Below are positions 1 to 64,000 of a stretch of DNA of 64,000 bases, piece by piece; positions within the stretch are counted from its first letter, which is position 1, and every line of letters begins with the position of its first letter. The DNA comes from an uncultured Verrucomicrobiae bacterium (GTDB lineage Bacteria; Verrucomicrobiota; Verrucomicrobiia; Chthoniobacterales; JAFAMB01). Both the position numbers and the translations under genes were made by a program. The notes under the pieces are model-generated. The model made no database searches. It had not been told where the DNA came from and saw nothing but the letters and a program-made list of their open reading frames with translations. Location: the NCBI GenBank assembly GCA_963775805.1, contig CAVZKG010000002.1:454693-518692 (forward strand), given 5' to 3'.

Positions 1-221
1 GCCCCTACCGCGACACCGGCCAATAGTGCGCCGAGTAATTCCAAATTCCTGGCAACTCCGAAGACGATAAACCCGCCGATTACGGCGAAGAGCCCGATAC
101 GAATCTGAATCCGCCAAACGGCCACCGGCTGCCGTCCGATATTGCGCCTTACACGGCGATAGACAGACCAGATAAACAGTGCGCCGATCAAGATCGGAAA
201 AATTAGATGTTGTTGATTCAT
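1..221 (-). CDS. small integral membrane protein, C-terminal part cut off by the window edge
   Basis: An ATG at 221 (minus) opens a frame that runs off the window: MNQQHLIFPILIGALFIWSVYRRVRRNIGRQPVAVWRIQIRIGLFAVIGGFIVFGVARN... Hydrophobic helices alternate with Arg-rich loops. It is absent from the ORF track because no stop is visible. Confidence 0.4.
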   Translation of the reverse strand, partial: MNQQHLIFPILIGALFIWSVYRRVRRNIGRQPVAVWRIQIRIGLFAVIGGFIVFGVARNLELLGALLAGVAVG

Positions 222-440
222 CGCAGGTGAAGGTTCGAACGGAAAATTGTCTGGCGCTTAGACTTTAATGCACCAAATCCGTGAAGGGAATGGTTTGGCA
301 GGGTTCGCGCTTTCTTCAAGGAAGTGCTTTCGAGAGGAAGAACGCGATCACTACGTTGACTTGGTCTGCTCTCACATTTGCTTTGTGCGTTTTAACTTTT
401 CAATACCTCAGTTCGCCTAAGCGCGGTATAAGTGGGAACC

Positions 441-824
441 ATGCGCGAAGTCCGATTAGATTCTTGGATGCTCCGGAAGTTTCCGGATTCAAGTCCGACG
501 GAAATTGCGGAAGCGGCGGATCGACTGCAATCAGTCGACCTTGAAGAGTATCAGCGCGCGGTGTGGCTTTGGAAACGGCGACCATCGGAGATCAGTATTC
601 TGGTACATCTCCTGGCTTTCGGCGTGGGCGGGCTGCTTCACGTACCGCTTATTCTGGCGGATAATTTTGTGATCTTTGCGGTGTATCACACGGTTTATGT
701 CTGCGCGGCGGTGGTGTGCGTCGGAAGATTTTTGTGGTTGGAGTCGAGGTATCGAAGATGGCGACAGGATTATCTGAAGGCGGTGGTGCGGATGGAGGAA
801 CGGCAAGGGCGCGGTGAGGCGTAG
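441..824 (+). CDS. hypothetical membrane protein
   Basis: The track ORF is 432..824 with a GTG start. The first ATG is at 441 (MREVRLDSWMLRKF...). There are two hydrophobic helices (ILVHLLAFGVGGLLHVPLILA, FVIFAVYHTVYVCAAVVCVG). No family was recognised. Confidence 0.4.
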   Translation: MREVRLDSWMLRKFPDSSPTEIAEAADRLQSVDLEEYQRAVWLWKRRPSEISILVHLLAFGVGGLLHVPLILADNFVIFAVYHTVYVCAAVVCVGRFLWLESRYRRWRQDYLKAVVRMEERQGRGEA

Positions 825-841
825 CCCAACCTCGAGGAGGC

Positions 842-1500
842 GTGCCGGGGTGTCGGCGTATGGGCGTATGGGCGTGTCGGCGACACTTGGCTAGAATTGG
901 TATCGTCTTCGCAAAGTATCGTAGGCTTCCAGCCTGCGGCCTTTTCCCGGAGAGCAGTGATCGAGCTGAGGAGTTACCGGCGTGTCCCGTATCGGACCTG
1001 TCCCTCTCTTCCCAGAATGTCGAACGCAGAGCGTCAAACCGTGAACGCCGAACGCAAAGGAGCGTAGGCTTCCAGCCTGCGGTCTGTTCCTGGAAAGCAG
1101 TGCTCGAGCTGAGGGGGTTACTGGCGTGTCCCTCCTTCCGTCTTTAGAATTGGTATCGTCTTATGGGGACAGGACACTAGCGCGCAAACCCTAACGACCA
1201 TGAAATGAGAGATGCGAATCCGGTAATAATTGACCTGTCCCTCCTTCCATCTACAGACAGCGCAGACATCTTCCCAGAGCGTCGAACGCTTAGCGCCGAA
1301 CCGTGAACGTCGAACGCAAAGTATCGTAGGCTTCCAGCCTGCACCTTTTCCCGGAGAGCAGTACTCGAGCTGGGGAGTTACGGGCGTGTGCCGTATCCGA
1401 CCTGTCCCTCTCTTCTCTGAATTTTCTCGCGCTCCAAGAAACTGTCGCCTCGGCGCTTATCCCGAGCACGGATCGTCCATGAAATCCCTCAGATTTTAAT
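842..1500. repeat. cluster of REP-like mosaic repeats
   Basis: A ~100-nt unit starting gcaaagtatcgtaggcttccagcctgc and ending gacctgtccctctcttc occurs at ~911-1012 and ~1316-1417, about 90 percent identical by eye. A diverged copy lies at ~1053-1145. The leader cttcccaga..gtcgaacgc..ccgtgaacg.cgaac is repeated at 1008-1052 and 1270-1315. agaattggtatcgtctt occurs at 893-909 and 1147-1163. The core GACCTGTCCC occurs at 995-1004, 1232-1241 and 1399-1408. Confidence 0.75.
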
Positions 1501-1736
1501 ATGAGGATGATGATGTTTCTCCGGCTCCCGCAAAATAATCCAAGCCAAGAGCGCGCAAAGAAGGCTCCCTATGACAAGAAGCACGATACCTGGAATTTCC
1601 ATTACCGATAACCACGATTCCGAGCGGAACTCCTTCTGAGTATTGTTCGATTCTGGCGAGCCTTTTGGACAGAGGATATTTTGTAAATGGTGCGCAATTT
1701 GTCGCGGTTTGGAACACTTTGGTGCATTGCCCGAGA

Positions 1737-2099
1737 CTAAGCTATTTTCTCTGCGCGCCCTCGCTGTCGCCGTCGATCTCTCATAATCGTGAAAGCGGAG
1801 ACAACAAAGATTCCGACGCCGTACAAAAACGTCGAGGGCTCGGGCGTAACAGCGGACAGGATAATTCCGAATCCTACCGCTTGTCGTCCGTCTAGCGACG
1901 TAAAGTTTGCTATCACACGAGTCGGATCAACGGTGCCAAGAATGCAATCCTCGGCACTTCCGCCAACCGTTCCGGTAATAGTGAAAGCGTTCGATCCGAC
2001 CCCTGACAACGTGGGTATAGATCCAGTCCCGTTGTACACTGAATCTAATAAACTCCAGGAATTGCCGCCAGTTATCGTTCCCGTGACAGTTTCCGGCAT
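1737..2099 (-). CDS. PEP-CTERM sorting-domain protein, N-terminus uncertain or truncated
   Basis: The C-terminus VTPEPSTFLYGVGIFVVSAFTIMRDRRRQRG has the PEP motif, a TM helix and an Arg cluster. The track ORF extends to 2375, but that part is antisense to the VOC gene. The first internal ATG is at 2099. No signal peptide is visible for any start. Confidence 0.55.
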   Translation of the reverse strand: MPETVTGTITGGNSWSLLDSVYNGTGSIPTLSGVGSNAFTITGTVGGSAEDCILGTVDPTRVIANFTSLDGRQAVGFGIILSAVTPEPSTFLYGVGIFVVSAFTIMRDRRRQRGRAEKIA

Positions 2100-2174
2100 C
2101 AGCGTATTTTGAGCAGTGATTTGGTCGTTGGTTGATTCGACATCGGCCAAAACAACCAAACGAAAGGAAAGTCT

Positions 2175-2612
2175 ATGGCAAAAGTCAGTACCTACCTCAA
2201 CTTCAGTCGCAACACCGAAGCGGCGTTCCTCTTCTACAAGTCGGTCTTCCAAACCGAGTTTGTTGGCCCAATCATGCGCTTTGGTGATGGCCCAAGCTGC
2301 GCAGATCAACCGCCACTTTCGGAAGCAGACAAAAACCTGGTGCTGCACGTGGCGTTGCCCATTTTGGGCGGACATGTTCTTATGGGATCCGATGTGCCGG
2401 ACTTTCTAGCTACAAAGTTTGTGAGCGGAACGAATGTGCATATCAATCTGGAACCCGATACTCGCGCCGAAGCTGACCGCCTATTCAATGGCCTCTCCGA
2501 CGGCGGCTCGGTGGAGATGCCGTTGCAGGACATGTTCTGGGGTGCATATTTCGCCAGTTTTACCGACAAGTTCGGCATCCACTGGATGATCAACTGCGAA
2601 AGCAAAAAATAA
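2175..2612 (+). CDS. VOC/glyoxalase-fold protein, PhnB-like
   Basis: This is a 145-aa ORF with an RBS aaaggaaag upstream. The sequence MAKVSTYLNF...AEEAF.FY..VF...HVALPILGGHVLMGSD...MPLQDMFWGAYFASFTDKFGIHWMIN is typical of the PhnB/3-demethylubiquinone methyltransferase-like VOC family. Confidence 0.85.
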   Translation: MAKVSTYLNFSRNTEAAFLFYKSVFQTEFVGPIMRFGDGPSCADQPPLSEADKNLVLHVALPILGGHVLMGSDVPDFLATKFVSGTNVHINLEPDTRAEADRLFNGLSDGGSVEMPLQDMFWGAYFASFTDKFGIHWMINCESKK

Positions 2613-2680
2613 GCATTCGCTCTACCCGACGCTATGAAACAAATCCATGCTCACAAAGCTGAAAAGGGCGTCAAAGAAAT

Positions 2681-2911
2681 AAGTAAAAAAGGGACAGATC
2701 AGATAACTTGGGCGAGTCAAGGGAAGCGAGCAGGATTGGGGTGTAAACCTTCGGTCTGGATGCGGCCAAAGGTTTTTAGGGATGAACTAACCATGTCGTA
2801 AGTAAAAAAGGGACAGGTCAGATAACCTGGGCGAGTCAAGGGAAGCGAGCAGGATTGGGGTGTAAACCTTCGGTCCGGATGCGGCCAAAGGTTTTTAGGG
2901 ATGAACTAACC
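2681..2911 (+). repeat. tandem duplication of a 112-bp unit (2681-2792 and 2800-2911, 7-bp spacer)
   Basis: The two copies differ at 3 positions. Each starts aagtaaaaaagggacag(a/g)tcagataac and contains an internal hairpin aaacctt...aaggttt. GGGACAG(A/G)TC is the reverse complement of the GACCTGTCCC core seen elsewhere. Confidence 0.9.
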
Positions 2912-2980
2912 AGGAAGGCGATAGCTTTCTGGCAGAAATTGAGAAGCCCTACGTACAGATGAGCGGTAGACAACGAACCC

Positions 2981-3007
2981 GCATTTCTCCGATCGAGTGA
3001 GAAATGC
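2981..3007 (+). repeat. REP-like hairpin (gcatttctc / gagaaatgc family)
   Basis: A 9-bp perfect stem gcatttctc (2981-2989) / gagaaatgc (2999-3007) encloses a 9-nt loop. Related hairpins occur at 16804-16852 and 21806-21856. Confidence 0.6.
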
Positions 3008-3107
3008 GCACCGAGCTCCGACAATCGTCCGAGTGAAATGTTTCTGGAGAATGCAAGAGTGTGAGCACCCGGCGAAAATGACAATTGGGTTTCTGGATGG
3101 GATGACC

Positions 3108-4115
3108 TCAGCCGCTTGGTTGGACTCGCGGTTCCCGTAAGACCCAAAGCCGCTCAGAACGGTCCAGCACCGTCAACGGCGTGCCGGTGTGCTCGCGTTT
3201 GTAACCAAGCTTTGTCTTTAGTTTAGAGAAATGCGATTCCACAAAGGCCTGACTTCCCAGGATCACTCCATCGGTGAAGTAGCGGATCCGGCAACGCAAA
3301 ACTTCGGGCAGGGAGAGTTCGCCATTTTGTTCATCCACCACAGTTTGAGCGGTGCGCAGATCGAAGGCCCGGTGATTGGCTTTGGTATTCAAACTCCCGT
3401 GTACGAAGAGGTATTTGCGATACTCGCGGCTGACTTCTTTCCAGGAAGCTGTCTCTGGCTGACCCAGTATTGTTCTAATCCCCTGGCGTGCCAACTCACA
3501 ACCCTTGCCGAGCGCCTCGCCATAACCGCAATAGCGATAATCTTTAGGATCGGCACACAGGCCTGCCCGAACCGGGTTGAGGTCGATGTAAGCAGCAACG
3601 GCGGCCAATGCCTCACCCCCTTCAAGCAGAACACTCTTAAAACGCTCTGCCCAAAGCACCCCGTAGCGACCATGACGTCGGTTGTAGCCTTGGGCGAAGC
3701 GACCTTTAAGTTCCTTGACGAAAATCGAGATATCGTACATGCGCCTGCGGTAGGGCCCCAAGAGTCGTTGGATCGGACCGGCGCCATCCGGTTGCTGACG
3801 CAAGCGCTCTAGCTCCTGTTCGAGAGCTTGGCGACGCGCCGGGCCGTAGCCGGCCTCGATACGTTCAAGTAGCTCGAGCTCGGAAAGCGCTTTGGCCTCG
3901 GGCACTTCGCACAGAATGTGGAAGTGATTAGACATCAGGGCATAGGTCAAAACCCGTACACCGCTAAAGGCCTCCAGCCGTCGCATGAGTCGCACAAATC
4001 GTTCGGCCTCAGCGGAGCCGTGAGCGGAAGCATGGAAAATGAATAGACGGTCGACCACCCTGGAAACGCAGTGGTAGAAACTCTGACCCTCAGCCTTGAC
4101 GCGCGGAAATCTCAT
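3108..4115 (-). CDS. Y1 (HUH) tyrosine transposase, IS200/IS605 TnpA-like, REP-associated (RAYT) type
   Basis: The track ORF is 3108..4163. The likely start is the ATG at 4115 (MRFPRVKAEGQSFYHCVSRVVDR...). It has the HUH motif in LMSNHFHILCEV and the distal block RHGRYGVLWAERFKSVLL...YIDLNPVRAGL. There is no tnpB and no IS termini, and it is flanked by REP-like repeats. Confidence 0.7.
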   Translation of the reverse strand: MRFPRVKAEGQSFYHCVSRVVDRLFIFHASAHGSAEAERFVRLMRRLEAFSGVRVLTYALMSNHFHILCEVPEAKALSELELLERIEAGYGPARRQALEQELERLRQQPDGAGPIQRLLGPYRRRMYDISIFVKELKGRFAQGYNRRHGRYGVLWAERFKSVLLEGGEALAAVAAYIDLNPVRAGLCADPKDYRYCGYGEALGKGCELARQGIRTILGQPETASWKEVSREYRKYLFVHGSLNTKANHRAFDLRTAQTVVDEQNGELSLPEVLRCRIRYFTDGVILGSQAFVESHFSKLKTKLGYKREHTGTPLTVLDRSERLWVLREPRVQPSG

Positions 4116-4189
4116 CGGTGTGCGGCGCAACATACACAACATAATAAGAAAGTGTAGTGACATTTGCTCGGATACACCAATATTTGACC

Positions 4190-4225
4190 TGTCCCTCCTT
4201 CCGTCTTTGTCCCTCCTTCCGTCTT
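4190..4225 (+). repeat. perfect 18-bp tandem duplication tgtccctccttccgtctt x2
   Basis: 4190-4207 is identical to 4208-4225. The first copy is preceded by gacc, giving the core GACCTGTCCC at 4186-4195. This is inverted relative to 2691-2700 and 2810-2819 on the other side of the transposase gene. Confidence 0.9.
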
Positions 4226-4346
4226 GTCTTTACACATATCGCGGGCTGCAGTCACGTTCGTACGCCTCTGATGCGCCAAAGCAAAAAGCAGGGTCCTCTC
4301 GAAGCCGGGCGCAACGTTCCTGGTTCCGGGGGGTTAAATCGGCGCA

Positions 4347-4670
4347 ATGAAACTCCTATCTATCCTCCCTCTTGCCCTCCTGGCGGTAACGATCTCGATG
4401 TACTCTGCAAAGGCCGATCAGGTTTACCACGGGGCGCGCGGCACCGCGGTACGCGGGCCGAACGGCGCGGCCGTCCATACTCACCATGGCACAGCAGTGC
4501 GCACCGGAAACGGTACCTACACCCACGTCCACGGCAGTGGAACCGTCACCCACACCAACTACAATTGGAATAACTCCTACTGGCGCTCGAACAAGTACGG
4601 CTATTGGAACGGAAACCGCGGTTACTGGCGCGTAGTCAACGGTAATCACGTCTTCGTTGTCGTGAATTGA
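4347..4670 (+). CDS. small secreted His/Gly/Thr/Asn-rich protein
   Basis: It has a signal peptide MKLLSILPLALLAVTISMYSAKA. The mature part has reiterated G(T/A)AV(R/H)T and H-x-H motifs (HGARGTAVRGPNGAAVHTHHGTAVRTGNGTYTHVHGSGTVTHT), followed by an aromatic/Asn-rich tail. Confidence 0.6.
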   Translation: MKLLSILPLALLAVTISMYSAKADQVYHGARGTAVRGPNGAAVHTHHGTAVRTGNGTYTHVHGSGTVTHTNYNWNNSYWRSNKYGYWNGNRGYWRVVNGNHVFVVVN

Positions 4671-4864
4671 GTCCCATTTAGGCGCAAGTGATTGGCCCAA
4701 GTTGTTTCCGTACCCCAACAACTGGGCCGGCGTCTATGGATTCCCCGGGGAACCGGATAAACTGAACCGGCCTTGGCCGATGTCCGGCCGTTCGGTTTGG
4801 TCAGAATCTTTTCCAAAGCACTTTCCCAAATGTAATTGGCTTAAGTGCTTGGTTATAAGGCCTT

Positions 4865-4909
4865 TGTCCCCGCCGGGAATCGAACCCGGATTTAAGGTTT
4901 AGGAAACCT
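4865..4909 (-). repeat. 45-bp perfect copy of the 3' half of tRNA-Arg(CCT), a candidate distal att site
   Basis: tgtccccgccgggaatcgaacccggatttaaggtttaggaaacct at 4865-4909 is identical to 7999-8043 in the same orientation. It is not a complete tRNA, because the 5' half is missing. Confidence 0.9.
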
Positions 4910-4980
4910 ATAATATCTCCTGGGGGAGGTGGGTATTTTTCTTGAAATGTGTGCTTTAGAGACATGGCCCGATCCGAAAA

Positions 4981-5189
4981 GTGGGTGATCTACGCCCTGC
5001 TTCCGACCACGGGCTTGAGCCAGGCGACGTTGGGGTCGTCGTCCACGTACACCTCACAATGAGGCTTACGAAGTCGAGTTTGTAAAGCTGGCGGGACAGA
5101 CAGCCGCGATTGTTACTGCGTCAGCCGGCTAAATTCGGCCGATTGGCAAAGATGAGATTCCGCATACGCGGGAACTGGCGCACCGTTAG
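4981..5189 (+). pseudogene. DUF4926-like gene disrupted by frameshifts
   Basis: Three frames read in succession give GDLRPASDHGLEPGDVGVVVHV / HNEAYEVEFVKLAGQTAAIVTASAG / IRPIGKDEIPHTRELAHR. As I recall the family, the GDVG.VVHV...AYEVEF pattern is its hallmark. No single frame stays open. Confidence 0.35.
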
Positions 5190-5269
5190 CTAGCGCAAAT
5201 CCTGGCCGAACAGAGCATTGGAGATCGGTCAGCAGCCACGTATAGAAACAATCTGAGAGGACGAGCGAG

Positions 5270-5608
5270 ATGCCATCCGAGAAACCTGGAAAAATCACTT
5301 TCAAGGGTAAGATCGATCCACGATTGATCCCCACCGACGCCGCACCTGGTTATGAGATTGTCGATGCCAAGGTGACAGAGACGGGTGTCGACGTTTGGCT
5401 TTCAGATGGCAGAGTCATTATCACTCCGCTCTCGTGGTATCCAACTTTGGAAGCTGCAAGTCCAAAACAGCGTAAGGCGTTCGAGAATTGGGGAGTTGGA
5501 CTAGCGTGGGAAAACTTGGACTTCCACTTAAGTGTTGAAAGAATGCTTGCTGGGACGAGGAGCTGTTTCTCTAGATTTCAGGTGACCGCTCCAGATTATG
5601 GCCAGTAG
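5270..5608 (+). CDS. DUF2442 domain protein
   Basis: This is a 112-aa ORF. The segment VWLSDGRVIITPLSWYPTLEAASPKQRKAFENWGVGLAWENLDFHLSVERMLAG matches the DUF2442 pattern (PLSWYPRL...A.P..R..W....G..I.W..LDEDISVEGLL). Confidence 0.7.
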   Translation: MPSEKPGKITFKGKIDPRLIPTDAAPGYEIVDAKVTETGVDVWLSDGRVIITPLSWYPTLEAASPKQRKAFENWGVGLAWENLDFHLSVERMLAGTRSCFSRFQVTAPDYGQ

Positions 5609-5614
5609 GCGAGA

Positions 5615-5638
5615 TTGCAAAAACGGTGGTTTTTGCAA
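5615..5638 (+). terminator. 10-bp perfect hairpin after the DUF2442 gene; terminator function is uncertain
   Basis: ttgcaaaaac (5615-5624), loop ggtg, gtttttgcaa (5629-5638). The stem is AT-rich and no separate U-tract follows. Confidence 0.3.
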
Positions 5639-5743
5639 CTGCCAGAACGCAGTCATTCCACTACGCTCTGCGGCTCGTTGTAGAAAAAAGATGCTCTGGT
5701 GGACATCAAACGAGTAAGTTGTCGAAACTGTACGCACCGAAGA

Positions 5744-6127
5744 ATGAGAATTGGCGAACTCGCGAAATCCGTCGATGTGAACGTCGAAACAATTCGATAT
5801 TACCAGCGTATCGGACTACTGGGACTTCCGCAAAAACCCTACGGAGGGACCCGGTCCTATAGCGGCGACGATCTGAGGAGGCTGCGCTTCATCCGTCGCG
5901 CTCAGCGGATTGGATTTTCGCTGGAAGATATTCGAGCGCTTTTGGAGCTTTCGAGTTCCGATTGCAAACAGGTTGGAAAACTTGCTGCCGAAAAGCTAAC
6001 CCTGGTTCACACGAAGCTAATACAATTGCGCAGGATCGAATCGATCCTCACGAAGACCGTTGAACAATGCGCCAGCCGCAAAGGGCACCAACCTTGTCCG
6101 ATCATCGAGACGCTCAGTCAATCCTGA
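5744..6127 (+). CDS. merR: Hg(II)-responsive MerR family transcriptional regulator
   Basis: The start is the ATG at 5744 (the track ORF starts at 5699). It has an N-terminal HTH MRIGELAKSVDVNVETIRYYQRIGLL. The metal-binding Cys pattern SSDC...CASRKGHQPCP corresponds to the three conserved MerR cysteines. Confidence 0.85.
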   Translation: MRIGELAKSVDVNVETIRYYQRIGLLGLPQKPYGGTRSYSGDDLRRLRFIRRAQRIGFSLEDIRALLELSSSDCKQVGKLAAEKLTLVHTKLIQLRRIESILTKTVEQCASRKGHQPCPIIETLSQS

Positions 6128-6135
6128 AGTAGCTA

Positions 6136-6167
6136 TTGACACCGTACCCTAGTACGGCGCTTAAGGT
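6136..6167 (+). promoter_or_regulatory. MerR operator/promoter (merOP-like)
   Basis: The sequence reads TTGACA (6136-6141), CCGTAC-ccta-GTACGG dyad (6142-6157), cgct, TAAGGT (6162-6167), giving a 20-bp spacer between the hexamers. Compare Tn501 TTGACTCCGTACATGAGTACGGAAGTAAGGT, quoted from memory. It lies 14 nt upstream of the merT ATG. Confidence 0.8.
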
Positions 6168-6180
6168 GAGGCTCAGAGAT

Positions 6181-6549
6181 ATGTCTGAGCTGAATAAACC
6201 TAATGCTACCCAAAGCGCAAAAGGCTTCTTGGTGGCGGGGATTCTTGCGGCTGTTGGAGCGTCGATCTGCTGCGTCGGGCCCCTCGTGTTGCTGGCGCTT
6301 GGCGTTAGTGGTGCCTGGATCGGCTCACTGACAGCGCTCGAACCGTACCGTCCGCTTTTTATTGGACTGACGCTTCTCTTCCTCGGGTTCGCGTTTCACC
6401 GCCTCTATTTCGCACGTCGACCTTGCGCTCCAGGGTCGGCCTGCGCGAATCCGCGCACCCTAAAACACCAGCGCTTGGCATTCTGGATCGTTACGATCCT
6501 GGTGCTCGGCCTAATTTCCGTACCGTGGCTGGCGCCACTATTTTATTGA
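6181..6549 (+). CDS. merT: mercuric ion transporter MerT
   Basis: The start is the ATG at 6181 (MSELNKPN...). It has three TM helices, a vicinal Cys pair in TM1 (GASICCVGPLVLLALG) and a second cytoplasmic Cys pair (RPCAPGSAC). Confidence 0.85.
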   Translation: MSELNKPNATQSAKGFLVAGILAAVGASICCVGPLVLLALGVSGAWIGSLTALEPYRPLFIGLTLLFLGFAFHRLYFARRPCAPGSACANPRTLKHQRLAFWIVTILVLGLISVPWLAPLFY

Positions 6550-6551
6550 TT

Positions 6552-6842
6552 ATGAAATCGCATAAGAACCGTCTTGCCCTACTCACTGCCCTCGTGGCGT
6601 TTCCCTTTAGTCTGTTTGCTGGGACCTTACAAACCGTCACTCTCGAGGTGAGGAATATGACCTGCGCGGTCTGTCCGATCACGGTCAAGAAGGCATTGGG
6701 AAAAGTGCCTGGGGTAACGGACGCGAAAGTGGATTTTGATAAGAAAACTGCCAGCGTTTCGTTTGACCCTGATAAAGCGGATGTCGCTCAACTAACCAAA
6801 GCGACTGCAGACGCGGGCTATCTTTCCTCTGTCCGTAATTGA
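6552..6842 (+). CDS. merP: periplasmic mercuric ion binding protein MerP
   Basis: The ATG at 6552 lies 2 nt after the merT stop. It has a signal peptide, then an HMA fold with the NMTCAVCP (GMTCxxC-type) motif. Confidence 0.85.
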   Translation: MKSHKNRLALLTALVAFPFSLFAGTLQTVTLEVRNMTCAVCPITVKKALGKVPGVTDAKVDFDKKTASVSFDPDKADVAQLTKATADAGYLSSVRN

Positions 6843-6850
6843 ATGCGGCT

Positions 6851-7069
6851 ATGAACGAGGCTCTCCAAGAATCCGTGCTGGTCTGCCCCGTTTGCGGCTT
6901 CGCTAAGCGAGAAACGATGCCAACCAATGCCTGCCAATTCTTCTACGAGTGCTCTAACTGCAAAACGCTGCTACGCCCTAAGCCCGGCGATTGCTGCGTC
7001 TTTTGTTCTTACGGTTCGGTGAAATGTCCGCCAATGCAGGGCGAAAATCACATCTGCGCTGCTGGCTAG
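6851..7069 (+). CDS. GDCCVxC domain-containing protein (Cys form)
   Basis: It has an N-terminal CPVC, a central CSNC and the C-terminal motif PGDCCVFCSYGSVKCPP. This small Cys-rich family is, as I recall, frequently linked to mer operons. The start is the ATG at 6851 (the track starts at TTG 6839). Confidence 0.65.
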   Translation: MNEALQESVLVCPVCGFAKRETMPTNACQFFYECSNCKTLLRPKPGDCCVFCSYGSVKCPPMQGENHICAAG

Positions 7070-7100
7070 CTGAACCAATCCACTCCCACAGAGCCCAGTT

Positions 7101-7721
7101 ATGAAGAAATCTATTAGCCAGGAAACTGTTACTTTTTACGATGTGCCGTTAGTATGCGGAGCTGCACCATCGATTGGTTGCGGCAGTCGAGCTAAGCCAC
7201 TCTTGTTAGATCTCGAGCGGCAAAGTGCAATCAAAGAGGTTTGGTTGAACCGGACGGGAACGATAGTAGCGATCGTATGGCATGACGAACCACACATGGA
7301 AGAAGCCGGCAAACCGATCTTCAAAAGGCATGAAGTAGAATACAATGAACTGCGCGGCGATAAGCCCGACTCTCTTCGAATTGACGAGGGCTGGTTTCGT
7401 GGCGCCGAAGTGGATCATCTAAGCTTGGAAGAAGCGCGAGAAATTGCGGAAACCTTGGTGGCCCTGGTAGGCAAGGAGCGGTTGACCTCTATTGAGGAAG
7501 CCGCGCAGATCAAATCCGACATTGAACACTACTTTCGGAAAGAGCTGATCAAGATTCGAACTAAACAAGAATTGCTGCACGACACGCAAGACAAGTTCCG
7601 AAAGGCGGTTCTTAACATCTTTCAGAAGCATGTCGGGACGGAACGAGCGAGCGAGGTACAGGCGCGCATCCAAAACCCATTCGCCATAGCAGAAAAGGCA
7701 GAGACCTCTAGCTGTTGTTGA
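7101..7721 (+). CDS. unassigned cytoplasmic Cys-containing protein, last gene of the mer-like operon
   Basis: This is a 206-aa ORF. The N-terminal ~65 aa looks like a ferredoxin-like/HMA-type module with an extended Cys loop (VTFYDVPLVCGAAPSIGCGSRAKP...VWLNRTGTIVAIVWHD). It continues with a helical Glu/Lys-rich region and ends in a vicinal pair ...AETSSCC. No TM segment or signal peptide is present. Confidence 0.6.
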   Translation: MKKSISQETVTFYDVPLVCGAAPSIGCGSRAKPLLLDLERQSAIKEVWLNRTGTIVAIVWHDEPHMEEAGKPIFKRHEVEYNELRGDKPDSLRIDEGWFRGAEVDHLSLEEAREIAETLVALVGKERLTSIEEAAQIKSDIEHYFRKELIKIRTKQELLHDTQDKFRKAVLNIFQKHVGTERASEVQARIQNPFAIAEKAETSSCC

Positions 7722-7998
7722 GGGGAAAGCCGACCCAGGTCGTTTGTTCGAATTTCCTGTGCGACTTTCACATGGATCTCCGCCCGGCAAGCGGGTTACG
7801 GCTGATCCCCGAGAGCGAGTCGCTCGAAACTAGAAAGTGAGGTTTCGCCGATTAAACGACCGATGGGCAGATAATCCGACGAGCCGTTTGCGTGTGTGTT
7901 TTGTGTGTGTCTTTCAGTGATCGAGCTTGATGGATTGTGAGGCCCGGTGAGATTCGGTGATCTCTCGTAAGCTCCTCGTAATTAGCATAATCTAATCA

Positions 7999-8070
7999 TG
8001 TCCCCGCCGGGAATCGAACCCGGATTTAAGGTTTAGGAAACCTCCGTTCTATCCGTTGAACTACGGAGAC
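7999..8070 (-). tRNA. tRNA-Arg (anticodon CCT)
   Basis: The reverse complement is GTCTCCGTAGTTCAACGGATAGAACGGAGGTTTCCTAAACCTTAAATCCGGGTTCGATTCCCGGCGGGGACA. It folds into a cloverleaf with a 7-bp acceptor, D arm GTTC/GAAC, anticodon stem GAGGT/ACCTT, loop TTCCTAA and T arm CCGGG-TTCGATT-CCCGG. No CCA is encoded. Confidence 0.9.
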
Positions 8071-8363
8071 GTATGATTATGAACGACTTATGATTGATAC
8101 CATCTCCATAGGAGCGAAGTTCTACTAAGGCCCTTTGTGTCCCAAGCCGTGCACAGGCGTTCAAATAGTCTAAAAACTCTCCATCTGCAATTCTGATCGC
8201 GACCCGATTTAAAGTACCGGGATTTCGGAAACAGACATCGCTCTGCAAATTTTTTCCGCGGTTTGGGTGGCCTTTTTGCAGATGATTCGTGCAAGCCGAG
8301 CGCCGTCCAACCTCCGGATCAATCTGACTTGGCGGTCATGAGTGCAGCGGTGACACCGCTTCG

Positions 8364-8573
8364 TCATGTATCCAGAGTGAAGCCGACCTTCACGGTCACC
8401 TGCCAGTTCGCAACTTTGTTATTCTCGAGGTGGCCGCGCACCTCGGCAACCTCGAACCACTTCATATTCCGGATCGTCTTGCCGGCTCGCGTGATTGCAT
8501 TGTTCACTGCGTCTTCGATACCGTTTGGCGAGGAACCGACCAGCTCAATCTTTTTGTAAATGTGGTCACTCAT
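8364..8573 (-). CDS. dodecin family flavin-binding protein
   Basis: The start is the ATG at 8573. The 69-aa sequence [69 protein letters not shown] has the typical dodecin length and pattern. The track ORF (to 8717) is an upstream extension. Confidence 0.8.
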
Positions 8574-8749
8574 AGCCGGAACAAACCATTGCACGTGGCG
8601 TCGGGCGAGCAGATTTCTAGACGTAAGGACAAAGCATTTTTGCAGTTGAAAAAATGAGTTTCGTCTCCAAGTGCGTAGCACTGGTCTTTCTTTTTGTCGG
8701 TAGAACCTGATTTGCAAGAGCCCTCACGGAAATGCTCTGCTCGTTTTGG

Positions 8750-9763
8750 TTACGGCATCTCCTGCTGGCCTGACGCCATCGAGCGTACCATCGCTTCGAG
8801 CACGCGCATCGCCGTTACACCATCGATGATCGTGGGCGCATCGTTCGGCTCGCCTCTTACCGCGGCAAGGAATGCCGATAACAACGCTTGGTAGCCCTTA
8901 TGGTCTTCGTTTGCCGCGGCAGTCAGATTCGGCTCCCACATCAGGGTGTCCTCCTGCGGATCGAGCGTCGCGTCGGCAGCGTTCGCTTTGAACGCCGGGT
9001 TGCGGTAGTAGCGAACCTCATGAACGTTTCGGATTTCCAAGCGCTGATGGTCGCCCATCACCTGCCACCACTCCATTGGCGTGCCGCGCGATTGATTCGT
9101 GCCCATCACGACAGTCGCAAGCGCGCCGGATTTGAATTCGAAGCTAACGTGCAGAACTAGTTTTCCTGGTTCGATCTCATGAGATCGTGCGTGAACGCTT
9201 TTCACCGGCTCACCCATCAGCCAAGGGACAAGGTCCATTGCGTGCACGCAGTGATGCAACAGGAAGCCGGTATAGTCAGGGTTGCCAACGAAATAGCTCG
9301 GCGCGGTCATGTACTCGCCAAGCAGACTGGCCGGAGTTCCGAAGGAGGGAGTGCGCAATATGTTCCCTGCGATTCGATTCGCGGTTGAATAGCGCTTCAT
9401 AAAGCCGACAACGCAAGGCTTCCCAGCGCGCGCCGCTTCATCAGCGAGACGTTGGGCGGCCTTCGCGGTCGGAGCAGGCGGCTTTTCCATGAAAACCGGC
9501 AAGCCGAGTGACAGCGCCTGCAGACCCAACTCGACATGAACGGCAGGCCCCACGGCCATACCGATTGCGTCCAGCCCTTGATGAGCAAGCATTTGACCCG
9601 CATCGGCATAGCGCGCGGCGACACCGTACCGGTTGCCGATCTGTTCCAGGCTCTTTCCGTCGACATCGCAAAGAGCTGCGATCTTCACAGGTAGCCGCAC
9701 GAGTTGAGGCAACAGCATTTCGCTCGCATGCGTGCCACACCCGATCCATCCGATATTGATCAT
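8750..9763 (-). CDS. Gfo/Idh/MocA family NAD(P)-dependent oxidoreductase
   Basis: It has the N-terminal Rossmann motif MINIGWIGCGTHA and the EKP motif (VFMEKPPA), in 337 aa. The start overlaps the upstream stop in an ATGA. Confidence 0.85.
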   Translation of the reverse strand: MINIGWIGCGTHASEMLLPQLVRLPVKIAALCDVDGKSLEQIGNRYGVAARYADAGQMLAHQGLDAIGMAVGPAVHVELGLQALSLGLPVFMEKPPAPTAKAAQRLADEAARAGKPCVVGFMKRYSTANRIAGNILRTPSFGTPASLLGEYMTAPSYFVGNPDYTGFLLHHCVHAMDLVPWLMGEPVKSVHARSHEIEPGKLVLHVSFEFKSGALATVVMGTNQSRGTPMEWWQVMGDHQRLEIRNVHEVRYYRNPAFKANAADATLDPQEDTLMWEPNLTAAANEDHKGYQALLSAFLAAVRGEPNDAPTIIDGVTAMRVLEAMVRSMASGQQEMP

Positions 9764-10668
9764 TCGATCCGCCTTGCCGCATGTAGTGCGGCGCGCAGGA
9801 ATGCGCCGCTGTGATGAAGATCCAGATCCTCGTCATAGGAGGGCGCACGCCACTGTGCGAGCGGAAGTGACAACAATGTTTCGGTGCGGCGGAATGGTTC
9901 CAAGGTGATCGGGCCGCGATAATTGAGTTCGGCCAGCACATGGCAAATCTCCGCCCAGTCGATATGGCCAGTTCCCAGATAGCCGCGATGATTTTCGTTA
10001 GCCTGGAAATGGACCAGGTAAGCGGCGGCCCTCCTTATTGCCCGCCCAAGGTCGTCTTCCTCCATGTTCATGTGGAAGGTATCGAGCATGATTTTTACAG
10101 CCGGACTTCCCACCTGCGTGGCCAACTCGACTGCCTGCCGGGCGGTATTGCAAAAGTCCGTTTCGAATCGGTTGAGCGGCTCGATGGCAAATTCCACTCC
10201 ATGTTGCACGGCGTAGTCACCGGCCTCCTTGAGGCCTGCGACCACCCTCTGAATTCGCGCGAGCCGATGGGGCTCATCGATGGGCCCGGGCAAACGGCCG
10301 GCGAAGACGAGGGGTGCACCGTAAATGGGGCCGCCAATGATTTTTGCACCAGCAGCCACGGCTATGTCTACACAATGCATTAGATAGGCAATTCCACCTT
10401 GATGTTCCGAGGGATCATCAGACGCCAGATTGCGTTGCGGAGTGATCCGCGCGGCAAAGACGAGTGACAGACCTGCTTGTGTTGCCGCGCGTCCCACGTC
10501 GGCCGGATCGAGCTCCCCCTCTTCCGGGACAAGTAGTTCGCAAAAATCCATCCCGGCCGCCTTCATCCGATCGAAAAGCGGATAGTGCGCGGACGTGAAC
10601 GGTCTGATGTAAGTCATCGAATTCACGCCGATCGTCGGCATCCATTTCTCTTCGTTCGTGTTTCTCAT
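9760..10668 (-). CDS. sugar phosphate isomerase/epimerase (xylose isomerase-like TIM barrel)
   Basis: The sequence shows the typical family pattern (GMDFCELLVPEE..., FAIEPLNRFETDF, LDTFHMNMEEDD, HFQANENHRG). The start is chosen at the ATG at 10668, which overlaps the permease stop (ATGA). The ATG at 10641 is an alternative. Confidence 0.8.
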   Translation of the reverse strand: MRNTNEEKWMPTIGVNSMTYIRPFTSAHYPLFDRMKAAGMDFCELLVPEEGELDPADVGRAATQAGLSLVFAARITPQRNLASDDPSEHQGGIAYLMHCVDIAVAAGAKIIGGPIYGAPLVFAGRLPGPIDEPHRLARIQRVVAGLKEAGDYAVQHGVEFAIEPLNRFETDFCNTARQAVELATQVGSPAVKIMLDTFHMNMEEDDLGRAIRRAAAYLVHFQANENHRGYLGTGHIDWAEICHVLAELNYRGPITLEPFRRTETLLSLPLAQWRAPSYDEDLDLHHSGAFLRAALHAARRIE

Positions 10669-11492
10669 CCTTTTACAGCGCCTGTTACCAAGCCTCCAAC
10701 AAGTCTGCGTTGCAGAAATAAAAATAAAACCATGGCAGGCAGGCCCACGACTGTTCCACCTGCTGTCAATAGCCCCCAATCAATTCCGTTTTCCCCAATG
10801 AACATCTGTAGTGCCACCGTCACAGTGCGCACGCGCTCGCCCGCGAGCACAAGTGCGAATAGATACTCGTTCCATGAGGTGATGAAGAGGTAGATGCCAA
10901 CGGCAACCATGCCCGGTCCAACCAGTGGCAGGATCACGAACCTCATCGCCTGAAAGCGGGTCGCGCCGTCGATCAGTGCCGCCTGATCCAGTTCAGTGGG
11001 AATTCCGTCCATGTAGCTTGTCAAAAGCCAGATCGCGAACGGCAGAGTAAAAGTCGCGTGCGCGCTGATCAGCGCAAAGTAGGTATCGAGTAGCCGGAGT
11101 TCACGCATCAGGATGAAAAGCGGCAAAATCAGCATCACGATTGGAAACATGTTGATGATTAGAAAGAGGCTGCGCAAAGCGGTTCGGCCCCGAAAACGGA
11201 AGCGGGAAAACGCGTATGCCGCCGGCAATGCCAAGCCGAGTCCGATGATAACGGTTCCCGCAGCAACGATGAGGCTATCACGCAGATTTTCCGCAAACGA
11301 AGTGCGCTCCAGCAGTTCGATGTGATGCGCAAGCGTCAACGTGCTGGGCCAGATCATGAGTGGAGTGCGAGTCATGTCGCTTTCAGGCCGAATCGAAGAG
11401 AGGAGCATCCAAAACCAGGGTCCGAGTGCGAAAGCAAGCACCGCAAGCATTGGCAACTCTGTGCAAACCAGAGTTTTGAGGCGGCGCTTCAT
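10665..11492 (-). CDS. carbohydrate ABC transporter permease (MalG-like)
   Basis: It is 275 aa with six TM helices and the EAA-loop region ELDQAALIDGATRFQAMRFVILP. Confidence 0.9.
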   Translation of the reverse strand: MKRRLKTLVCTELPMLAVLAFALGPWFWMLLSSIRPESDMTRTPLMIWPSTLTLAHHIELLERTSFAENLRDSLIVAAGTVIIGLGLALPAAYAFSRFRFRGRTALRSLFLIINMFPIVMLILPLFILMRELRLLDTYFALISAHATFTLPFAIWLLTSYMDGIPTELDQAALIDGATRFQAMRFVILPLVGPGMVAVGIYLFITSWNEYLFALVLAGERVRTVTVALQMFIGENGIDWGLLTAGGTVVGLPAMVLFLFLQRRLVGGLVTGAVKG

Positions 11493-12352
11493 TGTGCCCG
11501 CCTCCTCACGAGGGAGAGAATCATTCCACCCAGAAGAATCAAAGTAAGTATTACTGCGAGGGCTGAACCTTTCCCGTAATCGCCGCCGGACCAGGCGGTC
11601 AACATCGCGTGCAACGGCAGCGTGAGTGTAGCCCTTCCCGGTCCGCCGCCTGTCATGACAAGGATAAGATCGAGGGAATTGGCTACCCAGATCATCCGCA
11701 ACAACAACGCGGTCGCAATCACAGCGGTCAATCCGGGGATCGTGACGTGCCAGAATTTTCCCAGTGCGCTGGCGCCGTCAAGCGACGCGGCCTCGTATAG
11801 CTCCGCTGGAATTCCCTGCAGACCCGCTAGAAGCGTCACCGCAAAAAATGGGAATCCCTGCCAAATGACCGCGAGCATCACGGCGACCATCGCGGTGTCT
11901 GGGCGGGAGAGCCACGCGATCGGGCTTGAAATAAGCCCGAGGCGAATGCCCAACGCGTTGACGATTCCCAGGTTGAAATCCAGCATCCAGGTCCAGATGA
12001 GGCCAATTATCACGCTCGGGAGTGCCCACGGGACAATGACGAGCGCCCGAGCAATTCCGCGCCAGGCGAAGCTTCGGTTTAGTAGCAACGCGGCACCGAG
12101 ACCAAGCAGGAACTGCATCGAAACCGAACCAAAGACCCATACGAAGGAATTAAACAAGCTATGCCAAAACAGGGGATCGGCTAAAGCGTTGATGTAATTC
12201 GTCAGGCCTACGAACGGACGAGTTCTCGGGTGGAACAGGTTTACGTAGTGAAAAGACAACGATATCGCTTGAGCAACAGGAAATAACACATAGAGAGCGG
12301 TGATCAGAAGCGCGGGCGTCAGCAGAAGCCAAGGCGTCGTCGTTTTATTCAT
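11489..12352 (-). CDS. sugar ABC transporter permease (MalF-like)
   Basis: The start is the ATG at 12352 (MNKTTTPWLLLTPALLITALYVLFP), which overlaps the SBP stop (ATGA). It has the EAA loop ELYEAASLDGASALGKFWHVTIP. The track ORF extends spuriously to 12541. Confidence 0.9.
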   Translation of the reverse strand: MNKTTTPWLLLTPALLITALYVLFPVAQAISLSFHYVNLFHPRTRPFVGLTNYINALADPLFWHSLFNSFVWVFGSVSMQFLLGLGAALLLNRSFAWRGIARALVIVPWALPSVIIGLIWTWMLDFNLGIVNALGIRLGLISSPIAWLSRPDTAMVAVMLAVIWQGFPFFAVTLLAGLQGIPAELYEAASLDGASALGKFWHVTIPGLTAVIATALLLRMIWVANSLDLILVMTGGGPGRATLTLPLHAMLTAWSGGDYGKGSALAVILTLILLGGMILSLVRRRAQ

Positions 12353-13572
12353 GGGAAGAAAGTGCGCTCGAATTTTCCCATTGCGTCGTCCGGAGCCGAT
12401 TGGCCGAGCAACTCTTCCTGATTTGTTTGGGTCCAGACCGTCCGGACGAAATCCGCAGTTTGTTCCACCAGCGGAAGTGTTCGTGCCGACGCAAGCGACT
12501 GGATCGTCGCGTCGACGAAGCGTTTCGGATGGACGTTCCAATCTTTTGCTCCGGACGTTGTGACAGTCATTTGGCCGGCCAGTTTATTGAACTCCACGTT
12601 GGCCGGCGCACTGGATAGGTAAGATATCCACCGCCAGGCGGCTTCCGGGTTATCGCAGTTCGCGAATATCGCGTTGGACCCGTCTCCAAAGGTTGACCAC
12701 GCTTTACCCGTCGGTCCGCTCGGCATTGGAACCGCGGTGATCGCGTCACCCAGCTGCTGTGTCAGCTGGATCGCGGAACCGATATGGTGAATCGTCATCG
12801 CGGTGCGACCCGCTTTCATGTTGTTGATGATTTGCAGAAAACCGTCTGTGGGCGACGAGGGCGGACAGACTTTGTATTTGCGGTAGAGATCGATAAACCA
12901 TTGATTGGCGGCGAGCGCGACAGGCGTCGTAAGGCCGCCTTTCGTGAATTCGGCGCCGCCTCCGATGACAAAGGTCAACCAGAAATCGACGCCGCCCGAA
13001 TCGCCACGTAATCCGAAGCCCCAACGGTCCTTTTCGGTTAAGGCGCGCGCCGCGGTCAGAAAGTCATCAAAAGTTGTTGGCGTCTGCAGCCCTTGTTTCT
13101 GAATCCAGTCCTGACGGAGATAAAGATAAGTCGTGATGTACTGCAGTGGCAGGTAGTAGTGCTTCCCATCAGCGGCAATATGCAGCTTCCATATAGACTC
13201 CGAGATGTCGCCCCTCGGAGCCCATCCGTTCAGATAGTCATCGATAGGAAGGAGTGCTTCCATTTCGATCAACTGAGGAAGATTGCGAAGCTTTACCATC
13301 GCCGTGTCCGGACCGTGGTTGGCGATCAGGGCGGTGTACAAGCGCGTGTCATAATCGCTACCACCTCCCCACGGAATGCTTTGTGCATGGATGCTGATCC
13401 CGGGATTCGCCTTTTCGAACTCAGCAATGAGGCCGTCAGGCGATGCCTTTGGATCATCAAAGTGATACCACCAGCGGACCGTCGTATGCGTGTTGCCAAA
13501 GGCGAACAGTCGTTGGGTGAGCCCCATGGCAGCAACGGCGCCCACCGTTTTCAGTAGCGTGCGTCTTTTCAT
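12349..13572 (-). CDS. ABC transporter extracellular solute-binding protein (family 1, sugar type)
   Basis: It is 407 aa with a signal peptide carrying twin Arg (MKRRTLLKTVGAVAAMGLTQRLFA). The length and composition are typical of an SBP. Confidence 0.9.
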   Translation of the reverse strand: MKRRTLLKTVGAVAAMGLTQRLFAFGNTHTTVRWWYHFDDPKASPDGLIAEFEKANPGISIHAQSIPWGGGSDYDTRLYTALIANHGPDTAMVKLRNLPQLIEMEALLPIDDYLNGWAPRGDISESIWKLHIAADGKHYYLPLQYITTYLYLRQDWIQKQGLQTPTTFDDFLTAARALTEKDRWGFGLRGDSGGVDFWLTFVIGGGAEFTKGGLTTPVALAANQWFIDLYRKYKVCPPSSPTDGFLQIINNMKAGRTAMTIHHIGSAIQLTQQLGDAITAVPMPSGPTGKAWSTFGDGSNAIFANCDNPEAAWRWISYLSSAPANVEFNKLAGQMTVTTSGAKDWNVHPKRFVDATIQSLASARTLPLVEQTADFVRTVWTQTNQEELLGQSAPDDAMGKFERTFFP

Positions 13573-13655
13573 CCGTTTTCTCTGTCGAAACCGCCTCTAA
13601 CGGATTTTTTGTTTGGGGAGATCTTGCATCACGGGGCGTCCTATTCTTCGAACCG

Positions 13656-14552
13656 CTAGTCGAATGAGCGTCCCACGAGTCGCTCGCGGATCACTTGACT
13701 GAGAGTTCTGACTGCTGACTGCGCTTCGGGCAGCATCGCTGTCATCTGCAGAAAACCATGAACGACTCCGGGAACGTAGTCCGCCCGGCACTCAACGCCA
13801 TGCGCCACCAGTCGAGCGGTGAGGTTAACGGTGTCATCGCATAGCGGATCGAGCCCGGCACCTAGCAGATAGGTCCAAGGCAACCCGGTCAAATCGGCAT
13901 GTAATGGTGCTGCTTGCGGGTCATGCGCCTCTCCCAGCCAGTTGCCCCAATACCAGCGCATCTTCTCGGAGCTTAATCCGTAACGGCCATCGCCGTTGCG
14001 CTGATGGCAATCGTTGTTGAAGCTCGGTTCAAAGCAACCGTACAAGAGCGATAACGCAACCAAATCGGGCGGTCGATACGCCAGCGCGGTTGCGAGCGCG
14101 ATATTCGCTCCAGCCGAGTCGCCGCATAGCACCAGCGGACCAGAAGCATCAGGAAGCGACCAGACCGCGCGCACAGTTTTCCCGACGTCTTCGATCGCCG
14201 CGGGGCACGTCGCTTCGGGCGCGAGTCGATAATCCGGCACAACTACCGTTGTCGCAGAATAGATCGCAAGCAGTCGAGCGAAACGCTCGTGAGTCGCCGG
14301 CGACCCAAATGTCCAGCCGCCGCCGTGCACGAAGATTACGGTGCCTTCTTTGCGGGACGCAGGGACTATGACGCGACAAGGTACACCGTCGAGGACGACG
14401 TCTCGGGCATCGAGATCGGGGAGGGGGATATTCCAGGTAGCGGCTCTGGCGGCAAACGCGCGACGCGCTTCGCTGATATCCATTGCCTGCAAATCAGGGT
14501 CCGCCAATAGCGTATCGAGGATGCTTCGCATTTCTCGCGACATCACACTCAT
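13656..14552 (-). CDS. alpha/beta hydrolase, HSL-type esterase/lipase
   Basis: It has the oxyanion motif VHGGGWTFGS, the nucleophile elbow GDSAGAN, and distal D and H (DPLCDD, VVHGF). Confidence 0.85.
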   Translation of the reverse strand: MSVMSREMRSILDTLLADPDLQAMDISEARRAFAARAATWNIPLPDLDARDVVLDGVPCRVIVPASRKEGTVIFVHGGGWTFGSPATHERFARLLAIYSATTVVVPDYRLAPEATCPAAIEDVGKTVRAVWSLPDASGPLVLCGDSAGANIALATALAYRPPDLVALSLLYGCFEPSFNNDCHQRNGDGRYGLSSEKMRWYWGNWLGEAHDPQAAPLHADLTGLPWTYLLGAGLDPLCDDTVNLTARLVAHGVECRADYVPGVVHGFLQMTAMLPEAQSAVRTLSQVIRERLVGRSFD

Positions 14553-15217
14553 ACTGGCCTCCGCGGCAAAGGTTCATCCCTCTCCTCAATCATCGTATCC
14601 AGGTGCGTCCTCAGTTCGCGCTGCAGCGCCGTCCCATCCCGCTCCTTGATCGTCTTCAGGATGGGAAGATGCCGCTCGGCCGTCTTGCGGAGTGGTCGAT
14701 CGTGCCGAGGCGCCCACAGCTTGAAGCGTTGAGTATGCAGAATGCACCTCATCAAAATCGGCTGAATCGCGTGCAGGCCAGAAATCCGGAAAATAGACTC
14801 GTGAAATGCCATGTCCTGCTCGACCAATGCCCACAGATCGTCTTCGGCGGCGGCCTCGAACATCTTTCGGCAGATAGCCTCTAACCTGGCTAGTTCACCG
14901 TTCCCAACGCGTCGGACAACTGCGGGTGCCGCACGAACTTCGATTCGGCGACGCAGATCAAGAATCTCGACAGCAGCGTCCGCATCCAGATCAGTTACGG
15001 TTGTGCCCTTGCGCCCCTCGCGCAAAACCAGGCCTTCCCCATCGAGACGCAACAGTGCTTCCCGGACAGCAGCCTGACTGCAGCCGAGCGAAGAGGCGAG
15101 TCCCAGTTCGGTTAAAACTGTTCCAGGCTGAAGTTCATTCAGGATGATCTGCCGCCGGAGTTCTCCCAGGACCAGGGCACCGGGGGTGCTTTTAGGATCT
15201 GCGACGCGTCCTGTCAT
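14549..15217 (-). CDS. GntR family transcriptional regulator (FadR/FCD C-terminal domain)
   Basis: It has an N-terminal winged HTH (LQPGTVLTELGLASSLGCSQAAVREALLRLDGEGLV) and a helical FCD-like C-terminus. The stop overlaps the esterase start (ATGA). Confidence 0.85.
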   Translation of the reverse strand: MTGRVADPKSTPGALVLGELRRQIILNELQPGTVLTELGLASSLGCSQAAVREALLRLDGEGLVLREGRKGTTVTDLDADAAVEILDLRRRIEVRAAPAVVRRVGNGELARLEAICRKMFEAAAEDDLWALVEQDMAFHESIFRISGLHAIQPILMRCILHTQRFKLWAPRHDRPLRKTAERHLPILKTIKERDGTALQRELRTHLDTMIEERDEPLPRRPV

Positions 15218-15222
15218 CGATA

Positions 15223-15260
15223 ATATATCGATATATAGCGGGAGATGCAGGTGTTGGCAA
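15223..15260 (-). promoter_or_regulatory. candidate sigma70 promoter with an overlapping 14-bp palindrome upstream of the GntR gene
   Basis: Read on the minus strand, the sequence is TTGCCA (15260-15255), 17 nt, TATATA (15237-15232), 14 nt, ATG. The perfect palindrome ATATATCGATATAT (15223-15236) overlaps the -10 hexamer and the predicted start site. No SD is present. Confidence 0.4.
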
Positions 15261-15464
15261 TTGGATTAGGAGGGTTGTGGGGTCGGGCGGCCGATCGTAC
15301 AGAACCTCGAAGTCGGAACTTCGTACGTGGAACCGATGAACGGTGAACGTCTTGTGTGGATGGCGAGCCCAAATCGAGTACGAGCACGCTCACGATCACG
15401 AGTACGATTGAAAAGAGGTTGCCTGAAAACCGAAAAGTGGGCAGGCGGGGACGCCTATCCTACA

Positions 15465-15540
15465 GAACTTCGAACTTCGAACTTTGAACTTTGAACTTTG
15501 AACGCCGAACGCCGAACGCCGAACGCCGAACGCCGAACGC
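15465..15540 (+). repeat. heptanucleotide tandem array (about 11 units in three variant blocks)
   Basis: The array is GAACTTC x2, GAACTTT x3, GAACGCC x5 plus a partial unit. It abuts the stop codon of the Lrp gene. A short version with the same block order occurs at 50959-50986. Confidence 0.9.
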
Positions 15541-16019
15541 TACTTCGCGGAAGGTTCGTCGCTGGTGCGCATCTGAAGAGGAGGGCCGCCGGATTCTTTG
15601 ATGGTGCAGAGAGAGATCGATGTGACGGTGCGTTCGACACCGCGAAATTCGCGGATCCTGGAGAGCAAACGACGAAGGGAGGCGGGGGAATCAGTCCGGA
15701 TTTTCAGCATGTAGCTGTCTTCGCCCGAGATATCATGGCACTCGAGGATGTTTAATTCCTCCAGTACAAAAGCTTCAAAGGCCTGTTCATCTTTTCCGGA
15801 GGCACTGATCATCACCCGGACAAATGCGAGTAAGGTTTGGTTGACTGCCAGCGGGTCGATGGAAGTGAGGTAACCGCGAATGACACCGTCGCGTTCCAGG
15901 CGCTTGATCCGAGCGTGCACGGCGGGGGCTGTCAATCCGAGCCGTTCTCCGACCGAAGCATGAGCCACGCGCGCATCATTTTGAATTAGAGATAATATCT
16001 CAAAATCGACCGAGTCCAT
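15540..16019 (-). CDS. Lrp/AsnC family transcriptional regulator
   Basis: It has an HTH (MDSVDFEILSLIQNDARVAHASVGERLGLTAPAVHARIKRLERDGVIRGY) and a RAM-like C-terminal domain. Confidence 0.85.
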   Translation of the reverse strand: MDSVDFEILSLIQNDARVAHASVGERLGLTAPAVHARIKRLERDGVIRGYLTSIDPLAVNQTLLAFVRVMISASGKDEQAFEAFVLEELNILECHDISGEDSYMLKIRTDSPASLRRLLSRIREFRGVERTVTSISLCTIKESGGPPLQMRTSDEPSAK

Positions 16020-16104
16020 TTACTTTATTAACTTTTTAAAACATAATCTCTTGTTGTGTTAAGCAATATTGACTAATCGATTAACAATATTAAATTGGCC
16101 AGCG

Positions 16105-16725
16105 ATGCTCCAATCCGGGGTTATATTTTTAAAAGGTTTTCTGACCTGTGCGAGTTTAATCGTAGCAATTGGCGCACAAAACAGCTTTGTACTGCGCCAG
16201 GGGATCTTGCGCAGGCATATTTTTTTAACTGCGGTGACCTGTGTGATCTGCGACGCGATTCTGATCTGTCTTGGGATTTTTGGTATTGGGGGCGTGGTCG
16301 CTCTGAGTCCATTTTTTGAGAAACTGATCTGCGTGGCGGGGATTCTTTTTTTGATCTGGTTTGGATTGCGGGCAGTGTTGAGAGCGTTTCAGGGATCTTC
16401 GAAGCTGGCAGTGGATGAAGTGGACGCGGGGTCGGCCCGGAGCACGATTCTGGCCGGTCTTGGCTTTAGCCTGTTAAATCCTCACGCGTATTTGGATACC
16501 GTGGTGCTCCTCGGAGGGATGGCGACCCGCTTTGATGGGAACGAACGGGCGAGTTTTGCCGGAGGTGCGGTCATGGCGTCGGCCTGCTGGTTTTTCATGG
16601 TTGCTTATGGGGCCCGCGCATTGTTGCCTGTTTTCCGCCAGCCGAAGGCTTGGGCAGCGTTCGACATCGGGATCGCTCTCGTCATGTGGTGGTTAGCATT
16701 TGGCCTGATTGGCCGGCTGGTTTAA
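16105..16725 (+). CDS. LysE/ArgO family amino acid exporter
   Basis: The start is the ATG at 16105 (MLQSGVIFLKGFLTCASLIVAIGAQNSFVLRQG...). It has six TM helices and is divergent from the Lrp-type regulator, a common pairing. Confidence 0.85.
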   Translation: MLQSGVIFLKGFLTCASLIVAIGAQNSFVLRQGILRRHIFLTAVTCVICDAILICLGIFGIGGVVALSPFFEKLICVAGILFLIWFGLRAVLRAFQGSSKLAVDEVDAGSARSTILAGLGFSLLNPHAYLDTVVLLGGMATRFDGNERASFAGGAVMASACWFFMVAYGARALLPVFRQPKAWAAFDIGIALVMWWLAFGLIGRLV

Positions 16726-16803
16726 CGTGAAAATCGAACGAGACAAAACGGTCCGTCCGATTTTCAAGCTGTGGACCGACTTGGAATGACAATTGAAGAT
16801 GCG

Positions 16804-16852
16804 CAGTCCGTGCGCATTTCTCACGGGTACGTGAGAAACGGGTTAGCGAAAC
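16804..16852 (+). repeat. REP-like hairpin repeat (catttctcac...gtgagaaa family)
   Basis: cagtccgtgcgcatttctcacgggtacgtgagaaacgggttagcg is about 85 percent identical by eye to 21806-21856. It has the 8-bp stem tttctcac/gtgagaaa and lies 3' of the exporter gene. Confidence 0.6.
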
Positions 16853-16876
16853 GTTCGAAGAAGGGGACCTTTTGGG

Positions 16877-17432
16877 CTATTCGATGTAGCGCGTCAGTCG
16901 GTCCCCGGCTCGAAGCAGGTAGATATATTTCCAAGCTGTCCGAAGACCTGCGCGATCGACTGATTGGACAGAGGTGATTTCGGGAAGGGGTCCAAACACC
17001 CAGTCGTGCCTGGCGATCCGCTTAAACACAGATTGACGAACACTTTCTCGATCGGCTGTCGGACGCAATTTGCTTCTCCCGTTTCAGTCCCTTTGCTCGG
17101 CTTCTGAGGCGTCGCGTTTTTGCGCGACGCCTCGATAATTCGCGATAAGGAACAAACAAAGGATGCAGCTCGATTGGATTTCCCCCCTCAGCTGGCCCTG
17201 CAAGAGCCCCGATCTCCTGCAGTGACGACCCACTCCAATCGAGCTGCGCTCCTTTATCTATCCCAGTTGATAGCCGAACGAGTTTTCCATTTAGCACCTC
17301 TTGTGCCAGCGCTAGAGGGTTTGCTGGGTGCCATGGGATCACCAGGATGAAAGTCGTTTTCCAGAGGCCGCGGCTCGCGAAACGCCCGAGCAATGGCAAA
17401 AACTCGCCATACAGTTGGCTTGGAACTCGCAT
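16877..17432 (-). pseudogene. two overlapping unassigned ORFs in different frames, possibly one frameshifted gene
   Basis: The ORFs 17432..17022 (136 aa) and 17068..16877 (63 aa) overlap by 47 nt in different frames. No family was recognised. They occupy most of an otherwise unassigned 880-bp gap. Confidence 0.2.
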
Positions 17433-17545
17433 TCATTTCTCAAACCCAGTGGGAAGAAGTCTGTTTTTATCCAGAGGCGCTTTGTTTCCTTGGCATAGCG
17501 CCGGATGTGTGGTTCGTGTCGTCTACCGCAGCGGTCTGATACTGA

Positions 17546-19615
<2,070 letters not shown>

Positions 19616-19630
19616 CTCTCGAGCTTTATG

Positions 19631-19695
19631 AGGCGTATAGGCCTCATGCGGCCTATGGGCCTCACGCGGCCTATGGGCCTAATGGTCGTATGGGC
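19631..19695 (+). repeat. degenerate ~18-bp tandem repeat (gcggcctatgggcctcac-like)
   Basis: The sequence is aggcgtataggcctcatgcg gcctatgggcctcacgcg gcctatgggcctaatggtc gtatgggc. It shares the cgtatgggc motif with 849-910. Confidence 0.7.
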
Positions 19696-19894
19696 TGATG
19701 ATTTCAACGGCGACGAACGGACGATTTTTTGCCTGATCGATTCGGAGAGCTAGTCTGAACGAAAGCCTTCACGGTCGGCCCGAACGAATGTCGGTTTGTG
19801 CGGCGCAAGCAGGTGGATCATTCGAGTGTCTTGCAACGGATGCGCAATCACTTGACTTCCGGGGGTGTCTCGCCTAAGGCCTAGGGAATTTTGC

Positions 19895-20638
19895 ATGTCC
19901 AATCTTGAATCGGGAGGCGGGCAGCCCAAATATCGACGGATCGTGCTGAAGCTAAGCGGCGAAGCGCTTCGCGAACCCGGAAGCCATGAAGCGATCTCGC
20001 CGATCATTGTCACCGATATTGCCAAACAGATCCTCCAGGTCCGCAACCTCGGGGTCGAAATCGCGGTGGTCATCGGTGGTGGAAATATCTGGAGAGGTCT
20101 CAGCGCCAGTCATCGCGGTATGGATCGTACGACAGCCGATTACATGGGGATGCTGGCGACCGTTATCAACGGGATGGCCCTCCAAAGCGCACTGGAACAG
20201 ATCGGCCTCGTGACCCGTCTTCAGACAGCGATTGAAATGGCGAATGTCGCCGAACCATTTATCCTGCGTCGCGCCATCCGCCATCTTGAACTTGGCCGGG
20301 TGGTCATTTTTGGCGCGGGCACAGGGAATCCATTTTTCTCGACCGACACGACGGCGGCGTTACGAGCGAGCGAGATCCGAGCTGAGGCAATATTGAAAGC
20401 GACCAAGGTCGACGGGATATACGACAGCGACCCCAAGACAAACCCGAATGCGGTTCGGTATGAGACGATCACCTACGGCGAGGCCTTGGTGAAGCGGCTG
20501 AAGATCATGGATTCAACCGCGTTCAGTCTTTGTATGGACAACAAGGTTCCGATAATCGTTTTCGATATGTCCGTACCTGAAAATATCAAAAAGGTGGTTT
20601 GCGGGGAGACAGTGGGTACGCTAGTGACGGCAGATTGA
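19895..20638 (+). CDS. pyrH: UMP kinase
   Basis: The start is the ATG at 19895 ([25 protein letters not shown]). It carries [10 protein letters not shown] and [16 protein letters not shown] motifs. Confidence 0.95.
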
Positions 20639-20703
20639 ACCGAGGGTTCGACGATTACTCGAAGATGGTGACGTGACTAATCGGTGAACAGAAAGAGCTT
20701 TTT

Positions 20704-21264
20704 ATGAAAGGTGACGATATTCTACTCGAGGCGGAGGAGGCGATGGAGAAGGGTGTGGATTACATGCTCCACGAATTTGCCGCGGTGCGAACTGGAAAGG
20801 CTTCGCCGGCGTTGGTTGAAAATATCGATGTCGAAGCCTACAGCACCTCGATGAAATTGAAGCAGTTGGCTCTGATCTCGACGCCGGAACCGCGGTTACT
20901 GCTGATCCAGCCTTTTGATGCTTCTGTGACTAAAGATATCGAGAGGGCGTTAAAGGAATCGAAAATCGGGATCACGCCGGCGGTGGATGGCAAGCTGATT
21001 CGATTGCCAATTCCGGAACTCTCGGAAGAGCGTCGCAAGGAACTGGTCAAAACCGTGCGTCATATGGCCGAAGAAGCCCGGGTCCGGATCCGGAGCAGTC
21101 GCAGGGCGGGGATCGACGGGGTCAAGAAAATCGAAAAGGAAGGCGAAATCACGGAAGATGAACGCCACGATCTGGAACAGGAAATCCAAAAACTGACAGA
21201 TAAATACGTGAAAGAAGTCGACTCGCACACCGAAACAAAAGAAGTCGATATCATGAGAGTATGA
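20704..21264 (+). CDS. frr: ribosome recycling factor
   Basis: It is 186 aa with a typical Frr sequence (VRTGKASPALVENIDVEAYS...LIRLPIPELSEERRKELVK). Confidence 0.95.
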   Translation: MKGDDILLEAEEAMEKGVDYMLHEFAAVRTGKASPALVENIDVEAYSTSMKLKQLALISTPEPRLLLIQPFDASVTKDIERALKESKIGITPAVDGKLIRLPIPELSEERRKELVKTVRHMAEEARVRIRSSRRAGIDGVKKIEKEGEITEDERHDLEQEIQKLTDKYVKEVDSHTETKEVDIMRV

Positions 21265-21788
21265 CCCGCGTTTGGACCTGCCTTATTTCTGCCGTTTGTT
21301 GTTTGATTTCAATCACCGCCTCCGGGCAGTCTCCGAAAGCAAGAGCGGGAACTCCGCCGCCTCCTTCGGTTCCCAGACCGGCTCCGAATTTTCTCTGGAG
21401 CGGCATCAATGGGAAAGTCCGCAGTCTTCGTGATCTGCGAGGACATCCGGTGGTGCTCATTTTTGCTGAAAATCCGACTCAGAAAGTCTTTATCAAGCAG
21501 GTCAGGGAGCTAAACCGCCGTTCGCGACAATTGACATCGCGGTACACGCTGTTTTTTGTCGCATTTACCAGGGAAACAGGGGCTGTGTTACGGACAGAAA
21601 TTCCATTCGTGATTCTTCCTGATCCCGGCTCTACCGCTGACGCCTATCGGGTCGGAGATTTCGGGATAGCGATTATCAGTCCGGACGGGAATGTCGACTA
21701 CGCGACCGATCATTGGATAACGGGGCAGCGGGTCCTTGATGTGATCGTCAACAGTTACGAGTCGCAGGTCCACGGACGCCGGCTTTAG
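21261..21788 (+). CDS. secreted thioredoxin-fold (redoxin/TlpA-like) protein lacking the CxxC motif
   Basis: It has a signal peptide and a redoxin-like core (PAPNFLWSGINGKVRSLRDLRGHPVVLIFAENPTQKVF). The usual WCxxC position reads ENPTQK. The start overlaps the frr stop (ATGA). Confidence 0.5.
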   Translation: MTRVWTCLISAVCCLISITASGQSPKARAGTPPPPSVPRPAPNFLWSGINGKVRSLRDLRGHPVVLIFAENPTQKVFIKQVRELNRRSRQLTSRYTLFFVAFTRETGAVLRTEIPFVILPDPGSTADAYRVGDFGIAIISPDGNVDYATDHWITGQRVLDVIVNSYESQVHGRRL

Positions 21789-21805
21789 CGAACGCGAATG
21801 TCTGC

Positions 21806-21856
21806 ACTCCGTGTGCATTTCTCAAGGGGACGTGAGAAATGCGGGCTAGCGGGCCA
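21806..21856 (+). repeat. REP-like hairpin repeat, second copy of the 16804-16852 family
   Basis: The sequence is cactccgtgtgcatttctcaaggggacgtgagaaatgcgggctagcggg. The stem is gcatttctca/tgagaaatgc. It lies immediately 3' of the redoxin-like gene. Confidence 0.6.
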
Positions 21857-21928
21857 AGGCGCCCGTCAGACTTAAGCGGAATGCAGTCTTTGAGGCAGTG
21901 ACTTGCGATTGCGTGAAAAGGAGTTTGA

Positions 21929-22891
21929 ATGGCCGGCCATCGGTACGGGAGGATCGCTTTGTTTCAGAATCTTGCGAGCGGGTCTCTCAAACCGGAGTCG
22001 CATCGCCGGGTGCTTGAACGTCTGGAATCGATTGGCGATTCCGTGCTGGAAGTCACGGTTGAGCCGGCTCTCAACTTGGCCGCGAGAGCTGCGGAGATCG
22101 CTGGGGAGAAGTATGACCTTGTCGTTGTTGCTGGTGGGGATGGAACGGTCCGGGAAGTTGCCGGAGCGCTCGTGCAGACCGATATACCGCTGGCAATTGT
22201 CCCCTTGGGAACGTTCAATAATTTGGCACTCAGCCTGAAACTCCCGGCAGATACCGATGCGGTTTGTGACTTGATCGAGGCCGGCTTGACCCGGCAGATC
22301 GATGTCGGGATCGCGGACAGTCGTCATCCATTTTTTGAAGGCGCCGGTGTTGGTGTTGACGCGGATTTGTTCCCGATCGGAGAAGAAATGAAAAGCGGCC
22401 GGTTTCATGGTATCGGTCGTGCCCTGGAACTAGCACTCTTCCATCGGCAAGCCTCCCTTGAACTACGATTCGACCGCCCGGTGGCCGCTGCTTACAAACA
22501 TTCTTTCCTGGGCGCCGCCCCTCTTAGACGCCGCCGGCACCGGTTTCTCGGCCTCAAAACAAGAGTCCGCTTGCGCTGTTCGTTTGTGGCGATTGGCAAC
22601 GGGCCATATTACGGAGGGAATTTCAATGTCTGCCCGGGAGCGATCCTTGACGACGGACTTTTCTCGATCGCGGTTTATCGAGATTTCAGCAAGCTCGAGT
22701 TGCTACGTCATTTCTGGGCGATCAGTGGCGGGCATCGGCATTACAATCCGAAGATGGAAATGTTCACCGTTCAAAGCGTGGAAATCTGGTCTGGAAAACG
22801 TTTGTCGGTGCACGTGGACGGGCATTCGATCGGCACGACTCCGGTCCGGTTCGAGGTCCTTCCGAAAGCGCTAAAGGTCATTACGGGTTGA
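21929..22891 (+). CDS. diacylglycerol/lipid kinase family protein (YegS/BmrU-like)
   Basis: It has an RBS aaaggag and the DAGK catalytic motif VVVAGGDGTVREVAGAL...LAIVPLGTFNNLA. Confidence 0.8.
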   Translation: MAGHRYGRIALFQNLASGSLKPESHRRVLERLESIGDSVLEVTVEPALNLAARAAEIAGEKYDLVVVAGGDGTVREVAGALVQTDIPLAIVPLGTFNNLALSLKLPADTDAVCDLIEAGLTRQIDVGIADSRHPFFEGAGVGVDADLFPIGEEMKSGRFHGIGRALELALFHRQASLELRFDRPVAAAYKHSFLGAAPLRRRRHRFLGLKTRVRLRCSFVAIGNGPYYGGNFNVCPGAILDDGLFSIAVYRDFSKLELLRHFWAISGGHRHYNPKMEMFTVQSVEIWSGKRLSVHVDGHSIGTTPVRFEVLPKALKVITG

Positions 22892-23837
22892 GAACCGCCA
22901 ACGCGGCGCGGGCGGCGGCGGTGCGCGTTTCCACCCCGAGCTTCATGAACAGATTGTTCGCGTGTTTCTTTACCGTGTTGATTGACGATTCGAGAATGAT
23001 CGCTATTTCGGGATTCGTTTTTCCTTCTGCTATCCAATACAGAACTTCCGCTTCGCGTGCGGTCAATCCGAGCGCGAGCAATGCCTTGGGTCCTTTATCG
23101 CCGTTTCGATACTCGATTCGCATCATCGAGAGGTTGGCGGAATTTGCGATTGGGAACCGTGCAATTTCAATTTCGCCGCGTTTTTTGTCCACCACGTTCA
23201 TAGGCACGTGATTGTTCCCCAGGGTGAGCCAGGAACGAACCTCCGCTGGCAGCCGATGAATCGTGCCGGATGGGAAAAAAGCGCTTAGGAGCAGTTGCGC
23301 CTGGCGTGTCGCAAAGAGTATCACCCCTTCTTGATCGGAGACCAGAACCGCTTGTTCCAGGGAAGCCTCCAGCTGTTTCTCCGCGTCGAGCCGAAGTTCG
23401 ATTTCTTCTGCGAGAAGTTCGTTCTTTTGGATGAGACTACGATTCGCTGATTCCAGTTCGGATTGCAGCTCACGTATCTGCAGGTGGATGTTCAAGCGAG
23501 CCAGGACCTCTGCCGGTTGAATGGGCTTCGTGAGAAAATCAACCGCCCCAGCTTCGAACGCTGCGAGCTTGCTCGAAAGCTCGTCGGCAGCAGTCATCAT
23601 CAGGATCGGAATATGTTTCCAGGCCTCCTCGGCCTTAATCCTTCGACAAGTCTCGATTCCATCCATCCCCGGCATCATCAGGTCGAGAAGGATCAGATCC
23701 GGGAGTTCGCGCTTCAGTTGTTCGATTCCGCGGCATCCGCTATCAGCGACCAGGACGCGATAACCCGATTCGTGCAACAACCCAAGCAGAACGTCCACGT
23801 TCGCCGGGATATCGTCTACCGCCATGACGGTTTTCAT
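22881..23837 (-). CDS. response regulator with a central coiled coil/unknown domain and a C-terminal LuxR-type HTH
   Basis: It has a REC domain (VMAVDDIPANV...ILLDLMMPGMDG...MMTA) and a C-terminal LTAREAEVLYWIAEGKTNPEIAIILESSINTVKKHANNLFMKLGV. Confidence 0.85.
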   Translation of the reverse strand: MKTVMAVDDIPANVDVLLGLLHESGYRVLVADSGCRGIEQLKRELPDLILLDLMMPGMDGIETCRRIKAEEAWKHIPILMMTAADELSSKLAAFEAGAVDFLTKPIQPAEVLARLNIHLQIRELQSELESANRSLIQKNELLAEEIELRLDAEKQLEASLEQAVLVSDQEGVILFATRQAQLLLSAFFPSGTIHRLPAEVRSWLTLGNNHVPMNVVDKKRGEIEIARFPIANSANLSMMRIEYRNGDKGPKALLALGLTAREAEVLYWIAEGKTNPEIAIILESSINTVKKHANNLFMKLGVETRTAAARAALAVLNP

Positions 23838-24210
23838 CAGGATTCCTGGTTTAGGTGGAATACGTTTTGCGTCCGTTCAGGAAAGGTTTCGGCGTAATCG
23901 ATTACTAAGGCTTGGGTTGGAGGATTCATTGAGAAGAGGAGAGAATGTCAGCCGGGGCGCATGCCTCTGTGGCAAATCGGTTCCATGATTCTGTGCGCCC
24001 TGATGGTTTGCACATTGTCACCGATTGAACGGGCGTAGTCTCTAACCCGTTCGTAGTAGATTTGAAGATTTATTCCGGGTACGAGCAGTAGTTCGCAAAT
24101 ATTCTGGGAGAGATGAATCGCGCGGCGCTGCGGTGCAAGTCGCGGTCATACTTTCCCCGGGGGAATTCCAGTTGATTTACCGGTTATGTCGACCGATTTT
24201 TGGTTCCCTT

Positions 24211-25581
24211 ATGACGCTGACCGAGAAGATATTAGCCAGAGCGAGCGGCCGAACCGGCGTGGATGCCGGAGACAATGTTTGGGTCAATGCGGACATCCTG
24301 CTCACTCACGATGTGTGTGGACCGGGCAGCATCGGGGTATTCAAACGTGAATTCGGCCAGAACGCCAAGGTCTGGGATCCAACCAAAATCGTCATCATTC
24401 CTGACCACTATATCTTTACGGCAGACAGGCTTTCCAATCGGAACGTCGATGTTCTCCGGGATTTCGCGAAGGAGCAGGGGCTTCCCTATTTTTACGATGT
24501 CATTGACGACCCGAACGGACATTGGACGTTCAACGCGGCTCGTGGTCAACTCGGGCGTCAGCATGGCTCGCGGTACCAAGGGGTTTGTCATGCAGCTCTT
24601 CCTCAACGTGGGCACGCGCGCCCTGGTGAAGTGTTGTTTGGGACTGATTCGCACACCTGCATGGCTGGAGCTTTCGGCGAATTTGCGACCGGCATCGGCA
24701 ACACGGACGCAGGTTTTATTTTGGGGACCGGCAAATTGTTGGTCAAGGTGCCGGAAACGATGCGCTTTTACCTGGAAGGCGAATTGCCGAAAGGTGTGAT
24801 GGCGAAGGATGTTATTCTCAATGTTATCGGTGATATCGGTTTCGACGGTGCGACCTACCGGGCAATGCAGTGGGAAGGTCCGGGTGCCTCAGCGCTAAGC
24901 ATTGACGACCGCATGACGATCGCGAATATGGCGATCGAAGCCGGAGGCAAAAACGGAATATTTCCCGCCGACGCGAAGACGTTTGCGTATGTCGATGAAC
25001 GTGCGCGGCTCAACGGTACAAAAGCGACCTATGAACCGGTCGAACTCGACAAAGAGCAGAACCTGATTTTCGACAAGGTCTATGATCTTTCGAAACTCGA
25101 GCCGACTGTTGCGATGCATCCGAATCCGGGTAACCGAGCATTGGCAAAAGCGCTGGAGCACGTGCGTCTGGATCGCGCATATATCGGGTCCTGCACCGGT
25201 GGCAAGACGAGCGATTTTGTGGCGTTTGCAGAGGTCGTAAACGGCAAGCACGTGCAGATCGAAACCTACGGGGTGCCTGCGACATCGGAAGTAGTCAACG
25301 AATTGAAGCAAGCGCGGCTGGGCAGTGCTGCGGTCTGGGATGTCCTCGTCGACGCCGGTGTCCGAATGACCGAGAATGCCTCGTGCGCTGCTTGTCTGGG
25401 TGGTCCGCAGGATACATTCGGCCGGTTAAATACGCCTCTAACCTGCATCAGTGCGACGAATCGCAACTTCCCGGGACGAATGGGCAGCAAGGAATCCAAA
25501 GTCTATCTGGCGAGCCCGTACACGGTTGCAGCTTCGGCTCTCACGGGTCGAGTGACAGACCCTCGTGAATACATTGGTTGA
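24211..25581 (+). CDS. leuC: 3-isopropylmalate/homoaconitate dehydratase large subunit (aconitase family, archaeal-type LeuC/HacA)
   Basis: The start is the ATG at 24211 (MTLTEKILARASG...). It has aconitase motifs: LLTHDVCGPG, GTDSHTCMAGAFG and Fe-S Cys ligands (IGSCTGG, CAACLG). Confidence 0.8.
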   Translation: MTLTEKILARASGRTGVDAGDNVWVNADILLTHDVCGPGSIGVFKREFGQNAKVWDPTKIVIIPDHYIFTADRLSNRNVDVLRDFAKEQGLPYFYDVIDDPNGHWTFNAARGQLGRQHGSRYQGVCHAALPQRGHARPGEVLFGTDSHTCMAGAFGEFATGIGNTDAGFILGTGKLLVKVPETMRFYLEGELPKGVMAKDVILNVIGDIGFDGATYRAMQWEGPGASALSIDDRMTIANMAIEAGGKNGIFPADAKTFAYVDERARLNGTKATYEPVELDKEQNLIFDKVYDLSKLEPTVAMHPNPGNRALAKALEHVRLDRAYIGSCTGGKTSDFVAFAEVVNGKHVQIETYGVPATSEVVNELKQARLGSAAVWDVLVDAGVRMTENASCAACLGGPQDTFGRLNTPLTCISATNRNFPGRMGSKESKVYLASPYTVAASALTGRVTDPREYIG

Positions 25582-25586
25582 CCGAT

Positions 25587-26132
25587 ATGCCAAACAAACT
25601 CACAAGTCCGGTTTATGTGGTGTCTGACAACATTGACACCGACCAGATTATTCCTGCGCAGTACCTGACACTCGTGCCGACGATTCCAGACGAGTACGAG
25701 AAACTCGGTTCCTACGCGATGGTTGGACTTCCAGACGAACTCTATCCAATTCAGTTTATAACCGCAGGAACGGCTAAGACCGATTATAAGATCATCGTTG
25801 CCGGCAAAAATTTTGGCTGCGGGAGCTCACGCGAGCACGCGCCGATCGCGCTCGGCGCGGCCGGAGTCGACGCGGTTATTGCCGAATCTTATGCGCGGAT
25901 TTTTTTCCGCAACAGCGTTGCCACCGGCGAGCTCTATCCGTACGAAGCGCGTGAGCGGTTGATCGACACAGTGAAGACCGGCGATGTCGCCACGCTCGAT
26001 TTCGATAACGACACTCTTGAGATCAACGGGACCGTTCATCAACTGAAACCGATGGGTGACGTGCGACCGGTGATTGACGCCGGCGGGTTATTCAATTACG
26101 CCCGACAAACAGGCATGATCGCCAAGAGTTGA
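25587..26132 (+). CDS. leuD: 3-isopropylmalate/homoaconitate dehydratase small subunit
   Basis: It has the swivel-domain pattern [14 protein letters not shown]...[14 protein letters not shown]...[11 protein letters not shown]. The ATG at 25587 lies just after the large-subunit stop. Confidence 0.8.
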
Positions 26133-26178
26133 TCGGGCCCTAAAGCGATTTTCGGTCGGTGTTCGCTTCATCCGTTGC

Positions 26179-27117
26179 ATGAAGATTTCGATCATCACTG
26201 CGTCACTGAATCGGAAAGAGTTCATTGGTGCGGCGATCGAGAGCGTTCTGGCTCAGAAGTTTGCGGATTTCGAGCACTGGATTATTGACGGTGGATCCAC
26301 CGATGGCACTCTGGAATACCTGAAGCAGTACCCGCATTTGAAGGTGGTGTCGGAGCCGGATCGCGGGGTGTACGACGCGTGGAACAAGGGGATTGATCGG
26401 GTAACCGGGGACTTGGTTGGGATTCTGAACAGCGACGACGTCTACGCGGCTCATGCGTTTGAGAATTGCGCGAGACTTATAGCCAGATCACCATTTGCTC
26501 AGGTGGTATCGGGTGGTTGCCAGATATTTCGAAAAGGGCCTCGAAGCAACGAGATCGAGATGCATCGATATCAGGATCCTTCGCGATATCGTCTTTCTCT
26601 TCGGAATGCGACGCTTGGTTTGCCGATCATCAACGGCCGGTTTTTTCGGCGTTCGGTATTTGAAAGATTCGGGCGATTTAACCTCGATTATCCGGTCGCC
26701 TCGGATCGGGAGTTTTTGATCAGGATGTCGCTGGCGGGAACGACGGATGTTTGTTCGTCCGAAGTCTTCTATCGCTATCTTTGGCATAGCGGTTCTCTCA
26801 CGATGAACGCGGGGAACAAGACCATGCTGAATGGTATTGAGGATGGTCTGAAGATTGTCCGTGCAACGCGTGAGAACAACAGGTTGCGGAACGAAGCGGA
26901 TGAGGACCTTCGCGATTGGCGCCGTGAACTCCTTGCCACGAGAGTGATGGTTTACGCGGTGATGAAGGAAAGAGGGAAGACATTCGAGCTGGCAAAAGAG
27001 GCGATGGCGACTGATCCCTCCTGGCTGTTTGCTTTTGTACGTTGTGGGACACTCGCCGCGGCCCGCCGTGCGCGAACCAAGCTCCGCACCTGGCGCGAAA
27101 ACTGGAAAGCAAGGTGA
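26179..27117 (+). CDS. glycosyltransferase family 2
   Basis: MKISIITASLNRKEFIGAAIESVLAQKF..WIIDGGSTDGT...NSDDVY is the GT2 (GT-A) signature with DxD. Confidence 0.85.
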   Translation: MKISIITASLNRKEFIGAAIESVLAQKFADFEHWIIDGGSTDGTLEYLKQYPHLKVVSEPDRGVYDAWNKGIDRVTGDLVGILNSDDVYAAHAFENCARLIARSPFAQVVSGGCQIFRKGPRSNEIEMHRYQDPSRYRLSLRNATLGLPIINGRFFRRSVFERFGRFNLDYPVASDREFLIRMSLAGTTDVCSSEVFYRYLWHSGSLTMNAGNKTMLNGIEDGLKIVRATRENNRLRNEADEDLRDWRRELLATRVMVYAVMKERGKTFELAKEAMATDPSWLFAFVRCGTLAAARRARTKLRTWRENWKAR

Positions 27118-28220
27118 ATAGTCTGGGACGGAAGATTCGGGTATTGCACCTGATCGATAGCCTCGACTTGGGTGGTGCACAGACCGCCCTGTTTGCATGG
27201 CTCAACGAGCATGATCGAAGCCGGTTCGACGTGCATCTCGCTTCGATTCACGGTACGTCCGAGAGTCTTTTCTATCATCGGGCAAACGAACTCCAAATTC
27301 CGGTGCTTCCGCTTTCTCCGCGGCGTTGGTTACCGCTTTACGCTTATCGGTTGCCGATCCAGCTGATCATCAACCGCTACGATATCGTTCATTGTCATCT
27401 ATTCGCGTCGAATTGGATCGGCAAACCACTGGCTCGTCTCCTCGGAGTGCCGGTTGTCGTTTCGGAGGATCAATGTAACGACGCGTTTCGAAGTGGATCA
27501 GCGTTGGTTACCCGCATCGACCGATTCGCGAATCGTTTTTGCGATCAGGTCTTCGCGGTTTCACGAAGTATTCGGGATTACCTGGTCGAGCATGAACAAG
27601 TACCGCCCGGGAAGATTCGAGTGATTCCAAATGGATTGCCCGAAACGCCGCCGCCGCCACCGCGTCAATTCTCCAAAAAACGTATCGGAGGTGCCGGCCG
27701 GCTCGTTTCTCAAAAAAACTTTGAGCGATTTCTTCGGATTGCCCGCCATCTCCAAGGTCTTGATCAAACGTACGAATTCAAGATCGCCGGGTATGGTCCG
27801 ATGGAGGAGACGTTACGGAGTTTAGCAAAGCAATTGGGAGTGAAAATGGAATGGCTCGGAGCGCAGCCGGCTCTTGATCGCTTTTTCCAGGAAATCGATC
27901 TCTTTTTGCTGACATCCGATTTTGAGGGGTTGCCAATGACTGTACTCGAAGCATTGCAAGCTGGAGTCCCGGTCGCGGCGATGGCGGTTGATGGTATCAA
28001 AGAGGAGTTTGTCGACGAAGTAGCGTTGCTGACCCCGTCATCAGGCGATTTCGAGATCGCCCAGCGCATCGACGCTTTGATGGCGGACCCGGAGGCGCTT
28101 CACTCTCAAACCCAACGAGGGTTCGCACTTGTCTCGAGCCGGTTTTCGGCCAGAAACCAGATCCGTGAGATCGAAAGTGTGTACATTGATTTGCTGACGA
28201 GGAAGAGGAGGCTTGAGTAG
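27114..28220 (+). CDS. glycosyltransferase family 4 (GT-B, group 1)
   Basis: The GTG at 27114 overlaps the GT2 stop (GTGA). The sequence reads RVLHLIDSLDLGGAQT...FLLTSDFEGLPMTVLEALQAGVPV (E-x7-E region). Confidence 0.85.
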   Translation: MNSLGRKIRVLHLIDSLDLGGAQTALFAWLNEHDRSRFDVHLASIHGTSESLFYHRANELQIPVLPLSPRRWLPLYAYRLPIQLIINRYDIVHCHLFASNWIGKPLARLLGVPVVVSEDQCNDAFRSGSALVTRIDRFANRFCDQVFAVSRSIRDYLVEHEQVPPGKIRVIPNGLPETPPPPPRQFSKKRIGGAGRLVSQKNFERFLRIARHLQGLDQTYEFKIAGYGPMEETLRSLAKQLGVKMEWLGAQPALDRFFQEIDLFLLTSDFEGLPMTVLEALQAGVPVAAMAVDGIKEEFVDEVALLTPSSGDFEIAQRIDALMADPEALHSQTQRGFALVSSRFSARNQIREIESVYIDLLTRKRRLE

Positions 28221-28308
28221 CGGCGTGGGATATGGCGGAAGGCTGTGCATTCCGGGGAGGAGTTCACCACGGAGGCACAGCGCGGCGAAGCCGCAAGCAA
28301 ATGAATGC

Positions 28309-28370
28309 GGTGTCGGCGTGTGGGGGTATCGGCGTGTCGGCGAATAACTAGTGGAATTGGCATCTCATTC
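28309..28370 (+). repeat. dispersed repeat, second copy of the 849-910 unit
   Basis: ggtgtcggcgtgtgggggtatcggcgtgtcggcgaataactagtggaattggcatctcattc is about 80 percent identical by eye to ggtgtcggcgtatgggcgtatgggcgtgtcggcgacacttggctagaattggtatcgtcttc. Confidence 0.65.
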
Positions 28371-28562
28371 TGCTCTGCTTTGGAAGATTCCCGAAGAGTC
28401 CCGGACAAGATGATAATAGCCAGGCACGAAAGGGCCCGGAATTGTGAGAAAAACAGCGCCGTCCCATCGGGAGGGTCGAACGGATCCGAGCCACAGCTTC
28501 CATCGCCAAAGCTATCCCATGTATAGAGGCTGGACCTTTGGCCTGGACAGGCGATGCCTGTC

Positions 28563-29879
28563 CTACGTTTTTTCGGCGCGGTAGGACATTGCTAAGAGGG
28601 TGACTGGATGAAACACGTTCAGTTTCTGCCCATTGGTTTTCGCGCCGTTCTCAATTTGCAGATGGCAGCCTGGGTTTGCCGTGGCAACGACGTTCGCACC
28701 GGTTTTTGCGATGTTATTTAGTTTTCTGCCAAGGAGATTACTGGACATTTCGGGCTGGATCAGATTGTAGATACCGGCACTTCCGCAACACCATGTCGAT
28801 TCGGCCAATTCAGCGATTTTCATCCCGGGAATCGATCGCAGGATCTTTCTCGGTTGCGCGGTGATTTTCTGGCCGTGGCACAAATGACATGCTTCGTGGT
28901 AAGTCAGTCGGTCGATCGCGACTCCGGCTGGTCCGGCAGTTGGTGCGCGGAATCCGATCTCCACAAGAAATTCGCTGATGTCTTTGCATTTCCGCGACCA
29001 GAGTGCGGCGCGTTCGGCATAGCGTTTGTCTTCTGCGAGGAGTCGATTGTAGGTTTTCAGGTGCGACCCGCACCCGGCTGCGTTGGTGATGATTGCATCC
29101 AGGCCTTCCAAGTCGAATGTGTCCAGGTTCCGCCTCGCGAGTTCGCGAGCTGTCTCGGCTTCTCCGTTGTGTCCGTGAAGCGATCCGCAGCAGAACTGTT
29201 CCGGCGGCGTGTGCACCTCGCAACCATTGGCCAGAAGGACATCTGCCGTATCGCGGTTAATATTGGAGAAGACCAGGTCCTGGACGCAACCGGTGAGCAA
29301 TCCAACCCGATAGCGTGTTTTCCCGCTCGCCGGTTTTTCGACTTCGGCGATAATTTGATTCGAAAATTTTGCCTGAACAGTCGGAGTCTGCGGCTCAAGC
29401 TTCTGAAGGCGCTCTGGGAGGAGTTTCGTCAACTCAAGCCGCCTGAACAAACTCTGCAATCCGGAAGATTGATAAAAGTAGAGAAGCCGTCCGACGAACC
29501 GGAGCAGGCCTGGTCGCGTAAACAAGCCTTTCAACAGCACGGTTCTGGTCCAATCACGCCGCGGATTCGACAAGACGGATGATTGCTCAATCGTGGCGCG
29601 CGCAGTCTCGAAGAGTTGCGAATATTCCACGCCGGCTGGACAAGCGGTCATGCATGCGAGGCAACCGAGGCAAAAGTACATTTCATCGCCGAATAATCTT
29701 GTCACTTCCATCCGGCCGTCGGCGATTGCGCGCATGAGCGCGATTCGGCCGCGCGGACTGTTTCGTTCGAGCCGGGTTGCGTCGTAGGTTGGACAGGTGG
29801 GAAGACAGAAGCCGCAATGCATGCATTGCTGGATAACCGAATAATCCAGCGTTTTAAGCGAGTCATGCGAGGCACTCAT
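28563..29879 (-). CDS. glcF: (Fe-S)-binding oxidase subunit, GlcF-like (2x 4Fe-4S plus CCG domains)
   Basis: It has CMHCGFCLPTCPTY and CLGCLACMTACPAGV ferredoxin motifs, and C-terminal Cys-rich CCG-type repeats (CCGSLHG, CCGSAG). Confidence 0.8.
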   Translation of the reverse strand: MSASHDSLKTLDYSVIQQCMHCGFCLPTCPTYDATRLERNSPRGRIALMRAIADGRMEVTRLFGDEMYFCLGCLACMTACPAGVEYSQLFETARATIEQSSVLSNPRRDWTRTVLLKGLFTRPGLLRFVGRLLYFYQSSGLQSLFRRLELTKLLPERLQKLEPQTPTVQAKFSNQIIAEVEKPASGKTRYRVGLLTGCVQDLVFSNINRDTADVLLANGCEVHTPPEQFCCGSLHGHNGEAETARELARRNLDTFDLEGLDAIITNAAGCGSHLKTYNRLLAEDKRYAERAALWSRKCKDISEFLVEIGFRAPTAGPAGVAIDRLTYHEACHLCHGQKITAQPRKILRSIPGMKIAELAESTWCCGSAGIYNLIQPEMSSNLLGRKLNNIAKTGANVVATANPGCHLQIENGAKTNGQKLNVFHPVTLLAMSYRAEKT

Positions 29880-29934
29880 AGAACGAGAACGGAAAGATCA
29901 GGCAAGTCGCGATTGGCCCATTGGAAATGTCCAG

Positions 29935-31314
29935 TCATTTGTCGAAGATCTTTCCCGGGTTAAGGATTCCTTCCGGGTCAAATACGCGCTTGAGTTCGCG
30001 AATCACCCGCACATTGATTTCGCCGATTGCTCCCGGCAGAAAGCTCTTTTTTGTAAGGCCGATTCCGTGTTCGCCGCTAATTGTGCCGCCCAATTCAATG
30101 GCATACGCAAAGATCTCGGTGACCGCCTCGTGGACGCGATGAATCTCATCTGGGTTTCGTTCGTTGGCGAGAAAGGTCGGATGCAGGTTGCCGTCGCCAA
30201 AGTGGCCGAATGTGCCGACAGTCAGTTTGTATTTTTGGGCTGTCTTTTCCACAAACCGGACCATCTCCGGCAACCTGGAACGGGGAACAGTTGCATCTTC
30301 CAAAATGGTTGTGGGCGCCACCCTCGCCATCGCCGGAATCGCCATCCGGCGCGCGGTCATCAACCTGGTGGCTTCTTCCGCGTCTTGTGCGACGGAGACG
30401 GAGCGCGCACCATTTTCGCGAGCGATATCGGCCATGCGTTGTGCTTCTTCCTCGACTGCCGCCGGATGGCCGTCGCTTTCCATCAGCAGAATCGCTTCAC
30501 AATCCAGGGGTAGTCCGACTTTGCTGTAGTTTTCGATGCAGCGAATCGTCGTCCGGTCGAGGAACTCCATCGTGCAAGGAATGATCTTGGCTGCAATGAT
30601 TGCCGAGACAGTGGCAGCCGCTTCATCCATGCGCTCGTATATAGCCAATAATGTTTTGCGCGCAGCGGGCTTTGGAATCAGCTTCAAGAGGATTTTCGTG
30701 ACGACCCCGAGTGTTCCTTCCGAGCCGATAAAGAGATCCTTCAACGAATATCCAGCGACGTCCTTAACACATTTGTTGCCCGTAAAGAAGATCTCGCCGG
30801 TTGCCAGCACGATTTCGAGTCCCATGATGTAATCACGCGTCACGCCGTACTTCAGTCCCCGCAGGCCGCCCGAATTCTCGCTGACATTTCCGCCAATGGT
30901 CGAAACCTTCATCGAACCTGGATCGGGCGGATAGAACAGCCCGACTGAGTCCGCTTTCATTGCCACTTCGTTGTTAATGACGCCGGGCTCGACAAGCATC
31001 GTCAGGTTGGCAGTGTCGAGTTCGAGGATTTGGTTCATTCGAGCCGTGCAAAGCACCATACAACCCTCAACTGGAACGCTGCCGCCACTTAATCCTGTGC
31101 CCGAGCCTCGTGTCACAACGGGTGTTCGATGCTTGGTTGCAAGCCGAAGTACCGTTGCGATTTCATCCCGCGTTTTTACCAGAATGACGGCTCTTGGGAG
31201 CTGTTGCAGGATCGGAGTTCCGTCGTACGAATAGGCCAGGAGATCCTCAGGCTGAGTGATCAGTGCTTCAGGCGGAAAAAAGGCGGAGAGTTCTGAGACT
31301 ATGTCGGTGTTCAT
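29935..31314 (-). CDS. glcD: FAD-linked oxidase, GlcD-like (glycolate / D-2-hydroxyacid oxidase family)
   Basis: It has an FAD-binding PCMH domain (VVTRGSGTGLSGGSVP) and a C-terminal GTISGEHGIGLTK motif. Confidence 0.85.
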   Translation of the reverse strand: MNTDIVSELSAFFPPEALITQPEDLLAYSYDGTPILQQLPRAVILVKTRDEIATVLRLATKHRTPVVTRGSGTGLSGGSVPVEGCMVLCTARMNQILELDTANLTMLVEPGVINNEVAMKADSVGLFYPPDPGSMKVSTIGGNVSENSGGLRGLKYGVTRDYIMGLEIVLATGEIFFTGNKCVKDVAGYSLKDLFIGSEGTLGVVTKILLKLIPKPAARKTLLAIYERMDEAAATVSAIIAAKIIPCTMEFLDRTTIRCIENYSKVGLPLDCEAILLMESDGHPAAVEEEAQRMADIARENGARSVSVAQDAEEATRLMTARRMAIPAMARVAPTTILEDATVPRSRLPEMVRFVEKTAQKYKLTVGTFGHFGDGNLHPTFLANERNPDEIHRVHEAVTEIFAYAIELGGTISGEHGIGLTKKSFLPGAIGEINVRVIRELKRVFDPEGILNPGKIFDK

Positions 31315-31605
31315 CGCATCAGCGAAGACAGATTTATTGTCCGAGAGCCGATCGAGCGTTTCGCTTCAAACCGGCAATGGGTTTCGGTCGGTAGACCAAG
31401 GTAGTGTCCTGTACCCGAAATAGCATGTACTTTGTTGGGATCAAAATGGGCTTCGCGCGGCGTGTGAGGGGAATAGCCCTTTTAGTTTATGTTGTTTTGG
31501 AGAGAGCACATTTGCTCGAAAATCGCGCTAGCTAAAGCGCTTGCGCGATCTTGGAGCTGAAGGTTTTTTCGTGCGAGCCTTCCTGAACGACGTTACTAAG
31601 GTGCT

Positions 31606-32589
31606 GTGGCGCTGTTTCGAATCTTGTCGTTCGATGGTGGCGGGATCAGAGGCTTGCTATCGACAGTGCTCATCGAGCGACTGATAGAAGAGTCTTCGGA
31701 TCCCAATTTGATCTCTGGCGTCGACCTGTTTGCGGGCTCATCGACCGGGGCGTTGATTGCTCTGGGATTGGCAGCCGAGATTCCTCTCGATGCAATCAAG
31801 GAGCTCTATGTCCAGGCCGGTCCGAAGATATTTTCGGAGAATCTCTTCGATCAAATCCGCGATATCGGCAATCTATTTGCTTCGCAGTACTCGAACAAAG
31901 AGCTGGGTCGCTGGCTGTACGAAATCTTCGCAAACAAAACTCTAGGCGACCTAAAACATAGAGTGATCGTCCCGGCATTCGAACTTGATAACGTGCGGGA
32001 TCTTCAACCGGGCGAGCCGCGCCGATGGAAGGCAAAGATTTTTCATAATTTGCCAAACCGTGAAGCCGATAACAGTCGCCTGGTACGCGACGTTGCGCTC
32101 TACACCTGTTCTGCGCCGACGTTGTTTCCGGTTGCGGACGGATTTATCGATGGGGCTGTTGTTGCGAACAATCCAAGTCTTTGTGCGCTCGCTCAAGCCC
32201 TTGATCGGCGATGGTGGAGTCACCCGCGTCTTTCCGATGTTCGATTGCTTTCTATCGGTTCAGGCCAGCGAATCACCTATTTGGAAGGGGCTCACCAAAA
32301 TTGGGGAGTGGTGCAGTGGGGGGCTAAGATTATTCCCATCCTGATGGAGAGTTCCCAGGAAATTACTGACTTTCAATGTGCACAGCTGTTGGGCAGCTCA
32401 CAGTATTGCAGGGTCCAACCGATCATTGACGCGCATTTCAAGATCGATTCGGTTAACCGGATCCCCGACATGCTGGAGTTTGCGCGGAACCGGGTCGACC
32501 TGACCCCACCGATCGTCTGGATTAGAGAGAATTGGCAATCGGGCGTTTGGACGCGGCTGGTGAATCGTGCGCGGAGGTTCGAAAAATAG
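31606..32589 (+). CDS. patatin-like phospholipase
   Basis: The GTG at 31606 is the first possible start after an in-frame stop. It has the oxyanion motif SFDGGGIRG, the nucleophile GSSTG and the catalytic Asp in FIDGAVVANNP. Confidence 0.85.
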   Translation: MALFRILSFDGGGIRGLLSTVLIERLIEESSDPNLISGVDLFAGSSTGALIALGLAAEIPLDAIKELYVQAGPKIFSENLFDQIRDIGNLFASQYSNKELGRWLYEIFANKTLGDLKHRVIVPAFELDNVRDLQPGEPRRWKAKIFHNLPNREADNSRLVRDVALYTCSAPTLFPVADGFIDGAVVANNPSLCALAQALDRRWWSHPRLSDVRLLSIGSGQRITYLEGAHQNWGVVQWGAKIIPILMESSQEITDFQCAQLLGSSQYCRVQPIIDAHFKIDSVNRIPDMLEFARNRVDLTPPIVWIRENWQSGVWTRLVNRARRFEK

Positions 32590-32692
32590 CGGCATCGAAT
32601 CTTTCCGGCACTCTCTGTCGCACGGGCGCTGAAGATAAATCTGTGTTCAGACAAAGTATCTCACCAAACCGATTTGACATTGCGGGTCTAAG

Positions 32693-33163
32693 ATGGTGAG
32701 ATTGAGAGGTTCGGAGAGTTTCGCCAGTATGTCTTCAGCAGACATTAACAACGAAGACTACTTCAAGGATCATCCAAAGCGGTTACCCTCTTTTGATGAC
32801 CTTTTTCGAGGTCAACCCCAGCTCACTCCTGAGCGATTCTTTCGTAGCCTGGAGCAACAGTCCGGTGGGGAAGGCCATTGCAGTCAGGAGGATTTTCAGC
32901 GTGCCGCGTTTCTCTTCCAGCGGCTTCAGTCCTCGCGCCGGTTGATTTCGCGGGTGATTATCTTCCTAGTCGCCGTTTCCATCATCCCGTTTGCGTGTTT
33001 GGCGCTTCCTGAAGATTGGAGATTGGCTGTATTTTCCGGCGGGATCTTCTGCGAATTTGTTGCGGGCGGAATTCTCTTTTTTGCCCATGCCCGGTGGCAG
33101 GCTCGTCGCAAAGATTATTGCCAATGGCTCCGCCTGGTGCAACGTCGCGCGAACGAGCTTTAG
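32693..33163 (+). CDS. hypothetical membrane protein
   Basis: It is a 156-aa ORF with a soluble N-terminal half and two TM helices (VIIFLVAVSIIPFACLAL, FSGGIFCEFVAGGILFFA). No family was recognised. Confidence 0.45.
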   Translation: MVRLRGSESFASMSSADINNEDYFKDHPKRLPSFDDLFRGQPQLTPERFFRSLEQQSGGEGHCSQEDFQRAAFLFQRLQSSRRLISRVIIFLVAVSIIPFACLALPEDWRLAVFSGGIFCEFVAGGILFFAHARWQARRKDYCQWLRLVQRRANEL

Positions 33164-33203
33164 AGTCTGCATCCGGATCTGAGATTTTTCGACTGGTTTG
33201 AAT

Positions 33204-33737
33204 TTAACCTTTTCGCAGCCGGCGGTCCCAGTCGAACGCGCGATCTGTTACGATCGTTTCCATCTTTTGGATACGTTGATCCAGTTGAATCAAACGTTGC
33301 TCCAGGTCGGCGAGAGAGGCTCCAAGCGGTTGTTCCGCACCCGCAGCGGGTGTCGAAGAACCTGGCCCGCTATCGGTTGCGGACGCAGTCTCGCCGCCTG
33401 CCTGAGATTGTGACGCTCTGGAAACACCGTTGACGTTCGTGGGCGCCGGATACCGGGCGTCTACCCGGGTTCTCCATCCCCTGGTCGATGTTCCGTCGGG
33501 GCGGCGCCAGACGCGGTCACGTCTGCGAAGAAAAATCGTCAAAGCGATATATCCGAGAATACTGAACAGCCACGCGACACGATAGGAGGCTCCGAATAAG
33601 TATGGGCCGGCCCATAGGATCAGGAACCCGACAATTCTGGCGGCCGCCCGATCGACACCGAGTTCCCCGGCAAATCGCCCTAAAGTGCCTGCAACGAGCG
33701 GTCGTTCGGACCGCACCAGATCAAGTAGTTTTTTCAT
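33204..33737 (-). CDS. pspC: envelope stress response membrane protein PspC
   Basis: It has a PspC domain (LVRSERPLVAGTLGRFAGELGVDRAAARIVGFLILW) and a C-terminal amphipathic/leucine-zipper-like segment LADLEQRLIQLDQRIQKMETIVTDRAFDW. Confidence 0.8.
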   Translation of the reverse strand: MKKLLDLVRSERPLVAGTLGRFAGELGVDRAAARIVGFLILWAGPYLFGASYRVAWLFSILGYIALTIFLRRRDRVWRRPDGTSTRGWRTRVDARYPAPTNVNGVSRASQSQAGGETASATDSGPGSSTPAAGAEQPLGASLADLEQRLIQLDQRIQKMETIVTDRAFDWDRRLRKG

Positions 33738-33978
33738 GGGTCACGACCTTGTTTGCTTGTTCATCTTTCAGCAGGGTCTCAAGAGCAGTCACCCTATTTT
33801 GTATCTTGTCGATCATCTCCGTGATCCGGATGATTCTCGCCCGGTCCTCCGCATTCATATCCTGCTGAGCAGGCGGACGGCAGAGGATGATTTTAAGCGC
33901 TTTGCATCCAAAAACGCAGAAAAGCGCAAAGATCGGAATCAACAACCCAAAACTGTGTTCAATTGCGATTGAAAGCAT
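33721..33978 (-). CDS. pspB: envelope stress response membrane protein PspB
   Basis: It is 85 aa with a single N-terminal TM helix followed by MNAEDRARIIRITEMIDKIQNRVTALETLL, resembling the E. coli PspB ...RMRERIQALESIL region. It overlaps the pspC start by 17 nt. Confidence 0.7.
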   Translation of the reverse strand: MLSIAIEHSFGLLIPIFALFCVFGCKALKIILCRPPAQQDMNAEDRARIIRITEMIDKIQNRVTALETLLKDEQANKVVTHEKTT

Positions 33979-34029
33979 AGGATGAATGAAAACTGCCGGT
34001 TAATGGTTCACAGTTCTTCATCTGCCGGA

Positions 34030-34716
34030 CTATGAAGCTTGACCAATCGGTGTCGTCTCCTTTTGCACCGATTTCTTGAGATCGTTCAACTCGGCTTCAA
34101 TCTGTTCTGATCTCTCAAGATCCTGAAACTGTTTCTCGAGGCTTACGCCCTTTCCATAGTTCACCAGATCCGCCTGCGCTTCCATCCGTTCGATTTGCTG
34201 CTCAAAATGTTCAAGGCGAGCGGTAGCAAGGTGCGAATCGGCTTTGCGGAGTTGTTCTTGTGATCTGGTTCGTTGCCGAGCCTGGGTGTGCCTTTGTGCC
34301 AAGACGCTCTGCCTCTCCCGGGCGCCGGTGAGTTTCTCTTCCAACTGCGAGATCTCGCTCCGATATTTGTTAATGATTTCTTCCAATTCAGCAATTTCGG
34401 TTTCGGCAGCCGCGCTTCCTTCAAGAGCCTGATGTTTTTGCGCCAGAGCTTCGCGGGCCAGATCTTCGCGGCCTTTCTCCATAGCAAGCCTTGCCCTCTT
34501 CTCCCATTCTTCAGCTTGGTGGCGACGCGCCGTCAAGTTTCTGTCGGCTGTCATCCGTGCGGCCATGGTGCTCGCGCAAGAAGCTTTGATCTCGATCTCG
34601 GTCTCTTCCATCTCTTGGATGATGAGCCGGATCATTTTCTCCGGATCTTCGGCTTGGTCGAGCATGGCATTGATGTTGGAGTGAACGATATCTCTGAATC
34701 GACTAAAGATGTGCAT
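34030..34716 (-). CDS. pspA: phage shock protein A (PspA/IM30 family)
   Basis: The start is the ATG at 34716, preceded by GAGGAG. MHIFSRFRDIVHSNINAMLDQAEDPEKMIRLIIQEMEE is the canonical PspA N-terminus, followed by a long coiled coil. The track ORF (to 34896) is an upstream extension. Confidence 0.9.
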   Translation of the reverse strand: MHIFSRFRDIVHSNINAMLDQAEDPEKMIRLIIQEMEETEIEIKASCASTMAARMTADRNLTARRHQAEEWEKRARLAMEKGREDLAREALAQKHQALEGSAAAETEIAELEEIINKYRSEISQLEEKLTGARERQSVLAQRHTQARQRTRSQEQLRKADSHLATARLEHFEQQIERMEAQADLVNYGKGVSLEKQFQDLERSEQIEAELNDLKKSVQKETTPIGQAS

Positions 34717-34743
34717 TGATTGGTCTCCTCGAGGCAAACAATT

Positions 34744-34759
34744 AGCAACCCGAATGCCA
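34744..34759 (-). promoter_or_regulatory. sigma54 (-24/-12) promoter of pspA
   Basis: The minus strand reads TGGCAT-tcggg-TTGCT, matching the consensus TGGCAC-N5-TTGCW. It lies ~28 nt upstream of the pspA ATG, leaving a short leader that contains the SD. It is divergent from a bEBP gene. Confidence 0.7.
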
Positions 34760-34853
34760 TACAGGGCAAAGATACGTAATACATTGATTAAAAGGATCTT
34801 ACACCTCAGACAATCCTCGATTTCAAGCTCGCCTATTTGGTCGTATATGCCAT

Positions 34854-35894
34854 ATGATGGCGAATATGGCTGATAGTAGGATGGATTCGCCTTCACTCGC
34901 GCAACCGAGAGAGGCGGTCGGGGCGAGTGAGTTGTTTCTCCAGTTTCAGCAGCAGGTCGCGCGGGTGGCTGGTCCGATTCGACCTGTCATTCTGATTGGT
35001 GAACGAGGTACCGGCAAGGAGCTAGCCGCCGCTAGAATTCATTTCCTCTCCCCGAGATGGAGCAGGCCATTCATCAAATTGAATTGTGCGGCTCTTTCAG
35101 AATCGGTGTTGGAGTCGGAACTTTTTGGGCATGAGGCTGGAGCATTTACTGGGGCGCAACAGCGACGTGAAGGGAGGTTTGAGTCTGCCGACGGTGGAAC
35201 CCTTTTTCTGGATGAGCTCGGGTTGATGCCGTTGACCGTTCAAGAAAAACTTTTGCGAGTGGTTGAGTACGGCGTGTTCGAACGGGTGGGTTCGTCTGAT
35301 TCGATTGAGGTCAACGTGCGGCTGGTTGCGGCCACGAGTGTTGACCTTCGGTCATTGGTCGATCAAGGAAAGTTTAAAGCGGACTTGCTGGATCGTCTGG
35401 CGTTTCAAGTCATTCATCTGCCGCCTCTCCGAGCACGGGAAGGGGACGTCTTGCTGTTGGCAAATCATTTTGCCAGACGATTCGCAGTCGAACTCGGCTT
35501 GGGCTGGACACCGATATTTGGTCGCTTGGCGATCGCCGAGCTTGAACGCCATGATTGGCCAGGGAACATCCGAGAGTTGCGGAATGTCGTCGAACGAGCC
35601 GTCTATCTTTCGGATCAGGCTGAAATTACGACTATCGTTATCGATCCATGGATAGCGCCGTTTGATTTTCGGCGACCTGCCGAAACAAATACAGGTTCGA
35701 AGCCGCAAATGTCGCCGGAATATTCACCGATCGATTTCGATAGCGCTGCCGCAAATCACGAAGTTCGGTTACTCCAGGAAGCGCTCAAAGCTTCGCGGTA
35801 CAATCAACGGGAAGCTGCGAGGTTGCTTGGACTGAGCTACGATCGATTTCGAGGGCTCTACCGGAAATATCAGGCGACGCTTGAGCGAGAATAG
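34854..35894 (+). CDS. pspF: sigma54-dependent transcriptional activator PspF (no N-terminal sensory domain)
   Basis: The AAA+ domain starts ~25 aa from the N-terminus ([15 protein letters not shown]). It has the GAFTGA loop ([10 protein letters not shown]), an R-finger region and a C-terminal Fis-type HTH ([23 protein letters not shown]). Confidence 0.85.
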
Positions 35895-35908
35895 GAGGGC
35901 GCGGAGAT

Positions 35909-36014
35909 ACGGAGGAGGACACAGAGGATCGGATTAACCACAAAGGCACGGAGAGCACAGAGTTTCGGATTTTTAGTTGGGTTGCTGCCCGGACTGGGCG
36001 ATATCGCGTTGAAC
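35909..36014 (+). repeat. dispersed ~105-125-bp repeat (acggaggaggacacagagg ... ggattaaccacaa ... ttcggattttt ... ccggactg.ggcgat.tcgcgttgaac), copy 1
   Basis: It aligns by eye with 50799-50923, which carries a ~20-nt insertion. A partial match lies at 28264-28283. Confidence 0.7.
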
Positions 36015-36159
36015 TCGCCATGATGACCGGCAGGTCTTTAACGCAGGATATCAAAATCCTCAGTAAGCGATCCAGTCGACCGCATTGAACCGAACTGGGA
36101 CAACCAAGGATGGGCCCGGCCTACTAAGCCGAAGAGCTCTCGCGGATTAATGACGTATT

Positions 36160-36600
36160 ATGGATGATCAAATCACAGACAGTTTTCGAAGGCTCGCGCG
36201 CGAACGGAGCCATCAGGAATCGAGGCAAAGTTCCGACACCAACCGGATGCTGATTCAAACACTTGCATTGATAAACGGTGCGGCCGCAATCTCGGTTCTG
36301 ACCTATCTAGGGCGGCACGGTGCAGGGAGCGGAAAGTCAGCCGCAATTCTTACAATAATCTGTTATTGCCTAGGGGTTTTCAGCGCGACATTCGCTGGCT
36401 TATTTGTTCGACGAACCAGTCAGGAGTGGGCCAGTTATTGGGAAATCCAGGCGAATCCAGAAGGATCACCACAAAGCCGGGCGATAGATCATCATCGGCA
36501 TTTAGCAATGAAGAGTAAGCGATGGTCGACGGGATTGGTGTTGTCCAGTGAAGCATTCTTTCTGGTCGCCAGCTTGACGCTGGCACTTTCTTTAAGCTGA
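36160..36600 (+). CDS. hypothetical membrane protein
   Basis: It is a 146-aa ORF with three hydrophobic helices. No family was recognised. Confidence 0.45.
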   Translation: MDDQITDSFRRLARERSHQESRQSSDTNRMLIQTLALINGAAAISVLTYLGRHGAGSGKSAAILTIICYCLGVFSATFAGLFVRRTSQEWASYWEIQANPEGSPQSRAIDHHRHLAMKSKRWSTGLVLSSEAFFLVASLTLALSLS

Positions 36601-36789
36601 AAAGCTACGTTGTATTTAGTTTGGGATCGATTGGGACCAATGCAACTGTCTCCGCGGTTGGATTATAAAACGGTGCACCAGCGATGGGCGGAATTCTGAC
36701 GTTCCGTTCAGGAGTTTGCGCGATTCAACTAAATTAAAACCTTCTTAGGAGCTGCTTTCTAAACGGTTCTCGTTCATCCTTTGCGCTTC

Positions 36790-37806
36790 ATGTACATTCT
36801 ACGGCCCGGCCTGGGAATCCTCTGTTCAATCGGTCTCTGTTTTGGGATAGCCCCGAGCATTTACGCGAGTTTTGACGATGCTGTTGCTGCGCTGAAGAGC
36901 AACGATACCGAACGTGGCATGTCGCTATTGACCGATGCAGCCAATGCCGGAGATGTCAAAGCGATGCGGAAACTCGGGGACATCTATTTAAACGGCGATG
37001 GAGTGCCGAAAAATCCGAATGAGGCTTTGAAGTGGTTTCAAGCCGGGGCACGAGCAAACGACGCGCTTTCAATGAGCGGGGCCGCGTTCATCTACCTGAC
37101 CGGACAAGGTGTTCCACAGGATGTAGCGACGGCTCGCCAGTTGGCCAAGGCTTCGGCCGATCTAAACGAACCATCGGGAGAATGGCTATACTATCTAACA
37201 GTGGCCACTGGTCCCGAACTCCGCTACCTCGTCAATGGTGTACCGGATATGGGAATTTACTCTCGTTTGGCCAAACGCTCGATCGAAGAAAGGGCCTTGG
37301 ATATCGCAGGATATTCTGCTTTGGCGAAAGCCCTGAACCAGCATTATCCGCAAGCCTCTATTTCTGCGATTACGGAATTAACGGACCGCTCTGCTCCGGG
37401 TAACAGGGATTTGGCTCTTCGTCTTCTTCAACAAATGCCTCAGCTTTCTCAGCAACTGACCAAGGTCCGAGAGATGCTGGAAATTGAGAAGCGGTTTGGA
37501 GAAAGTTTCGCTAAACCGGGCATGTTTGTCGATGTGCTTCGGACCGCTTCGGCCGCGGCCGCGACTCGCGCAAAAGCCAGTCCTGGCGGGACAACAAATC
37601 TCGTTAAAACAACCATTTCTCAACCACTGAGCGGGGCCGTTTTCTTGCCGGTTTCCGTTCAACCTTTCGACCATTTCTATCTCGTCGAGGGTCATTGGGA
37701 AGAGACATGGACGTTCAAGGTGGGCAACACCTCCGTCGATGTGCCGATTGATTTTCAGGCAGATGGCCTGGGAGGCGCCAATTACCAAACCAAATCGTCG
37801 TGGTAG
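36790..37806 (+). CDS. secreted Sel1-repeat (SLR/TPR-like) protein with an unassigned C-terminal domain
   Basis: It has a signal peptide (MYILRPGLGILCSIGLCFGIAPSIYA) and Sel1 repeats (GDVKAMRKLGDIYLNGDGVPKNPNEALKWFQAGA, NDALSMSGAAFIYLTGQGVPQDVATARQL). The track start is the TTG at 36781. Confidence 0.75.
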   Translation: MYILRPGLGILCSIGLCFGIAPSIYASFDDAVAALKSNDTERGMSLLTDAANAGDVKAMRKLGDIYLNGDGVPKNPNEALKWFQAGARANDALSMSGAAFIYLTGQGVPQDVATARQLAKASADLNEPSGEWLYYLTVATGPELRYLVNGVPDMGIYSRLAKRSIEERALDIAGYSALAKALNQHYPQASISAITELTDRSAPGNRDLALRLLQQMPQLSQQLTKVREMLEIEKRFGESFAKPGMFVDVLRTASAAAATRAKASPGGTTNLVKTTISQPLSGAVFLPVSVQPFDHFYLVEGHWEETWTFKVGNTSVDVPIDFQADGLGGANYQTKSSW

Positions 37807-37864
37807 TTTAGGCGAACAGTCGAGGCACGAGCTAATCAATCAATTTAGTCACGGGATTATTAAT

Positions 37865-37920
37865 TCGTCAGCCTTTGTCGTTAGATTTGATTATTAGTCA
37901 GCCTTTATCATAAGATTTGA
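37865..37920 (+). repeat. imperfect ~26-30-bp direct repeat
   Basis: The two units are tcgtcagcctttgtcgttagatttga and ttattagtcagcctttatcataagatttga. They lie in the 516-bp gap upstream of the 38324 gene. Confidence 0.5.
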
Positions 37921-38323
37921 CGAGTGTATACGGACCGGCAGGTATAGGCTCATGCCGAGCTTGTCGGTAAGCGTGGAGCAGCTCTACTACCTTTTTTCAG
38001 CGTCGGATCGCTTCATCACTAATCGTGTCAGGGTGCAGATACTTTGGAATTCCAATCATTCCAAAACTGCGTTGCCGTCGAACCCAGACAAACATGGTTA
38101 ACACAGGTTTCGTTGCAATTATTGCATTACAATACCGCAGGTAGTCTTTCTAATACAGGCCAAATGAGCGAATGCATTCGGAGATTGACAAACAGTTGTT
38201 CGTGGCGCGTAATGAAAGCCGGATTTCGGGAATGCTGATTGTTGTTTCACCAGCACGGGGACCCAGGGACGGGGCTGACCTTCATTATAACCCTTCAATA
38301 AAAGCAGTAACCGAAAACGAAAC

Positions 38324-39433
38324 ATGAAGACCTCCTCTAACAGATGGACTTGTGTCCATCTTAAGAACCTAGCTGCATGGGGGATACCCTTGGCGATGCT
38401 CACTATATTCGCTATGCCGGCCATGGCGAATCATATAGACACAGCCACAGTCACACCAACTTGCGACCAGTATACCATTTGCGTTCAAGCCTCGGACTTG
38501 AATCCGGGCCAGAGTTACACGATCACCTACTCCATAACAGTGACGCCGTCGTCGGGGACGCCGATGACGACTAGCAATTCGATTCCTTTTACGGGCCCTA
38601 AGAATGGTATTTTCAATACCTGCCTCACGCAACCGTGGGGGCCGCTAATCGGTACTAACACTTTCTCGGGTTCGGCCACTCTGGTAGGAGAGAATACAAT
38701 CCCGATCACCTTTTCGCCGACCAAATTAAAGTGCGGAATGCCAACACCGACGCCGACACCGACACCGACACCGACGCCGACACCGACACCGACACCAACA
38801 CCGTGTCCTCCGTGCGCGAGTTCATGTATCCAGTCGAACTTCAACGGCACGGCGATTCCGGCTGGCGACACTGTCTGGTTTAATGCCCATATCAAGGCCA
38901 GCGGGATACCTTCCTCCGGCGCAACGATCACGTTCTGCGGTTTGACTGTTACGTCCAGCGCGTTCTCGGCGAACGTTCCAAACGGGGTAATTATTTTCAG
39001 CCCGAGCGCCTCGTGCGCCTCCACTTCGTTTAACAGCAGTACGAATACCTGGACCACGACCGTTCCGATCTCGGGGAGCGATGAAATTTTCGTGACCGGG
39101 CTGGCTCTCCCACTGCCAAACGGTTTGCCGGGCGGCGGTATTTCGCCAAACTTGTGTGGTATCTACAGCGCCTCTGTGCCTGGCATATCTCTGCAATGGC
39201 AATGGGGTGCGGCAGTCTACACCTGCTGGCCGCCAGCTCCTGGTGTCTACAACCTGCTTAATGTCAAGCCGACCCACCAGAACGCATGCAACGTGAACAA
39301 CGGTGACCATGCGGGGACTCCAGAAAATGCGTCCTTCCAGTGTGTTACCGGTGGAGCTACGGGCGGTGGCGGGGCGAACTTTACTGGTTCATGGAGCGGT
39401 ACGGTCTCGACAGGGCAGCTCTGCGTACCGTAA
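38324..39433 (+). CDS. secreted Cys-rich two-domain protein with a (PT)10 linker
   Basis: It has a signal peptide ending AMPAMA, an N-terminal ~130-aa Thr/Ser-rich domain, a PTPTPT... linker followed by CPPC, and a ~215-aa C-terminal domain with about 10 Cys and a Gly-rich tail. No C-terminal sorting signal is present. No family was recognised. Confidence 0.7.
   Translation: MKTSSNRWTCVHLKNLAAWGIPLAMLTIFAMPAMANHIDTATVTPTCDQYTICVQASDLNPGQSYTITYSITVTPSSGTPMTTSNSIPFTGPKNGIFNTCLTQPWGPLIGTNTFSGSATLVGENTIPITFSPTKLKCGMPTPTPTPTPTPTPTPTPTPTPCPPCASSCIQSNFNGTAIPAGDTVWFNAHIKASGIPSSGATITFCGLTVTSSAFSANVPNGVIIFSPSASCASTSFNSSTNTWTTTVPISGSDEIFVTGLALPLPNGLPGGGISPNLCGIYSASVPGISLQWQWGAAVYTCWPPAPGVYNLLNVKPTHQNACNVNNGDHAGTPENASFQCVTGGATGGGGANFTGSWSGTVSTGQLCVP
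38741..38803 (+). repeat. hexanucleotide (ccgaca/ccgacg) microsatellite encoding (Pro-Thr)10
   Basis: cca aca ccg acg ccg aca ccg aca ... runs for 63 nt in frame within the 38324..39433 CDS. Confidence 0.9.
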
Positions 39434-39587
39434 GCAGTCCCTGATGGTACATGGACGGGTTGATTTAACGTAACGTTGAGGCGTAGCCGAATGACGATCG
39501 GCTACGCCATTTTTATGTCCGCTGCTAACGTCGCTTCCCAAGGGTTAACGCTCGGGAAAATCGATTTTTACCTTTACACAAACCGGT

Positions 39588-41288
39588 TTGCGACGATTTT
39601 CGTCCGTCGGAGACGTGCGGATTTCAGCCAAAGCCTTTTCAATCATCACCCTGTTGGCGACTTGCCTCTTTGGAGCGATAGGATGGGGTAGTTATTCGCT
39701 TTACCGGATCGAGAAGCAAAAGCGACTTCTTAGCAATGCGAGGATCGCTCTGGAAAAACATGGAACCGAACAGGCATGGTTCTGGGCTTCTCAGGCTTTG
39801 CAGAATAAGCAAGACGGAATCGAAGAGACCCGGCTCATGGCAGATATTGCGCAATCTGCCGGATCGCCCTACGCGATCTCCTGGAGAGCTCAAGTGGTTA
39901 GATTGGAGCCCAAGCTCCTCGAAAACTACCTGGCTTGGGCGGACACGGCGCTCGTTTTTGGGGACTTGGTCGCGGCACGTATCGCGCTGGATGCAGCGCC
40001 GAAAGAGGCACAGCAGAATGCCTCCTGGCACAGCTTATATGCGGGCGTAGCGAGCAATACTGGGCAATCTGCGGTCGCTGAGTTTCATTTTTCGGAAGCG
40101 GTACGACTTGACCCGCAAAACCCCACCCATCAAGTAAATTTAGCCACCTTCCAGTTACGCTCGCCAAACCCTGAAATTGCCGAGGCGGCGCGAAAGACGC
40201 TTGAATCACATAGCGGAATTGCCGCAGTTCAGATCCTGGTTTGGAGAGCTCTGCTAAAAGATACAATTCGCCGAAACGATTTGGAGCTCGCCAAGGCTTA
40301 CAAGGAACGTTTGTGGAGCGACCCCCGCGCAGAGTTTGGTGATAAAGCAGATTGTCTTGAGGTAGCCCAGCGAGAAGGGAATTTGCAGGTGTCTTTGGAA
40401 CGGCTGCAAAGTGAGGTGGGTAATCAACCGGAAAAAGCAGCGCTTCTAATCTACTGGATGATGAATCATGGGCTTGCCCGCGAAGCGGTTGCCTGGGCGG
40501 ACACGGTTTTTCCGGCGAGCGTTGCGAAACTGCCCATACAGATTGCGGTAGCAGATGTCTTGGTGCAAACGAAGGAATGGTCGGAGCTTCGCGAACGGAT
40601 AGCGAATGAGAAGTGGAACGGGTTTGATTTTATTCGGCTGGCCATGTTAGTCCGCATCAGTCGGGAAGAAGGTCTCGTCTGGCGCGCGGACTGGAATAAA
40701 CTGACGCAATCGGTTCCAATAGACGGAGGAAAGATGCCGCTGGGCCGACTAGTGCAGTCGTGGGGATGGACAGCCGAGTCGCGCGATTTGTATTGGCAGG
40801 TCGCGGATGCTTCGGCGCCGGAAGAACGCGAAGCACTTGAGCGGCTTTGGAGAATATACGAAGACGATAAAGATACCGCAGGGCTGCTCCGCGTCGCCAC
40901 AAAGCAGTACGAGGAAAATCCAAACAACGTGGTTGCGCGAAATAACTACGCATTTCTCCTGTTGTTGTTGGACATTAACCGAGAAAAAGCGGTGCGGCTT
41001 GCCGAAGAAACTGCGAAGCAGGCACCAGACCAGCCCAATATTGCAGCAACTCTGGCATTCGCTCGATTTCGGCAGGGCAACCCAGAAGTAGCGAAACAAG
41101 TGCTGGAAAAATTCGATGAACAGACGCTGGAAAAGCCTGGTATTGCTTTGTACTACGCCCTCTCGCTGAGCGGCTCAAAAGAATCTGACAAGGCATTGCA
41201 CTACGCGCAGATCGCCGAGCGATCTCAGAGCCTGCTTCCGGAGGAAGCGGTTTTGGCAGGAAGAGTCGTTGGTGCGCTGGACCGGTAA
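39588..41288 (+). CDS. membrane-anchored TPR-repeat protein (exosortase-system associated by context)
   Basis: It has an N-terminal TM helix (FSIITLLATCLFGAIGWGSY) followed by ~500 aa of TPR-like helical repeats. The start is uncertain (TTG 39588 or GTG 39615). Confidence 0.75.
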   Translation: MRRFSSVGDVRISAKAFSIITLLATCLFGAIGWGSYSLYRIEKQKRLLSNARIALEKHGTEQAWFWASQALQNKQDGIEETRLMADIAQSAGSPYAISWRAQVVRLEPKLLENYLAWADTALVFGDLVAARIALDAAPKEAQQNASWHSLYAGVASNTGQSAVAEFHFSEAVRLDPQNPTHQVNLATFQLRSPNPEIAEAARKTLESHSGIAAVQILVWRALLKDTIRRNDLELAKAYKERLWSDPRAEFGDKADCLEVAQREGNLQVSLERLQSEVGNQPEKAALLIYWMMNHGLAREAVAWADTVFPASVAKLPIQIAVADVLVQTKEWSELRERIANEKWNGFDFIRLAMLVRISREEGLVWRADWNKLTQSVPIDGGKMPLGRLVQSWGWTAESRDLYWQVADASAPEEREALERLWRIYEDDKDTAGLLRVATKQYEENPNNVVARNNYAFLLLLLDINREKAVRLAEETAKQAPDQPNIAATLAFARFRQGNPEVAKQVLEKFDEQTLEKPGIALYYALSLSGSKESDKALHYAQIAERSQSLLPEEAVLAGRVVGALDR

Positions 41289-41479
41289 TTTGGAGCGAAG
41301 CATCAATCGCGAATTGCATTGTCCAAGGTTTGGCTTCGTGGTAAGAAGCCTTGCTCGTGGCCTACCCTATCGTCAGCAGTGGTACTTTGCCGCAAGCTGC
41401 AGAGGGGATGCTTAGCTGTTCTCTTTGTGGCTTGGCTTGCCAGAAGCTCGCACTCGGGATGCTGGTGGTAGAGGAGGAA

Positions 41480-42217
41480 ATGAATCTCGTCAGGCGCCGC
41501 TTGACGCTGCACTTGTTATGGTTGGCCGCGTTCCTGTGCAGCGTGGCCACAGCACAGGCAAACCTACTTTCTGACGGCGATTTTGAAACGCCCGGTAGCT
41601 CTTTGACCACCAACTTTATCGGTCTCATCTCCTCGGGAAACCAAAACGCGCTCACGGGGTGGCAAGCGCAACAGGGCAATCAGTCGTCAGGAGATGTCTA
41701 TTATTCGGCCAACAATTCGTCGAGAGCTTCGATCCCGAATGCCGAGAGCGGAAGCTATTGCGTTCAGCTTTCCAGCACGACCGGTCCTGCATTTAACAAC
41801 GGTTCCTCGATCAAACAGTCATTTTCAGCTATCAGCGGAACCCACTACTCTCTGTCATTCTGGATTAACAGCACGGCCAATGGGCTTGCATTGAATACTT
41901 CAACGATTGATTATTCTATAACCGGCGCAGGATTGAACTTCAGTCAAACGGCGACTACGCAGGCGGCGCCGGTCCTCCCCAACAAGAATCAGCCGTGGAC
42001 GCACGTGACGTTTAACTTCACCGCGACAAACGCCGGCACCGTCACTATTACATTCACTGATGACAAGAGCAACGGGACCAACAGCGTCTCGCTTGACAAT
42101 GTTGATCTTGAGTCTGCTCCGGAGTACTCGCACTGGTCTGTGTTTGCTATTTTCGGCATCGCTTGTTTAGCTCTCGAAACTCGTCGTCGGCATAAGGCTC
42201 GTGAAAACGTCGGGTAA
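41480..42217 (+). CDS. PEP-CTERM-type sorting-signal protein (PEY variant) with a DUF642/CBM-like N-terminal domain
   Basis: The ATG at 41480 is preceded by gaggagga. It has a signal peptide MNLVRRRLTLHLLWLAAFLCSVATAQA. The mature part starts NLLSDGDFETPG and ends SLDNVDLE. The C-terminus is SAPEYSHWSVFAIFGIACLALETRRRHK. Confidence 0.75.
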   Translation: MNLVRRRLTLHLLWLAAFLCSVATAQANLLSDGDFETPGSSLTTNFIGLISSGNQNALTGWQAQQGNQSSGDVYYSANNSSRASIPNAESGSYCVQLSSTTGPAFNNGSSIKQSFSAISGTHYSLSFWINSTANGLALNTSTIDYSITGAGLNFSQTATTQAAPVLPNKNQPWTHVTFNFTATNAGTVTITFTDDKSNGTNSVSLDNVDLESAPEYSHWSVFAIFGIACLALETRRRHKARENVG

Positions 42218-43736
42218 AGCTCCTGGGCGGTGGGTTTGTACCCTTCTTGTTCTGTTTGTTCCTTGGGTCCTTCTGGTCTTCCACTTGAGCAGCTTTTGGT
42301 CCATCGACCCCGAATATAGTTATGGCTGGGTTGTACCGCTGATGGCGGCATTCTTCTTTTGGCAGAAATGGAGAACACATACGGCTTATCCGGGTGAAGC
42401 CGGAGAGCGCTGGCCAGTCATTTGGGCTGGTTTTGCGGCTGTGCTGTTGGCCCTGGTGTGGTTTGTGCACGAAGCGGTTCCGGATTGGAGTGTGGTGAAC
42501 TGGGTCTTTGCCATAACCGTGGTTTTTTACCTGTATTCGCTAGTCGCATCTCGATGGGGTGGGTCGACCGCACGGTATTTTGTTTTTCCGATCGCGTTCG
42601 TTCTCTGTGCAGTGCCATGGCCGCAGCGCCTGGAGCTAATATTGGTACAGGGACTGATGAAAGAAGTTGCGCGTGCAACTGTCGAAATAGTCGCCTGGTT
42701 TAACGTTCCCGCGCTTGCTACAGGCAATGTCATTTTGATACCCAACGGAGTGGTTCGTATCGATGAAGCGTGCAGCGGTGTCCGCTCTTTACAGTCGATG
42801 CTGATGATGTCTCTCTTTTTTGGGGAACTATTGAGGCTGAAAATGTCGAGGCGACTCGGTCTGATTTTTCTAGGCCTGATTTTCGCACTGTTTTTTAACT
42901 TGGCTCGAACCGTAACCCTCGTGTGGATTGCCAGCGCTAACGGGCTCCGGGCGGCGGAAAGGTGGCATGATCCAGCCGGATTGAGTGTCCTGTGTCTCTC
43001 TGTTTCATTACTTTGGCTGGTTGCTCAGCCTTTCGCGAGAGGGACGGCTCACATAGAAAAAAACGGCGGCCTGGCTCGACTTGAGCCATTCCCGATTGGT
43101 TTGATAGCCGCATTCAGCGGCTGGTTTCTGTTCTTCATCGTCGGAACCGAGATTTGGTACCGGCGAGGTGAGGCAGGTCTTGCCCCTGCTCGGCAGTTAT
43201 CGATTGTTTGGCCGACAGACGTCAGTGGTTTCTCTAAAATCTTGATCCCTGACTCGACTCGACGAGTTCTTCTCTGCGACGACGCGAAATGCGCCTTTTG
43301 GCGAGACCAGTCTGGAATCGGTTGGTCATTCTATTCTTTAATCTGGAACTCTGGGCGAACTTCGACGCAGTCTGCGCGGATTCACCGCCCGGAGAACTGT
43401 CTCCAGGGTTCTGGTGCAATCTTAAAGGCAGAGTTAGACAACACGCCGGTCGCTGTGGGTGGCACATTGTTGGCGTTTCGAACATACTTGTTCGAACTTA
43501 ATGGACTACCTTTACACGTGTTCTACCTAATTTGGGAGGACGGTAATAGAGACCTTGATCCAGCTGCGCTCGGACAGGATTGGTCCGGCATTAGCCGGTT
43601 GCAACGCGTTTGGTCAGGTCAAAGAAACCTTGGCCAACAGACTCTTGAGATCGTGCTTTCCGGAGCGACTAGCGACCAGGAAGCAAGGACGACTCTGAAA
43701 GCCGAACTTGGGAAAATTGTCCGGATCCGCTCTTGA
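42201..43736 (+). CDS. exosortase fused to a C-terminal EpsI-like domain
   Basis: It has a polytopic N-terminal half with exosortase catalytic motifs: DEACSGVRS (Cys), FFNLARTV (Arg) and WHDPAG (His). The C-terminal ~200 aa carry the EpsI-like motif IHRPENCLQGSG. The GTG start overlaps the substrate gene by 17 nt. Confidence 0.8.
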   Translation: MKTSGKAPGRWVCTLLVLFVPWVLLVFHLSSFWSIDPEYSYGWVVPLMAAFFFWQKWRTHTAYPGEAGERWPVIWAGFAAVLLALVWFVHEAVPDWSVVNWVFAITVVFYLYSLVASRWGGSTARYFVFPIAFVLCAVPWPQRLELILVQGLMKEVARATVEIVAWFNVPALATGNVILIPNGVVRIDEACSGVRSLQSMLMMSLFFGELLRLKMSRRLGLIFLGLIFALFFNLARTVTLVWIASANGLRAAERWHDPAGLSVLCLSVSLLWLVAQPFARGTAHIEKNGGLARLEPFPIGLIAAFSGWFLFFIVGTEIWYRRGEAGLAPARQLSIVWPTDVSGFSKILIPDSTRRVLLCDDAKCAFWRDQSGIGWSFYSLIWNSGRTSTQSARIHRPENCLQGSGAILKAELDNTPVAVGGTLLAFRTYLFELNGLPLHVFYLIWEDGNRDLDPAALGQDWSGISRLQRVWSGQRNLGQQTLEIVLSGATSDQEARTTLKAELGKIVRIRS

Positions 43737-43814
43737 GAAAGGGAGCGTTACCAGCGCCATCAGAAGATTCACTCGCTTTGTCCGTTGAGAACGAGAAAGT
43801 TACAATGCGGAATA

Positions 43815-43887
43815 TGGAGCCTAGGGGATTCGAACCCCTGACCTCCTCAATGCCATTGAGGCGCTCTACCAACTGAGCTAAGACCCC
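43815..43887 (-). tRNA. tRNA-Ala (anticodon GGC)
   Basis: The reverse complement is GGGGTCTTAGCTCAGTTGGTAGAGCGCCTCAATGGCATTGAGGAGGTCAGGGGTTCGAATCCCCTAGGCTCCA. It folds into a cloverleaf with the G3:U70 Ala identity pair and anticodon loop ATGGCAT. Confidence 0.9.
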
Positions 43888-44024
43888 GCGCTTTTCTGAG
43901 GGAGTCCGAAAATAGCGCGATTTCGTTTGAAGAAAAGTGAAATCTAGCCCGGCCGGGCGATGCCGCGCTCTATTTTGAAGGCTTCCATTGAAAGTTGAAA
44001 CACTTTACAAGCGAACCGGACGTT

Positions 44025-44627
44025 ATGTTTGAGATTCCTATTCCACTGCATCCGGCGATCGTGCATTTCCCCATCGTGTTGATCTTCCTCGGAGCCATCC
44101 TCTCGACTTTAACGATCTTCACGAGACGAGGTGCACTCCCTCAATATGCGGCTCTGACGCTGATTTTGGCTGCCGTTGCTGCGCAGGTTGCAATCGGCAC
44201 CGGAGGAGATCAGGCGGAAGCGGTTCTCAAGCGGATGCCCGAAGCCAAACCGCTGATCCTTGTGCATGCAGAGTGGGGCGAATGGGTGCGCAACGTCGCT
44301 TTTGTTGCAGCGATCAGCGCCGTGATCGCGCTTGCGTTTTACCGTGTCACCAATATTCGGCGTGTCCTGGCGTTTATCACGACAATCATTGCCGGAGCAG
44401 CGTGCTATTGCGTGTTTCAAGCCGCGGAACATGGCGCATCGATGGTGTATCATCACGGCGTTGGCGTGCAAGTAATCGCTGAAGGAACCAGTCCCAGCGC
44501 TACGGTGGCGCCCCCTGGCGAATCCGCCAATCCTCCCGGTCTTTCTTCGCCACCCGCAGCTGTTGCTCAGCCGACCCTCTCTGAACCGCCGGCAACGCCC
44601 GCGGGTTCACCCACACCCGGTGGCTAA
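44025..44627 (+). CDS. DUF2231 domain membrane protein with a Pro/Ala/Ser-rich tail
   Basis: The start is the ATG at 44025. MFEIPIPLHPAIVHFPIVLIFLG is the typical DUF2231 N-terminus. It has 4-5 TM helices and a low-complexity C-terminus. Confidence 0.7.
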   Translation: MFEIPIPLHPAIVHFPIVLIFLGAILSTLTIFTRRGALPQYAALTLILAAVAAQVAIGTGGDQAEAVLKRMPEAKPLILVHAEWGEWVRNVAFVAAISAVIALAFYRVTNIRRVLAFITTIIAGAACYCVFQAAEHGASMVYHHGVGVQVIAEGTSPSATVAPPGESANPPGLSSPPAAVAQPTLSEPPATPAGSPTPGG

Positions 44628-44726
44628 CTTCGAGGCTCGAAGTGCGAGTCTGTTTTCCCGGCAGAGCTTTTTTTCATTGTTCCGCAGGAACTGTGACAAC
44701 GCGGTGAATGTGATAAACTCGCATTT

Positions 44727-45626
44727 ATGAAATCCTCCAGAATCGGTTTTGTGGGTGTGGGACGAATGGGAGCGAACATGGCGCGGCGGCTGCATGAGGT
44801 CGGGCATCCTGTTGTTGCGTTGTACGATACCAACACCGCGAATGCTTCAGAACTTGCAGAGGAAATCGGCGGCGAAGCGGTGGAAAAACCGTCCGATGTA
44901 ACCGCCCTTTCCGATGTCATTTTCACCGTCGTCACGGACGACGCCGCTATGAAAACGATCTTTTTTGGATCCGATAACTTGTTCACCGATGCAAAGGGAA
45001 AGTTGTTTATTAATTGTGCAACGATCAGTCCGGCGGTTCATGTCGAGATCGAGCAAAAGGGTCAACAGCTCGGCGCCGAGGTCCTGGAGGCGCCAATGGC
45101 ATCGAGTCTGACGCATGCGCGCGAAGGAAAACTGTACATGATGCTGGCTGGCGCTAAAGCGAGTTATCTGAGAGCGGAACCGGTCCTCAAGGATCTCACA
45201 GTTTCAGTCCGCTATATTGGAGGCCCTGGAAAAGCCGCGGAGCTCAAAGCGCTGGTCAACATGGTAATGAATATCAATACCGCCGGACTCGCGGAAGGAC
45301 TTGGGCTCGCCGAGGCGCTCGGTCTGGATTTGAAAATCGTCAAAGATGTTTTTTCGCAGACTGGGGCCAACTCGAGAGTCCTCGAAACCGATGGGCCGGA
45401 CATGTTGGACCGTGAGCACTCAACCTATTTTTCTGCCTCGCATGCCGCAAAAGACTCAGGTATCGCACTTGATTTGGCGAAGCAACAGGGGCTTTACCTG
45501 CCGCTTGTAGCAGCGTCCAAACGGCAATTCGACCAGATGGTGAAAGTCGGTTTAGGAGAAATTGATAAATCCGGAATCTCCGAACTGACCTTCAAATCGC
45601 GAAAGGCAAATTTGGCGCAAGAATAG
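44727..45626 (+). CDS. NAD(P)-dependent beta-hydroxyacid dehydrogenase (HIBADH/6PGDH-like)
   Basis: It has IGFVGVGRMGANMARRL (Rossmann) and the conserved family Lys region GKAAELKALVNMVM. Confidence 0.85.
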   Translation: MKSSRIGFVGVGRMGANMARRLHEVGHPVVALYDTNTANASELAEEIGGEAVEKPSDVTALSDVIFTVVTDDAAMKTIFFGSDNLFTDAKGKLFINCATISPAVHVEIEQKGQQLGAEVLEAPMASSLTHAREGKLYMMLAGAKASYLRAEPVLKDLTVSVRYIGGPGKAAELKALVNMVMNINTAGLAEGLGLAEALGLDLKIVKDVFSQTGANSRVLETDGPDMLDREHSTYFSASHAAKDSGIALDLAKQQGLYLPLVAASKRQFDQMVKVGLGEIDKSGISELTFKSRKANLAQE

Positions 45627-45631
45627 TTCAG

Positions 45632-46504
45632 ATGCCGGCTGCTCCCGAAATATCGACCGAGACAGTGACCGCGCCAGACGGTCTAAAGCTGTTTTGCCGC
45701 AAGTGGGAGGTCGTGGATCCAGACACCGCGACGGTGATTATCGTGCACGGACTCGGTGAACATTCCGGCCGTTACGTTCATGTCGGGAACTACTTGGCAA
45801 AAGCCGGATTCCGAACAATCGCATACGATCAGCGAGGTCACGGGCGGAGCGGCGGCAAGCCGGTGTACGTGAATCGGTACGACGCACTGGCGAGCGACGT
45901 CGAGTTCATCGTGAACCGATTCAGACGGGGACCGACATTCCTTTTTGGACACAGTTTTGGAGGGCAAGTGGTTCTTTGGAGCGCACAACATATTCAGCTT
46001 CGAGTGAACGGCTTGATAGTGGGCTCCCCTTGGCTTGCGCTCACTCGCAAACCAGCGAGTTGGCAGATGACGATTGCGAAGATTTTGAATGGCCCTTTTC
46101 CAGGGTTTCGCTTTCCGAACGGCATCAACTCCAAGCAGCTATCGCAGGATCAGGCTGAGTTGGATTCGCTCGACGATCTCGACCTGGTCCACCCATTCAT
46201 AGCCGTTCGCACTTACTTTCGGGCACAAGAAGCAGCAACTGCAATTCTTGGCGTCTCCTCAATGAACTATCCGATCCTCTATGCACACGGTGACGCGGAT
46301 CAGGTGATCTCCTTCGAGGTCGCTCTCGACTATTTCAAGCGGCTGCGTGCGCCCTCCAAGCAGATTATAATCTATCCCGGCATGCGTCATGAACTTCACA
46401 ACGAAACGGCGCGTCTCGAGGTGTTGGCGGATTATGTGAAATGGATGAAATCGGTTATTCGAACCGGATCCCCTGGGCGAGCGGAAGTTCCGAGCCGTAA
46501 TTGA
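45632..46504 (+). CDS. alpha/beta hydrolase (lysophospholipase/monoacylglycerol lipase-like)
   Basis: It has VHGLGEHSGRY, the nucleophile GHSFGG, and distal D and H (HGDADQV, MRHELHNE). Confidence 0.8.
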   Translation: MPAAPEISTETVTAPDGLKLFCRKWEVVDPDTATVIIVHGLGEHSGRYVHVGNYLAKAGFRTIAYDQRGHGRSGGKPVYVNRYDALASDVEFIVNRFRRGPTFLFGHSFGGQVVLWSAQHIQLRVNGLIVGSPWLALTRKPASWQMTIAKILNGPFPGFRFPNGINSKQLSQDQAELDSLDDLDLVHPFIAVRTYFRAQEAATAILGVSSMNYPILYAHGDADQVISFEVALDYFKRLRAPSKQIIIYPGMRHELHNETARLEVLADYVKWMKSVIRTGSPGRAEVPSRN

Positions 46505-48020
46505 TCGTTGCGGTTTGGCGGCGCATGTAAGCTTTCCATGCGTCACTGCCGCTTTCGCGGCCGCCACCGGTCTCTTTTTCACCGCCGAACGCTCCACCGA
46601 TTTCGGCGCCGCTTGTCCCCAGATTTACATTTGCGATTCCGCAATCGCTGCCGGCCACGGAGAGAAATCTTTCGGTTTCCCTGAGATCGGACGAAAAGAT
46701 AGCGGAACTAAGACCTTGAGGCACAGCGTTGTGCATTGCCACCGCCTCTTCAAAATCCGAATAGGTTAGTACATAGAGGATGGGCGCAAAGGTTTCCTGT
46801 TGAACGACAGGCCATTCGTTTCGCGCTTCGGCGAGACAGGGGGTAACATAAAGTCCACCCGGATATTCCGGACCTTCAAGTCTCTGGCCGCCGTAGAGGA
46901 TGCGGCCGCCGACTGATTTCAGTTCGCCAAGCGCGGCATCCATCGCGTTGACCGCTTCCTGGTCGATGAGCGGTCCCATTAATGTCCCGGGGACCAACGG
47001 GTTCCCAATCTGGACCTGGCGATAAGCCGTTTGCAGGGAATCGCCAAACTGTTGCTTCACCGATTCGTGAACGATGAGCCGGCGAGTGGTGGTACAACGT
47101 TGGCCGGCGGTTCCGACGGCGCCGAAGAGAAGCGCTCTTTTCGCGAGGTGCAGGTCTGCGGAGCCAGTGACAACCACAGCGTTGTTGCCGCCAAGTTCGA
47201 GAAGGGTGCGCCCGATGCGATTTGCGACCGATGCCGCGACGGCACGTCCCATGCGAGTGGAACCGGTGGCGGAAATTAATGGCACACGTGGATCCCCCGC
47301 AAGCCGTTGACCAATCGATGGTCCGCCGACGACCAGACTCCAGATTGCCGGATCGACACCTGCATCGCGACACACCTGCTCGGCGATCCGGGTGCACGCG
47401 ATAGCGGTCAATGGCGTCTTTTCTGACGGTTTCCATAGAGTGGCATCCCCGCAAACAATCGCCAGCGCGCTGTTCCAGGACCAAACTGCCACAGGAAAAT
47501 TGAAGGCGGTGATCATGCCGACGATGCCCAGCGGATGCCAGGTCTCGAGCATGCGATGATTGGACCGTTCGGAAGCGATTGTCAGTCCGTACAATTGACG
47601 CGAGAGGCCATGCGCGAAGTCGCAGATATCAATCATCTCTTGAACTTCGCCCTCACCTTCCGACAGGATTTTGCCCGCCTCGAGTGAGACGAGGCGGCCT
47701 AAGGGCGTCTTCAATTCGCGAAGTCGCGCGCCCAGCTTACGTACCAGTTCGCCCCGCTGCGGCGCCGGCACCGTTCGCCAGGCGAGGAACGCCCGCTGCG
47801 CATCCGCAACGACCCGATCATAATCGGCAGGTGTTGCCTGCGAGACACGGGCCAAAAGAGTCCCGTCGATCGGGGATCGCTTTTCCAGAAGGTCACCGCT
47901 CCCGAACCACTCTCCGGAAAAGACACCTCGCTCATTTTCCGTCAATCCTAACAATGGAAATATCTCGGATTTGACGGAGCTGACAGTGGAGGCCGGCACC
48001 GGTGGTGACTTGATTTCCAT
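46455..48020 (-). CDS. aldehyde dehydrogenase, ALDH7 / piperideine-6-carboxylate (alpha-aminoadipic semialdehyde) dehydrogenase type
   Basis: The start is the ATG at 48020. It has the ALDH7-like pattern GEWFGSG...VPAPQRGELVRKLG..LR....LGRLVSLEAGKILSEGEGEVQEMIDICDFAHGLSRQLYG...WHPLGIVGMITAFNFPVAVWSWN, and catalytic ELGGNN and GQRCTT. Confidence 0.85.
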   Translation of the reverse strand: MEIKSPPVPASTVSSVKSEIFPLLGLTENERGVFSGEWFGSGDLLEKRSPIDGTLLARVSQATPADYDRVVADAQRAFLAWRTVPAPQRGELVRKLGARLRELKTPLGRLVSLEAGKILSEGEGEVQEMIDICDFAHGLSRQLYGLTIASERSNHRMLETWHPLGIVGMITAFNFPVAVWSWNSALAIVCGDATLWKPSEKTPLTAIACTRIAEQVCRDAGVDPAIWSLVVGGPSIGQRLAGDPRVPLISATGSTRMGRAVAASVANRIGRTLLELGGNNAVVVTGSADLHLAKRALLFGAVGTAGQRCTTTRRLIVHESVKQQFGDSLQTAYRQVQIGNPLVPGTLMGPLIDQEAVNAMDAALGELKSVGGRILYGGQRLEGPEYPGGLYVTPCLAEARNEWPVVQQETFAPILYVLTYSDFEEAVAMHNAVPQGLSSAIFSSDLRETERFLSVAGSDCGIANVNLGTSGAEIGGAFGGEKETGGGRESGSDAWKAYMRRQTATINYGSELPLAQGIRFE

Positions 48021-48049
48021 GACGATGTAACTTCGGATGAAAGCTGTGT

Positions 48050-49162
48050 TTACGCCTGAACCGATATGCGTGGTGCGACCGTTTCCGCCTCTCGGTAGAC
48101 GCGGCCGCCCCATTGCGTGTCAAAAAACTGACCGAGCGCGATCGACTCCTGTTTCCCGAACCCACTCGGTAAAAGCCCTCGTGCAAACAACTCAAGCACT
48201 GCAACCACCCCTGCGGCGGTCGAGAGTTGGAGAGCTGAGAGCGGGCGTCCGCTGACCGTACCGGCATAGATTTTCTTCACGAAACTCCTCTGGATGAGGC
48301 CCGCTTCCTCGTTCCCGACGCTATTAACGTAGACGACAACTACATCACTGAAAGTGAGTGGTACTTCCTGGTCGAATATCTGAGTTAGCAGGTCTTGTTT
48401 TTGGCTAAGGTTCAGATCGTTTAACAGAAACTTCATCAGGTCGCGATGCCCGGGGTATCGAAGTGTTTTATAATTCAGTTCGCCAATGCGCCCCTCAAAT
48501 GTCTCACACATGGTCGCCACTCCGCCGGACGTGTTGAAGGCTTCATATTCGACACCGTCTATCGTTAAATGCTCCACGCCATCCAATGGCAAAGTTGGAA
48601 TTCGGCGCCCCTGGTAGAGCGCTTCACCGCAATGGCAATACTCATTGATGAGGCCGGCTGTGCTCCAGCTCAGGTAGTATTTCATCTGGTTGCTCGCCGA
48701 GAGAGGGAGTGCGCCAACGCGCATTTCAACCGATCGAACGATCTTGAAAGAATCCGCAAGGCCGCTGGCAATGATGTTAATCGCGCCAGGTGCCAAGCCA
48801 CACTGAGGCATGAATGTCGCAGGCGAATTCCGTGCGAGGTCTCGGACAAAATTTGCGGTCTCAACATCCTCGGTCAGATCGAAGTAGGACTTTTCGAAGT
48901 CGGCACACGCTTTTGCGATCGTCTTATTCAGGTAATAAGGGGCCGCGCTGATGATTGCATCGCAAGCACGGACGAAGCCGTGCAGCCCTGACTCGGAATG
49001 GACATCGAGCTTGTGAAAGTGTCCCTTGCGCAGCCCATCAAGATTTTCCCGCGGAACGATATCGCCGAGCAGCGTTGACTCAACGAAACGTGTTGTGTCC
49101 AGGAGTGCGGCAATGGCCACCCCAACCTTTCCCGCCCCGATTATTCCGACTTTAATCGCCAT
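48050..49162 (-). CDS. saccharopine dehydrogenase family protein (L-lysine 6-dehydrogenase-like)
   Basis: It has MAIKVGIIGAGKVGVAIAALL (Rossmann) in 370 aa. Its size and its adjacency to the ALDH7-type gene fit LysDH. Substrate assignment is inference. Confidence 0.7.
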   Translation of the reverse strand: MAIKVGIIGAGKVGVAIAALLDTTRFVESTLLGDIVPRENLDGLRKGHFHKLDVHSESGLHGFVRACDAIISAAPYYLNKTIAKACADFEKSYFDLTEDVETANFVRDLARNSPATFMPQCGLAPGAINIIASGLADSFKIVRSVEMRVGALPLSASNQMKYYLSWSTAGLINEYCHCGEALYQGRRIPTLPLDGVEHLTIDGVEYEAFNTSGGVATMCETFEGRIGELNYKTLRYPGHRDLMKFLLNDLNLSQKQDLLTQIFDQEVPLTFSDVVVVYVNSVGNEEAGLIQRSFVKKIYAGTVSGRPLSALQLSTAAGVVAVLELFARGLLPSGFGKQESIALGQFFDTQWGGRVYREAETVAPRISVQA

Positions 49163-49243
49163 TGCTCTTTAGATCCGATTTTCCTCTCTGAAATCCCGAG
49201 CCGCTCTCTGTGCGACCAAAAAATCTCAGACTGTTATAGGTGG

Positions 49244-50683
49244 TTAGTGTTCCGCGTTGGCCAGAGACTTCTCCACCGGCCTCTTCTCGACGGCCACAGA
49301 CGCCTGAAGGGCTCTCGGATCCGTCGCCTCAATAATTACACTGACGGACTTTTGGTTAAATCCTTTAAAGCCGCCTTTGCGTTGAAGGTTTTCCAGATGG
49401 CTGCCAATTGCGCCGTTTTGGATGAACCCTGCCGCCTGCTCCTCTGTTATCAGGTTCCTGGACACCAAGGATTGAACTCTTGCCGGGTATACGGTCCATC
49501 GCTCTCCTTCGGTAAACGCCTGTTTCAGAAACGCGAAATCCGAAAACGGTTTCATCGTTGTCACCCCTTCGGAAGCCAACTGGTCGCGTAGCAGCGAAAA
49601 ATCGAATCGTGCTTCCAGGTGATGCATGCCTGCCTGCAACAGACTGTCACCGTGAAGTCCGCACCAGAGCCCTACAGTGGATAGCCGTGGCGCCTCTGGC
49701 AATCTTTCGATCGAAAAATCGATGGTTTTTTCCTCCGGCATGAGGTCGACATCCGCAAATACAGTGATTCCCGTAACGTAGTGCTCAAGAATCTGGGCAC
49801 CCCATCCGGCTTGGTCGCCCGCATAATAGCGTTCCCGTTTTGTGAATCCGAACCGGAGCAGGAACGTGACAAGATCTGCAAATAACCGGCGTGAGCAGCG
49901 GAACGTGTGGTGATCATGGTTGCTCCATCCGAGTCCAAGGAGATCCTGGCGCCGTTTTTGGATCTGGCCCGCCCGGTTGCGCATTTCCCAGAAGGCTCTT
50001 TCTTCCGCGAAAAACAGTTCACAGGCGACGTCCGCGCCTACCGTCGCAATTGTCTCGCGCTGGATATCGAGCAGATGGGCGATGCCTTCAGCGTCATCGG
50101 CAAAATCTCTTTTCCGGCTCCGCCATAGCTCCCGGGTCTTAAGGGCCGCGCAGGACCGATCCGTTGTGACTTTGCAGGGCGTGAAGCCGCGGTACCCCAG
50201 CCGTTCCAATGCGAAAAATCGATGGTTTCGTTCAGTGGAGACGGCAACCGATCTCAACCCAGCTCCGTACTCCCCTTCGATCTCAGCATCGAGGTTGTGG
50301 CGTGCGACAAAGTCGACAATTGACTCGACCTTGATTGCAAGAGTTGCGGGGACACCTTCCTCGCTTCCGCCGGGACGGACCAGAACTCGAGGCATCATCG
50401 CTTGAGGATGATAGTAAACCTCGGTACCGGCCGGAGCTTCTACCGACTCGCGCACAAGTCCGGCAGCAACCAGCTCTTCGACCTGTTCAGCGTCGATCGA
50501 GAAGTTGTCGACCCATTCAAAAAAGTCGGTTCCAGTCCGTTCGCGCATCTGGTTGGCCAGGTGATTTGCGAACGGATTCTGGTTGAGAAAAGCGTTTACA
50601 AACCGGCGCAATAGCGCCTCGGTTTGGTATGCCAGTGGCCAGTCAAATTCAGTTGGTTGTGGCGTCGTCAGCTGCGAGTTCAT
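49244..50683 (-). CDS. conserved hypothetical protein, possibly a distant DUF1338/HglS-like (VOC-fold) enzyme
   Basis: It is a 479-aa uninterrupted ORF co-oriented with the LysDH-like and ALDH7-like genes. The segments WSNHDHHTFRCS and GSHLENLQRKGGF loosely resemble the NHLTPR and GEIEQRG metal-site regions of DUF1338 enzymes, from memory. Overall similarity could not be verified. Confidence 0.55.
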   Translation of the reverse strand: MNSQLTTPQPTEFDWPLAYQTEALLRRFVNAFLNQNPFANHLANQMRERTGTDFFEWVDNFSIDAEQVEELVAAGLVRESVEAPAGTEVYYHPQAMMPRVLVRPGGSEEGVPATLAIKVESIVDFVARHNLDAEIEGEYGAGLRSVAVSTERNHRFFALERLGYRGFTPCKVTTDRSCAALKTRELWRSRKRDFADDAEGIAHLLDIQRETIATVGADVACELFFAEERAFWEMRNRAGQIQKRRQDLLGLGWSNHDHHTFRCSRRLFADLVTFLLRFGFTKRERYYAGDQAGWGAQILEHYVTGITVFADVDLMPEEKTIDFSIERLPEAPRLSTVGLWCGLHGDSLLQAGMHHLEARFDFSLLRDQLASEGVTTMKPFSDFAFLKQAFTEGERWTVYPARVQSLVSRNLITEEQAAGFIQNGAIGSHLENLQRKGGFKGFNQKSVSVIIEATDPRALQASVAVEKRPVEKSLANAEH

Positions 50684-50798
50684 CAGTCCCCTTCGGTCGT
50701 TGACACAATCTAGGCCTGGAGCAGTGTCGATTCACACAATATTCATCCCGTGCGGCCGAGGTCGGATAGGGGTTTCATTCCCGGAGAGGGGGTTCGCC

Positions 50799-50923
50799 AC
50801 GGAGGAGGACACAGAGGAACGAAGGAGTGCACAGAGATCTGGATTAACCACAAGGCGCAGAGGACACAGAGGTTCGGATTTTTGAGATGTCAATGTCCGG
50901 ACTGAGGCGATCTCGCGTTGAAC
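50799..50923 (+). repeat. dispersed repeat, copy 2 of the 35909-36014 family
   Basis: The sequence is acggaggaggacacagaggaac[insertion]ggattaaccacaaggcgcagaggacacagaggttcggatttttgag...ccggactgaggcgatctcgcgttgaac. Confidence 0.7.
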
Positions 50924-50958
50924 ACGCTGCAAGGACGTGGACGCGAGGAAAACGCCTT

Positions 50959-50986
50959 AAACTTCGAACTTCGAACGCCGAACGGC
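50959..50986 (+). repeat. short heptamer array (aaacttc gaacttc gaacgcc gaacggc)
   Basis: It has the same units and the same block order as the array at 15465-15540. Confidence 0.75.
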
Positions 50987-51060
50987 GGGAAAACACACTA
51001 AACCCTACAGACAAGTAGAGTTTAGTTGCGTCCTGCGAATGATTGCGTAGTTTTGCGATT

Positions 51061-51918
51061 ATGTCCTCCACCGAATACGCTCATCCTGAAGCATTGGTCA
51101 GCACGGAGTGGGTTGCCGAGCACCTGAAAGATCCGAAGGTGCGGATTATCGAGAGCAACGAAGACGTGCTTCTGTACGATACCGGTCACATTCCTGAAGC
51201 TGTCCATGTTGATTGGCGGCGCGATCTGAATGACCAGACCGTGCGCGATTACCTCGATCCAAAAGGGTTTGCGGAATTGGCAAGCCGGATCGGAATCACA
51301 CCCGAAACCACCGTCGTTTTTTATGGCGACAAATCAAACTGGTGGGCCACCTATGCGCTCTGGGTATTTTCCCTTTTCGGCCACAAAGATCTGCGGATCG
51401 TGAATGGCGGCCGCGACAAATGGATCGCAGAAAAGCGAGAACTAACGCGGGAAATACCAAAATTTACTGCGACCAGCTATCCAGTTCCATCAGAACGTGC
51501 GGACGCCAAAATCCGGGCGTACTTCGATGAGACTTTGGAGCACAGTAAGGCAGGCAAGCCGTTGATCGATGTCCGGTCCCCAGGCGAATTTAAAGGTGAA
51601 GTCACCCATATGCCGGAGTATCCCCAAGAAGGAGTTCTGCGTGGCGGGCATGTTCCAACGGCAAAAAGTGTTCCGTGGAAGACAGCCGCAAAAGAAGATG
51701 GAACTTTCAAGTCGGTCGAGGAACTCAGGAAGATCTATGTGGATAACCTCGGGTTTGAACCCTCCGAAAAAACGGTTGTGTACTGCCGGATTGGTGAACG
51801 TTCCAGTCACACCTGGTTTGTCCTGACGAAGCTTTTGGGATTCGGTAACGTAAAGAATTACGACGGATCCTGGACGGAGTGGGGCAACAAGGTTCGGGCT
51901 CCTATCGAAAAGCCGTAA
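51061..51918 (+). CDS. thiosulfate/3-mercaptopyruvate sulfurtransferase (tandem rhodanese domains)
   Basis: The start is the ATG at 51061. It has two rhodanese domains and the active-site loop [15 protein letters not shown] (CRxGx[R/T] type). Confidence 0.9.
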
Positions 51919-51921
51919 CCC

Positions 51922-51955
51922 GCATTTTTCATAGAAAATGCGGCCGGAGGGCCGC
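51922..51955 (+). terminator. two adjacent hairpins after the sulfurtransferase gene
   Basis: The first is gcatttttcatagaaaatgc (51922-51941, 7-8 bp stem). The second is gcggccggagggccgc (51940-51955, 6-bp GC stem). No clear U-tract follows. Confidence 0.35.
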
Positions 51956-52044
51956 AACCGCCGTTCTGCCAGAGCCAGAACAGCTCTTCGGGGTTAGCCC
52001 GGTATACAATAGCCAGGCTGAATTTTCTCCGTTGTAACAAGCGT

Positions 52045-52078
52045 CAGCCGGCAGAAGCTTGATTGCATCTGCCGGCTG
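52045..52078 (+). other. strong hairpin (11-bp perfect stem) in the leader of the SufE-like gene
   Basis: cagccggcaga (52045-52055), a 12-nt loop, tctgccggctg (52068-52078). It lies 57 nt upstream of the ATG at 52135. Confidence 0.5.
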
Positions 52079-52134
52079 CTTGTATTGTGGGGTCTTGTCC
52101 CTGGGGATAGGACACCAGGGGCTATCGAACCGAC

Positions 52135-52626
52135 ATGGAAAACGAGAATCTCGCGGGCGAACATCAACCGGCATACCCGAAAGGGCTGCAAAAGATAATC
52201 AATCTCTTCGAGTCGCTTCCGGAACAGGAAAAGCGGGATGCGCTCATTTCGTACGCGGATCAAGCAAAGAAATGGGAACCGAAAGCAGGGGAGACATTTG
52301 ATCTCGAGGATATCCGCAAAGACGAAGAGTGCACCGACACTGTCGGGGTTTTTCTCAAGGTGGATAACGAGAATCGCGCGGCGTTTCGAGTGACACTGGG
52401 ACCTCAGGTTCAGACCTTGACTCGCGCGATGACCTCGATTCTTTGCCGTGGACTGGCTGAGGCGACGGTGAAGGAGGTTCTGGAAGTGCCAAGCGACTTT
52501 GTGCCGAAAATTGTGGGTGGAGAACTGATACGAGCCCGGAGTCAGACTGTGTACTATGTGCTGACCAGGATGAAAGGGATTAGCAAGGTCTATCTCGACC
52601 GGCGTCGTGCAGCGATGGCCGGTTAG
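52135..52626 (+). CDS. SufE-like sulfur acceptor protein (divergent)
   Basis: It is 163 aa. It has the pattern L..II.LFESLP.QEKRDALISYA and a single candidate acceptor Cys in DEECTDTVGVFL (at the GCQS.VW position of SufE). The C-terminal SQTVYYVLTRMK resembles the SRxNG region. It lies next to the rhodanese gene. Confidence 0.5.
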   Translation: MENENLAGEHQPAYPKGLQKIINLFESLPEQEKRDALISYADQAKKWEPKAGETFDLEDIRKDEECTDTVGVFLKVDNENRAAFRVTLGPQVQTLTRAMTSILCRGLAEATVKEVLEVPSDFVPKIVGGELIRARSQTVYYVLTRMKGISKVYLDRRRAAMAG

Positions 52627-52700
52627 CTCTAAACCTCCGCAAATAGCATCAGCTGCGAGATTTACGGACTAATATCTGTTCGCAAAAAACCTCTTAAAAC

Positions 52701-53195
52701 GTGAAATCATACGCCGGCTATCCCGTTTTCGCAGTCGCTGGAAAGCTTCCTCATGCGCATCGGTTTCTGGTGCTGATTTCTCTTTTCTTAATCCAGGGTT
52801 GCTATCAGGCGCCAAAACCTTGCCAGAATTTGACGACATCCGAGGATGTCTCGCCGAACGGTCAATTGAAGGCGGTTGCCTTCCGGCGCGTCTGTCCCGA
52901 AGAACACTCGATCACCACTCATGTATCGATCGTCCGTGTCGGTGAAACGCTCCCGGACGGGAACGGAAATGTCTTCGCTTACGACAACGAAATCGCGGTT
53001 CGAGCTGTTTGGCTGAACAACAACCGATTGGCCATTTACACGTACGCGGATCCGTTGAAAGGGACACGCCTGAACCAAGTCGGCAACGTTTCAGTGGAGT
53101 ATTCAAAAGTTGTGGAAACCTACCTAGTCACTCCAATCCCTTCGCCAAATGAGCCGGCCCTGACGCCTGCAGATACCCCAAGCGCGAATAGGTAG
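52701..53195 (+). CDS. hypothetical lipoprotein
   Basis: It has a GTG start and a lipobox LFLIQGC after a hydrophobic helix. No family was recognised. Confidence 0.5.
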   Translation: MKSYAGYPVFAVAGKLPHAHRFLVLISLFLIQGCYQAPKPCQNLTTSEDVSPNGQLKAVAFRRVCPEEHSITTHVSIVRVGETLPDGNGNVFAYDNEIAVRAVWLNNNRLAIYTYADPLKGTRLNQVGNVSVEYSKVVETYLVTPIPSPNEPALTPADTPSANR

Positions 53196-53342
53196 CTTTC
53201 AGTTGTCGGTTGTCAGTGTCAGTTGTCGGTTCTGCTGAGATTTCCCTCGAGGAAGCAGACCACTTCTTCCCTGCCAACTTGCGACTTCCTGGCTCCTATT
53301 TCTTTTCTTCACTGGCAAGTGACCACTGATACTGACGACTCC

Positions 53343-54086
53343 TCAATACTTCACTTTGACAAGATAGAGTCCTTCTGCCGGGGCGGTGCAGTTTGTCTTC
53401 TGGATGCCGGGCGAGTCGAGAAGGGCGGATAACCAGCTCAGTTCCGCTCGACCCGTAGCAACGCGAACGACTGATCCCGTGAGCATTCGGACCATGCGAT
53501 ACAGAAATCCATTTCCATCGAATTCGAGTGTGACGAGTTCTCTTCGGCGCTTGATGCGGATCCGATAAAGTGTGCGAGTCGTAGGCTCATTCGCTTTACC
53601 GCGGTTTGCCGCGAACGACGCAAAATCGTGTGTTCCGGTCAGGAGATCGCATCCGGCATGCATCAAATCGGGATCGAGAGGCTGAGGCACGTGCCACGAT
53701 CGACCTATCTCCATTGGATCAAAAATTTGCGCGTTCCAGATTCGATAGCGATAAACCTTTCCCGCTGCCGAGAATTGGGCGTGGAATTGAGGGCCAATCG
53801 ATTGGCAGCGAACAATACGGATCTCAGGTGGAAGGCGGAAATTCACCGCGGCCATCCATGTCTTGGGGATCATTTTGTTCGTTGGCACATCGACGTGAGC
53901 CACCTGCGCGGTTGCGTGGACACCGGCATCGGTGCGCCCCGCTCCATGGAGCTTCACGGGAGCCGCTAGGATCTCAAAAAAGGCGTATTTAAGGTGATCT
54001 TGAACGCCGTTCTTGTTTGGTTGGCTCTGCCACCCGCTAAATGGTCGGCCGTCGTAGGCGACGGTCAGTTTCAAGCGCTGGCCCAC
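53343..54086 (-). CDS. truA: tRNA pseudouridine(38-40) synthase TruA
   Basis: MGQRLKLTVAYDGRPFSGWQSQ and the catalytic GAGRTDAGVHA motif are present. Confidence 0.9.
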   Translation of the reverse strand: MGQRLKLTVAYDGRPFSGWQSQPNKNGVQDHLKYAFFEILAAPVKLHGAGRTDAGVHATAQVAHVDVPTNKMIPKTWMAAVNFRLPPEIRIVRCQSIGPQFHAQFSAAGKVYRYRIWNAQIFDPMEIGRSWHVPQPLDPDLMHAGCDLLTGTHDFASFAANRGKANEPTTRTLYRIRIKRRRELVTLEFDGNGFLYRMVRMLTGSVVRVATGRAELSWLSALLDSPGIQKTNCTAPAEGLYLVKVKY

Positions 54087-54496
54087 TGGAGGGAATCGAG
54101 GTAGCTTTGCAACAGAATTTGCGCAGCCACCTGGTCGATCATTTTTTTGCTCTGTTTCGCATTCTTGCCTGCGGAGTGCAGGGCGCGTTGCGCTTCTCGG
54201 GTCGTCAACCGTTCGTCCCAGAAAACGATTTTTATCTCTGGCACTAGCTCGCCGAGCTTTCGTCCGAATGATTTCGCCGCTTCCGCCGACGGGCCCAACG
54301 ATCCGTCCATATTCTTGGGCAACCCGATCACGATCCCGCCGATCCGTTCCTGCTGGAGTATCGTCTGGATTTCAACCGTCACGTTTCCGCCGGCCTGCAG
54401 GGTTCGATAAGGATGCGCGAATGATCCAAGCTCGTCGGAGACCGCGAGACCAATTCGGCTATTCCCATGGTCGATGCCTAGCCAGCGAGTTTTCAT
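54071..54496 (-). CDS. ruvX: Holliday junction resolvase-like RuvX (YqgF)
   Basis: It has WLGIDHGNSRIGLAVSD and VIGLPKNMDGS...DERLTT in 141 aa. Confidence 0.9.
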   Translation of the reverse strand: MKTRWLGIDHGNSRIGLAVSDELGSFAHPYRTLQAGGNVTVEIQTILQQERIGGIVIGLPKNMDGSLGPSAEAAKSFGRKLGELVPEIKIVFWDERLTTREAQRALHSAGKNAKQSKKMIDQVAAQILLQSYLDSLQWASA

Positions 54497-55548
54497 TGAA
54501 GCTGTTCAGGAACGAGCTGCACTATCTTCTTAATTTTTTCGACCTCGTGCTTGTGACAGACAAGGATCGCGTCGCTTGTTTCGACCACCACCAAATCGCT
54601 TACGCCGAGGAGTGCCACATGGGTTTTGGATGCCGAATAAACGATGTTGCTTGTGGCGCTTTCCAGCGTGACAGGGCAATTGGCGGCATTGTCTGCCGGC
54701 AACTGGGTGAGGTATTTCGACAGTGCCGTCCAGCTCCCGACATCATCCCAGTCGAACGTCGCCGGCTTGACCACAACACGGCTCGCCTTCTCCATAATGG
54801 CGTAGTCGATCGACGTCTTACGCAGGTGAGGGAAACGCTCAGCCAGAACCTCTTTCGGATTTGGGGAATTCCGAATGGCTGCGACAAATGTTCCTAAGTC
54901 GGGTGCATGACGATTGAACTCCGACAAAATCGAATTCACCGACCAGACGAATATCCCTGAGTTCCAATAGAAGTTGCCGCTACGTACAAATAAATCCGCA
55001 AGGTCCGGATTGGGCTTCTCGCGAAAGCGGACCACTTGAAATCCGTCACTCTTTTCAAACGCTGCGCCTCGTTCGATGTAGCCGAAGCCGGGGCAAGCCC
55101 AGGTTGGCGTAACCCCGATGGTGATGAGGGCGCCGCTTTTTTGGGCGACATCTGCTGCACTCTTCAAATCCGCCTGAAACGCGGTTTGATTGGCGATGCG
55201 ATGATCGGCAGGCAAAACCACCATCGTTGCCGAGGCATCCCGAGCTGCGATGAGACCGACCCCGAGAGCGATTGCGGCTGCTGTATCGCGTTTCTCCGGC
55301 TCGGCGAGGATGTTCTCTTCCGGATAATCGGGTAACAGGCGTCGAATAGCAGCTTCCTGATCTTGGTTTGTCAGGACGAGGACGTTCTCCTTGGGCACAA
55401 GTCCATCCAGTCTTCGGACGGTTTCTTCGACCAATGAGTGCGAACTGAACAGTCGCAATAACTGCTTCGGAGTCGATTTCCGGCTCAACGGCCAGAACCG
55501 TTCACCGCTTCCTCCTGCCAGAACCAATGTGTAAAAAACATTCGACAT
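54493..55548 (-). CDS. manC: mannose-1-phosphate guanylyltransferase
   Basis: It has the nucleotidyltransferase motif LAGGSGERFWPLSRKSTPKQ in 351 aa. No C-terminal PMI/cupin domain is present. Confidence 0.85.
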   Translation of the reverse strand: MSNVFYTLVLAGGSGERFWPLSRKSTPKQLLRLFSSHSLVEETVRRLDGLVPKENVLVLTNQDQEAAIRRLLPDYPEENILAEPEKRDTAAAIALGVGLIAARDASATMVVLPADHRIANQTAFQADLKSAADVAQKSGALITIGVTPTWACPGFGYIERGAAFEKSDGFQVVRFREKPNPDLADLFVRSGNFYWNSGIFVWSVNSILSEFNRHAPDLGTFVAAIRNSPNPKEVLAERFPHLRKTSIDYAIMEKASRVVVKPATFDWDDVGSWTALSKYLTQLPADNAANCPVTLESATSNIVYSASKTHVALLGVSDLVVVETSDAILVCHKHEVEKIKKIVQLVPEQLQ

Positions 55549-55645
55549 CGCTCAAATATCGCCCAAGATTTTTCTCCGACTGACGAAGAAGCGCGTGAAC
55601 TTATAAATGTTCGCGGCTGACGCCTCAACAGAGTATTACAGGTTT

Positions 55646-55945
55646 ATGTCGAGCGATAACTATAAAACCGTTGTCATTTCGCTCCCGGTCGCGGCTCTGC
55701 TGACCGTTTCCCAAGCGGCGATAGGCTGTGGGATTGGGATACTTTTGGCAGACAAATTTTCGGAGGGGAGACGAAATACCGTCGCAGTAGCGATGCTTTG
55801 CCTGGCGATTGTGACGACTGCCCCTGCAGTTGTTGGCGCTGTAGCGGACCTTGTGAACGGCCCGCAATCGAAGCTTGGCGTGCGCAGAAGGTTGCGCTCG
55901 ATTCGCGAAGGCGCGGGTTTGCAAGCCGAGGAAGAATTGCTTTAG
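55646..55945 (+). CDS. small hypothetical membrane protein
   Basis: The start is the ATG at 55646 (MSSDNYKTVVISLPVAALLTV...). It has two TM helices. No family was recognised. Confidence 0.4.
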   Translation: MSSDNYKTVVISLPVAALLTVSQAAIGCGIGILLADKFSEGRRNTVAVAMLCLAIVTTAPAVVGAVADLVNGPQSKLGVRRRLRSIREGAGLQAEEELL

Positions 55946-56070
55946 CGCAGAAAGGCTTGGCGCCGATCGTGTCCGCATCAGGGAGCACGCCCTTCATACG
56001 CCCTATGGCCCAATGTGCCCACGTGTCGATACGCCGATACGCCGGTCCTACCAACAACTCGACCGGCTTT

Positions 56071-57159
56071 TCACTCCAGAATTCGTGCGCCTTCGGCTGG
56101 CTCCGTCAGAATTGAGGTGCATCTGGCTCCGGTTTTCTGATGATACTGTTCAGAAACCGACTGGATGATTTGCTCCGCCCGTGCCGTGTCGATCAACGAT
56201 ACCGTTGATCCACCGAAACCTCCCCCTGTTAATCTCGACCCGAAGACTCCGGGTGTGTTCCTTGCGATCTCGACAAGCGCATCGAGATGAGAAGTGCTGT
56301 TTTCGAAATTTATCCTGGAACTCTCGTGCGACGCGAACATCAATTCTCCGAACGCCTGCAACTGATTCGCATTCAGCGCCCTGAGTCCTTGGTGAACGCG
56401 CTGATTTTCTCCGATTATATGAAGAGCTCGGCGGCGGGTGATGTCGTCGAGCCGGAATCTGTCGACAAGTTCCGGAGTCGCCTCACGAAGGGATGACAGT
56501 CCCATTTTTTTTGCTGCTAGCGTGCACTGAGTCCGGCGCTCGTTGTATTCGCCGCCGGTCAGCTCGTGCGGGACCCCTGAGTTTAATAGGAGAAGCGAAC
56601 CATAAGGAGGGAGCGAAACGGTTTCGACACTGACCTTCAGAAAATCCAACAGAATGAGGCGGTGCTTTTTTCCAAAGGCAGACGAGGCTTGGTCCAGGAG
56701 TCCAGACTGGACTCCGACAAATTCGTTCTCAGCCTTCTGGCAAAGCTTCGCCATTGGCATCTTCTCAATTTGAAGCGAATAAAGTTCGTTTGCGACCATC
56801 GCTGTCGCGACCTCTAAGGCAGCAGAACTAGAGAGCCCGGCGCCGAGCGGCAAACTGCTGGTAATCGTTAGTTGCATCCCCCCCAGCGAATAACCGGCCT
56901 CAAGCAAGATCTTGATAACTCCGATTGGATAATTGGCCCAGGGATCCTGTTCGAGGGGCTTGAGATGATCCATGTCGACCGCAACACTGCGATGATTGGT
57001 CCGAGAGCTGATCTGCAATATCCGGCTGGCGAGCGGCGATGCCCGAATAGTGACGCCCAAATGAATTGCCGACGAAAGAACGACACCCAGATTGTAATCG
57101 GTGTGGTTACCGAGGATTTCGACCCGCCCGGGAGCAAACGCAGTGACGCCTTTGGCCAT
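56071..57159 (-). CDS. galK: galactokinase (GHMP kinase)
   Basis: It has the galactokinase signature APGRVEILGNHTDYN and the GHMP motif PLGAGLSSSAALEVA. Confidence 0.9.
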   Translation of the reverse strand: MAKGVTAFAPGRVEILGNHTDYNLGVVLSSAIHLGVTIRASPLASRILQISSRTNHRSVAVDMDHLKPLEQDPWANYPIGVIKILLEAGYSLGGMQLTITSSLPLGAGLSSSAALEVATAMVANELYSLQIEKMPMAKLCQKAENEFVGVQSGLLDQASSAFGKKHRLILLDFLKVSVETVSLPPYGSLLLLNSGVPHELTGGEYNERRTQCTLAAKKMGLSSLREATPELVDRFRLDDITRRRALHIIGENQRVHQGLRALNANQLQAFGELMFASHESSRINFENSTSHLDALVEIARNTPGVFGSRLTGGGFGGSTVSLIDTARAEQIIQSVSEQYHQKTGARCTSILTEPAEGARILE

Positions 57160-57270
57160 TCTTTCAGTCTTAGTCTGGACGCGAAAATCTCACAAGCGCT
57201 TTGGCTATTGATATTTTCGTGTTAAACTCGTCGTTGACACGTTACGGGCTTCGGAGTTTGATCCGTCTTC

Positions 57271-57795
57271 ATGAAATGTCTGCTCACAGGGGCGTTTCTG
57301 GCTATGGTTGCCGCCAGCGCGCTAGTCAGAGCCGAAATTCCTCTACCGATCGAAAAAGCGGACATATTGCCATTGGCGATCAGTGACGACTTCGAGTTTC
57401 GAAAATTCGAAATTTTTCGTAACGCAGTGGCGGTCCCCGGTGCAACACCGATTCCGACGAAGGATCTGATGGTTGATTTTGAGCGCAAACACAGACTTTG
57501 GGGAGCAATTGATGCCGCGGATGCATCCGCACATACCGGCCAATTTTTCGACTTTTTTTGGCGCGCAAAGCGGCCTGCAAATCTCACGATCCGTCTCGAG
57601 TACAGGCAAGCCAACCTTAAGAACTACGTGCAGGCACGTGAGATCAGCTACGCGAATGTTAAGGGGAATCATGAGTCGGAGTTTGCGATTGTCGGCAACG
57701 ACTATGAAACCGATGGACCGATTACATCTTGGCGCGCGATTTTGATCGAGGACCGAAAAATTGTGGCACTGCTCCAATCCAGGACTTGGCGTTGA
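57271..57795 (+). CDS. secreted hypothetical protein
   Basis: It has a signal peptide MKCLLTGAFLAMVAASALVRA in 174 aa. No family was recognised. Confidence 0.5.
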   Translation: MKCLLTGAFLAMVAASALVRAEIPLPIEKADILPLAISDDFEFRKFEIFRNAVAVPGATPIPTKDLMVDFERKHRLWGAIDAADASAHTGQFFDFFWRAKRPANLTIRLEYRQANLKNYVQAREISYANVKGNHESEFAIVGNDYETDGPITSWRAILIEDRKIVALLQSRTWR

Positions 57796-57816
57796 TAGGA
57801 GATGAAAGTCTTGAGT

Positions 57817-57846
57817 TTGACACTTAAACTGCAGGGAAGATATATT
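57817..57846 (+). promoter_or_regulatory. candidate sigma70 promoter of the STAS-PP2C-grpE-dnaJ-rsmE operon
   Basis: TTGACA (57817-57822), 18 nt, TATATT (57841-57846). The GTG start at 57858 lies only 12 nt downstream, so either the leader is very short or the true start is further in. Confidence 0.4.
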
Positions 57847-57857
57847 TAGGGCGTTTC

Positions 57858-58370
57858 GTGAATTCAATATCTTCTATCTTGGTTGGGGTAGTAAGCGGAT
57901 GGGTCCATGTGAAGGTGGATGGGAAAGGGTCGTTTCAGAACAGCCCGGGACTGAAGGAATTTTCCAAGCAGATGCTTGAGCGCGGCTTTCGGCACTTTGT
58001 CGTCGACCTCCAAAGCTGTCCTGTAATGGACTCTACATTTATGGGGACATTGGCCGGGATAGCATTGCGTCTCCGGGAATATAACGACGGGTCGCTGCTG
58101 GTACGAAATGCGAACGAGCGCAATAACGACCTCCTTCGTAACTTAGGATTGAACAACCTGTTCGATGTTGAGTCACAAGCGCCGGAAGTGACAGACGACA
58201 TGGTCGATGCGAAACCGCTGGCAGCCGCTGAGGCTGTCCGGCGCAAAGATCAGGCAGAGTGCATGATCGAAGCGCACGAGGCTTTAGTGGATGCAGATCC
58301 GGAGAATCTTGCGCGATTCAAAGACGTTCTAGAGTATTTGAAACAGGATCTTCGCGCCGGCTCCAAATAG
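57858..58370 (+). CDS. STAS domain protein (anti-sigma-factor antagonist-like)
   Basis: WVHVKVDGKGSF...FVVDLQSCPVMDSTFMGTLAGIALRL...LLVRNANERNNDLLRNLGLNNLFDV shows the STAS/SpoIIAA pattern. The position of the phosphorylatable residue is MDST. Confidence 0.7.
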   Translation: MNSISSILVGVVSGWVHVKVDGKGSFQNSPGLKEFSKQMLERGFRHFVVDLQSCPVMDSTFMGTLAGIALRLREYNDGSLLVRNANERNNDLLRNLGLNNLFDVESQAPEVTDDMVDAKPLAAAEAVRRKDQAECMIEAHEALVDADPENLARFKDVLEYLKQDLRAGSK

Positions 58371-58379
58371 TTTTATTCA

Positions 58380-59816
58380 ATGTGGTCCTTTCCGCTCATT
58401 GGACTACTCGTCGCCACATTCCTCATTCTTCTCGGCGTGAATCTCCGGCAGCGCCGGACGATCGACGCGCTTAAGCGAGCTCGCGAGGAGTTACAGGTCG
58501 AAGAGGACAGAGTATTCGATTTCCTCCATGGGCTCGGCGAAGCGTTCTCAGACGATTTGCGGCCTTCCGATCTCCACAGGCTGATCGTCGAGGGTGCTAC
58601 CCGGATTACCGACGCGCATGGCGGCTCGCTTTATCTGGTGGATCGCTCAGGTAAAATGCTTGTCCCGAGCTTTGTTTCTAAAGACTGTCCGCCTTTGGTC
58701 GAAGTGCCGTTGCAAATCTCGCAACAAAGTTTGAGCGCTCCGCAAGCAATGCAGAATTATATTCGTCTTCACACGGTGAAACCTGGAGAAGGGTTGCTCG
58801 GGGCCGTTTGGGAACGAAAGGAACCACTCTTTCTCTCCAGCAAGGACGCGGATCCGCGCATGGAACGATTACGAGACGCCTCTCTCGAAATCGACTCGGT
58901 CATGATCGCCCCTCTAGTCTACGGGGATCAGAACCTGGGCGTATTGGCTGTCGCTAACGGACCGATGAGCATGCCGTTTTCCCTTTCCGATTTCCTCGTG
59001 TTCCAGTCGATCGTCGAGCAGTCTGCTTTCGCTCTTTACAATGCGGTAGTGTATTCGGAAGCCAGTGAAAAACGCAGAATTGATCGAGACCTGGATGTGG
59101 CGCGAGATATTCAACGGATTCTGCTCCCGAATTCCGCGCCGGCCTTTGAGGGGTTTGAAATTGCAGGGTTGAACATTCCAGCTAGCCGAGTGAGCGGCGA
59201 CTATTATGATTACATCCCGATAGACGATGAGCGACTAGGAATCGCAATTGCAGATGTTTCGGGCAAGGGGGTTGCCGCCTCACTGATTATGGCGATGTGC
59301 CGGAGCGTCTTACGATCGGTCGCCAGCTCCAGCGGCTCAGCCGCCGCGGTACTGCAATCGCTGAATCGACAGCTCTATCCGGATATCCGGGAAGATATGT
59401 TCATCAGTATGGCCTACCTTATTGCCCATAAATCAGGGAATGAACTGGTACTGGCCAGGGCAGGACATGACGCGCCTTTGTTGTACCGGGCAATCGATTC
59501 TTCCGTCACGAAGATCAATCCTCCCGGCATGGCGCTTGGAATTGACAGTGGAAGCGTTTTCAATAGGGTAACCGGCGATTGTCGAGTCCGCCTGGAGGCC
59601 GGTGACTGCTTGATTTTGTACACGGACGGCGTGACCGAAGCGCTAGATGCAAACGGTTTGGAATTTGGAATGGGGAAATTGACCGAGGCCATTCAGGCCA
59701 GCGCGCCAGATGGGGCTCCGGGGATCTTGAACCGGGTCACTGCCGACCTAAAAACCTTCGTCGGCAACTATCCGCAGAACGACGATATTACATTGATTGC
59801 AATCCGGAAATTATGA
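58380..59816 (+). CDS. membrane-anchored GAF-domain PP2C (SpoIIE/RsbU-type) serine phosphatase
   Basis: It has an N-terminal TM helix, a GAF-like region (GGSLYLVD...GLLGAVWERKEPL) and a PPM domain (SGDYYDYIPIDDERLGIAIADVSGKGVAASLIMAM...LYTDGVTEA...NDDITLIAI). Confidence 0.85.
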   Translation: MWSFPLIGLLVATFLILLGVNLRQRRTIDALKRAREELQVEEDRVFDFLHGLGEAFSDDLRPSDLHRLIVEGATRITDAHGGSLYLVDRSGKMLVPSFVSKDCPPLVEVPLQISQQSLSAPQAMQNYIRLHTVKPGEGLLGAVWERKEPLFLSSKDADPRMERLRDASLEIDSVMIAPLVYGDQNLGVLAVANGPMSMPFSLSDFLVFQSIVEQSAFALYNAVVYSEASEKRRIDRDLDVARDIQRILLPNSAPAFEGFEIAGLNIPASRVSGDYYDYIPIDDERLGIAIADVSGKGVAASLIMAMCRSVLRSVASSSGSAAAVLQSLNRQLYPDIREDMFISMAYLIAHKSGNELVLARAGHDAPLLYRAIDSSVTKINPPGMALGIDSGSVFNRVTGDCRVRLEAGDCLILYTDGVTEALDANGLEFGMGKLTEAIQASAPDGAPGILNRVTADLKTFVGNYPQNDDITLIAIRKL

Positions 59817-60478
59817 GTCAGGTGAACGAGAAATATGAACGGGAGCCGGAAGAGGAAACGGCCAGGGATGAGCGAGTGATAACTGCCGGTCCTGCTACCG
59901 AAGAAAAGACTGCCAACGAGAATCGCGAGAAAACAGTCGACGTGAAAGAATCCAAATCAGAGACCAAGGCCGGACGATTGGATGATGTGGGCGATCAACT
60001 GACACAATTGAAAACGGAACTCAACAAGTACAAAGATGTCGCACTGAGGTCCGTCGCCGATCTGGACAATTACCGCAAGCGGATGGCACGCGAAAAAGAT
60101 GATGCGATTCGATACGCGAACGCAGGTTTTCTCGAACGTCTTATCCCAATTTTGGACAATTTTGAGCTCGGTCTCCAGGCGGCTAAGGCGGGAGGAAGCC
60201 AATCCGCTGTCCTGGATGGAATGAGCATGGTTTCCAAACAGCTTCAGGATTTTTTGACTAGCTGTGGTGTCGAAACAATCGATGCCACGGGGTTGCATTT
60301 TGATCCGAATTTTCATGAAGCGATTGCTCAGGAGTGGAACGAAGAGGTTCCTGAAGGGTTTGTCGTTCGCCAACTCCGAAAAGGGTACCGGCTCAAGGAC
60401 CGATTGATTCGGCCTGCAAATGTGGTGGTCTCAAAGGGCGCTCCTGTCGGAGAGAATTCCGCAACGGCAGGACGCTAA
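59813..60478 (+). CDS. grpE: nucleotide exchange factor GrpE
   Basis: It has ALRSVADLDNYRKRMAREKDD and a C-terminal beta domain (GYRLKDRLIRPANVVV). The start overlaps the phosphatase stop (ATGA). Confidence 0.9.
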   Translation: MSQVNEKYEREPEEETARDERVITAGPATEEKTANENREKTVDVKESKSETKAGRLDDVGDQLTQLKTELNKYKDVALRSVADLDNYRKRMAREKDDAIRYANAGFLERLIPILDNFELGLQAAKAGGSQSAVLDGMSMVSKQLQDFLTSCGVETIDATGLHFDPNFHEAIAQEWNEEVPEGFVVRQLRKGYRLKDRLIRPANVVVSKGAPVGENSATAGR

Positions 60479-60481
60479 CGA

Positions 60482-61630
60482 ATGGCTACGAAAAGAGACT
60501 ATTACGAGGTTCTGGGAGTCGATCGAAACGCAAGCACGGACGACATCAAAAAGTCTTATCGCAAACTCGCCGTAAAATACCACCCGGACAAGAACCCCGG
60601 GGATTCGACCGCGGAAGAGAAGTTCAAAGAACTCGGCGAGGCGTACGAAGCGCTGATCGACGACAATAAACGAGCCGCGTACGATCGTTACGGACACGCG
60701 GCTTTTGGAGCAGGCGGGGGTGCCGCACGCGGAGCGGCCGGATTCCATGATCCGTTCGATATCTTTCGCGAAGTGTTTGGAGGCGGACAAGAGGGAGGTG
60801 GGGGGATCTTTGACCAGATTTTCGGAGCCACAGCTCCTCGAGATCGGAATGGCCGGCAACGCGGGTCCGATCTTCGTTATGATCTCCAGATCACGTTGGA
60901 GGAAGCGGCATTTGGCACCGAAAAAGAGATTGAAATTCTAAAGCACGAGTCTTGCGCGCGGTGCAATGGCTCAGGAGCAGAATCAGGGTCTCGCGCAACC
61001 TCTTGCCCGACCTGCCAGGGGCGCGGTCAAGTCATTACATCGCGAGGATTCTTCCAGGTCTCACAAACCTGCCCGCGCTGCCGTGGGACTGGCCAGGTGA
61101 TCGAACATCCTTGCCGGGATTGCGGTGGGGATGGCCGCGTTGAGAAAAGGGCCAGGATTAAGTTAAAGATTCCTGCCGGGATCGATGATGGCGCGCGCCT
61201 GCGATCTTCTCGCAATGGTGAAGCAGGTATTCGGGGAGGTCCACCTGGCGATCTTTATGTCGTGATGCACGTTCGCGAGCATGAAATTTTCACCCGCGAA
61301 GAGGACGATCTTTATTGCGAAGTGCCGATCTCATTTTCAACAGCAGCCCTTGGCGGTGAAGCCAAAGTTCCGACGCTGCAAGGCCAGGCACTCCTCAAAA
61401 TTCCGGCCGGTACACAGAGCGGGACACAGTTTCGTTTGCGTGGTCACGGCGTGCAGAACATGGAGTCACGGAACCGCGGCGACTTGCGCGTCCGAGTCAT
61501 TGTCGAAGTACCGACCCGGTTGAATTCGGATCAACGCCGGAGATTGGAGGAATTTGCTTCTTCCTGTGGCGATGAAAACAGCCCGATGCACAAGACGTTC
61601 TTTGATAAAGCCAAAGAGTTTTTCCGCTGA
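60482..61630 (+). CDS. dnaJ: molecular chaperone DnaJ
   Basis: It has a J domain ([33 protein letters not shown]), a G/F region and four CxxCxGxG zinc motifs. Confidence 0.95.
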
Positions 61631-61638
61631 TCGGTCAC

Positions 61639-62400
61639 GTGAGCACGCATCGGTTCTATATCCCTCCGGAACGCTGGAGCGTCGATCGTCTAATGCTCGA
61701 GAATGCAGAAGCGCATCACTGTGTTGATGTGCTCCGGCTTGAGCCGGGAATGCGTGTCGTGGTCTTTAATGGACGCGGAACGGATATCACTGCCGAGATC
61801 ACGGCGATCGAGGACGAAAGAGTTTCTCTGAAGGGCCTGATCACCAATAAGTCGGAACCACTGACTTGTTCGATCACGCTTGGCCAGGCGATTCCCAAAG
61901 GGAAGAACATGGATCTGATCGTCCAGAAGGCGACGGAACTTGGTGTCGGAAAAATTGTCCCGTTATTATCGGAACGGACGGTTGTGCAGGTCGATAAGGA
62001 GGATGCAGACAGGAAAAGAGAGAAATGGAAGCAGGTCGTGATCGAAGCGGCCAAACAATCGGGACAAAACTGGATCCCGGAGGTGGCGGCTCCGGTCGCA
62101 CCCAAACAATTTTTTTTGAAGTTCGAGGAAACTGAACTTCCGCTCATCGCTTCGCTCCAGCGTGATGCACGCAGTCTCAAGAAGGTACTTGCCGAGTTCC
62201 GTGATCAACACGGGCATCGGCCGCGTTCGGCACTGATTCTGATCGGGCCGGAGGGCGATTTCACGCCGGCTGAAATTGGTTGGGCAAAAAGTGCAGGTTG
62301 CATTCCCGTGAGTCTGGGACCCACTGTCCTTCGAACGGAGACCGCGGCGATCTTTACCTTGAGCGTGCTGGCTTACGAGTTGCAAGGTCAGGAAGGCTAA
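61639..62400 (+). CDS. rsmE: 16S rRNA (uracil1498-N3)-methyltransferase RsmE
   Basis: It has a GTG start. The sequence RFYIPPE...HHCVDVLRL..G....VFNGRG... and the C-terminal LIGPEGDFTPAEI...GPTVLRTETAA (SPOUT knot) fit the family. Confidence 0.9.
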   Translation: MSTHRFYIPPERWSVDRLMLENAEAHHCVDVLRLEPGMRVVVFNGRGTDITAEITAIEDERVSLKGLITNKSEPLTCSITLGQAIPKGKNMDLIVQKATELGVGKIVPLLSERTVVQVDKEDADRKREKWKQVVIEAAKQSGQNWIPEVAAPVAPKQFFLKFEETELPLIASLQRDARSLKKVLAEFRDQHGHRPRSALILIGPEGDFTPAEIGWAKSAGCIPVSLGPTVLRTETAAIFTLSVLAYELQGQEG

Positions 62401-62519
62401 CAGCTGCTAACAAACAGCGGCGATAGGCGAATGACTTGGAGCGCCGATCTTCCTCGCTTAAAACACTCTTTCAAGACGATATTCAACAAATCCAAGAGAG
62501 CGGACTTACCTGATTTTCC

Positions 62520-63653
62520 TTGCCAACAATTCTCTTCCTACGCATTGTTCGAGTCGTGATCCGCTCCGGGTGGGTTTGCGTTGCGGTTTGGCTCCTGTTT
62601 GTAAGTCGAGCAATCGCGTTTGATTGGACGCTCGTAAAGTTCGACGGGCGGGACTACGTACCGATCGAAGATATCGCGAAGTTTTATAGTTTCACACAAG
62701 CCAGCTATTCCGGCGATTCGATCGCTCTCCAAGGTGCAACGTTGCGGATGATTGGCGGAGTCAATTCTCGCGAGCTCTATCTGAACGGACTTAAATTCAT
62801 CCTTAGCTTTCCCATCGTGAGCGTCAATAACCGGATTCTCATGTCGCGTATGGATCTTAGCAAACTGGTGGAGCCGGTCTTGAGGCCTGCCAGGATGGAT
62901 GCAAAACCGGTTCGCACAGTGGTTCTGGATGCGGGCCATGGTGGTTATGATCAGGGCGCGACAAGCATGCTCGGGAACGAGAAAGATTTTGCGATGGACG
63001 TGGTTGAGCGCGCGCGCGACTTGCTCATACGGGCCGGATTTAATGTGCGTCTAACTCGCACCGGCGATGTGTTCATACCGCTCGAGGACCGGGCGGCATT
63101 CGCGAACCGGCAATCAAATGCCGTCTTTGTGAGCGTGCATTTTAATGCGGGAGGACGCGAAGAGGCTGGAGGGATCGAAACCTACAGCCTTGCTCCGCGC
63201 GGAGTTCCGTCCACAAACAGTTTGAATCTCACTCTCTCGGATTTTGAGCCCTGCTCCGGCAACATCCGGGATCCTGAAAACATTGCGCTGGCAACGGCGA
63301 TGCATGCTGCGCTGATCACGCGCGTGGGTGCCAGCGATCGTGGAATCAAGCGCGCCCGTTTTGCCGTTCTGCGCAATACGAGCATCCCCGCCGTTCTCAT
63401 TGAAGGGGGCTTTTTGACAAATCCCCAAGACCGGCTTCGAATTGCGACGCCTCTTTACCGGCAATTGCTGGCACAGTCGATTTTGCAAGGTGTGCTATCG
63501 TACAACCGCGCGCTTAACCGCGCCGGCTCATCGGACAAAATGATGGTCAAGCGAACAGAATCGTCAGAACCGGCAACGGCTGATCCAGGTGCGTCCATCT
63601 GGGATCCGATGAAGCCGAATGCTTACACCTTGCCGGAAGATGGACGAAAGTGA
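62520..63653 (+). CDS. N-acetylmuramoyl-L-alanine amidase (Amidase_3, AmiC-like, with an N-terminal AMIN-like domain)
   Basis: It has VVLDAGHGGYDQGA, VSVHFNAG and ETYSLAP/VLIEGGFLTNP catalytic-domain motifs. The start is uncertain (TTG 62520). Confidence 0.85.
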   Translation: MPTILFLRIVRVVIRSGWVCVAVWLLFVSRAIAFDWTLVKFDGRDYVPIEDIAKFYSFTQASYSGDSIALQGATLRMIGGVNSRELYLNGLKFILSFPIVSVNNRILMSRMDLSKLVEPVLRPARMDAKPVRTVVLDAGHGGYDQGATSMLGNEKDFAMDVVERARDLLIRAGFNVRLTRTGDVFIPLEDRAAFANRQSNAVFVSVHFNAGGREEAGGIETYSLAPRGVPSTNSLNLTLSDFEPCSGNIRDPENIALATAMHAALITRVGASDRGIKRARFAVLRNTSIPAVLIEGGFLTNPQDRLRIATPLYRQLLAQSILQGVLSYNRALNRAGSSDKMMVKRTESSEPATADPGASIWDPMKPNAYTLPEDGRK

Positions 63654-64000
63654 ATTAGACCTCCGGCCGATCGGAGTTTTCGATTCGGGTATCGGTGGTT
63701 TGACAGTCGTTCGAGCATTGCGCGATCTGTTGCCGCACGAAGACATCTTCTACATAGGCGACAACGCCCGTTTGCCGTACGGCGGCAAAAGCAAATCCAC
63801 GATCGAACGCTACAGTGTTGAAATCAGCGGTCTACTGCTCGCGGAAAACGCGAAGATGATTGTGGTCGCATGCAACACTTCCTCCTCTTTGGCAATCTCC
63901 AGATTACGCGAAATCCTGAAGGTACCCGTTGTTGGAGTGATTGCTCCCGGCGCTCGAGCGGCGGTGAAGAAGACCCGAAATGGGCATATCGGGGTCATCG
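63640..64000 (+). CDS. murI: glutamate racemase, 5' part (runs off the window)
   Basis: The start is the ATG at 63640 (MDESELDLRPIGVFDSGIGGLTVVRAL...YIGDNARLPYG...IVVACNTSS). It overlaps the amidase stop by 14 nt. It is absent from the ORF track because no stop is visible. Confidence 0.85.
   Translation, partial: MDESELDLRPIGVFDSGIGGLTVVRALRDLLPHEDIFYIGDNARLPYGGKSKSTIERYSVEISGLLLAENAKMIVVACNTSSSLAISRLREILKVPVVGVIAPGARAAVKKTRNGHIGVI

Follow-up and report, generated by a model that had tools for sequence, protein, structure and literature searches.

Among known systems, a close counterpart of the locus analysed here is the XrtA/EpsH–EpsI–PrsT PEP-CTERM system of Proteobacteria (Haft et al. 2006, PMC1569441; NCBIfam TIGR03109, TIGR02914 and TIGR02917). 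Exosortases are normally encoded in exopolysaccharide (EPS) loci, and PEP-CTERM proteins make the connection of EPS to the cell more stable (PMC1569441; PMC12188702). EpsH–EpsI fusions were already described in the 2006 founding paper (PMC1569441). Sorting systems pairing one enzyme with one adjacent target have been defined for rhombosortase/GlyGly-CTERM and for some sortases (PMC3237569).

The locus lies in a stretch of 64 kb (hereafter the window) from an uncultured Verrucomicrobiae bacterium. Like the XrtA/EpsH–EpsI–PrsT system, it combines a polytopic Cys/Arg/His exosortase with an EpsI-type domain (adjacent or fused) and a nearby TPR gene; PEP-type tails are found on secreted proteins, and the loci of its relatives lie among Wza, Wzc, Wzy and glycosyltransferase genes. 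The open reading frames give three intact co-directional genes in the order TPR, DUF642, exosortase–EpsI, the last two sharing 17 nt (42201-42217). Homologs of all three proteins were recovered with E-values from 1e-48 to <1e-200, beyond chance. The linkage of the three genes, the overlap and every motif quoted in the original prediction are all present. A terminator-like hairpin on the plus strand (39480..39508; 11 pairs, 8 of them G-C, then ATTTTTAT), located between the TPR gene and the gene before it, probably marks the upstream limit of the unit, and a tRNA-Ala(GGC) gene on the minus strand (43815..43887), 79 nt 3' of the exosortase stop, is its downstream limit.

The exosortase–EpsI gene (42201..43736, plus strand) encodes a protein of 511 aa from a GTG start. 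Of the possible start codons, GTG 42201 alone retains the N-terminal membrane helix, a feature shared by 37 homologs, in which L29, W33 and Y39 are invariant; for this reason we regard the 17-nt overlap as real, and the substrate and enzyme genes are predicted to be translationally coupled through it. The protein passes Pfam Exosortase_EpsH (147.1 bits) and exceeds the TIGR04178 cut-off (59 versus 23 bits). Its motifs are DEACSGVRS at residue 188, FFNLARTV at residue 231 and WHDPAG at residue 255, and the catalytic-residue region (42771..42968, plus strand) comprises Cys191 (42771-42773), Asn233 and Arg236 (42897-42908) and His256 (42966-42968), all invariant across the 37 aligned homologs (32-72% identity). 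Judged from sequence, it is a true exosortase, with the Cys/Arg/His context that had been claimed for it. An AlphaFold2 model of the fusion (pLDDT 84.8, pTM 0.80) contains 8+1 helices plus an alpha/beta domain. Since neither sequence nor fold searches found a solved exosortase structure, we infer the chemistry from residue conservation and published proposals.

Our search found 206 exosortase homologs, the listed full-length ones being about 500 aa long, and the enzyme groups with several hundred fused proteins of this length in a clade whose few named members are Verrucomicrobiota. Neither the window protein nor any of the 37 homologs reaches the cut-off of a lettered NCBIfam Xrt model. For the window protein the top specific model is XrtA (106.9 bits, curated cut-off 208); family-wide, XrtD (6e-41) scores better than XrtA (2.5e-32), and neither passes. 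XrtD, the VPLPA-CTERM-specific exosortase (TIGR04152, 486 positions), resembles the window protein in being long, and its model runs into the extra C-terminal domain, with residues 35-411 aligning to model positions 6-386. The window protein nevertheless differs from XrtD in scoring 89.8 bits where the cut-off is 400, and the neighbouring tails are PE[P/A/F/Y...] rather than VPLPA. An uncharacterised subclass had been suggested; the scores below every lettered cut-off agree with this, but the system itself is of a kind already known.

A ninth membrane helix (residues 299-324; 43095..43172, plus strand), seen in the AlphaFold2 model and with W319 and Y320 invariant and R321 almost so in the alignment, would return the C-terminal domain to the periplasmic side. 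This divergent alpha/beta domain (residues ~330-511; 43188..43733, plus strand) bears the EpsI-like motif IHRPENCLQGSG at residue 394 and the invariant H395-x-P397-x-x-C400. The window protein alone matches DUF3485 at just E=0.039. The model is matched at E<=0.01 by 18/37 family members, P0079 passes its Pfam threshold (27.5 versus 26.1 bits, profile positions 7-188 of 203), and EpsI_type_V is matched by seven of the 37; Foldseek gave weak matches to DcrB, LpqN, PsbP and SciW/EagT6-type folds. We therefore regard the domain as a fused EpsI domain by transitive homology. Unlike in the XrtA system, it is always fused (37/37 aligned clade homologs, other listed matches being of similar length) and divergent. 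Its covalent attachment is thus as originally predicted, but the attachment of a usually separate EpsI is no novelty, such fusions having been reported in 2006 (PMC1569441).

The TPR gene (plus strand) spans an open reading frame of 566 aa from a TTG (39588..41288), although GTG 39615 (557 aa) is the more likely start because relatives and the gene call on locus L001 agree on it. The protein has a single N-terminal membrane helix (AFSIITLLATCLFGAIGWG) followed by TPR repeats (Pfam TPR_19, 43.7 bits). Its top NCBIfam match is PrsT (TIGR02917; 71.7 bits, cut-off 312), which is also matched below threshold by 21 of 22 TPR homologs, and the resemblance to PrsT-type partners noticed earlier thus holds at a sub-threshold level. 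Among the 39 well-flanked loci, defined as those with flanks of 2.5 kb or more on each side, 23 have a TPR homolog within 2.5 kb in any orientation, and in L086, L087 and L088 the two genes are directly adjacent: the TPR protein is a conserved companion of the exosortase. Its topology is ambiguous. Over the 22 homologs the anchor flanks carry net charges of +39 (N-terminal) and +62 (C-terminal), so that the TPR domain could be cytoplasmic as in LapB, and not periplasmic as in PrsT.

The middle gene (41351..42217, plus strand; ORF of 288 aa) encodes a DUF642/choice-of-anchor-C-like secreted protein and putative exosortase substrate. ATG 41480 (245 aa) is its more likely start, as GAGGAGGAA precedes it and a signal peptide ending AQA|N comes after; a GGAGG-type ribosome-binding site lies upstream. 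The choice-of-anchor C/DUF642 family (TIGR04362, PF04862) is defined by varied C-terminal anchors, PEP-CTERM among them. The middle protein shares its jelly-roll, CBM-like domain, exceeding the Pfam DUF642 cut-off (38.9 versus 27 bits) with orthologs that also match CBM_4_9, but stays under the NCBIfam choice_anch_C cut-off (56 versus 120 bits) and differs in its PE[F/Y]SHW tail, helix Cys and Glu before the Arg cluster. The sorting-signal-like tail (42119..42214, plus strand) comprises PEY (42119-42127), SHW, a hydrophobic helix with Cys, then Glu and RRRHKAR, the C-terminus reading SAPEYSHWSVFAIFGIACLALETRRRHKARENVG. TPE[F/Y]SHW...LE.RRRR is retained in the listed intact orthologs (48-100% identical), and two further ones have a disrupted C-terminus; remoter family members beside exosortases end in VPEFSNW, VPDFSNW, VPDISNW or VPDSSNW, and the L009 ortholog has a canonical VVPEPS. 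The tail matched neither the PEP-CTERM models of Pfam and NCBIfam nor a home-made HMM (5.0 bits), tests that are weak as they also missed several canonical tails. As the neighbour slot and other tails vary among relatives and a canonical tail occurs in the window, we read PE[F/Y]SHW as a PEP-CTERM variant, the family being permissive as to the third residue. The protein is accordingly a plausible substrate directly upstream of its enzyme, its signal deviating in the third residue, which is not P.

The window contains no polysaccharide export or polymerase genes; the original prediction had remarked that no polysaccharide-synthesis genes accompany the module. When the flank genes of related EPS loci were compared with it, the sole match was a GT4 gene (27042-28220) adjoining a GT2 gene (26179-27117) about 13 kb upstream of the module. 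The contrast once drawn with classical XrtA/EpsH loci does not extend to the family, since six relatives, at 73, 70, 65, 64, 63 and 40% identity, have their exosortase within a full EPS cluster, with Wza, Wzc-like, Wzy, ABC transporter and glycosyltransferase genes around it. At the 73% loci (L004/L005) these are Poly_export, ABC2/ABC_tran, glycosyltransferases and a Wzc-like gene with AAA_31; L003 (70%) combines an O-antigen-ligase-like membrane protein with glycosyltransferases; L002 (65%), the P0009 contig (64%), L086 (63%, with Wzy_C and Bac_transf) and L087 (Chthoniobacter sp., 40%) are similar. The TPR gene is present in five of these six loci, L002 being without it. Isolation from EPS genes is a local arrangement, not a family property.

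Gene structure, family membership and the conservation of residues and of neighbourhoods are shown directly. We favour, with a probability of roughly 0.7, a core PEP-CTERM/exosortase sorting system of Verrucomicrobiota type with many clients, whose exosortase–TPR pair usually lies in an EPS cluster and is here separated from it. A dedicated one-enzyme/one-substrate system for the PE[F/Y]SHW tail, forming a self-contained portable cassette and a new exosortase class, appears unlikely. The consecutive, overlapping target and enzyme genes recall the rhombosortase/GlyGly-CTERM type of dedicated system; the unreached cut-offs of the lettered Xrt models and the tail, helix Cys and Glu kept by listed intact orthologs also fit this reading, as do P[E/D]xSNW-tailed DUF642 proteins beside 35-42% identical exosortases in L016, L022, L033, L065 and L088 and a cassette that is isolated in the window and almost so in L088. 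Yet the DUF642 neighbour occurs in just 7 of the 39 well-flanked loci. Close relatives change the target: an ice-binding-like adhesin fills the slot beside 61-64% identical exosortases (the L010 adhesin passing Pfam PEP-CTERM at 20.8 versus 20.7 bits), a PEG-tailed CshA-like protein is another occupant within the 61-65% range, and L002 has no neighbour. Roughly 20 separate related loci have a PEP-type gene no more than about 400 bp from the exosortase, and related loci contain up to three such genes. The third residue of the tails can be P, A, M, I, V, F, Y or S, and it varies as much in adjacent tails as in distal ones. The canonical VVPEPS of the L009 ortholog points the same way, and the window itself encodes a second, TPEPS-tailed protein (1737-2375, minus strand) 40 kb from the module. 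The single dedicated substrate originally proposed is not supported.

It is improbable that the enzyme is an ordinary but sequence-divergent exosortase A. XrtA is indeed its top specific model, and relatives show the hallmarks of EPS loci, EpsI domain and PrsT-like TPR neighbour (PMC1569441), but the score is half of the cut-off and XrtD does better family-wide. The TPR partner, about 560 aa and membrane-anchored, also falls far below the cut-off of PrsT, a lipoprotein of ~900 aa with an 899-position model. We noted no PrsK/PrsR pair, either in the window or among the loci whose genes had Pfam annotation, and a search for a sigma-54 promoter signal found none; the sole sigma-54 activator in the window is partnered with PspA. 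We consider it highly improbable that the cassette is stranded, decaying and non-functional, or that the middle gene encodes a mere tail-anchored membrane protein. The missing EPS export genes, the tail that fails PEP-CTERM models and the adjacent tRNA gene, which could mark a rearrangement point, would fit such a remnant. Against it, the three reading frames are intact, catalytic and EpsI motifs are unchanged, start sites are coupled, base composition is uniform, searches around the module revealed neither flanking repeats nor mobility genes, and L088, at 42% identity, has the same EPS-free arrangement.

Under the many-client reading, the C-terminal helix of the DUF642 protein would keep it in the inner membrane, with RRRHK in the cytoplasm and P-E-Y at the periplasmic face. 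Eight membrane helices would place Cys191, Arg236 and His256 at the outer face, where the exosortase may cleave at or near P-E-Y through a Cys191 thioester intermediate, assisted by Arg236 and His256, and hand the protein to an acceptor, which would free it to reach the cell surface or matrix. The ninth helix would put the attached EpsI-like domain on the periplasmic side, next to the active site, presumably to handle substrate or acceptor, and the membrane-anchored TPR protein would be a conserved partner of the enzyme, perhaps a scaffold. The enzyme likely serves many clients, not one, as the PEP-, PEA- and PE[F/Y]-type tails around relatives suggest, and the pair, inside an exopolysaccharide cluster in most relatives, would in this genome have been separated from it. 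The three-gene module, of a known kind from soil bacteria and with an enzyme of an unlettered clade, corresponds in function to the XrtA/EpsH–EpsI–PrsT system of Proteobacteria, but is not XrtA by model definition and not a new type of system.

The three genes lie on the forward strand at the positions proposed in the original prediction: the open reading frame of the TPR partner (39588-41288, 566 aa), that of the middle protein, a putative substrate with a DUF642 domain (41351-42217, 288 aa), and that of the exosortase–EpsI fusion (42201-43736, 511 aa), the last two sharing 17 nt. GTG 42201 is the sole exosortase start that keeps the first membrane helix, a feature common to the 37 homologs of our exosortase alignment (L29, W33 and Y39 invariant), which shows the overlap to be real. 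In the public annotation, the exosortase (P0001, 464 aa) begins 47 codons too late and lacks this helix (42201-42341). The middle and exosortase genes are translationally coupled. Probable starts are GTG 39615 for the TPR gene and ATG 41480 for the middle gene, the latter preceded by a GAGGAGGAA ribosome-binding site; read from this ATG, the middle protein begins with a signal peptide ending AQA|N. A strong terminator-like hairpin (39480-39508) lies ahead of the unit, and the three genes are probably co-transcribed from a point downstream of it. A sigma-70 scan gave no signal exceeding shuffled controls. On the opposite strand, a tRNA-Ala(GGC) gene (43815-43887) follows 79 nt past the exosortase stop. 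Directly upstream of the cassette, a gene (38324-39433, +) codes for a 369-aa secreted Cys-rich protein whose (Pro-Thr)x11 linker arises from a 12-nt tandem repeat (38741-38806); neither a family match nor a sorting tail was found for this protein.

The 511-aa protein passes both the Pfam Exosortase_EpsH model (PF09721; 147.1 bits, cut-off 25.7) and the NCBIfam exosortase/archaeosortase signature TIGR04178 (59 bits, cut-off 23). All motifs quoted in the original prediction were recovered, DEACSGVRS at residue 188, FFNLARTV at 231, WHDPAG at 255 and IHRPENCLQGSG at 394. Residues C191, N233, R236 and H256 are invariant in the 37 aligned homologs, the Cys, Arg and His being the catalytic residues of the superfamily. 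The general 8TM_EpsH model (NCBIfam TIGR02602) was missed by 1.45 bits (104.1 bits, cut-off 105.55). Comparison with the lettered subfamily models, suggested as a check on whether the enzyme belongs to an uncharacterised class, left it below every one of them: XrtA (TIGR03109; 106.9 bits, cut-off 208), XrtD (89.8, cut-off 400), XrtW (73.8, cut-off 425) and XrtV (71, cut-off 313), and, more generally, far under every cut-off for XrtB, C, D, H, J, K, M, N, O, R, S, T, V, W, X and G and for CrtA-C. None of the 37 homologs, each scanned singly, reached a lettered model either; the best family member matched XrtA with E=2.5e-32, still under the cut-off. No exosortase structure was found by sequence or Foldseek searches of the PDB.

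A protein search returned 206 exosortase homologs, few of them named to an organism; those that are belong mostly to Chthoniobacter, Chthoniobacteraceae or Verrucomicrobiota, with one from an Acidobacteria MAG. A metagenome scan revealed more than 550 stretches encoding relatives, and a scan of a genome collection only one, in a Verrucomicrobiota MAG. One homologous protein, P0031, is a 541-aa call on a 2967-bp JGI contig in which the first ~238 residues of a TPR partner run straight into exosortase residues ~205-511. The catalytic Cys is thereby lost, and this protein is either an assembly chimera or a deletion pseudogene.

All homologs of the 37-sequence alignment carry the C-terminal domain, and the remaining listed hits, except for a few fragments, are mostly about 500 aa long. 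Taken alone, the window protein matches the DUF3485/EpsI model (Pfam PF11984) only at E=0.039 (14.1 bits, cut-off 26.1). The same model is matched at E<=0.01 by 18 of the 37 aligned homologs, and P0079, a homologous protein, passes its threshold (27.5 bits against 26.1) over model positions 7-188 of 203. Among the EpsI models considered (TIGR02914, NF045608), the NCBIfam EpsI_type_V was matched by seven of the 37 members. H395, P397 and C400 are invariant throughout the alignment. Because its own score is weak while its homologs match, EpsI membership of the window domain rests on transitive homology, and we infer from these sequences a divergent, cryptic EpsI domain. The fusion had been put forward as a novelty, but a C-terminal region homologous to EpsI was already described in a number of EpsH proteins by Haft et al. 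in 2006 (PMC1569441).

An AlphaFold2 model of the whole protein (pLDDT 84.8, pTM 0.80) comprises a helical exosortase body, a linker, a ninth helix (residues 299-324) and an alpha/beta domain (residues 332-510; window 43194-43730). Assuming a cytoplasmic N-terminus, the ninth helix would place the EpsI-like domain on the periplasmic side, next to the catalytic face. Foldseek searches of the PDB with the alpha/beta domain gave weak matches to DcrB, LpqN, PsbP, MTC28 and SciW/EagT6, the last being DUF1795 chaperones that bind transmembrane helices. This weak likeness to SciW/EagT6 and to the DcrB/LpqN/PsbP group is a possible clue to the role of EpsI.

To count neighbours, alignment-derived HMMs were run against all ORFs of 86 non-redundant loci, and those with flanks of 2.5 kb or more on either side of the exosortase, 39 in all, were retained. 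The predicted co-occurrence with a TPR gene is borne out, since a TPR partner lies within 2.5 kb of the exosortase in 23 of these 39 loci (25 when the whole locus is considered). The family is uniform, with 557-611 aa and one N-terminal hydrophobic helix, the window protein measuring 557-566 aa depending on the start chosen. Of the 22 aligned TPR partner homologs, 21 have PrsT (TIGR02917) as their highest-scoring NCBIfam model, each far under the cut-off; for the window protein this model yields 71.7 bits (cut-off 312) and covers only model positions 768-890. Whereas PrsT is defined by a score of at least 312 bits, a lipoprotein signal and a length of about 900 aa, the TPR partner shows none of these traits. 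Its 'LLATC' segment resembles a lipobox, but the Cys is missing from homologs and the segment is therefore a membrane anchor. Just past the anchor, the window protein has a strongly basic stretch, YRIEKQKR (within 39588-39700). Over the 22 homologs the flanks of the anchor carry net charges of +39 (N-terminal) and +62 (C-terminal), an ambiguous pattern with which the TPR domain may face the cytoplasm, as in LapB, rather than the periplasm, as in PrsT.

The middle protein matches DUF642 (38.9 bits, cut-off 27), with a sub-threshold match to choice-of-anchor-C, and its orthologs also match CBM_4_9; a DUF642 relative is present in 7 of the 39 well-flanked loci. The protein combines its N-terminal signal peptide with the three-part design of PEP-CTERM proteins, in which Tyr replaces the second Pro: PEY (residues 257-259), then 14 hydrophobic residues (W262-L275), and finally RRRHKAR, which stops four residues short of the C-terminus. 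The listed intact orthologs (48-100% identity) all keep TPE[F/Y]SHW, the helix Cys and the Glu before the Arg cluster, and two further orthologs are disrupted at their C-terminus. More distant family members found beside exosortases end in VPEFSNW, VPDFSNW, VPDISNW or VPDSSNW tails, and the ortholog of locus L009 has the canonical VVPEPS. Given this series of tails and the canonical one in L009, we consider the tail of the middle protein a derived form of PEP-CTERM. Neither the middle protein nor its isolated tail matched the PEP-CTERM models (Pfam PF07589, NCBIfam TIGR02595) at E<=10. These scans have low sensitivity, as several textbook tails and the canonical tail of a second window protein (1737-2375) were also unmatched, and among the loci only a neighbour in L010 passes the Pfam model (20.8 bits against 20.7). 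An HMM of our own, trained on 16 strict VPEP tails and overfitted to them, gave 8.6 bits to the window's canonical tail and 5.0 bits to the PEY tail. The negative tests with tail models thus have low power and are not evidence of absence.

That second protein, of 212 aa (1737-2375, -), lies 40 kb from the enzyme, has no Pfam domain and ends in a canonical PEP-CTERM-type tail, TPEPSTF...RDRRRQRG (in full SAVTPEPSTFLYGVGIFVVSAFTIMRDRRRQRG); from its sequence, it is likely a second exosortase client. With two PEP-type tails in the same 64 kb, the extent of our census, the idea of a single dedicated substrate is not supported. Related loci point the same way, as in roughly 20 distinct cases a PEP-type gene is found no more than about 400 bp from the exosortase. 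In L010 (61% identity, here and below between the exosortase of the locus and that of the window), it is the upstream gene, coding for an ice-binding-like adhesin, that bears the tail above the Pfam threshold. The third motif residue near the exosortase may be P, A, M, I, V, F, Y or S, and distal tails are equally spread.

The complete TPR–DUF642–exosortase cassette recurs in L003 to L006 (70-73%), and it lies inside a polysaccharide cluster in L003-L005, which are long enough to show the flanks. L004 and L005 encode a 430-aa protein of unknown family, Poly_export, an AAA_31 Wzc-like kinase, ABC2/ABC_tran, methyltransferases and glycosyltransferases, and L003 glycosyltransferases and an O-antigen-ligase-like protein. 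In L002 (65%) the exosortase lies in an EPS cluster with neither a TPR nor a DUF642 neighbour. In the EPS cluster on the contig of P0009 (64%), the gene order is TPR protein, ice-binding-like adhesin and exosortase, with BBP2_2, Poly_export and AAA_31 coming next. The EPS cluster of L086 (63%) has, in this order, the exosortase, the TPR protein and a CshA-like protein with a VPEG tail, along with Bac_transf, Wzy_C, a barrel protein, Poly_export and AAA_31. In L087, from Chthoniobacter sp. (40%), the order is barrel protein, Poly_export, Wzz, exosortase and TPR, then Wzy_C and an ABC transporter. L088 (42%) holds an exosortase–TPR pair without EPS genes, and a DUF642 protein ending VVPEFSNW...FEVRRRRRR is encoded two genes upstream.

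The reported absence of polysaccharide genes is thus true of the window and of L088 but not of most relatives, in which the cassette sits in EPS clusters. Location among EPS biosynthesis and export genes, typical of XrtA systems, is seen in L002-L005, L086 and L087 and not in the window, where a GT4 gene (27042-28220) is the only homolog of the relatives' EPS flank genes. Apart from adjacent GT2 and GT4 genes (26179-28220, +), ~13 kb upstream and unaccompanied by export or polymerase genes, the window contains no genes of polysaccharide type. The tRNA-Ala(GGC) gene at 43815-43887 may mark the breakpoint separating the cassette from the polysaccharide locus. As for a mobile-element origin, no meaningful flanking repeats, integrase or compositional shift was found. 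Unlike XrtA systems, no PrsK/PrsR pair was noted among the window ORFs and selected proteins examined. Matches to the sigma-54 site TGGCAC-N5-TTGC are at chance level in the window (59 against 60.6 expected). The only sigma-54 activator in the window is PspF-like; it lacks a receiver domain (34854-35894, +) and is divergent from a PspA/IM30 gene (34030-34896, -). This pair (34030-35894) is of the phage-shock PspA/PspF type and unrelated to PrsR, but it shows that sigma-54 is in use in the organism.

The best reading is that of a many-client exosortase with one client gene in the adjacent slot; it belongs to an unlettered clade in which most of the members with a name are Verrucomicrobiota. The enzyme would work like XrtA/EpsH–EpsI, PrsT-like partner included, and the cassette is detached, here and in L088, from the polysaccharide genes among which it lies in most relatives. 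Judging from conservation and published proposals (PMC1569441; PMC12188702), cleavage would take place at P-E-Y via Cys191, the EpsI domain would be periplasmic, and the TPR protein would act as a partner of the enzyme. The original prediction is thus half refuted on its own terms: the enzyme is not an ordinary XrtA and a TPR gene accompanies it, but a single substrate is not supported, and the family resides in EPS loci. It is also conceivable, although we consider it unlikely, that the ~500-aa EpsI-fused exosortases, Verrucomicrobiota in their named members, and their ~560-aa anchored TPR partner form a distinct unlettered class. In it the DUF642 lectin-like protein, with its conserved PE[F/Y]S[H/N]W...C...E-RRRR tail, would be more than an ordinary substrate, serving as a privileged first client or as a permanent accessory subunit. 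If so, the DUF642 protein might tie the sorting enzyme to a glycan, and the three-gene cassette could work away from a polysaccharide locus.

These findings leave the picture of how exosortase systems work unchanged. The system type, the EpsI fusion, the idea of a TPR partner and PEP-tailed choice-of-anchor proteins are already known. New, at the level of curation only, are a clade without a subfamily model, a cryptic EpsI with a shorter membrane-anchored TPR partner (Verrucomicrobium spinosum had neither EpsI nor PrsT in the 2006 survey, PMC1569441), and a DUF642 client with a conserved aromatic variant of the motif. Several hundred exosortases of this clade are now named just "exosortase/archaeosortase family protein", and their TPR partner was previously unrecognised, which is of use to curators and to students of Verrucomicrobiota cell surfaces. 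Of use to both, too, is the adjacent slot: it is repeatedly occupied by a client with a variable third motif position, and these loci offer a natural series for testing exosortase recognition.
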